NCBI RefSeq assembly: GCF_963676685.1
Contig: NC_092348.1
Span: 84,010,001 to 84,074,000 of the forward strand
Origin: Mytilus edulis
Taxonomy: Eukaryota
Length of the DNA stretch: 64,000 nucleotides
Reading direction: 5' to 3'
Both the position numbers and the translations under genes were made by a program. Below, one piece after another: positions 1 to 64,000 of this stretch. The first letter of the stretch is position 1; every line of letters starts with the position of its first letter. Below the pieces are notes generated by a model. It was not told the origin of the DNA. It did not search any database and saw nothing but the letters and a program-made list of their open reading frames with translations.

Positions 1-3000
1 CAATATCATGCCACATGTGAATGTAACAGGGAATTTTTTGAAACTATCGGGCATTATAACAACAATGACAACACCAACTGACTGGTCATCTGCAAATATG
101 GGCAATGGATCCTATGCAATAAAGACTTGGTTGACACCAAGTACGTACGTGTTACGAATTGACTGAGCTTATCTTTTTTTTTCGATGACATTGTTTAATT
201 AGGAATTTGCACAATTTTTATTCAATGACTTGTTTAATTGAGTAAATCATACAGCATATGTTTATTCAACTAACCAACTCTACTAAAACCTAGCATGATG
301 TACCAAAGTCTATGTATATTTATTTACATTGAGACATCCTCCGCAATCTGATGATATCTGACTATCCTCTTGTACTGACCAGAATTTAAAATTACTGAAA
401 AGATCATTAAAGGAACATTTGTTGTAAAAGAGACGCGAAAGATACCAGATGGACAGTCAAACTACTAAATCGAAAATAAACTGACAACGTGATGGCTAAA
501 AATGAAAAGGACAAACAGACAAACAATAGTGCACATGATACAACATAGACAACTAAAGAATAAGCAACACGAACCCCACCAAACACTAGGAATATCTCAG
601 GTGCTCCGGAAGGGTAAGCAGATTCTGCTCCACAAATGTCATTTCACTTGAATTTTAATACAAAAGTCTTTTCTTTAGTGAACAGTATATTATCTTCCCC
701 AATTGCAAAAATTTGTAGCAGCGTATTGATTTAAAAAAAAATAAAAAAAAATCTTATTTTCTAGGTAATGCTCCTATGGTGACTGGTTTTACAAATATCA
801 CATTATACAATGACGAAGTATCAGTAGGGGATACAGTAAATACCATCACAACATCTGATTATGACTTGGAAGACGTAAACAATTTAACGTTAACTATAAA
901 TTCAACAGACAACAATGGACAGAATTATTTCGAGATACATCCGTCTACAGGTAATGGTTACGAACGGATACGACATATCTAATGCATGCCCCAGAATCTC
1001 AAAACAACCTTCACAAGCCAGAATCAAAGGAAAAGATTATTTTCATGATTCATATTTATCTTTAAATCAAAATGAGAATTTTGATCGGATGCAAAATAAG
1101 TTCACGACAGTCCTTAGACTAATTCCAAATTAAAGAGGGACGAATGATACCAGAGAGACAGTCAGACTGTAAATGAGTGTCTTTTGATTTAATTTCCCTT
1201 CCAATAAACCATCCATTCATTTGACCAAATACAAATGATATTAAGTAAAATCAATGCCCCTTGATATCATCTTTTACTTCGGTAAATACACGATTGTATG
1301 ATATACTTGTCCGTAAATTTCCAGGGAAAGTGATGCTAACATTTAAACTAGTACTTTCAAATTTTACCGTATAAAGTTCTTGTTGTTGAGATCCTCTTTG
1401 TTTTATGGTCTCAACACGCTTTAGTTTTTGCTGTAAAACAGTTGAACTTGAGAGTTCCTGATCAAGGGTATATTATAAAGCACATGTTGTGTCTATACAA
1501 CTCATATTGAAGTTTAATTCATGACTTAGAAAGTATGGTGGAAAAGTGTTTTATATTTCATTTCCACATTCCATTAACAAGTAAACAAATAAGAGTTATT
1601 TTATTAAAGCATGACTATCAACCTCACTGAAATATATCAACCACACTGAAATATTTCAACCTAACATGTTGTTAATTTGATATTTTTTCCCACCACGTTT
1701 ACGTTGTAGGTGCAATTCGAATTAAAAGTATACCTCCTATAAACACGTACAACCTTGACATAGAAGTGAAGGACCCTTGCTCTTTGTCTAATATTGGAAC
1801 ACAGACAATTATAATAAAAAATCGGGTAAGTAATTCAAGTCACTAAAATAATTTTCATATCATGAATCAAATTCTATTTTGATTATGAACTTACAACGAA
1901 CGAATCAACAGTCATGTAATACATTAAATTCATCAGTAGAACCTCCTTTAAATATAGTCTCTAAATCCGCGTTGATTATAAGCGTTCAATTTCGTCGATT
2001 TGAAATATATCTAAATATTACCTTTTTGATTCCCCGAATTTCTGAATTGCATATAATTTAATTTACTTTGTGCTAAAGAAGTGATGTCATAGTCGCATTC
2101 AAAATAACATTTGGTTATTTCAACTTTCTTGACTAATTACTTACGAGTTTTTGAGTTAAAGAATTATGAAGGGATCATGTATGCTTCATATGTAGTTATT
2201 TTTCTTGAGTTTAATGTTGATTTTTAATTGACAACGAAATTTCACAACACAAGTAATTGTAAACTTCACATTCTTTAATAGTTTCATAGCAGAACATTTT
2301 TTCCATTAGGAGATCTTCACTTAATGGAATAACATATTTATAAAACACAACATTGTAAAACTTTCTTGATTTTGCCATTTGATTAGGAACTTTCCGTTTT
2401 GAATTTTCCTCGGAGTTCAGTATTTTTGTTATTTTACTTTTTTATGTGACCTAGAACTTTTCATAGCTAATTTCAGCAACATTGAAAATACCATTCTAAC
2501 TAAAAGAAAGGAGTTTCATACAATTGATGGTTATATTTTCCTACAAAACCCTCTATTCTTTGCATTTCATAATATCATGAAAATTCAGACGATAATTTAT
2601 GAATCAGACATTCTATATTTTCAGCTTCCTGTTATTGCAAATCTCCCAAGTACCATTTCAGTATCTGAAGATATTACAAGTAATACTCTCTTATTCGCGA
2701 TAAATGCCACCGACTCGTATAATGACTCTCTTACCTGTTCCATGCATATTGGAGAATCATCTATATTTCAAGTCAAAGCCATAGTTTTGACCACAGGTAA
2801 ATAAAGGCAACAATAGTATACCGTTGTTCAAAACTCGTAAATCCAAGGACAAAAAAACAAAATCTTAACAAACTTAAACTGAGGGAAACGCATTAAATGT
2901 AAGAGGAGAACAACGACACAACATTAAAACGTAACACACACAGAATCGGACTAAGCATTAGACAAAATCCGATGAGAATAACAAATATAACATCAATACC

Positions 3001-6000
3001 AAACACTCGAATTTGGGATAGAAAAGTACCGTGACACATCTTATAGTAATGTGAATTCACACTCAAACACAAGAGAAAACAAACGACGCAACGGAAAAAC
3101 AGCGTTAAAATGTAACACACACAGAAACGAACTATTCCTGACTTGGTACAGGACATTTCTAAAGAAACAAAATAGTGGATTGAACCTGGTTTTCTGGCAA
3201 CACTTCATTAGTATATTTACTCAATTTGCAATGGATTACTTTTAAACCATTTCACTATAATTTTTAATTTCAATTATTACGATACTACTTTTTCGGCTTT
3301 TAAAACAATACTTATTTTTGATTGAATAATTCTGCCGTTTCTATTTTCAATTTAATAACGCTCAGTTAAATATTAAACTGTTCTTGGAATTGTCTGTATA
3401 TGAATTTTATTGTAGTAGCATATATACTCAATTTAAGAAGAAACTATTGTTATTATGTAATAATTCTTATATGATTTGCATATTAGGGAATACGTTGATA
3501 TGATTGGTCGAGATATCTTCTGGTAGTTGATCTTGACGATGTTTATTGTTCGATAGACGACGTTGACCGAACTTCTTTCGTAACCAATGTAAACAAGATG
3601 ATGGCGATAATAAAACCGACGTTACCAAATCTATTTTAACTGCACGTTAATCGTGTAATAAAATAATAGACACAAACATTTGTTTGAATGATAATAAGAG
3701 TTTTTGCAGTTTACCTTTTATCAGATAGCAAATTTCATTACATATTTTTGCGTTAACCAACAAATATATTCATGCACCAGGCCTATTCAATGATATAAAC
3801 ATACAATTTACGTGTGATAGAGGTAACGAGTGTGGAAAATATATTCCCTATCTTCAATTTTAAAGAATTATAAGGATTAAACGAATTTTTAATGGAATTT
3901 ATTGGTGTTTAAACTGGACTAAGTCACTCACAAACATATCATAAAAGTTTTTAGGACTTTTATATGTTTGTGAGGGAATTGGTCGGGTTTATACACAAAT
4001 AAATTCCTTTAAAAACGCGTTTCATCCTATAGTAACATTCAACAGCTCATATGTCACACAAAAGAAGATTCAACATGACAAACTGATACTGTTACTTTGT
4101 ATGGGAACATTTTTTAAAAAGAAAAAAAAAATCAAATAGTGTAGTATTCTGTAGATCATGGTGTATACACAGCGAATTCCAGTATTCCCTTTGATTATGA
4201 CAATGTATCTACATATAATGTAACTATACAGTGCGATGACGGAGATGACATTGTTTATGGTGAACTTACAGTCAATATAATTCAAAATCAGGTAAAATAA
4301 AAATTATTCTCTTTTACACTTATAAAAGGGACTTTATCATATTTTAGCAACTAAAATCGTCATTTCGTCATAGAAGCAAAGGACAAAACAAAAAACAACC
4401 AAAAGCATAAAAAAACCAAAAAAAAACCAAACCAATAGCTGGCAAATATATAAACAATCAGAAACACACAAAAAACAAAACTGGAAAAATACAGTCGGTT
4501 TGTGTTAAAACAAAAATTACAAACTCTATACTAAATTAAACTTATTTAAATAAAAAAAAATATATTGGCCAAGTTTGATTCTATTTAGCACTGTAGTTTC
4601 AGAAGATTATATTTTTGTTAAGCTTAACGGACGCCGAACGACACCGACAACAACGGACAACTGATGTACAGTGATGAATAAAATCTCATTTTGCCCTCTA
4701 AGTCAGATGAGCTAAAACGGGAAGTCAATAAATAAAAATAAAAAATCCAGATCGGCGGTAGATTATCTCAATTTGAGCCTTCGACTACAAATGTTGATTA
4801 CTGAAAAGTACAAAAATATCGAACTCCAAGGTAAATCCAAGAAGAAATCAATTTAAAACTTACAATATCAAATTTTATCAACAAACGAAACGAATGGAAA
4901 ACAACTTTCATTATTTTGACATGGTACATTGATAGTTCAGGAATGTTCCGAAGAAAATTATGGTTAAGTATGGTTAAACAATCATCTGAACCTCCCACAG
5001 TTTAACATACAAATTTGCTGATGCGCTATAAAGTTTGATGCATACAGAGATAAAGCAAAGAATGGTAGGTTTTGGATTAGAATAATGTGTCTCAATAGCT
5101 ATAATGTTGTTCTTCCAACTTTATATCCACCAAGTTTGTTATTGTTAGACAGTTAATTGAATTCTCATTCGTTCATAAAGTTGCTAAAATAATCATTCCA
5201 TTTATATTTTGATCGCAATTTCAGGCACCTGTTATCAATAGTCTACCAGATTCTGTAAGTTTGTTGGAGGACATAAACACGAATACATTATTACATACAT
5301 TGAATGTGACAGATATAGAGGGAGACTACATAACATGTGTACTGAACCCGAACAGTTCATTATTTGAAGTAACTTTGATTCCACCATCAAATATAGGTTA
5401 GATGAATTTTAAATTATTTTTGAAACAGTGACGATTCTTTACGTTCACTGGCCTTTTGTGTCTTTAAGTCGCACTTTAACAACGAACATGGTGAATTCGT
5501 CATTTTATATACTTCCTTTTATATCAAATATAATTTGTTCATTCTAATAAAAAAGGGATACTAATGAAGTAATCTATCGGAACAGAATACGTTTTATCAA
5601 GTACAAAAAGGTGATTCTAATTGAAACATGCATTGTTGTAATCCAAAAGATTGCTTAGACTAACAACAACTTGATATAGCACATTATAAATGTTGTTGAA
5701 CGTTCAACATTCATTTAATTTTAGACTGTTCATATTTAGGGCTGATTATGGCTAGTGGTTTGGTGAAAATACCTTAACTAACTTATTTAGATGTACATAC
5801 AAAACATGACATAGTTCAATACCTACGTGTACAATTTTGCAGAATATGGGATCTATCTAAAAGGTGGAACAAATCTTGATTATGATATGACCCCTTCATA
5901 CTCGATGACTGTAGAATGTAGCGATGCAAGAAGAAACGATACTGGACATTTTTCAGTTAATTTGATAAAAAATTTAGTAAGTTTATACATAATATATGAA

Positions 6001-9000
6001 TTAAAGGTCTCGACGACGTTTCAAAACAAATATGCAGTTTATTTTCTGTTATTAATTTTGTTCAGTCTGAAGCATGAGGTGAATACGTGTAAGCTCAAAT
6101 TTTCCAATACCCATTTTGCTGTAAATAAATATTAAACGTGTTATGTTCGTTGTGTAATATTTGATCAAACTACATGAGCTATATAAGCTACATGAAATAA
6201 AAAACCCACACACTAACGTCGTATTTTAGTAGATGGGGTGTCTAAATTATAATCCATAAAATTTTTAAATAATTTGTCAAAATGTAGTTTATAAAAATAT
6301 TAATAAAAATAAAAATAATGGGTCATCGGACTTATTTTTATGCTACAAGTTGATCAAAATTGACAGATTTTGTATAGATTATGCATGGAAAACCAAATTT
6401 TCGGCCATAAAACGAAAACTGAACAATAGAATTTTTGGATAAAATATGAGAAGATAGCTTTAATTAGTATGCTTTCAGATAAGAAAAAGTAAAAATGAGG
6501 TCACCAGACCCGTTTTTATGCTAAATAATAAAATAGTGACATTCCTAACATATTTTATTGTAAAAGTACCTGAGTCTGAATTATCTGCCCTTGTATTTGA
6601 GTTGCCTCCCCTTTTGTGGGAAAGTTTGAAAAAAATTGAATCAAACTAAAGTTTCTGTGTTTTTGTAAAATAGAACCATAAATACATCTCATTTTCTATA
6701 TTGAAATGAAAATTCTTACACATGTATTACCTACTACTCTCAAAATTTTCACACTCTATCAAAGATCTACACCGTTGTTTTCTTGCATTTCAAAATCCAA
6801 GATGGAGGAAGACACCCTATCTACCTTTATTAGCTTCAACCTATTTTGTAAAGAGAAAATGTTAAAAACATGTATTTTGATATGCATTAAAAATTATTTC
6901 CAATACTTATTATTAATAACCTAAAAGATAACAGAACAATTGAGTCACAAAAAGATCCTCAAGCGGTTGATCTATGTCTTAAGTGTCGACCCTGTGCAGT
7001 TGAGGAACATTAACAAAGATCTAACGTAATGATTTTATTCAATTTAAAGTCGGCGGTAAAATATATTATGATATATATTTTAAACGAAATTTCAGGCACC
7101 AGTTCTCAATAGTCTGCCAGATTCTGTAAGTTTGTTGGAAGACGTAAACACAAATACATTATTACACACACTGAATGTGACGGATATGGAGGGAGATAAC
7201 ATAACATGTAAACTGTACCCAAACAGTACTATATTTGAGGTTACTTTAATTCCACCGTCAAATACAGGTTAGATGTAATTTTATTGTTTGTTAATCTTTT
7301 AGTATATTGTCATTTTCTCAAGTTGCACTTTACCAACGAACATTGAAAATTTGCTATTTTATATACTTCATTGTATATCAAATATAATTTGTCTTTCTAA
7401 TCAGAACAAGTGATACTAATGACGCATTGAAGTAGGGAAAGTGACGAGATAGAATGAGTTTAATCGAGTAAAAAAAGGTGGATGTTGATTAAACCATGCT
7501 TTTTTGCATTCCTCAAAATTGCTAGGAATATCATCAATGTATATGATCTTTCTAATATAGCATATTATGCCACATGTGGAGCAAGATCTGCTTACCCTTC
7601 TGGAACACCTGAGATCACCCCTAGCTTTTGGTGGGGTTCGTGTTTTTTATTTTTTAGTTTTCTATGTTGTGTCATGTGTACTATTGTTTGTCTGTTTGTC
7701 TTTTTCATTTTTAGCCATCGCGTTGTCAGTTTATTTTAGATTTATGAATTTGACTGTCCCTTTGGTATCTTTTGTTCCTCTTTTATAAATGTAACTAGAC
7801 GTTGAACAGTTCTTTAATTTCATAATTGCTAACACGTTTATCAAATATATGGATATATTTCAAAAACGATAGTGCTCAATATATACGTCTACAATTTTGT
7901 AGAATATGGGATCTATCTAAAAGGTGGAACAAATCTTGATTATGATATGACCCCATTATACTCGATGACAGTAGAATGTAGCGATGCAAGACGAAACGAT
8001 ACTGGACATTTTACAGTTAATTTGATAAGAAATTCAGTAAGTCTGTTAATATTAAATGAATAGAAAGTCAAGATTACGTTACAAAAAGTTGCAGTGTATG
8101 TTCTGTTATAATTTCTGTACAGTTTCGTGTATTGTAAGAAGTTGACGATTAAAAAGTATAAATAACGTTTTGTGGCATACATTATTTCTTTCAATACTAT
8201 ATATGTACTACCCAAGCATTAGGAAAATACGTGTACGTTCAAATTTGCATATACACTTTTTGCTCAAATTAAACAGTAAACGTCTTACTTTCGTTGTATA
8301 ATATTTTATCGAAATACATGAAAATATCTTAAATCCAACAGGTACGACAATGTATACAGAGCTATATAAAAATAAGATATAACTAGAAAAAAACCCAACA
8401 ATGATTAACGTTTTATCAATTAGCTTCAATCTTTTTTGTAAAGAGAACATATTAAAAAAAGTGTATCTTAATCTGCATAACAAATGATTTCAAATACTTA
8501 TCCTCAATAATAACAGGAAATTTGAGTCACAAAAAGATTTACAAGCGGTTGAACTATACCGTAAGTGCGGATCTTGTGCAATTGAAAGACAAAAAAAAGA
8601 AACAAAGATATAATGTAGTGTTTTATTATTCAATTCAAAGTCGGCGATAAAACTGCTAATAAATATTTAAAATCTCAAATTTCAGGCACCTGTTATCAAT
8701 AGCCTGCCAGATTCTGTAAGTTTGTCGGAGGACGTGAACACGAATACATTATTACATACACTGAATGTGACGGATATCAAGGGAGACAATATAACATGTT
8801 TACTGAGCCAAAACAGCTCATTATTCGAAGTGATTTTAATTCCACCATCAAATATAGGTTAGATTGTTTTTCTATTTAGTGTCAAACACTGATATTTGCT
8901 TTCCCTTATTGACATTTTATTATGTTGCACATACATAATTAACACAAAGAAATCAAATACTATTTAATTTTTCTATTACATAATGTAATATTATCGATGA

Positions 9001-12000
9001 GTTTCAGCGGAGAACGTAATCTTATGGAACTAGGCGCTGAATCATTTCCCACAGAATTTGTTTAATGAAATAAAAAGATGAAAGCCGATTGAAACCTATG
9101 CAGTTTTTATACAGGATAATTGTGCAGATTATAAACAATTTATATGATCATATTTGGTAGCAATGACCTTGGTAAGGTAAGGTCTTGGGTTGTGTGGTCT
9201 GTCGATACTTACAAAGTTACAAGTCCAATTTATCTTATATTATATTACATTTGTAATTCTATAAGTGAACTTATACCTGAAGTAATAATTGTGCGGCAGT
9301 GTAAAAAAGAGTGGATACCGCTGGATATTCAAAGATGTCTAGGAATAAAAGAATATGTCGACAGAAAATTAACATGTTCAATATCTTTTTTAAATTTTGT
9401 AGAATATGGGATCTATTTAAAAGGTGGAACAAATCTTGATTATGACATAATTAATTCTTACTCCATGACAGTAGAATGTAGGGACGGAAGACGAAATGAT
9501 ACAGGAAATTATACAGTTAATTTGAAAAGAAATTCAGTAAGTTTATACTATGTTTATAACCAGGTTCAACCCACCATTTTTTCCCTTAAAAATGTCCTGT
9601 ACCAAGTCAGGAATATGGCCATTGTTATATTATAGTTCGTTTCTGTGTGTGTTACAATTTAACGTTGCGTCGTTTGTTTTCTCTTATTTTTGAGTGTAAA
9701 TTGACATTGCGATAAGACGTGTCACGGTACTTGTCTATCTCAAATTCATGTATTTGGTTTTGATGTTATATTTGTTATTCTCGTGGGATTTTGTCTGATG
9801 CTTGGTCAGTTTCTGTGTGTGTTAGTTACATTGTAGTGTTGTGTCGTTGTTCTCCTCTTATATTTATGCGTTTCCCTCAGTTTTAGTTTGTTACCCCGAT
9901 TATGTTTTTTCCATGGATTTATGAGTTTGAACAGCGGTATACTACTGTTGCCTTTATTTATACCTTATGAATGAATATAGAGATTGAGGTTATCTTTAAA
10001 ATATTTTGTAGTGTACATTCTGTTTGAATTATCAAAAATATACACATACAGCCTGAACGAAAGTGTTAAACAAAACGTTTTAGAGCATTATCATTTTATT
10101 TCAATACTTTCAAGAAAAGGTGGGTACATCGAATGGTGAATTCGTCATGTTGATTTGTAGGTGCTAGACATAATCTTTATTAGAAATATAAAAACTACTT
10201 GCTACGTTCGTTTGAATATGTGATTGCTTTTAATGAGAAAAGCTTTAACTCAACAGTAGGGACAAACCCCAAAAATGCTCAATGTTGTATACGAAAGGGC
10301 CTTTTCTTTTTTCTTTTTGAAAAAGAAAATATATCTTAATATGTACAGGATTTGAAGTCACTTGAAAACTTAAAAAGTTGTCTATAATGTCGTCTTTGCA
10401 CAATTCTTGGAAGGTATTTTTGGATAATGTACTCAAATCAATTTCGGTAATTAGGTTGTTGACATATTTTTGATCGCTTATTTCAGGCACCTGTTATCAA
10501 TAACCTACCAGATTCTGTAAGTTTGTTGGAGGATGTGAACACGAATACATTATTACATACACTGAATGTGACGGATATAGAGAGAGACAATAAAACATGT
10601 GCACTGAACCCGAACAGCTCATTATTTGAAGTGTCCTTGATTCCACCATCAAATATAGGTGAGATCATTTTTTATTGTTTGCTTAAATAAAGGCAACAGT
10701 AGTATACCGCGGTTCGAAATTCATAATTAGATTGAGAAAAAAAAAACAAATTCGGGTAACAAACTAAAACTGAGGGAAACGCATCAAATATAAGAGGAGA
10801 ACTACGACACAACAGAAACACAACATTAAAATGTAAAACACAAAGAAACGAACTACAACTTAACAATGGCAATTTTCCTGACTTGATACAGGACATTTTA
10901 AGACAAAAATGGTGGGTTAAACCCGGTTTTGTGGGTGCCAAACCTCCAGTTTTTATGCCAAAGTTAGATATAACATTAAAATGACAGCAATGCATGACAA
11001 GACCATTATACACATACATTGGAGAACACATAGGACTGAGAAACACACGAATAATAGCTAACTAAAGGTTACAGGTTGATAATTAAATACGCCAGAAACG
11101 CGTTTCGTCCACACAAGAATAACTAGAGACGCGCAGATGCAAAAAATGCGAAAGCCAAAAGAAATACAAAGTTAAAGAGCACTGGTAAACGGTGGTCATG
11201 CTTTATGCTTATTGACATTTTATTTCTTTGCACAGATCAGCATGAAGAATTCACCATTTGATATCCTTTTTATTACATCAAATCTAATTTGTTCTTTCAA
11301 ATCACAGAAAGCGATGTTATTGGTGCATTGCATGAGCGAAAAATAATCTTACGGAACTAAGTGTTGAAACATTTTACTCAGAATGATAGTTATGAAGTCA
11401 AAAAGAAAAAGCGAATTGAAACAAATACGTTTTTGTATACCTGATGATAGAGCAGACTATAAACATATACTACTTTCTCTATGTAAGCAAATTCGATAGT
11501 CTTGGTGTTGGTCTTTCGATGCAGTAACCTTGTTAGGTTAAGTCCAGGATGTATTTTCGGTCGATTTTAAGTAACCATATTGAACAAATGAGCAAAATCC
11601 TCTGTTGAAATCAGTAAAAAATGGTGCATAACTTTTTCAACAGTGGTGCTAGAGACCAATTTTTTTAGGACTAATATCAGGGATCCAATACCAAACAAGT
11701 TATTAACTTCATTTTGACCTACACTCAAAAATTAAGATGACAGCTTTTGCACTCAGCGGAATTGCAAACATGTCATAGAGACTGTTGAAGACTGGTCTGT
11801 AATGGATCAGACAAAAATATAACCCGATGGCTTTCATGTTTTCACCATGTGTTTTTCCTTATAAGATATCAATTTCCGCTTTATGTTTTCCGTCGTGTGC
11901 CGCCACATTATCATATGAATTCAATCGCATTCAGAATAGCACGTTACGGTTGCTGATTGGCATTAAACAGTCATGTTTTCTTGCATCATTTTTGTAGATT

Positions 12001-15000
12001 ATGGGATCTATCTAAAAGGTGGAGCAAACCTTGATTATGACATGACCCCATTATACTCGCTGACAATAGAATGTAGCGATGCACGGCGGAATGATACTGG
12101 ACATTTTACAATTAACTTAATAAGAAATTCAGTAAGTTTCTGCATAATATATGGATATGAAGAGCAAGATAACTTAAAAAAAATAAGGTTTATTCTTTTA
12201 TCAGTTTTGTAAAGTATCAAGTACTAGTATTCTTTAAATATTGTCTATGCTTCCCAAGTAGAAGAAAACAATTAATTATCTTCTTGCTTACATTCTTTTA
12301 TTGAAAATATTAACGTTCTACGTTTTTTATGAAATAAATGATCACTCTTCATCAGGAAAGCTATAAAAACACAAAGAACTTGATAATGATGAAATTCCCC
12401 AAAACAAAAAAAAAACCATCACGAAATCTAATGTACAAATATACCGTTTATGTGGAACAATTTATTCATTATTCATTTATAATTATTTGAAAAAGTTTGT
12501 GGGAAAATTTCGTTCATAATAGCTATTTGATCGTTAATTTCAGGCACCTGTTATCAATAACCTACCAGATTCTGTAAGTTTGTTTGAGGACGTGAACACG
12601 AAAACATTATTACATACACTGAATGTGACGGATAGTGAGTTTGACAATATAACATGTGCACTAAACTCGAACAGCTCATTGTTTGAAGTAACTTTGATTT
12701 CACCATCAATTACAGGTAGGATTTACTTTTAATGTTTGGTTTAAAAATAATACTTCTATGTGCTTTAACACTCATTTTTATGTTGTTGACTGCAATTAAA
12801 CAAGAAAGACGACTAATAAGCATCTTTAATATTATAATTCTTTTAGTTATATTCGTGATGCATTGCTTGAGCAAAAAAGTAATTAACTGAACTAAGTGCT
12901 GACAGTTGTCACTCTTACTCCTATCAGACAATATATGATTCTAACGCTATCTTTGTCAGTCGATTTGGTAGTCTCGATATATGGTTCTCGGTGCAGTATG
13001 ATTGGTTAGGTTGTGGGAAGTGATGTTATGTTGGTCGATTTTTTTATAAACAAAATAATATTTACTGCTTTGCTGCTAAGCACAATGCCTGAGTGGATGG
13101 TCTGGGATAAGAAAATGTGTCAAAGTTGCCTACCTGATTTCTAACCGATAGTTCCTTGTAAACATCGCAGTTACATGTGGTCGCTTTTATAAAAGCAGAT
13201 GTAATAATAATATCGTATGGTCCCGTTATAATTATCATTCATTTCATCTTGCATTATATCTATAAAGTGTGATTTATCATAAAAGACATAGGAAAGCACT
13301 TTTATTTTCCAACTCTAAATGAAGTCATAAAAAACTATTATTTACACAAGAATGTGAATGAGTACTATATGAAAAATAATCTATACATTTACATGTTCAA
13401 TACTTTCGATTACAATTTTGTAGCTTATGGGATATACCTAAAAGGTGGAACAAATCTGGATTATGACACGATCCCGTTATACACGATGGCTGTAGAGTGT
13501 AGCGATGTGAGGCGTAATGATACGGGAAATTTTACAATAAATTTGATTAGAAACATGGTATGTACGGTGACCTATAGTTGTTAATTTCTGTGTCATTTTG
13601 GTTTCTTGTGGAGAGTTGAATCATTGGCAATCATACCACAACGTCTTTTTTTTTTTTATATGTTCCTGTTAGCTGTATTGAATAGAGAATGAAGAAATTA
13701 ATCTTGCGTTTTGGACAATTTTACAAGGGAGATACACTAAAAATACATAGTGGATTTGTTTTGATGCATACAGATTGCTTCTTCTTATTACGCACATCAT
13801 GGCAGTTGGTATATTTATTGTTTTTTGAAGAGATGATGTTTTTATTTGGTGTTTAAAAAACAATATGTAAAAATACATTACCTTGACCTAGAATGGTTTA
13901 CTTTTATTAATTGTAACTTGAATGGAGAGTTGTCTCATTTGCACTCATACCATACCTTCTTATATCTAATTACTACAGAAGTTGCGTTTTTTTGTTTGCT
14001 TGATCGGTCATTAATTTTCTAATTTAATTAAATACAATTAGTCATCTAGAATTGTATAAATAGTTAGCTGCATTTAAAAAGGTGACAAATATAAATACAC
14101 GTTTCGTGTAAAAAACATATAACCAAAAATACAATTTCAGTATATATTCTACCTCAAATCAAACTTGAAGGTTCTACAGAAAATATTTAAAAGACTCAAA
14201 TCTTACGACGTTTTATCACAAAAACACGGCTGGTAATCTACACACGCAGAACATTTGGTTCTGCAATGAAAACCGTGAGAGGATTTTCCGGTTGTGCTTG
14301 AGTGGAGTAATTGTCACCGCTTCGAAAGGTATATATATTTCTAAATCGCAATTTTCTTATTCGTCTGATCAAAATATTGAAAATCGGAGAATGCTATGCT
14401 GTGGTGAATACTTGAACAAAAAGATACATGTATCATTTACTGTTGTACGTGGAGTTAAACTCCTACAAAATCAGTTGCCGCACGAGAATTTGCCTATAAA
14501 AGTGACATTTAAATTTTAAAATGGTTCTAATTACAGACCCGCAAGTTTAAATTTACTTTTTATTCGGTCAATGGGTATGAATGTCGTTTTTGGTGGCATG
14601 TACGCTGTCCGGTGTTGATCGACATCTTAATAAATATGAAAACCTCATATTTTAATTATGACATGCGTGAGGGGATCGGTTCTGATTGAGGACATCGTGA
14701 ATGCGTGAGGGGACGCCTTAATGTGGTCAGATTGTTCATGAAAAAAACACATTTGTGTGCATAAACAAAATTAATGAGATAGAATTTTGAAATACATTGT
14801 GGGAAATTTTGTCAACGATTTGTTTCTAGCTACAAATAAAAGTGGAAACATTTCATATCAGCCCAGTATTACGTATTTAAAAAAAAAATGGATCGCGAAA
14901 ACACAAATTTTGATATTTAGTTGAATATTTTGATTTATACAATACATCACAAAGTTTTCTGTATATGAATAAACAGTTTTACCAATAAATTGCAAATATG

Positions 15001-18000
15001 TCTCCAATAAAAGCAACAGTAGTAAACCGTTGTCGAAATTCATAAGTTGATTGAGAAAAAAACAAATTCGGACTACAAACTAAAACTGAGGGAAACACAT
15101 CAAATATAAGAGGAAAACTACGACACAATGTCAGCAACACAAAATTAAACTTTAACACACACAGAAGCGAATTACAATTTAACAATGGCCATTTTCCGGA
15201 CTTGGAACAGGACATTTTAAGAAAAAAAATGGTAAGATGAACCCGGTTTTGTGGCTTGCCAAACCTCCCGCTTCTACGACAATGGTAAATATATCAGTCA
15301 AAGACAACATTACATGACAGGACTACAATACAAATAAATGATAGAACATATAGAACAGAGAAACACTCCAATTATAGCTTACAAAAGGTACCAGGTTTAA
15401 AAAACACTTATACGTCAGACGCGTCTTTCGTCAACACAAGGCTTACCAGTGACGCTCAGATGAAAAAAGTTTGAAAGCCAAGACAAGTTCATTGAGGAGC
15501 AAAAGTTCCAAAAAGTTGTGTCTACTACGGCTAGGGTTTCTGCCTGGAATAAGAACATCCTTGTTATTTCGAATAATTCATAATTTTGCAACCAGTGATG
15601 TTTTATAAAATGACTATATAATAGATATACATGATAAATTCGAAGTGGTGACTAACTACACAATAAAAACGGATACATAAAATTACCTAAACCAGCACAT
15701 AAAAATTCACAGCCGAGTTAGCAAAAACCATAAACGCACAAAGTGAAGTAATATATGAATTTCTTAAACAATATCCCCCAAATAGGATAGACAGAATTCA
15801 GGATTAGATTTGCAATACTGATATAACATTTATCAATAACGATGTAAATTACAATATTAATTAATATCAAATTGTGGTAGTAAACTATACCGATTTTTTG
15901 CCCAAATCCACGAATTTGGACACATATTTGAAATTAATTGGTTAGGTTTTATTCATAAATAGAAAACATGGTCATTTATTGTTATTTCAGAATTTTATCT
16001 AATAATCTTGGTTTATGCACACAAATGTGTTTTGTCATGAACAATCTGACCACATTAAGGCAACTTTCAAATACTCATAGTTTGGATATAATATTATGAT
16101 TTCACGTCCCCTCACGCATTCACGATGTCCTCAATCAGAACCGATCCCCTCACGCATGTCATAATGAAAATATGAGGTTTTCATATTTATTAAGATGTCG
16201 ATCAACACCGGACAGCGTACACGCCGCCCAAAACGACATTCATACCCATTGACCGAATAAAAAGTAAATTTAAACTTGAGAGTCTGTAATGAGTTCCATT
16301 TTAAAATTTAAATGTCACTTTTTTAGGCAAATTCTCGTGGGGCAACTGATTTTGTAGGAGTTCAACTCCATGTACAACAGTAAATGATACATGTATCTCT
16401 TCGTTAAAGTATTCACCACAGCATAGCATTCTCCGATTTTCAATATTTTAATCAGTCGAATAAGAAAATTGCGATTTAGAAATGTACATACCTTTTGAAG
16501 CGGTGGCAATTACTCCACTCAAGCACAACCGGAAAATCCTCTCACGGTTTTCATTGCAGAACCAAATGTTCTGCGTGTGTAGATTACCAGCCGTGAAATA
16601 GAGGTAGATATACTTCCTTTCGATCTATACCTTTTAATTTCCAATATTTTTTTGTTGATTTAAACTAATTCAGGCACCTGTTATCAACAGTCTACCAGTT
16701 TCTATAAATTTGTTGGAGGACGTGAACACGAATACATTATTACATACATTGAATGTGACGGATATGGAGGGAGACAATATTACATGTGTACTAACCTCAA
16801 ACAGCTCTATATTTGAAGTTACTTTAATTCCACCATCAAATATAGGTAGGATGTACTTTTATGTATTGTTTAATAATGATATTCTTAATACTTATTGACA
16901 ATTTGTTTAGATGCACCTTAACAATCAGCATGAATAATTCACCAGTTAAATCATTTCCAATACGTCAAACTGCATTTGCTTTTTTCAAAATTAAAAGCAC
17001 TTATATTCGTGATACATTGCAGAGGCGAAATCTAATCTAACAGAACTAGACGTTGACAAATATCACTTTAACGGATATTCATTTATTTGTAAACTTTATA
17101 ATTGCACAGACTATACATAACTAGAATGCTAATTTTGCTAGTCCAGTCGCTAGCTATATATAGTGTAAATACAGAGTTCTGAATGCAGTATGCTTGTTTT
17201 GGTAATGTGTAGGGTTGTAATGCCTTTCGATTCTATTTATGATAATAAACAAAGTATATTTTTGCTTTACTGTTAAGCACAATGCACAAGTTGTTGGTCT
17301 CCAGAAATTCCTTGTTTTAGCACTTTAACTTTGCAGTTTTAATTTGTCGATCTGTTAAAAGCAGGGGCAATAATCATGTCGTATTGATAAGATACCGTTA
17401 TAATTATCATCCATTTTATCTAACATTATATTAAAAAGTGTTTTTTTTTTATCATTTATATTCCCAATTCCTATAGTTTGATAATACACTATATTTTAAG
17501 ACTGTCCAAAATGAAGGAATAACGGAAAAGTATACTTTTATTTACACAATATTGTGAATGAGAATTATATGGTAGATATTCTATACAAGCTCTATACTTT
17601 CGATTACAATTTTGTAGCATATGGCATCTATCTAAAAGGTGGAACGAATCTTGATTATGACACGATCCCGTTATACATGATGGTTGTAGAGTGTAGCGAT
17701 GTAAGGCGTAATGGTACGGGAAATTTTACAGTACATTTAATTAAAAACATGGTATGTTTCTGTTAGCTGCATTGAATAAAGTATGAAAACAACATCATGC
17801 TTTTCAGAAGATATTTTACAAAGGCTATACACTTTAAATAAACAACGAATTTTATAAGATGAATACAGGTTGCTTTTTCTTTCCTCAAACTAATCATAGC
17901 TGTTTGCATAGTTATTTATTTGAAGAGATGATATATTTATTTGTAGAAATTTACATTACTACAGAACCTGCGTTTTTGAATTTTCTCAGTCTCAATATCT

Positions 18001-21000
18001 TTCTAATATAATGCATCAATTAGAGTTTTATTTTACCAAACAGAGGTAGGTATACTTACTTCCGATCTCTATTTTTTATTACCAATATTTAATGTCCATT
18101 TGATCTTATTTCAGGCACCAGTTATCAATAGCCTACCAGATTCTGTAAGTTTGTTGGAGGACGTGAACACAAATACATTATTACACACACTGAATGTGAC
18201 GGATATCGAGGTAGATAACATAACATGTATTCTGAGCCAAAACAGCTCATTATTTGAAGTGACTTTGATTCAACCAACAAACATAGGTAAGAGGATTTAC
18301 AACGTATATTATGATTTTTTTGTTTCATTTTTACATTGAATGACGCTGATTATGGTGACGTCTCTTCTTTTATTATTATAGATATAATGATAATTGTATG
18401 TAATCATCATTTTTTCTGCTAATGAATATTGAATGTAAAGAATTGTTTTAAATTAACAAAATTTGTCTCCCTCATGAATAGCTCTACTTCCTTGTCTTTT
18501 GATTGACCAGAGGGACTTTAAAATTCATAATTCAAAAATAAACTGACAACGCCATGAGTAAAAAAAACTAAAAAAAACCGAACAAACAATCAATAATACA
18601 CAGAAAACTACATAGAAAAATAAACGAGAACCACTTAAACTATGATTGATATCAAGTGCACTAGAAGGGTAAGCAGATCCTGCTCCACATGTGGCACCAA
18701 AGCTTTACATATATTCTTTGTCATTAGATCAGCTCTCAAATGTATGTATTAAGTTTGTCATTGTAAAACAGTTGCTTTCTTTATTTGTAGAGTATGGCAT
18801 TTATCTAACAGGAGGAACGCACCTTGATTATGATTCAACCCCTTCATATTCACTGACAGTACAATGCAGTGATTTCAGACGTCAAAGCACTGGAAATTTT
18901 ACACTTAATATAGTAAGAAATGAGGTAAGATAAAGTGTGAAGTAAATCACGTAAACTAAAATATTATGTTTAATGTGAAAAAAGTATACTGAAAGCAAAG
19001 ACAAACTGAAACATTACACAACGTTATGCGTATCTTAATTAACACACAATGTTATGTCTATGTAATCTAAAATTATCCAATTTGTAAGTAATACAATGAT
19101 GTTCATAAATATGTTTTTAAGATGTATAGATAATTACACAAATTAAAAGAAAACACGGAAAGAGATCATGTGAGTCTTAGAGTCATCTTCTCAGCACTTT
19201 GCATAAGGAAGTGGAACATTAGGTTTACCTCTGCATAAGATATAAAAAAAAAAAGACATGTAGCGAAGTCCAAAATTAAAGATCTGTATTAAACATATCC
19301 AAGTTAAATAAAATGTAACCAAATAAAAATACATATTTGCCTAATGAACTGTGAGAAATTGTAAATTTTCTAAGGCCCATGCAATGTAATAACTGTCTCT
19401 GGACAGAAGGGTAGGCCAATTCACGATGAAGCTTGCACAGCTTGAAATGAATGATTTCAGCTTTGCAATTTTGATCATTGACGAAAAATGCTATTTATAG
19501 TCTTCTATGTGACATTAAAGAATACACAATTTGTATTGATGGAAAAATGTGGTCATATTATATCCATGAAGTTGTATCTAAGTAAAATTATGCTTCGACA
19601 TTTCTTGACAAAATTTTCTAGTGTTATTCATAATGTTGAAAAAAGTGAAATCACAAAAATACTGAATTCAGAGGAAAATCTAATCAGAAGGTCCATAATC
19701 ACATGGCAAAATCAAATGACAAAACACACAAAAAACGAGTGGACGAGAACTGTCATACTCCTGACTTGGTACATGCATTTTCAAATTTAGAAAATGGTGG
19801 AATTACTCTTGTCTTAAAGCGCTAAACCTTTCACTTTGGTGACAGTCTCATCAAATCCCGTTATATTTACAATGGTGCGTGAACTAAACAGACATAATAA
19901 AAAAAAAATAGTCAAAATATGGGCACAGCAGTCATCATCGTGTAACAATTTTAAAAAACAATTTAACACAAAAACATCTATCTACAAACACATTCATTGA
20001 TTCGCGTGTCTGACGTCAGAAAATTGTATACGTCACATATATTTGTCGTTCAATGTATATAAAAACAATTTTAAAATTGCACATGGGCAATGTTTGCATA
20101 CAGGGTTAAAATCAAAAGGATGTAAGTATTAATTTCAGAAATAGATCGAGATTTATAATAGTCCAAAAGTTATGTAGAATTTATAAGGACCCAGAAATAG
20201 TTTATTCCACTACGCAATAATACTGAATAATTTTGACGTTTGTGGTTCAACGTATTTTCTAATTCATATTAGAAATATATCATAATGACATATAATAGAA
20301 CAATATCATACTGACGGGATCTTTTTAAAGTACAGAGTCACGTTAAAAGAACCAAAGAAACACAAAAAAGTCGCATATACAAAACACATCAGCAAAAAAT
20401 GAAAGACAATACAAACACATTGACGGGATGTATAAGTACCCAGCCATGCTAAATGGATATCACATAAAACAATCCAATAGTAAAAGTAATACTAATAACA
20501 GAACAAAGCCAAATGAGAGAACAATATAACACGTTGTTAAGATGATAAACAATATCAGTACGCAAAATCTATATCTCAAGACCATCACTTACTATTTGTG
20601 AAGTTGATACGGAATATTTATCAACACGGTCTTGGTACCTTCCGATGAACTTTTTTAGAGAATGGACGAGACGTTCTTTGACATACCCCTTTGAAAGGTT
20701 TCAGTTGCAGCAAAGATAAGAATACACGTCTCATTGATCGTTTAGACTGCGCGGAGAAAAATGGCACTTAGAAACAAACAAATATAATTATAAAAATATG
20801 AATAAAACGAATATAAAAAAAAATTGTCGTTAACAAGCAATTTGTTTTAATTTAACACAGTTGAATAAAAACTGTATTGCAGTTTCGTACTAATTATATC
20901 TATTCCATTGACCATTTGATTTAGGCACCAGTCATATACAGTTTGCCAGATTCTGCCCTTCTATTTGAGGACGTGAACACGAATACATTATTACACACAT

Positions 21001-24000
21001 TGAATGTGACGGATATGGAGGCAGACAATATTACATGTTTCCTGAACCCAAACAGTTCTATATTCGAAGTGTCATTGATTCCATCTACAAATATAGGTTA
21101 GATTTTCTTTGATAACTAAATATTTATCCCATGCGTCGGATATCAATGATATTTCGTAGGTTGTATGAAATCAAAACCCAGGCAATAAATAACTCCTGAT
21201 AGAATAGAATGAAGTTAACAACAAAAATCATTGTCAGAAAAACAAACGGTATCATAAGCAAATGCAAAACGACAAAAGACAAATGTCAAAAATATGAACC
21301 TACGCAAAAAATCATGAAGTGCAAGTAAATAAAAAAGGATAAACTAAGCTATTATACCTCATAGACCGAGGCACTTCTTGTAGATTAAGTATAAACAAAG
21401 TCAAAAATCTCAAGAAAGAATATCTTTTCCGTTAACATGCATGTGTAGCTTGAAATAAATGGTTTGCCAATATCAATAGAAATGACAAGATCTCCAAACA
21501 GAACTATTAAGAATTTAAGATTGAACCACACAAACAATGAAAAAATGCAAAACAAAATTTTAATATTTTGATAGTTTGATGTCTTAAAAACATATAAAGG
21601 ATGGTATTTGAAAGAATATTTTACTTTCTGATTTCAAATCCACTTCAAAATTGTATTGTCATTCATTTTTTTTTATATTTACAGAATATGGAATATATCT
21701 CATAGGTGGAACAGTTCTTAATTATGATATTACTCCCTCATATTTGCTGACTGCACAGTGTAGTGATTCAAGAAGAAACAACACTGCAAATTTCACCGTT
21801 TATTTAGTGAAAAACATGGTAAGTTCATGTTTGACCAGTGCATCACCGATGAAACATAACTTGTCGAAATGTGCATCTTATGATCTTGGATAGCGTTAAT
21901 GTTATAAATGAGATATTATATATTATCAAGTATTAGTGTTTTTCAGTTGATAAAGCATTGTTCTTTTGATAATCTGGTTAACACGAAAATGAAAAAAAAA
22001 TAATATATTGATAGTTGTTTTCTTACCATGATGGGTACCTATTTTATGCATATTCAGGAATCAAATAATTAGAAAATCAGGATCTGCAAAGTTGAGGTAG
22101 GGAATTCGAATTCCAATTCGGACCACCACTTAAAACTGAACAACATGAACCCAAATATGTTTCTGATCGACATACTGCATATGATTTAATATTTACTTTT
22201 TAATAGACTGTTGTTGCCGAACTGTTACAATAAAATTTTATTTGCCTTAACGCGACTGGTTTGACTGTGAACGATGAATGTTTATTTTATCTATTTCTTA
22301 GGCACCAGTCATTCACAATCTGCCAGATTCTATCAGTTTATCAGAGGACGTGAACACCAATACACTATTACATACATTGAATGTGACAGACACCGAGGGA
22401 GACAATATAACATGTGTGCTGAACTCAAACAGTTCATTGTTTTCTGTGTCCTTGATTCCACCTTTCAATACAGGTTAGGTTTAAAATCAGATATTCCAAT
22501 ACTGTTGTATGCACTTAAAAACACGAATATAGTGCACAGACATGCTAAGTATTTATTTTCTAGATTCAGTATAAAACTATTAATATAACAATGTGTTATG
22601 TTTAGTTCCCGACATGCTGTATATTTTTACTTTTTGAAATTGAAACACATTTAACAAGTTTAAGGAACATTTTGCGATTCATTTTCGTTGTCAATTATTA
22701 CACTGGAGTAATAACAAAACCCGAAATCATTTTAAACGCCGATTTATCATTTAGAGCAATCGATATTGTTGACTTCAAACCATGTGTGTCCATCGTACAT
22801 CGATATTTCGGAAATCAAATTGAGAAAGGCCAGTAGCCAAGTATATAAATTGGTCAGCAATTACATATACGTACACATTTCGAAATAAGAAACTCTAGGA
22901 CAATTATACCATTGGACCAGTTCCATTGTCCAAAGTTTTGTACTTGTGATATCTGTCTGTTTTAAGTCTGGAGCCTATAATTCATGATTGTAGTTTTTCC
23001 TCTATATATTATTTCTTTTTTATTTTTTTAAACATAAATATAGCTGTTACTTTTATTGTCATTTCTAGACTTTTATGCGGTATGAGTTTAACTCATTGTT
23101 GTATGCCATACGTTGACAAAATAGTTGTCTATGTCAGAAGTTAAGATCGGGAATTGCGTCATTAGCAAGCGTACGGCGTCTTCGTTTTCTTTTTTATACG
23201 TAAGTCTGAATTAAAGGATATAATCATGTATGATATATGAAATGAATTGAGTACATGCAATAGAAAAACATTGCAAATATCATTAATATAGCTCACATTC
23301 TAAAGTAGTGTACAAACTTTGTTGTTTATAGATTATGGAATCTACCTGACAGGATGGACAATACTAGATTACGATACAACCTCTCTCTACATATTGCCAG
23401 TTGAATGTAACGATCTTAGGCAAAAGGATACACAGAGTTTTACAGTGAATCTAATACGAAATACAGTAGGTGACATTTCTATATACATTAGGAACCTTTT
23501 ATATATTTAGAAATAACATTCAAAGTCGATATCAAAAAATGCTTTTGGTATAATTTCATTGTTGTTTTCTAAGATATGTCGCAAGATAATGACAATTTTC
23601 AAATATTTTCATTTATTTTTTCTAAATCACTTGTGAAAAGTATAGGTTTAGGTTATCCAACTGAGAATCACAACAAGTTATTTAATTTCAGCCACCAGTT
23701 TTCAATAGTTTACCTAGCAGTACAAACGTATCCGAGGAAACTGTTTCTAAAACTCTCTTGCACACATTGAATGTAACAGATGAACATGATAATGTGACAT
23801 GTGTTCTAAAAACACACACAGACAAGTTCACACTGGAAACAATTTTACCGTCTTTAGGTTGGTACTCTTATCTAAGATCTCTTATATAAATGAATATATA
23901 AAACACTTATGCATATATGGCAATTGTTAAAATACCGTTAAAATGTAAACACTGCCTGACAGTTATCCTGTATAAACTAACGAAAGCACACTCTACACAG

Positions 24001-27000
24001 AGAAATACATACATAAAAAATAATACATTAATACAACATGAAAAAGGGAAAAATATCAATTGACATCTCCCGTGACTTCACGACAGCAAACAAGGACACA
24101 ACAAATGAAATATCAATTGTGCGTTACTTCAATGGATCAACGTCTCAAAAAGTGACGTATTTCATGTGACATTTATATTATCACAGGGAAGTTAAAAAAA
24201 ATATATATTTGCTTTATTTATAGACAAGTAAACAAAGAATATTTAAAAGAGGAGATTGAGTTTGTAATTATTACTTTATGTAATATCTAACCATGACAAG
24301 AATATTGAAATAGAAATGTGTTTATTATGGTGTTGTACTTTCTTAACCAAGTTGTCTTTTGTTTTATCTGCCTGACCACTGGGTATAAAAAAAAATCAAA
24401 TATAGATAATCGACCGAATCGATCTTAGGTCTGCAGTTTCCCAAAACCTTTCATCTGTTACCGATACCAGGTTAGTTTATCAATTGTATCGTAATATCTC
24501 CCCGTTTTGAGGTACAGATATTTGTGTCTAAATCTACATTTTAGTAATCTGAGGATGTTTCCTTGTTTTGTTTTTGACTGCTAATAAGAATATGCCTATT
24601 GAACAAAATATCGGAAACTTATTTTTGCCTCTTAATCAAACTTTATATTGATATTGAACAAACCAACTTTTGAAATTTTGATTATATTACAGAGAAATTA
24701 GCTTGAAATATATTTGACAGTAGGTCTTCTAAATATATCATCATAATGAAAATTCCTACATTTTGAACAGATGTTAGTTTAAAAAAATGAAACATCTAAA
24801 GAGGGTTCTGGCCTGGTTCGAAAGTTTAACATGGATATGGCAAATATTTTAAAAATATAAGCACAAAATATACACCATTCCATATAAAGGAAACAACTTG
24901 GTAACTTATCATTTCTTTTCATTTTAGTTGATAGTGCCATATATCTTCGAGGAGGAATACTACTTAATTACGATATAACCCAAAGCTACTTAGTAGTTGT
25001 AGAATGTGGGGATAATCGTAGGAATGTAACTGATGTATTGACTGTTTACATAATCAATCCAAATGAGGTAATTTATCCATAGATAAAGTTTATAAAGTTA
25101 GCATTGATAAAATAAAATCAACGAAAGTTGCAACCTTGGTTCTGCATAATTGTTCTTTTCTTAAACTTTTCCATTAGAAATGTCAATGTTGTCCACTCAA
25201 AGCAAAAAATAGACCTAGCCAGACTTGGTGAAAAGTTATGAAATATTCTGTTTTCAAAATTCTTTAAATTCTTACTTGATTTTGAGTTCTAACTTTTTTG
25301 TTTCGAGTCTATTGATGAATCTTATGTAAAAGAAGTCTACGCCTGGCATACAAATTTAAAATCTGCGTTGCGTTGAAGTGTTTCTCAAGTCAAAATGCAT
25401 TGTCTACCAAATAGATAAATACAAAATCCAAACTTAAACGACAACATCATGACAAAACTAATATATGTCAAAAAAAGAAAGTGATTCTTTCACACACAGC
25501 TAGAAAACTCCGTTCTGAGCAATAGATTATCAACAAAAAACTTTCGTAATCTCAGGTACTACGAAAATGTTGGTCAATCTTGCTGTACACGTAATACTCG
25601 TGATAGTGTTCATTGTCGTTCATATTCATGGATAAGTCTCATTGGGTGATGTCTCAATAGACAAAAACAGGCCAGGATTGTAGCAAAGTCCTATTGAATC
25701 ATTGAAATCCCACTCTCAAAAAATCATTAGCCGCATCCTATAACAAGTCACGAAAGCAGAAAGGATGGCAGGTGTTTCCACAAATTGAAAATATCCGTGG
25801 TAATTAGTATTATGACACAGATATATTCGAAAATTCAAACTTTATAAAGGCGTCTATTAAACTTTCAAGGAGACAATTTCTAATTAAGATTGCAAACGTT
25901 TGCGTTTCATGTGAAAATGAAGGAGATCTTTATATTTTTCATAAATTTCTGACTTCAAGTTCAATTGCACTGTTATGAAGATACAATGATGCGATGTCAC
26001 TAACGTATTTAGTGAGAAGATATAATATATTTTTAAAATTCTTAGTTGATTAATAAAATTGAGAATGGAAATGAGGAATGTGTCATAGAGACAACAACCT
26101 TACCAAAGAGCAGACAACAGTAAAAATCCACCAATGAGTCATCAATGCAGCGGGAAACTCCAGCGCCCGGAGGCGTGCAACACCTGGTCCCTGAACAAAA
26201 ACGTATCATGGTTCAGTGATAATGGACGTCATACTAAAATCCTAAATATACACAAGAAACTAAAGTTAGAAATCATACAAGATTAACAAACACAACAATA
26301 CGTACAGTGAAACTCATTAGGAAAAATCCGAGTCCGATGTCAGAATAGGTAACAAAAGAAACTAAACAAAATGACAATTATACATAAATAACAAAGAAAT
26401 ACTAGCAGTTACTAACATGCCAGCTCCAGACCTAAACTGATAGAAAGATCATGTCTTCATCATAAGAATATCATGTTGCATCCACCTCGTTAGCGGTTTA
26501 ATATTATATCATCCAAGAACGTGACCCGTACCATGCAAACAACTTGTTTTAGAATAAATGTGCTTATTCTGACATTATAAATGAATCCATATTATTGCAA
26601 AAATATGAAATCTTTAATGAGATGACAACAGTATCGTAACTATATCCCTTCTTAATAAGTCTGTTTAAAGATTTTGTTAGCTTTATAGGTGAATTCCGAC
26701 GTTTTTGGGCTTTGTAAAGAATATGACCATCCAAAAATTGGATGTGAAATACCTGAACGTATAAGATGTCTGCATGTTGAAACCTTTTTATATTCTTTAT
26801 AAAAGACAACGTATCTAATGAAAAAATACGGGTAAGATTTTTTCTCATAGGATGAATAACATATTCACGCAATCATCATGATATTTGAAACTACGATATG
26901 CATATTTAATGACACCTTTTTGAAATCACAATCAAATGATTTTAATTCAGATGCTTTAATATGCCGTTTCTTTTTTAGGGACCAGTCATACATAATCTGC

Positions 27001-30000
27001 CAGATTCTGTGAGTTTTCTAGAGGACGTGAACAACAATATCCTATTACACACCTTGAATGTAACAGATGCTGAGGGAGACAATATAACATGTGCTCTTAA
27101 TCCAAACAGTTTATTATTTGATATACAAGTAATTCCAGCGAACTATAACGGTATGCAATTCTAAATACAAAAAGTACAGTGTTAGTGATATATGGTTGTT
27201 TAAGCGTTTTCAGAATAGTATTGCTCTTTGGTTGTTTCTATTCTCAATTTTACTTCATTAACCATGTATCAATAGAATGCTAGCAGACCTAGATATGTGT
27301 TTTTTTCAAAGTATTGTAAAAATTTTAAACAACACTTTGGATTTAACCATACTATAAATTAGTCAAATAAATTACCGATTATATTTGTACTATTTTTTGT
27401 AGTCTTCCGATATCCCAGAATATACATTATGAATAATAGAACATTTTTACCTGTAAACATAAAGCAGACATAGTTTACTATAGTTTGATAAGAGACTTTC
27501 CGATTTGAATTTTCCCTAAGAAATGTGTGAGTTTGATTTTATTGTTATTTTACTTTTTTATAGAAATTATAATAAAAGATTGTTTGTTTTTATTTGTTTG
27601 ATAGATTATGGAATATACATGAAAGGAGGTACAACTCTAGATTATGATACCACACCTTCCTATACATTAACAGTACAATGCAGTGATCTAAGACGAAATG
27701 ATACTGGAGTTTTTACGATTAACCTTATACGGAATTCGGTATAGACAATTTATTAGTGTACATGATCATGTTGTATATTATTTTCACCAACAACTTATTT
27801 AACAGTAACACTGTTTTTTAAAAAGGACTTCCGCCAACATTCTTATGAATTTTGACTCCTTCAATTATTTCACCAAGTAACGTTTTGTGCGTTTTCATAT
27901 GGCTGTAGAAACATTTTGTTAAACTAAAGATTTGACCAAAATTACAAATATGACACACTTTTTTTATAATCTTTTTAAAAAGACTAAGTATTCAAATGAA
28001 AAAAAAAATGAAAAAAACACGGATAAGATGGGTCCTTATAAGAATGAATAACATAATCGTATTTGGCACAACTTTTTGAAATTTTGGATCCTCAATGCTC
28101 TTTAACTTTGTACTTGTTTGGCTTTTTAACTATTTTGATATGAGCGTCACTTGTGTAGACGAAACGCGCGTCTGGCGAACTAAATTATAATCCTGGTACC
28201 TTTGACAATTTTTTATTGTCATGCTAGAATCTTGATATTTGAAAAAGCGATATGCATTTTCATTAAGACTTCTTTTGATATCAGAAACAAGTAATCTTAT
28301 ATGCTTTAATATGATGTTTGGTTTTTAGGCACCAGTCATTCATAATCTGCCAGATTCTGTGAGTTTTCTAGAGGACATGAACAACAATATCCTACTACAC
28401 AACTTGAATGTAACAGATGCTGAGGGAGACAATATAACATGTGCTCTTAATCCAAACAGTTTATTATTTGATATACAAGTAATTCCACTCACTTATTACG
28501 GTATGCTTTTCTGTAAACCTACAGTGTTATGGATAAATAATTGTGAAAGAGTTTCAAACAAGTACTGTTTTTGGTTGTTTCTATTCTCAATTTAACTTAA
28601 TTTACCATGTATCAATAGAATGCTAGCAGACATAGTTTCGTATTTTTGTTTAAGTATTGAACAGTGCAGTTTTAACTACAACACTCCACTACACATAAGT
28701 GAAATGAATTTCCAGTTATATTTGTTTAAATCTTTTGTATTCTACCAATACAGTATTAATATACATTGTGAATAATGAACCGTTTTGAACTCTACCAATA
28801 CAGTATTAATATACATTGTGAATAATGAACCGTTTTGAACTCGAAACAAAAAAAAAAGAAATATTTTATAGTTGGAAGTGTTTGATTTTTGAATTTTACC
28901 ATTCTGATTTGAATTATCTTTTGACATGTTCGAGTTGTTATTTTACCGAAATTTTTGTGCCCCTTTTAATACACGATTGTTTATTTTTGTTCGATTGATA
29001 GACTATGGAATATACCTGAAAGGGGGAACAACTCTAGATTATGATACTACACCGTCCTATCTATTGACAGTACAATGTAGTGATCTGAGACGAAATGATA
29101 TTGGAGTTTTTACGATTAACCTTATTCGGAATACGGTAATGTACAATTTGATTATAGTGTATATAATTTTCACGAAAAGCTTACATTATTTTACTGTAAA
29201 ATTGTTTTCTCGCATGTGCTGTGGAAATATTCTTATGACTTTTGGATCAATCATTTACTACAACATGATATATTTTAAAAGTAAAATCACAAAAATACTG
29301 AACTCAGAGGAAAATCAATTCGTAAAGTCCATAATCACATGGCAAAATCAAATAACAAAACGCAACAAAAACGAATGGACAAGAACTGTCATATTCCTGA
29401 CTTGGTACAGGCATTTTCAAATGTAGAATGTGTTTCTCTATCCATGATGTAGTTCTTAACTAAAGGCTGGAGAAATATTCTGTTAAATTCAAGGCTTTTT
29501 TCCTAATTCAAACTTTGCCACGCCTATTTCTTGATTCTTCTTATAAGAATAAATCTAATAGTGAATATTGAGATCTTAATAGGATGTTTTATCATATGTT
29601 TTATAAAGAAGCGCTTAGCTTGCTAGAATTGAAAAATAAGTAGGATCCAGTTTGAGAGAAAATATACACTGAATATGTTTTATGCTAATTTTATTTGTTT
29701 TCTGCTTAAACAGGTACAGGCAAGCTACTTGATCCCTATTTCCATTTTCATTTTGTCCTTAATCATCAAGAGAAGCTATTTCTGAATTTAGACAGAAGTA
29801 TATATTGTAAATAAATTTCAAATCGTTTTTTGTAGCCCCCAGTTTTCAACAGTTTACCTACGAACACAAATATATCAGAAGAGGTCATAACAAAAACATT
29901 TCTGCATTTATTAAACATCACAGATGTAGATGTTAACGACACAATATCATGTGTACTTACCGCGCATACTGACACATTTTCATTGGAAAAGTTACCTCCA

Positions 30001-42000: not shown

Positions 42001-42439
42001 GAATTCGTGTTGCTCAGTCTAGTGTTTTATGTTGTGTTTGTAGACTTCGACAACACCAAAATGTACTCAAAGACATTTGTTATTTGATACAAAAGAAAAA
42101 AATTTCAAACAATTTTTTTATCATTCAGATGAATGTGTTATGCTTATTATCTTATTTTTAAAACGATTAACCCGAAGTGAACATAAACATTTTAAACGTC
42201 GAGGCGGATTGTGTTATATTTGTCGTCATTTTGTTTACATTTGTTACAAAAAGTAGTTCGGTCACCGTCATTTATCAGAAGCATTCTCGACCAATGATAT
42301 AAACGTATTACCTAATATGCAAATCATATGAAAGTTCTTTTTGATAAGGAACTTTCCAATTTGATATTTTTGTGATTATGCTCTTTAATATTATTTCAGG
42401 TTGCAAGAGGAAATGAAGTACAACATAGTCGATTTCTAG
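1..42439 (+). CDS. Large cadherin-repeat single-pass membrane protein (non-classical cadherin, about 20 EC repeats visible), 5'-partial, 40 exons
   Basis: Exons read by hand: <1-140, 765-950, 1710-1825, 2625-2796, 4155-4291, 5225-5396, 5843-5976, 7096-7267, 7903-8036, 8686-8857, 9403-9536, 10487-10658, 11998-12131, 12544-12715, 13424-13557, 16674-16845, 17618-17751, 18115-18286, 18791-18924, 20925-21096, 21685-21818, 22302-22473, 23332-23465, 23692-23857, 24928-25067, 26979-27150, 27605-27738, 28329-28500, 29002-29135, 29836-30007, 30731-30870, 32051-32219, 33272-33430, 34137-34274, 34696-34818, 35343-35525, 36327-36514, 37803-38169, 40342-40714, 42400-42439. All have AG acceptors and GT donors except one GC donor. 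Phases are compatible and the total is 6474 nt in frame to TAG 42437-42439. Cadherin motifs: DYD/DYE, DxD, NVNEP, DDNDNSP, ASDRDIG. The first exon (1-140) is the least certain. Confidence 0.9.
765..1825 (+). CDS. First visible cadherin repeat (exons 765-950 and 1710-1825)
   Basis: SNAPMVTGFTNITLYNDEVSVGDTVNTITTSDYDLED...YFEIHPST|GAIRIKSIPPINTYNLDIEVKDPCSLSNIGTQTIIIKNR; canonical AG/GT boundaries, phases 1-1-0. Confidence 0.8.
2625..4291 (+). CDS. Divergent cadherin cassette 0 (A exon 2625-2796, B exon 4155-4291)
   Basis: LPVIANLPSTISVSEDITSNTLLFAINATDSYNDSLTC...|DHGVYTANSSIPFDYDNVSTYNVTIQCDDGDDIVYGELTVNIIQNQ; same 0/1/0 phasing as the array. The B exon is absent from the ORF track. Confidence 0.85.
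2801..3200. repeat. Dispersed repeat family taaaggcaacagtagtataccg...
   Basis: Copies at 2801-3200, 9556-9960 (inverted), 10688-11180, 15008-15460 and 34866-34960 (inverted); the longer copies run into degenerate hammerhead-like sequence. Confidence 0.8.
3873..4028. repeat. Imperfect long hairpin (about 70-bp arms)
   Basis: aggattaaacgaatttttaatggaatttattggtgtttaaactggactaagtcactcacaaacatat pairs with atatgtttgtgagggaattggtcgggtttatacacaaataaattcctttaaaaacgcgtttcatcct. Confidence 0.8.
6229..6825. mobile_element. MITE (Kolobok-like), about 600 bp
   Basis: TIR GTAGATGGGGTGTCT / AGACACCCTATCTACC, TTTA on both sides; absent from the paralogous intron at about 8400-8430. Confidence 0.75.
7567..7785 (+). 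repeat. Truncated Penelope-like 3' repeat inserted in the cassette 2 intron
   Basis: Reverse complement of 428-633; the empty site atatagcacattataaatg is preserved in the paralogous intron at about 5675-5692. Confidence 0.8.
14225..16595. mobile_element. Non-autonomous DNA transposon with about 550-590 bp terminal inverted repeats and CAC...GTG termini (CMC/Chapaev- or Transib-like)
   Basis: Left end CACGGCTGGTAATCTACACACGCAG (14225); its reverse complement ends at 16595. Arms about 14225-14770 and about 16005-16595; flanked by AAA on both sides. No transposase seen; nested retroelement remnant at about 15008-15660. Confidence 0.85.
19640..20695 (-). mobile_element. 3' portion of a second Penelope-like retroelement family
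   Basis: Minus-strand GYVKERLVHSLKKFIGRYQDRVDKYSVSTSQIVSDGLEI* (about 20690-20570), homologous to the peptide at 43220. Related copies at 29278-29428, 48820-49320 plus 50013-50255, 4800-4930 and 30120-30250. Confidence 0.65.
26052..26800 (-). mobile_element. 3' portion of a third dispersed retroelement family (probably Penelope-like)
   Basis: Minus peptide GHILYKAQK...KLTKSLNRLIKKGYSYDTVVISLKISYF followed by a long tail; the same tail is at 51806-52200. Confidence 0.55.
28058..28210 (+). mobile_element. Partial retrozyme-like copy with the hammerhead core deleted
   Basis: gagcgtcact-tgtgtagacgaaacgcgcgtctggcg; about 9 nt (GATGAGTCT) missing relative to family 1. Confidence 0.75.
28741..28840. 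repeat. Exact 50-bp tandem duplication
   Basis: tctaccaatacagtattaatatacattgtgaataatgaaccgttttgaac twice. Confidence 0.95.
31367..31475. repeat. Perfect 33-bp inverted repeat with 43-nt spacer
   Basis: ataactaatcgccgtatttgaatatcaaaaata (31367-31399) and its reverse complement (31443-31475). Confidence 0.9.
31590..31990. mobile_element. MITE with TTAA target duplication (Kolobok-like), 401 bp
   Basis: TTAA-GGATGTACTTCGGTGAGGTT ... AACCTCACCTAAGTACATCC-TTAA. Confidence 0.85.
32051..38169 (+). CDS. Non-amplified membrane-proximal cadherin repeats (7 exons)
   Basis: Peptides APSISNLPMSCEIPE..., LNYDTQRQYKLDILCAD, GTDPEND, DVNSIPTIVNLP, IDYETISPK...NVNEPLHF, DDNDNSPKF...VEASDRDIGPYG; exon phases are consistent. 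Confidence 0.9.
36987..37452. mobile_element. Helentron/HINE (DINE-1-like) element: hairpin, (GTCC)n microsatellite, two 169-bp core repeats
   Basis: ATGCCCCacCTAC-gata-GTAGaGGGGCAT hairpin, cgtccgtccgtccgtc, repeat ttcaggttaaagtttttggtcaaggtag at 37082 and 37251; T-rich insertion site. Confidence 0.7.
38752..39292 (-). mobile_element. Retrozyme-like tandem repeat (357 nt period, about 1.5 units) with two hammerheads
   Basis: Minus-strand hammerheads at 38790-38833 (CTGATGA...GAAA...GTA) and 39147-39190 (core variant CTGGTGA); near-identical repeat copies. Confidence 0.85.
40342..40714 (+). CDS. Last EC repeat, stalk and transmembrane helix exon of the cadherin
   Basis: GTFFYHVKQDNLNASIFVVSDDGTIKL...CVDTG...MAWFVPSIVAIFVSVFVVIHTIYSF-RNICMCEKSKR; a hydrophobic stretch of about 23 aa followed by basic and Cys residues; donor CG|GTAGGT. 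Confidence 0.85.
40896..41786. mobile_element. Tc1/mariner-like non-autonomous element, about 890 bp
   Basis: Perfect TIR TACTAGTCAACAAAAGAAACGATACA at both ends, in TA context. Confidence 0.85.
42400..42439 (+). CDS. Probable terminal coding exon of the cadherin ((R)LQEEMKYNIVDF*)
   Basis: Acceptor ttatttcag at 42391-42399; phase 2 matches the previous donor; TAG at 42437-42439; AATAAA at 42476-42481. Confidence 0.65.
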
Positions 42440-42475
42440 TACTCATCCACGTTTTTGTTATCATAAAACATTCAT

Positions 42476-42481
42476 AATAAA
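42476..42481 (+). promoter_or_regulatory. Candidate polyadenylation signal of the cadherin gene
   Basis: AATAAA 37 nt after the predicted stop; weak evidence in AT-rich DNA. Confidence 0.3.
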
Positions 42482-43189
42482 TGGGGTCATGGTCAACACA
42501 TAATGGTCTGGTCATACCTATCATTGTTTAGAATTTACATATTTATAAAGATGCACAAAACGGATGTGAACAGTCTTAATGGTATATACTGTGAAGTGAC
42601 AGACCGAAGGGAAATAAACAATAAGGATTCATTGCATTTGTATTTTTATTTATCATATTATGATCTAATATCATTACGATTTCATTTGCTCATTAAACAT
42701 GTGTGTTTTATATTCTGATAAATTAAGTCGATAACTTTCTGTTATATATGCTAACAATTTAAACGCTTATTTTCATTATATTTGATTAATACGATTGTGA
42801 GTATGCAGGGCGTCGTGACTGACAAATACAATGTTGTGTTGTTTTTTTACCTAAAATCAGATCTCTCATCAATATTATACCTGTTATTACCTTATGAAAC
42901 GGCCAACTCGATAAGAGTCTGTAATGGTCAATGGTAATCTGATCGGAAACACAAAAATGAAAGAAAATTTCGGCTTTTAAGACTATATATTAGTTTTAAC
43001 CAGTCGGGTAAAAAAGGCAAAAAGGTCACTAAAGATCACTCAAGGGCAGTAAACTATATACCAAATGAAAAATAGTTCAGTTATATTGGTATTAATTTTT
43101 ATAGGCCTTGTATTTCTGAATATTCCTGCTGTGTTTACTTATTGACTTCTTTCTATTATTGTTTTCACGATAAGGTCAAAACGCTAAGC

Positions 43190-44322
43190 TATGATGGTTG
43201 CTGCTCACAAGGAAGCTATTAAACCAAGAGTTTCAAATGGTGAAGTTGAAATCATTCCTTCGTTAATTTTACGGACGCCATCACGGGTTGGTTGACCGTT
43301 ATGGAATAACCGTTTCACAGATGATATCAGATATGTTCCCTACGTCGTAACTATAATCCCTTTCCCTGTGTTGAATGTGATCTACCGAATAAGACTATTT
43401 ACCGGATTTGTTAAAACATGAGCAACACGACAGGTGCCACATGTGGAGGAGGATCTGCGTACCCTTCCGGAGCACCTGAGATCACCCCCACATTTTTGGT
43501 GGTCATGTGTACTATATTTTGTCTGTTTGTCTTTATCATTTTTAGCCTTGGCGTTGTCAATATAAAATGTGGTATGATTGTCAATGAGACAACTGTCCAC
43601 AAGAAACCAAAATGACACTGACATTAACAACTATAGGTCACCATACGGCCTTCAACAATGAGCAAGCCCCATACCGCATAGTCAGTTATAAAAGGCCCCG
43701 ATATGACAATGTAAAAAAATTCAAACGAGAAAACTAACGGCCTTATTTTAATTAAATAAATGAACGAAAAACAAATATGTAATACATAAACAAACGACAA
43801 CCACTATATTTAGGCCACGAGCATCATTGAAGAGACATGTATTGTCGAAATGCGCATCTGGTGCAAGAAAATTAGTACCGTTAATTTAATTACTACCACT
43901 GGATCGATGCCTCTGCTGGTGGACTATTAGTCCCCGAGGGTATCACCAGCCCAGTAGCCAGTACTTCGGTACTGGCATGAAAATACGGATTTTTTGTGTT
44001 ATTAAAATTTGCTGTTACTAAATGATAGAAATTATTATAAATTAAGGAATGTATCTCCCTCATGCATAGCTCTGATTCTTTGACGAATTTGGCTATACTT
44101 TTTGGACTTTTTGGATTATAGCTCTTCATCTTTTATATAAGCTTTGGATTTCAAATATTTAGGCCACGAGTATCACTGAAGAGACATGTATTGTCGAAAT
44201 GCGCATCTGGTGCAAGAAAATTAGTACCGTTAATTTAATTACAGGCTCCTGACTTGGGGCATGCACATATTTTCGATTTATGAGTTTGACTGTCCCTCTG
44301 GTATCTTTCGTCCCTCTCTTCT
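43190..44322 (+). mobile_element. 3' end of a Penelope-like retroelement, split by nested insertions (43560-44268)
   Basis: Peptide LLNQEFQMVKLKSFLR*FYGRHHGLVDRYGITVSQM, followed by the dispersed 3' repeat also found at 428-633, 7567-7785, 18505-18700, 50384-50525 and 50945-51160. Confidence 0.7.
43807..44240 (+). mobile_element. Retrozyme-like tandem repeat, family 2 (349 nt period) with two hammerheads
   Basis: Hammerheads at 43821-43864 (TTGAAGA core variant) and 44170-44213 (CTGAAGA, stem II GACA-tgtat-TGTC, GAAA, T-gcgc-A, ATC site, stem I GTATCA/TGGTGC). Confidence 0.85.
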
Positions 44323-47016
44323 AAATATTATCAAATTATCAAAATGGTCAGTTGATATTACTTCTGAACTTTTTGATCAGTTGAAGTTTAGTATTTTTTG
44401 TATATCTTTTATAGCTTTCAACAGCCGAAATCGACAATACATAAACTCACAAGGGACAAGTTTTTGCAATTCTTTATTTTCAGATACCAGAAAATTAATT
44501 TATCGATTGTATCCTTTTCATAACTGTGTCCAATTGACCGAAGGGGGAAGCACCTGGCAGATGATGCATTTATGTTATTTTTATATTGTAATGTTACACT
44601 ACTGTCTCAGATCAGGGTGAAGTTTAGAACCTTTGCAAAACGCAAATGTATGAATATATATCAGACCGCTGGTTTTTCTGTTTGAGTAGTTTTACATTAG
44701 TAACTTTTATGCCCTTTATAGTTTTTTGTTCGATGTGAGCCAAGGCCGTACTTTGACCTTTAATTGTTAACTTTTTTATAGACACTTTACTTGTGGATGG
44801 AATTGTACACTGGCACGCATACCACATCTTCTTTTGTATATAACAGGAGACATATATACATTATATATATCTCGTTACTTTTGGACTAAGGGAATCCTCA
44901 ATTTTCTTGAATTTCCTTTACATGGAAATATTGTTTACGAAGTAGTTTGCAATTTCAGTCAACATGGTCAAATGTGATTATGGCAGATATTAAACTCCTT
45001 TTTTTGATTTACAGTTTCTTACAGTGTTAAAGTTTTTCGGATAATAGGCAAAAAAAAAAATCTAAATTTTTGGGAATATTCTTATTGAATGCCTTGACTA
45101 TTATAAGCAAATAGTTTTAGTATTTAAGAGATAACTGTATTGTATTTGAAGCTTTAAGGACGTCCATCGGTAGTTTTACTGTCGCAAATTTAGTTTACCT
45201 GGCGAGTGACTGGTGAGAAGTAATGTTTATCCAATTCTTGAATTAATGCATGTATATATTATAAACTTAGTCTTCTGTGCACGATTTCATCATTATTTAC
45301 GCTAAAATGTAAATATATAATCGTAATTTTTTTTCTCTCTGTCTGTTATGAAGTGAAAATAGCAGCTTATTAATTGTCGTGCTATGAAGCCGTAGTCAAC
45401 TGATTGTCACCTTATAGTAAACAATCAACATAGAATCATGGATACTGAGCACATGTTTTTAACATATTGCGATCACCGGAATTTTACAAAATGGGTCACG
45501 CTAAGGTCACGTTGAATACGGAAAATATGTCGGCGAATTGCTTCCTGGAAATAAGCAATTAAAAAAAGTAAACTTCTTCTAAATGTGGACAAATTAAAGA
45601 ATTTTCTTCATAAAAAAAGTATATGTACATAAGTTTTATAATGCCAACTATCCATTTTGTTAAAAAAAAAAAAAAAAAATTTTAATTTGAGGTTTCATAT
45701 GACTTTAAAGGAAACTCCAAAGTGCAAAACATCTATCCAAAGTTTTAACTAAATCACTTAATATCGATAATCATATCTATTATACCATTTTTATATAGAT
45801 TACATGGTTTTCCTGTTTGAATTATTTTACACTAGTCATGTTGTGCTTTTTATAGCTTGCTGTACGGTGTGATCCAAGGCTCCATGTTGTAGGCCGTATT
45901 TTTGACCTATAATTGTTTACTTTTAACACATAGTGACTGGGATATAAACTTGTTTTATTGGCAATCATACCACATCTTCTTATTTCTGTATACCAATCTA
46001 CATACATTTTGTATAATAATATTTATTTTAAAAAGTCTTCATAGTTATATACAAAATATATACAATACATTGTACAGTAATAGCATAAGACACTATGTTA
46101 TTATAATAGTATACAATTTCTAAGCTATTTAGAAAATAGAAACAAAATACGAAAAACAACATCCCACAATGATAGCCTTTGTATGATGTCGGCACAAAGA
46201 TGTTTTGGCCTAAAAGAAGAATATCGAATGAGGACGAAACACGAGGTTAATACACTTCTTTAGGTCGATATATCCTTATTGACCGCAGACCATATTATCA
46301 ATTTTCTACTATTTTTGAAGGAATGAAATTAGTCAAAATGTACATTTATAATATTCAATGGTATATTGGGTTGTTTGTTTCAATTTCTGAACAAACAATA
46401 TTTTCGAAATCGAATGAAGGGCTAGGTTTTTACAAATCATTTAAAGAATCAAAACTTCTCACAGTAAGAATAAGAATTCAGTACGACTCAGGACACTACT
46501 ACGATTTACAATATGTACTGCTAAAAATTAGAATATTCTGATTTTACGGAAGACTCTACATTGTACTAAATTTCCAGTAGGAAAGGGATATTACTTCTTA
46601 TTTCTTATATACAAATCATAAACTCAAACTTTTTCATTTTACTCACATGCATAAATGTGTATGTACATACTAGTATAGTTTTAAATAATCACTTTTTTCT
46701 TGCTATTGTTTGATGTAGTATCAAAGGTAGTTAAATGTGTCAATGTCATCTTGAATATTGCTAACGTCTGTAATTTTTTCTGCAGAATGGCTTTTATTGG
46801 CAATAAAATACACATTTAGTGTATATAAGATAATGTAAGGTCATCTAATAAAGAAATATGATTAGACTGTTTTATTTTACATTGAATCTAGATAGTTCTT
46901 TATAACATATACTACACAATGTAATTATTTATAAAACAATAACACAAATTCATCTGTAAAAACGAAATAGCAGAAAAACATAGATGAGTTCTCAAGTCTG
47001 TTATCATGATGGTTAC

Positions 47017-47060
47017 TTATTTATTTCGTGTGTGTTTAACTTCCACAACAAGTTCCAGTT
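47017..47060 (-). CDS. Probable terminal exon of ROCO-HEPN (ELELVVEVKHTRNK*)
   Basis: Acceptor ttaatttcag; phase 1 matches the HEPN exon donor TCGG|GTAAGA; TAA at 47019-47017. Confidence 0.6.
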
Positions 47061-50000
47061 CTGAAATTAAATGAAACCATCATTGCATAATAATTATATC
47101 AAAACCTTATTTCTTAAAAAAACACAATTAAAATACAAAAATCAAGGTAACAAGAAAAATCAATCAGGTCAATTCTAATTTTAATGGTACATTAGAACAC
47201 CGCCTAGGTTCTTTCTAATTTACTGGATGTGTTTTTTTTCTGATTGAAAATATTTTGTATGTACTCGTATACTTCTACATTCATATTGGTTACTGTATTG
47301 CGGTTTAAACTTTGTAAGAAATCATCCTAATTAAAACTAGTAGCCACATTAGGAGAGTGCAATTCTTTCTGCATGATTAACGACCATTTAGACCACTCTT
47401 TGTACAACATTGTTTGGCACAGTTTTTGGTATTTTGGGTCATCAATGCTATCCAACTATCCAACGTGTTACTTGTTTTGCTTTCCAATTTTGTTGATCGG
47501 ATCGTCATTGATGAGTCTTATGTAGACGAAACGCGTGTCTGGCTCATTAAATTATAAGCTTGGTACCGGATAACTATTTCGTTTGTTTTTTAATAATTAT
47601 TATCGTTTCATAAAGTGTACTAAATAAAAGTGGTGTACTTACAATATTCGGTATGTAGTCATCTTCACTAGAAGATACTGTTCATTTTTTTTCAAAATTT
47701 CTATGAACATATTTTTTTAATCAATTCATGGTCTCACTGTTTTCAAATTTGTTCAGACTTACTGTTTTACTCAGAAATACGTCAAAATAATGCACGTTGT
47801 ACTAGTATACTGAAGGGATAACTTATAAGAGGAAATAAACTGACAATGTCATGGCAAAACACGAAAAACGACCTGATAAGTTTATTTACAACCACTGGGT
47901 CGATGACACTGCTAGTGGAGCTTTATTCCCAAATGGTATCACCAGCCCAGTGATTTTGCATTTTTTACTTTTCTTGAATCGAGCGTAACTGGTGAGTCTT
48001 TTGGAGACGAAACGCACGTCAAGCGGTAATACTATATTTCATTCATGGTCTCTATAATGAGTTTATTTACTCATATAAAACTTATATCATTTAGACCTCT
48101 ATAAAATAAAAGTAAAATATATATGAGTTTCTTATTTGCGTACATAGCTTTAATCATTTTTATAAATACATGTTTTGGTAACTATAGATTTAATAAATGA
48201 CTGTTAAAAAATTATGAAAAGTAGAGCATGGATGATGAAATCATGTGATTTTCAAATCAATCTTACCCGATTGTGTTTTAATTTCATTTTCAATTTGATG
48301 ATGAATTTCATTCACTTCCTCATTTGCAATTGTTCTAGCTAAAACATCATTGAGTCGTTTTGAATACAGCTTCATTGGATTGTTGCGTTTATCAAATCGT
48401 TTTAAAAGATCCTCTATAATATGACACAGGTCATTGTAACGCTTATCTTCAAGTGCATATGTCGTAGAGTGTTGAAGTTCATTCCTGGTAAGTCGTATTC
48501 GCTCTATGTCATCTCCAGTAGCTGTATCAGTATTCTTTATATCATGCAATGTCTTTGCCCAAGGATATTTGCGGCCACCTGAATTACTCGGAATATGTTT
48601 ATTAAGACTCCATAGCTCTTTTGACAAGTACGTTATATCACATTCACTCCTAGGCTTCACATTTTGTTTGTCTTGTTTAAGAAGATCATATAAAACATCG
48701 GCAAGAATATTCAGTACAATCATTCCCATCTTTGCAAAATTAAATTCCTCTTTTGAAAACTAAAATGAACATTAAAGAATATCAAAAACGTGTTACTAGA
48801 AACGATTTTTGTTTTACAAAAATACTGAGGAAAATTCAAAATTGAAATTCTTTAATTAAATGGCAAAAATTAAAAGCTCACACATATCAAATGAACTAAT
48901 ATTATCTGTCATATTCCTGACTTGGTACAGGTATTTTCTTAAATAGAAAATTGTTGATTAAAACCCGGGTAGCCAAAACCGCTCACTTGTATGACAGTCG
49001 CATAAAATTTCACTATATTGACAACGATGTTTAAACAAAACAAACAGACATCATAGGTAAAAATGTTAAAATAGATGTAGAGCAGTCTACATTGTGTTAT
49101 ATACTTAACCACTTTAAAAAAAAATGTAACACGAAGCTCAAAGAGACATATAGACAAAGCACATAAGAAAAATGTAGGACAAGAATACAAAAAAAAAAAA
49201 TCAATGGCACAATAACGCAATGGCGCGATATATAAATACCGAGCCACGTCAAATGGAAATTCCCAAAAAATAGACTTAAAAGTAAAAGTAATATTCAGAA
49301 CACCAAATGAAAAAAATACTAGTGGAGATTTATTTCCCCGAGGGTATCACAAGCCCAGTAGTCAGCACTTTTTGTGCTGACATGAATTGTCATTGATATG
49401 GTTATATTTATAAAATAACTGTTAACAAAATTTTGAATTTTTCGAAATACTAAGGCTTTTCTACCTCAGGCATAGATTACTTCAGCTGTATTTGGCAAAA
49501 CTTTTAGGAATTTTGGTCCTCAATGCTCTTCAACTTCGTACTTTGTTTGGCCTTTTTTAGATTCGAGCGTCACTGATGAGTCTTTTGTAGACGTAACGCG
49601 CGTCTGGCGTATATACAAAATTTAGTCCTGGTATCTATGAAGAGTTTATTTACAATCACTGGGTTCATGCCACTGCTGGTGGAGATTTATTTCCCGAGGG
49701 TATCACAAGCCCAGTAGTCAGCACTTTTCGTGCTGACATGAATTATCATTGATTTTGTTATATTTATAAATTAATTGTTAACAAAATTTTGAATTTTTTG
49801 AAATACTAAGGCTTTTCTACCTCAGGCATATATTACTTTAGCTGTATTTGGCAAAACTTTAAGGAATTTTGGTCCTCAATGTACTTCAACTTCGTACTTT
49901 GTTTGGCCCTTTTAACTTTTTTAGATTCGAGAGTCACTGATGAGTCTTTTGTAGACGAAACGCGCGTCTGGCGTATATACAAAATTTAGTCCTGGTATCT

Positions 50001-53000
50001 ATGATGAGTTTATAGCACGTCATTTAGATGATATTCAAGACCAAAAGTAGACTTAATAGTAAAATTAATATTCAAAACACCAAATGAAAAATACTATAGA
50101 ACATTATTTAGAGGATAAACAACGTTAGTACCTAGAAAATATACTAAAGACCATCGTGTATTATTTGTGAAGTTGATACGAAATATATATAAAAAAGGTC
50201 TTTGTACCTTACTACGAAGGTTTTTAGGGCGGCATGTTCTTTGACATATCCCTGGATCATTAATTTTCTACTCAGACACTTGTGACATTTTACAAAGTCT
50301 GAGCAGTAGCTTAAAGCTGCTCTTGAATACCGAATAAGTTGGGAAATGTATATTCCATGTGAAGTTGGTATATTGCTCCTAAAAAAGGGACGAATGATAT
50401 CAAGGGGACAGTCAAACTCATAAATCTAAAACAAACTGACAACGCCATGGCTAAAAATGAAAAAGACAAACAAACAACAGCACACATGACACAACATAGA
50501 AAACTAAAGAATAAACAACACGAAAGTACGAAAAATCATAGATTCTGGTACTGGGACTTACGAGATGACTGTGTATGTCGAATTCGGGGTTTAAGTCTAA
50601 ACCTAATGTGGAGGAAGACCTGGCTGTTGTTTCCTTAATTTCGAATGCTGGGGAATGTTTTAAATGAACCCAATCCGAAAAGTGTGGGTTGTTAATGGAC
50701 AGAAAATCATCCATATATCTGAATGTGAAATTAAATGACATCTATTTTTTGGTCTTCTTGTTTTTAACAAGTATCTGAAGGAACTCCGACTCATATGAAA
50801 TAAGAAGAGATCTTTAATTGTATATGTTAGGTCGAACAGTATTTGTATGTTCTGTTGAAAAATTAACCTATGTCAAATGCATAAATTTATACCATTTTTA
50901 TACACACATATTTTTGTAGATGGAGGGGTTAAATACAGCAAAAGACCAAGGGAAATTCAAACTTATAAGGTAGAAATAAACTGACAACTTGATGGCTGAA
51001 AAAAAAACACCAGACAAACAGATATAAAACAGTACACAAAACACATTATAAAAACTAAAAACTGAGCAACACCGACGCCATACTAAAACTTTGGTGATCT
51101 CAGGTTATCAGAAATGATATTCAGACCATGCTCCACATGTGGCACCTGTCGTGCTGCTCATGTAAATCTGTAAGTACAAACCCAATAAAAAGTTCGCGAG
51201 GTCAAATTCGAGGTGAAGATTGTTTTAACGACAACATCATTGAAAAGTGTAGCACAGATATATACAGGATGTTATTTGGAATTTTAATAGGGTCATTATG
51301 ATTGTGCAAGTTCTAAACTAACAAATTTCCCAATCATTTTCTAAGAAATGTATGGTCGGCCAGGTAAACTTTAAAAAACGTAGTCCACAATTAATAAGGA
51401 TCATACATATGGCTCTATATAAAAAAAGAGAAAAAAAGCGAACATAGATATAATCTTTTTGAGAAATTCAAGTGATTGTTAATGCGCATGTAGGTGATGC
51501 ATTAAAAATGAACGATTATAACACTGTCGACATACCGGCTCAATCGTTGTGAAGTTCGTGCAATTCCCAAAGTTTTTTAACATTTATTTTGGTCTAATTA
51601 ACTGATTTATGCAATTTGATAAATCAGTAACTACTGTAACCTCAAATAGCGATTCGTGAAAATGCCAAATTTAGTTTTTATTGTATTTAGTCAAAACAAT
51701 AATTGTTGCACAACTTACCACTTTCGAGCTTCCTGTTCTGGTAACAACGTCAGACACTTTTAAGTTTGTACTTATATTTCCTTGTACACGACAACGTACC
51801 TGAAATAAAATTGAGAATGGAAATGGGGAATGTGCCAAAGAGAAAACAACCCGACCATAGAAAAAACACAACAGCAGAAGGTCACCAACAGGTCTTCAAT
51901 GTAGCGAGAAAATCCCGCACCCGGAGGTGTCCTTCAGCTGGCCCCTAAACAAATATATACTAGTTCAGTGATAATGAACGCCATACTAATTTCCAAATTG
52001 TACACAAGAAACTAAAATTAAAATAATACAAGACTAACAAAGGCCAGAGGCTCCTGACTTGGGACAGGCGCAAAAATGCGGCGGGGTTATACATGTTTGT
52101 GGGATCTCAACCCCCCCTATACCTCTAGCCAATGTAGAAAAGTAAACGCATAACAATACGCACATTAAAATTCAGTTCAAGAGAAGTCCGAGTCTGATGA
52201 AAACATATTATGATATAATCTGCAACTATAGGCTTCTTAAGTTTTTAGCAACAGTGTTCAAAATCATCTCACACTTGATTAAATCAAAACCAAGTTTGGT
52301 CTAAATAATTCCGTAGTATTTAAAAAAAACACATGGTAAAGTTTTTAATCGACATTATCCCAAATAAAGAGTCATTCAAAAGACTATTTCTGAAATCTAA
52401 TATTCCCGTAGATCTCAAGATTGAAACATTGTAAAGACAGATGTTTCTCAAACCACGCCTCTTTTAGGGAGATATTGAATATTCATAGATAATTGATTTT
52501 GTTAACATACTTGTTTCCAGTTATGATCTGTAGGTTGCATCTCATAGAGACATAACTTGGGAATGTTGCCAGTAAATATAGATGTGAATATTGTTTATAA
52601 CGAAATATGTGGTAGCTCTATAGTCGAGGTAGGTATAGTTAAGAAATTTAGTAATAGTTTAAACTCTTAGAAGTTCGTGGCATATAAACGTTGAAAATAT
52701 GCCGCACAGCCCTATATTTTGACCTTCCAAAACACTTCTAGTGCATATGAACCTTCTATTCTAGAATATGATTTTTAGTAAAGTATTCCAAGTAAGGGTG
52801 GTACAGATTTAGCTGTAAAAGGAGTTCCTAAGGGAAATCACATTGCCAATATTTACAGAAATGCAACCTTTAGGCCAATAAGTCCTTTAGAATTCTGATA
52901 ATATTTGAAAAGTGTATGAAATAAGTAGATCTTGACTTTCTTTGCACATTTGCCGTGACTGATTTTCTCTAAAACATATAATTGTAAAGATATATGACAA

Positions 53001-56000
53001 TCACTTACCCTTATGTAATAGATTTAGCCATGGCAGCAATGTTTGTTGACTGACCGGGAAAACACGAAGAAATTTACTAGATATTTGTTCAACACATTTT
53101 AAAAATATTTTTCAATTATATCAGAGGAAAACATTTTTGACAAAGTATACGGAAAACTGGAAACATAGTTAAGAAAAGTTGGTTCGGGCTATAAGTTCTT
53201 AAAATGTCATCCAATATGTATGGTCATGAAACTTTTTTGCAGATATTCTATATATCTAATGTAGTTTTTATAAATTCAGGGAAAACATGAACGTTAGCGC
53301 ATACGGTACAGTTACAGGGGACGTAATGACGTTGCTAACGTAAATTGTTATTTTCCTTACGTCAAACTGACATTTGGTTTGATTACGTATGAAGATTATG
53401 TATACCAATTTTCATAAAAAGGTCAATAGAGCATTTTTTTTTTATTTGATAAATAATATACAGGAAAAAATGACGCTTTTTTCCAACAATCCCGAACATT
53501 TAATAATTATGAGTTATTTGTAAAAATAAAATGTATAGAACATTTATATAAAACAGAAATTACAAACAATTCAACAAAAAACATCCAGTGTTTATCTTTC
53601 AAAACAAAAAGTTCTGTGTTCTTTCGGAAGGAAAAATACGATAACAAATCTAAATTTTGAGCAAATATCTGAAATTTCGACCTCATTTTACTCAAAAAGT
53701 AGCACATGAAGGTATATTTTTTATTACGTATTTGATTTAATCAGATGAAAAATAGCCTATATGCAAATTTTCATCAAAATGTCATCATGGAATCAAAACT
53801 GTATCGTATGCCCTAAAATCGTTACCAACAATAATTCATTAAGAAGTCGTCATTTAATTTTGTCGAAAACAGGAAGAAAGTAGCTTTGTTTTTATGAGCA
53901 TTCTGCACTTTTATTTTTATATAATATCTTTCAAGTAATAAAACAATAATGCATTTACCCCTATGTTATACTTTAAGCCATGTCAGCCCTATTTGTTGAC
54001 TGGTGGACAAAACAAAAGAATATATACTAGATATTCTAAGGATCATTCACCCTATATTTTTTTGTAGTTTTGTCGGTAGTTTCATAGGAGAAGATTAGGT
54101 TAAAACATTCAAGACAACAAAAATGAGGGCTACGATGTACGCCAAGTAGTATCCCCTTGTGGCCTTATATTATTTGAGCGAAAGGACGAACGAAGATATG
54201 TAAAAACAACATCACAATATGCCTCCGCTTTGATTAAGCAATGGTATTGGGTTAACGTATATATATTTTAAATAATCAAGTTCAAATAAAAAGTTCTCAT
54301 TTATCATCTATTGTTTCGTTACCTCTGTGAAAACTGTTTCCTTGTTACCAGTGGTTTCAGAATTTGATTTTTCAAAACTTCGGGACTGCTGAAACAAATC
54401 GAAAATATAAATGATTGTTTTCAGGAAACTAAATGTCTAATTCTCTCGATAATTGAAAAACATCAGTAAATTATTGCCAAGTATAAAGTCAAACAATGAT
54501 CACGATTCCTACCTATAACTATTACTTCACGTATGGACACATAATATTGTAACAATTACATATTTTTTGTCGTTTGTATCATTATTTTAGGACACATTTC
54601 TAACTTACTCTATACAATGCATATAGTTCATCCTGTATATTGATGCTTAGTTCAAGTATTTCTTTAACAACCAAGAAGCAGTGTTGGATAGTGGTACTTA
54701 GGATTATGATATATATTATACGAATACACGAGGGACAAACATTAGCCTGTCTAATCTAATAAAATCATACAATTTTTGGGGTTTTAAAATCATTTATTCG
54801 GTAACATAGTTTAAGAACATAAAGTACCAAGTCAAAACCATATTTTTTTTCAAGATTGAAAGGAAGGAAAAGGAACAGGGCATCATTTTTTTTATGGTCG
54901 GCCAATCCTGTGTCCTTCTTGGTAAATGAAAAAAATACATTCTTGGCTCCACGGGACAACAGTGTGGTTATGTTAAATCAGTGCTTATTTCACTTATTAT
55001 AAGTCTGTAAAGTTTAGGCATTGGTATGCAGGAACAGCTTCTGCTTGAAAAGTTTTCAGCCAATCAAATCAATTTACCTTTGACTGTATTTTCATTGAAT
55101 TTACCTTTTTATTGGACGACCTTCTTTCATCCTTTTTTCGCCTTTTGATGCCTTTTCTATGACCCTGAAAGGAAGATAGACATATCTGTGTTATATTATA
55201 AACGGTGTAGAATTCCCATTCATAAACAAATACCTCCCATGTATAATTGGATTTTATAAAGGAGAAAAAAAACCCAAAGAGGCCCAAGTGCGCCTGTATC
55301 ACTAACTTTATAAACTTGTTGGATTATATGTGAATTAAGAGGAAAATAGATCTTGACATTTTTGTCAGTTTATAAGCTTTTGTCAAATGAATTTTGGTTT
55401 TCAAGAAAGAAAGCAATTAATGCATTTCATCCTCAAGTTCTAATTTTAGTATCTTCAACTTTTTTATTTAAATGATCGCAAAAACAAGAGAGAAATTGAA
55501 GTGACAAAAGACATATTCGTAGCAGAAATTCAGAAACTAACAAATTTCATAATTAAAAAAGGGGATGTAACTCTTTGATTGTGAAATAGAAATTCACAAA
55601 AATTAACTTGATCTGTTAATTATTTTAATGAAAATGTGTAAATGTCTTGTAAATACTGGAAAACATATGTTTTAAGCTATCAACTACAAACCAAATAAGT
55701 GATCAATAGACTCACGAATCTCTAAAAACTCAAGACTCGTAACCTATAATTGTAATCGATTGTAATTGATTACATTTGTTCTAGTAATCGACAGTAATCT
55801 ATAATCGAAGACATTTTCGATTATATGTAATCGTAATTTAATCGATTACAGCAAAAATAAAGATGTTGTCATCGATTACATTTCGGTTACTTTAGTAAAA
55901 TAGTTTGAGGGAATTGTACCTATTTTGAAATGAAAATATGTAATTCTATAGTATAGATTATTATGTATGTATTCATCAGTTTGTAGTACTGATAAAATAG

Positions 56001-59000
56001 AATGTATTTATAAGATTTTAGAGTTTACCAACTGTCTTATTTCTATCTACTGTCTCAAGCTGTATTATGATCAATCAGATCACCTATAAAATTTAATTGT
56101 ATGTCAAGCTTTTGGCACAAATGGATGTGCTTATCAATAAATCAAGACCTTTTGTATTGAAATAAGAAAAAAAGATTTAAAATAAGAAATGTGCCTTGAA
56201 TTAAGTTTTATTACCACATAAGAGTAGTAAGCTTATTTATATCTAAATTTCTGAAAGCATAATTTTCAATAAAAGATAAATAGTTGATAATGTTTTGATA
56301 TATATTAAAGTTTAAAAAGTTCACAACATCCTTTTGACAATAAAAAACTAGAGGCTCTCAAGAGCCTGTATCGCTCACCTGATTCTACTTGAGTTTTTGA
56401 AATCATATAAAAAAATATAAAATTTGGCTAAAAGTAACAACACTTGGGCAGCACCTCATAACGAAAGGAACATTCATGGTATGTTTGATTTCATTCAATT
56501 CAGTGGTTCTTAAGAAGACTTTTGTATGCATTTCCCATAGGGTCCTATGTCAAACTAAGTCCCCCGCTGGCAGCCATCTTGGATGATGGATCGGCTACAA
56601 AGTAACAACACTTGGTCAACACCTTATAACGAACATTCATGCCATGTGTAGTTTCATTCCATTCAGTGGTTCTCTAAAAGAAGACATTTGTATATATTTC
56701 CAATAGGGTCCTATGTTAAACTAAGTCCCCCGCTGTCATCTCTCATTGAGTTATTAATGAATATGTTGATAGTCAAAACTGCAAGATTTTTTGAATATTT
56801 CGCATCCTCAGTAAGAGATTCCATCCAGAAAACAACTGTCAACTTAAATTAAATTTGGAAACAATGCTTCACTACACAATGTTGAGCAACATAATTTTAG
56901 CTGTTAAAAATTTGAAGCATGAAATTGACAGTAAAAAGTAAAAAGTAATCTAATAAATTTTGATAAAGTAATCGATTACAATCGATTAGATACAAAACAA
57001 TAGAATAATCGTTTATTGATCGATCACACGAAAATTCTTCATGAAATCGATTATAAATCGATTACATTTGCCAGTAATAGTCCTCATCCCTGACTCACAG
57101 TTGTATACTATAATGAATTTAAAAGTTGAATCTAAATTGCCATTTTCAAAACATATTCCAAGGACCGAAGTTTGGAATTGTTTAAATTAAAACGGCCAAA
57201 ATTGAATTTAACATTTAAGTCAATAGTAAAATTTCTCAGGAATAGAAAATATATTTCAATTAACTTTTCTTCAATGGCTTAACACATTCCATAAAATTTC
57301 TATTAATTCCAAAAAGTGGTTCACTATTCATCATGTGGGGGAAACGGGACTGACGAACGGACATTTTGTATTCCAAGCGGGATATAAAAACCACAAACTT
57401 TAGAAGCTAGATATGATTGGTAAAAAAAGAAGTTTCTTTAATTTGGATTTTCTTCTTTTTTTATTCGAGCGTCATTGATACATCTTTTGTAGACGAAACG
57501 CATAATTGGTGTTCAAAATGCAAGAACTTGCATAGATTTCAATACTAATAGTCGTATTTTCTCATTCCAATGTGTATGCTTTGTCAAAGACTCACACGAA
57601 TTAATTTATACAATTTATTAAAAGATCATTTATGCCAAATTTGTTTGAATCAATTCAATGGTTACTGATGGAAAACAACGACAAATGAAGCAAAAACACA
57701 AACGTGCACGAAAAAAAGACATATACCACGAGATTACAGTATCCCACCAGGTTCAAGCCAGCCAACATGTTTTAATTTAAAAACAAAATAGCTGAATAAA
57801 TCACTTGTAAGTGTTTTTCTTATTATTTCTGAAATAATTCAATTAAACTTACATGCTGTTTTGACCACTCATTATTCAATTTGTGTGTTGCTGTACAGGC
57901 CTCACAGAAATATTCTGTATTATGTTCTTCAATAAAGACATTTGAACCTTTTACAGAATCTAGATTTACCAAGCCACATTCCCACTTTCTCTCAAATGTT
58001 ACATTTGTCATTTTGTATCTTTTACTAATAATATTGGTTATCTCTGTCTCAACGAAATCAGTAATATGAGAGTATGAACCTCTTTTAATAATTGTACTCA
58101 TCATAAATTCCAGAATTTGAATCTGAATTAAATTTGGACTTTTTGTTATTAGTAATTTTTGTAATCTTGTCTTCTGTAGGTCAAAAATGGCAGTACCTCT
58201 GAAAAGGGCAATTTCGTTTTTTTTCTGTTTAGTTTTCGCAACTTTGGCAACTTCATATTCCCGGCACAGTGAAGCAATCAAATGATTTATTAGATGTGGT
58301 GGAAGAAAATTAAATTTCAAACAGAGCCACGTGGATTTCTTACAGGTGTCTTCTGTGACCTTAAACATCTTATATATGTCACACTCAGGTTTTTCTTTCA
58401 CCATACAAGGTACATAGTAGCAGGATATTTCTGTAGTAGCATCTTCTTCCGATGTAATTGGACGTATAATGATGTCAAATTTCTCCATAACTTTCAAAAT
58501 ATGGTCTTTATGTTTAGACAAAATACTTTGTTCGTTTTTAAATATATCTCCGAGCACCTCACTGTGTAAAACTCCTCTTTGGTTTAAGTCGTCCCACTTT
58601 TCCTTGTTTTTAAAGGTCTTTATTTTCAATTGAAATTTTTCTGCTGTAACAATACATTTAAAGGCATCAGATAACCACTGTGTGTCTAAAATGATATGAT
58701 TAGGAAGATCCTCAAAATATACCAAAGACCGGATTTCATGGTGATACTTCAAGAACAAAGTAAGTTCTGCTTCGCTTAAAGGCTTAGATGAATCAACAGA
58801 AAGATGTTTTATTTCCTGAATCGAAATGATTGGCAACTCTTTCTTTTTCTCTTGTAAGCGCTTTTCCAACTGAATGAACTTTAGCGGATAATCTTTATTC
58901 CATGTTTTAATTGTCCTTGCTAATTTTAGAATACTTTTTCGTATTTCATGGAATACATCGTTGTTATCTTTTGTGTTTGAAATGAATTGTGTATATTCAT

Positions 59001-62000
59001 CCCTTATGTGTCGGCATGCATCTGCTGAAACATTTCTAGCGTATGTATCCAGCCTTTTCATACATGCATTTTGAATCTACAAAAAATAAAAAATAAGTTC
59101 ATTTTTCATATGTCTTAACCAACAGGAGACACATCTGCTGTTATAAAAGGACAAGGTTCACTTATGGCACAACATGGCCTTGAATATTAACTTAATCGTA
59201 AAACACCAAAATAAGTCAGAATTTGGTTTGTAAATGAGTCTATCTCAAAAGTCCTATTGCTAAATACATCACTTCTTTTCATTAAAGTACAATTTTAGTA
59301 AAGTAAGCCCATTTTGGACATTTTTTTCAAAATATGATGGTTTTGTTCAATTTTCAGACCTAACAGCTTTAGAAACACCTCGGCCGCCACTTACGACCCA
59401 AAATGTGTTGTGACCAAAAGATTCCAATTTGAATACAGAATTTATCAATATAAAAACTTTTTGGATCATGGATGGCGGCCAAAGTTAATTATGCCAAAAA
59501 CAATTAAAATTATGGGAAAAAAGTACCAAAATTGACCCTAAAATACAAATGATGATTACTTAAGGGATCATAGCTTCAAAAATTGTGAAGGTAAGTGCCA
59601 GAAAATATATTTTTGTCTTAATAGTATTATCACAAGTATTTCTACGTGAAATTTGTAAGTTTTTGGCTGGATTTAAAAACATAAAAAATTTAGGGCCAAT
59701 TTCAACCCTTCGTGAACCTTCTCCTTTGCAACTCCCATGATTAACCTAGCCCTTATAGTTGTTAAGTAGCAACCAAACTGCAAAAACACTGCACAATGAA
59801 GATTTAAGGCGCAATCTGTTACGTCGATTGTTCAAAAGCAATGTTTATAAGCATATATATTTATTGTTACAAAACCTTCTATTTGAATTTCAATTTATTA
59901 CATTCAGTGGTTCTAAAATTGTTGCTCATCGAACAAGGACCATTTTTTAAATTTTTTTCTTGACATAACTTATTTAATTTCTGTATGCAGTCAATTATTG
60001 ACTATAACAATACAACCATCAATGCTCAAATAGTAACACGAGCATGTGTTTAGTGGACATTAAATTGCCCAAATGTCATGCAGTAGTTATGTATTATTCA
60101 TATTTTCACCACAAAAAAACAAAATTATATTTTCCGAATGATCAAGTACTATATAATTTGGAAGGATATACCAACATAAGTGCTTTAAAAAAAAGTGGAA
60201 AATGAGATTACTTACACCAGAGACCAAAGTACACTTACGTTAACAACTATAAGTCAACATACGGCCTTCAACAATGAACACAACTCAAACGGAAAAGTCA
60301 GCTATAAAATGTCCAAAAAGGACAAATGTTAACAATGAAAAAAAATTAACGGCCTGATTTTTGTGAAAAAAAAACAACAAACAACTAACGGAACACATAT
60401 GATATAGAGTAACAACAGACAACTACTGAATAACAGGCGCCTGAATTGTAGCAGGCACAAATAAAATGTGTCGCCGCACCTAGCATGGGATTGCACAACA
60501 TATGGACACACTATCAAAATCTGTTGAAAAGGGAATAACTTATCTGACCGATTCAAAGCAGAAATACAAATTACAAAAACACAGACCAGAAGAAGCAGGG
60601 TATTTATATATTCCACAATAAAATAGACACTAAGTTCAAATCTGAGAGAACTCGTAGATACTGACAGTCAATAACAAATTATACAAATTCATGTATCTAA
60701 GACTAAAACATCAATTAGTACACATCAAACAGCCGTGGATTCAGTGTAAAGATGTCATTCATAGATGGGGAAAACATGACCTTGTGTAATGCCAAAATAC
60801 AGTTGTAAAACTGAGAAAATCCATACGTATATGTATAACAAATATATATAAATCAATAATAGAAGTTTGTTTTTACTAACTTGTAACAAAATCATTAAAA
60901 TCCAAAACGTCACTACAGATACGGGCAAAACAAACGAGTAGTATTATGATTATAAAAAAAGGAAAATTAACAATAAGGAAAGAAAAGAACAGTCATTACC
61001 GTTTATACTTAATTTTCTTAAAGTACGTTTTTTTTGCATAAATTTCAGCAGCATATTTAGAAAATTATCGATTAGGCGAAATCAAGAAAATAGGACAAAA
61101 TTTATCATTTGAAGACAAGATGATTATTTGTGGAAAAATAGGATATAGGTAGATATCTACATTATGATCATTTTTGCATACCCTCCCTCGTTAGCAATTC
61201 TCTTCCTATTTTGATTTTTTAAAGTGTAAGACAATTATTGCATTTTACTCTTATGCCGGCAATGTTTCTGTTTCGTTTCGGATAAAAAGAATAATAATAT
61301 AAAAATATATAAGATACGTCAATGATTATTCAGCCTAATTGTGGTTGCGATTAAGTTTAAGAGAAAACCAAATTTGAAAACGTTAACGACGACGGACAAC
61401 GACTGACGCAAGGGTTCTATTTTTCAAAAAATATCTATGTTCTAAATACATGTGGCTCATAATCCATCATTTTGTTGAAGAACATCGACTAAAAGTATGT
61501 CAAATATTTTAATATGATGTTATCAAAACTTATGTTTATTTTTTTACTAGAGAGTCAAGTTTTTAACATCATATTTATATACTAATACTGAAGCAAATAA
61601 TAAATGGAAAGGATTACAATTTTGATCTGAGCGTCACTGATGAGTCTTATGTAGACGAAACGCGCGTCTGGCGTATAAAATTATAATCCTGGTACTTTTG
61701 ATAACTATTTACACATATTTCTTTTTATTTGTAAGTTCCACGATCATTTGTCTTTATCATCTTTATCTAATCTTCTAGAACAACTGAATGTCAATCTATA
61801 AAGGTTATTCAATGTAAAATCAATACCTCTTCTCCCTCGGATATTTTAACTTCATCCTTCCATGTACCAACTAGAATGACTGGTGGACAAAGGGGTTGGT
61901 TTGTACTATGATTGCTTGAATTACGTTTTTCCTGTGTACAGTAACAATGTATCGAGTCCATCCATAATCCAAACATTTCTAAAAGATATATCAAAACCAC

Positions 62001-62718
62001 AATATTGTTTTTATCATTCATATTACAGAACAAGAATTGTATTGTCTAGGACTTTTATATTAGTTCTGTTTATTTGGTACGAAATATCTGTATATGTTTC
62101 ATGTACTACATTTTGGAAAACAAATATATCGTAAAAGATTTCTGAGTGGTAAGAGTAGACAAAAACGAATAAAAGTAATCCAAAACCATAGGGCGTGATA
62201 CTAACAAATTAAACTGTAGAAAGATTCACTTAAAAACTCCGTCTTTAAGTAAATAAATCTTATTTGTACTTCAAAATATTACACAACATTACCTTGAGCT
62301 TCAATGTCGTTAGATTTGTTAAGTTTTGTAACAACAATATAAATTGCATCTGGCGATAAAAAGGTCTGATGTGTCTGGTAAAATTCTGTGTCTCCGGCAA
62401 AATCCCAAAGGAGTAAGGTTGCATAATCTTCTTTATCACGAAGGTCAACTTCTGATTGTAACATACTTTTGATTTCCTTTTCTGCTTGTTCAAATGGATG
62501 TTCATGAGATACAGATGCATTTTTAGGTTGTAATATATTAAGTGACTGAGACGCTGAATTCACAGATTTTGCACTAGAACTGGTTGGTTTGTCGATACTA
62601 TCAATTTTGTACCCGGTTCCTTCTACTGATGCTTTACTGTTTACATTAACCTGGCTCTTAAGACTTTCGTCGTAGGGTTGTAACAGCCTTTTATGCAGTT
62701 CGGCTTCTTCGTTGATGC
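47017..62718 (-). CDS. ROCO-family protein (Roc GTPase + COR) with C-terminal DZIP3-like HEPN domain, 5'-partial, 7 exons, about 827 aa visible
   Basis: Exons in transcript order: 62718-62293, 61978-61827, 59076-57853, 54388-54323, 51799-51719, 48759-48267, 47060-47017 (TAA). All GT-AG, phases 1/0/0/0/0/1 compatible, frame open throughout. G3 LWDFAGD, G4 VILVGTWKD, G5-like FISNT, COR motifs LKYHHEIRSLVYF..IILDTQWL and YYVPCM, HEPN DIERIRLTRNELQH. The P-loop exon(s) must lie beyond the window. Confidence 0.85.
47405..47580 (+). mobile_element. Partial retrozyme-like copy with hammerhead variant (TTGATGA core at 47508); a second degenerate copy at about 47880-48070
   Basis: cgtcattgatgagtcttatgtagacgaaacgcgtgtctggc matches the family 1 hammerhead and its flanks. 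Confidence 0.7.
48267..48759 (-). CDS. DZIP3/hRUL138-like HEPN domain exon
   Basis: FSKEEFNFAKMGMIVLNILADVLYDLL...CDITYL...IPSNSGG..W.......TDTATGDDIERIRLTRNELQH...YNDLCHIIEDLLKRFD; DIT-x-L and DIERIR-x-x-RN-x-x-x-H match the family pattern; R-x4-H at 48486-48469. Confidence 0.85.
49320..50012 (+). mobile_element. Non-LTR retrozyme-like tandem dimer (364 nt between cleavage sites) with two hammerheads
   Basis: Near-identical direct repeats; hammerheads at 49567-49610 (GAAA mutated to GTAA) and 49931-49974 (intact); GTC sites end at 49604 and 49968. Confidence 0.85.
50575..50815 (-). pseudogene. Reverse transcriptase remnant, Penelope-like
   Basis: YESEFLQ...*..FNFTFRYMDDFLSINNPHFSDWVHL...FEIKETT; YxDD catalytic motif in FRYxDD context, with an in-frame stop upstream. 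Confidence 0.75.
51719..51799 (-). CDS. 81-nt phase-0 linker exon (VRCRVQGNISTNLKVSDVVTRTGSSKV)
   Basis: Acceptor ttttatttcag, donor GTG|GTAAGT, open frame, symmetric. Confidence 0.6.
51806..52202 (-). mobile_element. Truncated copy of the 26052 retroelement tail
   Basis: taaaattgagaatggaaatggggaatgtg... aligns with 26054 onward; TGAAA on both sides. Confidence 0.7.
53297..53813. mobile_element. PIF/Harbinger-like MITE
   Basis: TTA-GCGCATACGGTACAGTT ... AACTGTATCGTATGCCC-TAA; 17-bp TIR with 2 mismatches, TWA flanks. Confidence 0.65.
54323..54388 (-). CDS. 66-nt phase-0 linker exon (QSRSFEKSNSETTGNKETVFTE)
   Basis: Acceptor tttgtttcag (CAGCAG tandem), donor GAG|GTAACG, open frame, symmetric. 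Confidence 0.6.
55738..57092. mobile_element. Probable hAT-type non-autonomous element with clustered palindromic (GT)AATCGATT(AC) subterminal motifs
   Basis: Many AATCGATT variants at 55750-55890 and 56965-57070; right end CATCCCTG; left terminus eroded; contains a nested insertion. Confidence 0.5.
56344..56735. mobile_element. Helentron/HINE-like element with about 168-bp tandem core repeats
   Basis: Terminal hairpin AGGCTCT-ca-AGAGCCT; repeat aaagtaacaacacttgg...aaactaagtcccccgctg at 56431 and 56599. Confidence 0.6.
57853..59076 (-). CDS. End of Roc (G5) plus COR domain exon
   Basis: 412-aa ORF; FISNT, TWNKDYPLKFIQLEKRL, FLKYHHEIRSLVYFEDLPNHIILDTQWLSDAFKCIV, MEKFDII, YYVPCMV, FLPPHLINHLIA; acceptor tttttgtag, donor CAT|GTAAGT. 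Confidence 0.9.
59149..59724. mobile_element. MITE (Kolobok-like)
   Basis: aaa-GGACAAGGTTCAC ... GTGAACCTTCTCC-ttt, 1 mismatch. Confidence 0.65.
61631..61674 (+). ncRNA. Minimal type I hammerhead ribozyme (family 1), intact core
   Basis: Stem I GCGTCA/TGGCGT, core CTGATGA, stem II GTCT-tatgt-AGAC, GAAA, 1-2 bp stem III with palindromic GCGC loop, GTC cleavage triplet (cut after 61668). Confidence 0.85.
61827..61978 (-). CDS. Roc domain exon with G4 motif
   Basis: EMFGLWMDSIHCYC...PPVILVGTWKDEV; W-x-x-S-I and PPVILVGT-x-x-D are Roc hallmarks. Confidence 0.88.
62293..62718 (-). CDS. Roc domain exon: Ser-rich insert and G3 motif
   Basis: GINEEAELHKRLLQPY...ATLLLWDFAGDTEFYQTHQTFLSPDAIYIVVTKL; WDFAG-x-x-x-FY-x-TH-x-x-FL is typical of Roc. 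The acceptor at 62719 is weak. Confidence 0.88.
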
Positions 62719-63121
62719 CTTTAGTGTTGTTTTTAATAAAATGAAACCAAAAATTTACTATTAAAATTATAATTACCCTAAGTTAGGTAAGTCGTGTATA
62801 AACCAAAAAGTGACAATGGTTTGGAGATTGATCTGCACTCAAATCATTTACTAAAGGTATAGCAAATCCGATTTTTTTAAGAAATGCATATTTTGAAATA
62901 GCTCATCAATGTATTCTACTTTTGTATACACTTATTAAACAAACTTTACTAAAATTGTCCGTTTATAAATTTTGAAATTATTATGAAACTAAGGTTTCAA
63001 CTCCCTCAGGCAAAGTTGGCTTTAGATGAATTTGGCTATTTATTTTAGGTATTTTTAACATATAGCTCTTCAACGATTTTCGGTACTTATACATCTTCGG
63101 ATTTCAAATTTTTGGCATTGA

Positions 63122-63163
63122 GCGTTCCTGATGAAGGTAAATCCAGAAAAGCGCTTCGGACGC
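63122..63163 (+). ncRNA. Minimal hammerhead ribozyme variant (family 3) within a retrozyme/Penelope-like repeat at about 62940-63190
   Basis: Stem I GCGTTC/GGACGC, CTGATGA, weak stem II aGG-taaat-CCa, GAAA, A-gcgc-T, TTC site. Confidence 0.65.
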
Positions 63164-64000
63164 AATAAATTATTAAACGTGTTGTTTTATATTTTTATTA
63201 AAGTTAGCATTCTACCATTGTGGTAATTTATTGTAAGATTGATGTCTTAATCGGTTCCATGATTGAATTTTTTAAAGTTTACAAAATACCTAAATATTTT
63301 ATTGCAATCTAGTCATTAACAATTATCATTATTTTAAGAATCCTGGAAATATTAACATTTTTGGCATTGCACAATGTTCTCATTTAGCTTATAACATCTT
63401 TTATGTCATTCGAACTGCCTTAACATTGACAAGTTTCTTTTCTTTTGATTATAAATGCTGCTTTCTTCACAAACAAGCAGGAAATACCAAATTTAGTCTT
63501 GTTTGACCCATAACCTCTAGCTCTTGAGGTGAGCCTGCATTCAATGTGCCATAAAGACTTTATATATACAGTGAGCTTGTTTAAAATTTGTCCTAAGTAG
63601 CCTTTCATCATAAACAACACTAAAGGATATGCAGCATCGATGTAACAACACTGGTGAGTGAAGTATTGTGCTTTTTCCTTTTATACATGTCTTCAGAACC
63701 GATATCACAAACAAAATTTAGTGCCAATCGTTCTTTTAGATATTCCTACATAATTTGATTTTAATCTATCTGTTCTTTAGAAACAAATGACCCAAATTTG
63801 AAGTAAGGCTCCCACATAAGTCATGACATCTGATAGTGAAAATTCAGATTTTTAAATAAAAAAGAACACACTTTTAAGTAACTGAGAGCGAAAAGATAAA
63901 CGATGAGTTAGTTTCACTCATGCAACTACAAATAATTGCAAAGGTTGTATATCGCTGTTTAATAGTGAAAAATCTATTTAACCGAAACAAATCTGGGTCA

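What the first reader, a model, noticed from the sequence alone, without database searches (positions are those of the whole stretch)
47017..62718. Roc-COR GTPase fused to a catalytically intact HEPN RNase: candidate dimerisation-gated immune nuclease in an invertebrate
Seen in sequence: the Roc, COR, two linker, HEPN and terminal exons splice in one open frame, and the HEPN keeps R-x4-H (RNELQH, 48486-48469). There is no kinase after COR, unlike LRRK1/2. Established: COR mediates nucleotide-regulated dimerisation of ROCO proteins; HEPN-superfamily RNases (Cas13, Csm6, RNase L/IRE1 KEN, bacterial toxins) need two HEPN domains to build one composite active site; DZIP3-like HEPNs are known to be fused to NTPase and death-fold modules in invertebrates. 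Inference: the GTP/GDP cycle could switch an RNase on by bringing two HEPNs together, a switch-effector design parallel to bacterial NTPase-HEPN anti-phage systems and RNase L. I am not aware of a functional description of such a fusion, but cannot search to confirm novelty.
Basis: partly seen in the sequence, partly recalled or inferred. Interest (0 to 1): 0.88.

Follow-up and report, generated by a model that had tools for sequence, protein, structure and literature searches.

The report
Mussel Roc-COR GTPase with HEPN tail
This is a real, transcribed and already annotated blue-mussel gene that joins a Roc-COR GTPase switch to a predicted HEPN RNase; at least 65 similar genes exist in this genome, they are probably immune or cell-death effectors, and none has been tested at the bench.

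Summary
A Mytilus edulis RefSeq protein (XP_071175749.1, 1172 aa, at least 13 isoforms) matches the window exons at 92.9-100% identity. Spliced contigs from four studies carry two of the predicted junctions exactly.

Three corrections:
- The Roc P-loop exon lies just outside the window.
- A third linker exon of 60 nt (55164-55105, very basic) was missed.
- The N-terminus is a very acidic disordered region, not a recognisable sensor.

The C-terminal domain is a HEPN of the DZIP3 type. 39 of 49 relatives match PF18738. A confident model has RNELQH at the end of helix 3. Csm6, Roquin, Swt1 and sacsin HEPN domains are among the best structural matches.

At least 65 loci in this genome have the same COR-then-HEPN order. 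Close paralogues carry a caspase, CARD or Death domain in that slot instead, which marks it as an effector slot.

RNase activity, GTP control and dimerisation gating are untested. A HEPN homodimer prediction gave no verdict. This scan has already reported the same family elsewhere in this genome. I found no paper describing a Roc-COR-HEPN fusion.

The parts
62293..62718 (-). Roc exon. It carries a roughly 100-aa insert and then switch II / G3 (DFAGD).
   Evidence: Pfam Roc 32.5 bits, above cut-off. Acceptor and donor read. Matches P0241 residues 319-466.
61827..61978 (-). Roc exon with the G4-like TWKD motif.
   Evidence: Splice sites read. Matches P0241 residues 463-518. Motif position.
57853..59076 (-). 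COR exon (COR-A plus COR-B), 408 aa, with donor GT at 57852-57851.
   Evidence: Pfam COR-A 48 bits, above cut-off. The AlphaFold model matches the C. tepidum Roco COR domain 3dpt (E 1.4e-12, 353 columns), and also LRRK1 and LRRK2. Matches P0241 at 100%.
55105..55164 (-).
   Evidence: Matches P0241 residues 925-945. Canonical AG/GT sites. Present in all 11 isoforms read and in the M. trossulus orthologue. Charge.
54323..54388 (-). Linker exon 1 (22 aa). Its NAGNAG acceptor gives isoforms with or without Q.
   Evidence: Sequence. The joint to linker exon 2 is seen in 4 of 4 runs. Isoform linkers listed.
51719..51799 (-). Linker exon 2 (27 aa).
   Evidence: Sequence. Joints on both sides are seen in 4 of 4 runs.
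48267..48759 (-). HEPN (DZIP3-type) exon.
   Evidence: PF18738 scores 23.1-23.3 bits here, below the cut-off of 27, but 39 of 49 relatives match, best 5.4e-11. AlphaFold pLDDT is 90. HEPN structures are enriched among the best structural matches.
48469..48486 (-). RNELQH, the R-N-x3-H motif of HEPN.
   Evidence: Read. R92, N93 and H97 are kept in at least 90% of 49 relatives and in 28 of 28 paralogue loci where the exon was found. It lies at the end of model helix 3, as in canonical HEPN.
47017..47060 (-). Terminal coding exon (ELELVVEVKHTRNK, then stop).
   Evidence: Translation equals the last 14 residues of P0241. A G|GTAA donor was found in 18 of 28 paralogue loci by a heuristic scan, and a small downstream exon encoding a similar tail in 13 of 28.

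Best explanation
Shown:
- This is one transcribed Mytilus edulis gene.
- Its product runs in this order: a roughly 210-aa very acidic disordered N-terminus (encoded outside the window), a Roc GTPase, COR-A and COR-B, a roughly 70-aa basic linker, and a DZIP3-type HEPN domain that keeps R-N-x3-H.
- It belongs to a mussel expansion with at least 65 loci in this genome. In that expansion the same Roc-COR unit carries HEPN, caspase, CARD or Death domains after COR.

Inferred:
- Roc-COR acts as a nucleotide-dependent switch that sets the oligomeric state or conformation of the protein.
- The HEPN domain is the effector. It cuts RNA once two HEPN domains come together to form a composite active site.
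- The outcome is antiviral or cell-suicide RNA degradation, in the manner of RNase L.
- The acidic tail and basic linker may add autoinhibition or localisation.
For: One gene:
- Spliced contigs in 4 of 4 runs join linker 1, linker 2 and the HEPN exon. One contig extends 625 nt further upstream.
- RefSeq protein P0241 matches the window exons at 92.9-100% identity.
- 65 of 87 HEPN exons in the genome have a COR exon upstream on the same strand, and none has one downstream within 12 kb.

Roc-COR:
- Pfam matches.
- G1, G3 and G4 motifs present.
- The COR model matches CtRoco, LRRK1 and LRRK2.

HEPN:
- Family-level PF18738 matches.
- Motif conserved.
- Model topology agrees with the published description of the fold.
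- Csm6, Roquin, Swt1, sacsin and LsoA HEPN domains appear among the top structural matches.

Selection:
- The M. trossulus orthologue is 95.7% identical in HEPN, against 89% in COR and 73-76% in the linkers.

Effector slot:
- Paralogues carry a caspase, CARD or Death domain after COR.
- This parallels the bacterial AP-GTPase-COR systems with variable C-terminal effectors (PMC8195603).
- Some paralogues hold two HEPN domains in one chain, which fits a need for HEPN pairs.
Against: - No enzymatic, genetic or induction data exist for any member. Searches found none.
- This protein's own PF18738 score is below Pfam's cut-off.
- The structural Z-scores (up to 7.5) are in the range that helical bundles can reach by chance.
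- The HEPN homodimer prediction gave no verdict.
- The COR-to-linker junction was not seen in reads.
- There is no recognisable sensor domain.
- Some animal HEPN domains bind RNA without cutting it.
Confidence: 0.6

Rival explanations
1. The HEPN domain does not cut RNA. It serves as an RNA-binding or protein-interaction module, and the protein is a signalling scaffold whose output is assembly, not cleavage.
For: Some eukaryotic HEPN domains are reported as RNA binders, for example the sacsin HEPN (title listed). This protein's own Pfam score is sub-threshold. No activity data exist.
Against: R, N and H of the motif are kept in at least 90% of 49 relatives and in 28 of 28 paralogue loci. HEPN is the most conserved part between orthologues, together with the P-loop exon. 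In paralogues the same slot holds a caspase, which is an enzyme.
Confidence: 0.15
2. The RNase is real, but COR-mediated dimerisation does not gate it. Control would come from release of autoinhibition (acidic tail against the basic linker or the RNA-binding face), from ligand-driven higher-order assembly, or from proteolysis. Roc would act only as a timer.
For: The N-terminus has net charge -87 and the linker exon is 55% K/R. The linker of about 70 aa matches no Pfam family and has a biased composition, so HEPN may be loosely tethered. Paralogues with two HEPN domains in one chain would not need dimerisation. From my own knowledge, CtRoco becomes a monomer on binding GTP.
Against: Nothing tested here separates this reading from the main one. 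In solved Roco and LRRK structures COR-B is a dimer interface, and COR-B is present here.
Confidence: 0.2
3. The HEPN exon belongs to a separate gene, or COR transcripts end before it, so the fusion is an annotation artefact.
For: Some database ORFs consist of the COR exon read through into the intron (P0124-P0126). The 57853 donor was not seen in reads.
Against: The HEPN exon is spliced to two upstream coding exons in four studies, and contigs continue 233-625 nt beyond them. All 11 RefSeq isoforms read and the M. trossulus orthologue join COR to HEPN. The exon order is kept at 65 loci. The HEPN exon starts in phase 0 directly after an acceptor.
Confidence: 0.02

Closest known systems
ROCO proteins (LRRK1/2, DAPK1, Chlorobium tepidum Roco)
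   Same: A Roc GTPase is followed directly by COR-A and COR-B. The predicted COR fold matches 3dpt, 6hlu, LRRK1 and LRRK2.
   Different: There is no kinase and no LRR. A HEPN domain sits where the kinase sits in LRRK2. The Roc domain has a roughly 100-aa insert between switch I and G3.
Bacterial AP-GTPase-COR conflict systems with variable C-terminal effectors (Kaur et al. 2021, PMC8195603)
   Same: One Roc-COR unit appears in many paralogues per genome, each with a different C-terminal effector. Here the effectors are HEPN, caspase, CARD or Death.
   Different: This is an animal genome. There are no N-terminal LRRs; the N-terminus is an acidic disordered region here, and Ank, TIR, Schlafen or HEPN in paralogues. 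The effectors the paper names in its text do not include HEPN. I could not read its figure.
DZIP3/hRUL138-type HEPN proteins of invertebrates (Anantharaman et al. 2013, PMC3710099; pearl oyster NACHT-HEPN genes, PMC9646362)
   Same: The HEPN family is the same, the R-x4-H motif has N after R, and the genes form large lineage-specific expansions in bivalves alongside immune-type domains.
   Different: [quoted passage not shown] Roc-COR is not listed. In the pearl oyster the HEPN sits at the N-terminus of NACHT proteins; here it sits at the C-terminus of a GTPase.
RNase L and IRE1 (KEN domain)
   Same: A regulatory nucleotide-binding module is fused to a C-terminal HEPN-superfamily RNase that works as a pair, with an antiviral or stress role. 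This is an analogy in design only.
   Different: The KEN domain is a circularly permuted HEPN driven by a kinase or pseudokinase and, in RNase L, by 2-5A bound to ankyrin repeats. No kinase is present here and no ligand is known.

Membership tests
ROCO (Roc-COR) proteins | Ras-like Roc GTPase domain with nucleotide-binding motifs | tested here: met
   Pfam Roc 50.9 bits on P0241, cut-off 27. G1 GEKGAGKT, G3 DFAG and a G4-like TWKD are present. The P-loop exon lies outside the window.
ROCO (Roc-COR) proteins | COR domain (COR-A and COR-B) directly after Roc in the same chain | tested here: met
   COR-A 48-49 bits, cut-off 35.3. The model of the whole exon aligns over 353 columns to the CtRoco COR domain 3dpt at E 1.4e-12.
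LRRK / DAPK subgroup of ROCO | Protein kinase domain next to Roc-COR | tested here: not met
   No kinase family was found in P0241 at E up to 0.01. UniProt's automatic name 'non-specific serine/threonine protein kinase' on some relatives is not backed by any domain match.
HEPN superfamily | Four-helix up-down bundle with an insert between helices 2 and 3 | tested here: met
   The model (pLDDT 90) has helices at 3-30, 42-52, 81-96 and 105-126, with a loop at 53-80. The best structural matches include Csm6 4rgp (Z 7.5), Roquin, Csm6 6tug, AF_0298, Swt1, sacsin and LsoA. The Z-values are moderate.
HEPN superfamily | R-x4-6-H motif at the end of helix 3, usually with N after R | tested here: met
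   RNELQH occupies exon residues 92-97, at the end of helix 81-96. The expected position is as described in PMC3710099.
HEPN superfamily | Metal-independent RNase activity that needs two HEPN domains | not testable with these tools
   The homodimer prediction gave no verdict. This needs a bench assay.
Pfam HEPN_DZIP3 (PF18738) | Score at or above the curated cut-off of 27 bits | tested here: inconclusive
   This exon scores 23.1-23.3 bits, E 6e-5. 39 of 49 relatives match at E up to 0.01, best 5.4e-11. Paralogues P0203 (48 bits) and P0198 (33.2 bits) pass the cut-off.
Bacterial-type AP-GTPase conflict systems | Variable effector domain after COR among paralogues | tested here: met
   After COR, paralogues carry HEPN, a caspase (P0255, P0267, P0275) or CARD (P0262, P0274). 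The Death match (P0289) has no Roc or COR match recorded.
Bacterial-type AP-GTPase conflict systems | Rapidly evolving N-terminal LRR sensor | tested here: not met
   No LRR was found. The N-terminus is 43% D/E with net charge -87.

The most novel reading that the evidence does not exclude
Mussels run an animal counterpart of the bacterial AP-GTPase conflict systems. One Roc-COR switch has been copied dozens of times with exchangeable death effectors (HEPN RNase, caspase, CARD, Death). The HEPN version is a GTP-controlled suicide or antiviral RNase: an RNase L-like design reached with a GTPase in place of a pseudokinase.
Probability: 0.3. Interest if true: 0.8.

Novelty: new variant of a known kind. 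Interest (0 to 1): 0.5.

Why it matters
ROCO proteins are studied mainly through LRRK2 and Parkinson's disease, where the output of the Roc-COR switch is a kinase. A natural family would be a simpler system for studying how Roc-COR controls an effector. In this family the same switch drives an RNase, and in sister genes a caspase or a death-fold adaptor. It would also add a new class of innate-immune effector in bivalves. Bivalves lack adaptive immunity, suffer viral and transmissible-cancer epidemics, and matter for aquaculture. Finally, it extends to animals a design so far described for bacterial defence.

Tried and rejected
- **HEPN homodimer prediction.** Score 0.30 against a mark of 0.32, so no verdict. 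It is not evidence either way.
- **Foldseek of the HEPN model against PDB.** Nothing at E up to 0.001. The wider VIA-align search was needed.
- **Profile of the HEPN family against PDB sequences.** Only a chance match.
- **Only one read-laying run of 6 kb was allowed.** The 57853 donor and the 48267>47060 junction were therefore not covered by reads.
- **N-terminal exons by homology to paralogues.** Nothing found. They were located only once the gene's own RefSeq protein was retrieved.
- **In-exon stop at 48241.** I rejected the doubt when paralogue tails, conserved donors and P0241 all supported the spliced form.
- **No joined exon model was built or searched.** Exons were searched one by one by reference. 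Full-length analyses used database proteins returned by the tools.
- **Large ORFs elsewhere in the window.** The ORFs at 9144, 28926 and 37782, and the intronic ORF at 50454-50741, have no Pfam match.
Full report
**What is there**

The window is G000:C5:84010001-84074000 of a 1.37-Gb genome. Contig C5 is 97,338,103 bases long, the same length as the Mytilus edulis RefSeq chromosome that carries protein P0241. On the minus strand, Pfam finds Roc (32.5 bits, cut-off 27) in 62563-62279 and COR-A (48 bits, cut-off 35.3) in the 59076-57853 exon. It gives a sub-threshold HEPN_DZIP3 match (23.3 bits, cut-off 27) in the 48759 exon.

**Is it one gene?**

Four lines of evidence say yes.

- *RNA contigs.* I laid the contigs of four runs from four studies on 48400-54399. 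Each run has one contig with the joint 48759>51719. Each also has the joint 51799>54323: one contig in three runs and two in X3. Both joints have GT..AG ends on the minus strand. The HEPN exon is therefore spliced to both small linker exons exactly as predicted, and these runs hold spliced RNA. The contigs continue 233 nt (X1) and 625 nt (X2) beyond linker 1. The alignment leaves the genome at about 54388-54390, so they are spliced to something further upstream.
- *Genome-wide exon order.* A search of the genome finds at least 87 HEPN-exon copies and 100 COR-exon copies. 65 HEPN exons have a COR exon upstream on the same strand (median 3.9 kb), and none has one downstream within 12 kb.
- *Gene models in other species.* RefSeq and other models in M. 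galloprovincialis, M. edulis, M. trossulus, M. californianus and M. coruscus join Roc, COR and this domain in one protein.
- *This gene's own annotation.* P0241 (XP_071175749.1, 'uncharacterized protein isoform X5', 1172 aa) matches the window exons at 92.9-100% identity. The tblastn HSPs reach residue 1158. Eleven isoforms of the gene were read; their labels run from X1 to X13.

I built and searched no joined exon model. Exons were searched by reference, and full-length work used database proteins returned by the tools.

1. The P-loop exon (GEKGAGKT) lies outside the window at the equivalent of 64362-64622.
2. All 11 isoforms read, and the M. trossulus orthologue P0249, contain a further 60-nt exon at 55164-55105. 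It encodes GHRKGIKRRKKDERRSSNKK and sits between COR and linker 1. The annotated path is therefore 57853>55164, then 55105>54388. The frame is unchanged.
3. The terminal exon is real. The tail of P0241 equals its translation. A heuristic scan found a G|GTAA donor in 18 of 28 paralogue loci and a small downstream exon encoding a similar tail, such as MTIEVEIEH, in 13 of 28.
4. The N-terminus is not a known sensor domain. Residues 1-212 are 43% D/E with net charge -87. Many 33-36-nt exons spread over at least 25 kb upstream encode them, and the isoforms differ in which of these exons they include.

**Is the C-terminal domain a HEPN?**

- Of 49 relatives aligned, 39 match PF18738 (best E 5.4e-11). 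Paralogues P0203 and P0198 pass the curated cut-off.
- R92, N93 and H97 of the exon are kept in at least 90% of relatives. The motif is intact in all 28 paralogue loci where the exon was found.
- AlphaFold2 with this alignment gives pLDDT 90.1. The model has helices at 3-30, 42-52, 81-96 and 105-126, with a long loop between helices 2 and 3. [quoted passage not shown] That is where Anantharaman et al. place the motif, and they also describe the frequent insert between helices 2 and 3 (PMC3710099).
- Foldseek found nothing. The wider structural search puts Csm6 4rgp first (Z 7.5, rmsd 3.1 Å, 98 residues). It also lists Roquin, Csm6 6tug, AF_0298, Swt1, 1wwp, sacsin, LsoA, an AMPylated HEPN toxin and HepS among the top 50 of 48,161 chains.
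- Each of these Z-scores is modest for a helical bundle. It is the enrichment in HEPN domains, together with the motif and the profile matches, that makes the assignment secure.

**Roc-COR**

P0241 has G1 at residue 277, G3 (DFAG) at 430 and a G4-like TWKD at 505. A roughly 100-aa insert lies between switch I and G3. The model of the COR exon (pLDDT 71) matches the C. tepidum Roco COR domain over 353 columns (E 1.4e-12), and also LRRK1 and LRRK2. COR-B is therefore present. No kinase is found.

**Context**

- By sequence the family is essentially confined to Mytilus, with one weak hit in an oyster.
- Of 118 full-length P-loop relatives fetched, 77 end with GDDIERIRxxRNxxxH.
- Close paralogues with 58-70% identity in COR carry something else after COR. 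P0255, P0267 and P0275 have a caspase domain, and P0262 and P0274 have CARD. P0289 has a Death domain, but no Roc or COR match is recorded for it.
- At the N-terminus, paralogues have ankyrin repeats, TIR, Schlafen AlbA_2 or a second HEPN.
- The position after COR is therefore an exchangeable effector slot. The closest published parallel is the bacterial AP-GTPase-COR systems, which have at least 24 alternative C-terminal effectors and several paralogues per genome (PMC8195603).
- The fusion partners published for DZIP3-type HEPN do not include Roc-COR. In the pearl oyster this HEPN is fused to NACHT. In Aplysia, TIR-Roc-COR proteins were noted without a HEPN.
- Four full-text searches found no paper on a Roc-COR-HEPN protein.

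**Selection**

Against the M. trossulus orthologue, identity by exon is:

| Exon | Identity |
|---|---|
| P-loop exon | 96.6% |
| HEPN | 95.7% |
| COR | 89.2% |
| Roc insert exon | 82.4% |
| Three linker exons | 73.5-76.2% |

The HEPN domain is therefore under at least as much constraint as the GTPase core.

**How it most likely works**

Shown: the domain order, the intact motifs, transcription and the family pattern.

Inferred:
- Roc-COR acts as a nucleotide-dependent switch of conformation or oligomeric state.
- The HEPN domain is the effector, and two HEPN domains must meet to cut RNA.
- Paralogues with two HEPN domains in one chain (P0203, P0001) fit a need for pairs.
- The direction of the switch is open. 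From my own knowledge, CtRoco is a dimer without GTP and a monomer with it.
- The acidic tail and the basic linker suggest an additional electrostatic autoinhibition or a localisation signal. This is speculation.
- The homodimer prediction gave no verdict.

**Verdict**

My own count of at least 65 loci agrees with that note. The architecture is a new variant of ROCO proteins that the searchable literature does not describe. Its proposed mechanism is plausible but untested.

Noticed in passing
L031:5000-L033:9600 (window-equivalent about 69000-93500, outside the window): The N-terminal 212 residues of the product (43% D/E, net charge -87, repeats such as ENDVEYSEPEE) are encoded by an array of 33-36-nt exons spread over at least 25 kb. 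The RefSeq isoforms differ in how many of these exons they include.
   Followed up: partly
window 55105-55164 (-): A 60-nt exon encodes a very basic, NLS-like stretch (GHRKGIKRRKKDERRSSNKK) between COR and the linker exons. It is conserved in the M. trossulus orthologue.
   Followed up: partly
window 54385-54390 (-): The acceptor of linker exon 1 is a NAGNAG site (cagCAG). Isoforms P0292 and P0295 lack the first Q.
   Followed up: partly
window 49400-50600 and 51800-52200: These intronic stretches attract very many RNA contigs at 90-95% likeness, with summed depth up to about 56,000. They look like expressed high-copy interspersed repeats. One abuts the acceptor of linker exon 2.
   Followed up: no
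proteins P0203 and P0001 (other Mytilus loci): Some paralogues hold two HEPN domains in one chain. P0203 has the order HEPN-Roc-COR-HEPN, and P0001 has two HEPN domains in tandem after Roc.
   Followed up: partly
proteins P0255, P0267, P0275, P0262, P0274, P0289, P0211: Close paralogues of the same Roc-COR unit end in a caspase or CARD domain instead of HEPN. P0289 carries a Death domain, with no Roc or COR match recorded. P0211 has an N-terminal Schlafen AlbA_2 domain together with a C-terminal HEPN.
   Followed up: partly
proteins P0124-P0126, aligned to window 57829-59076: Some database ORFs (one M. californianus RefSeq model and two Logan contigs) consist of the COR exon of paralogues read through the donor to the first intronic stop. 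They may be retained-intron forms, DNA contigs or annotation artefacts.
   Followed up: no
G000:C12:73.5-76.8 Mb: A cluster of COR exons has no HEPN exon downstream. These may be the paralogues with other C-terminal modules.
   Followed up: no
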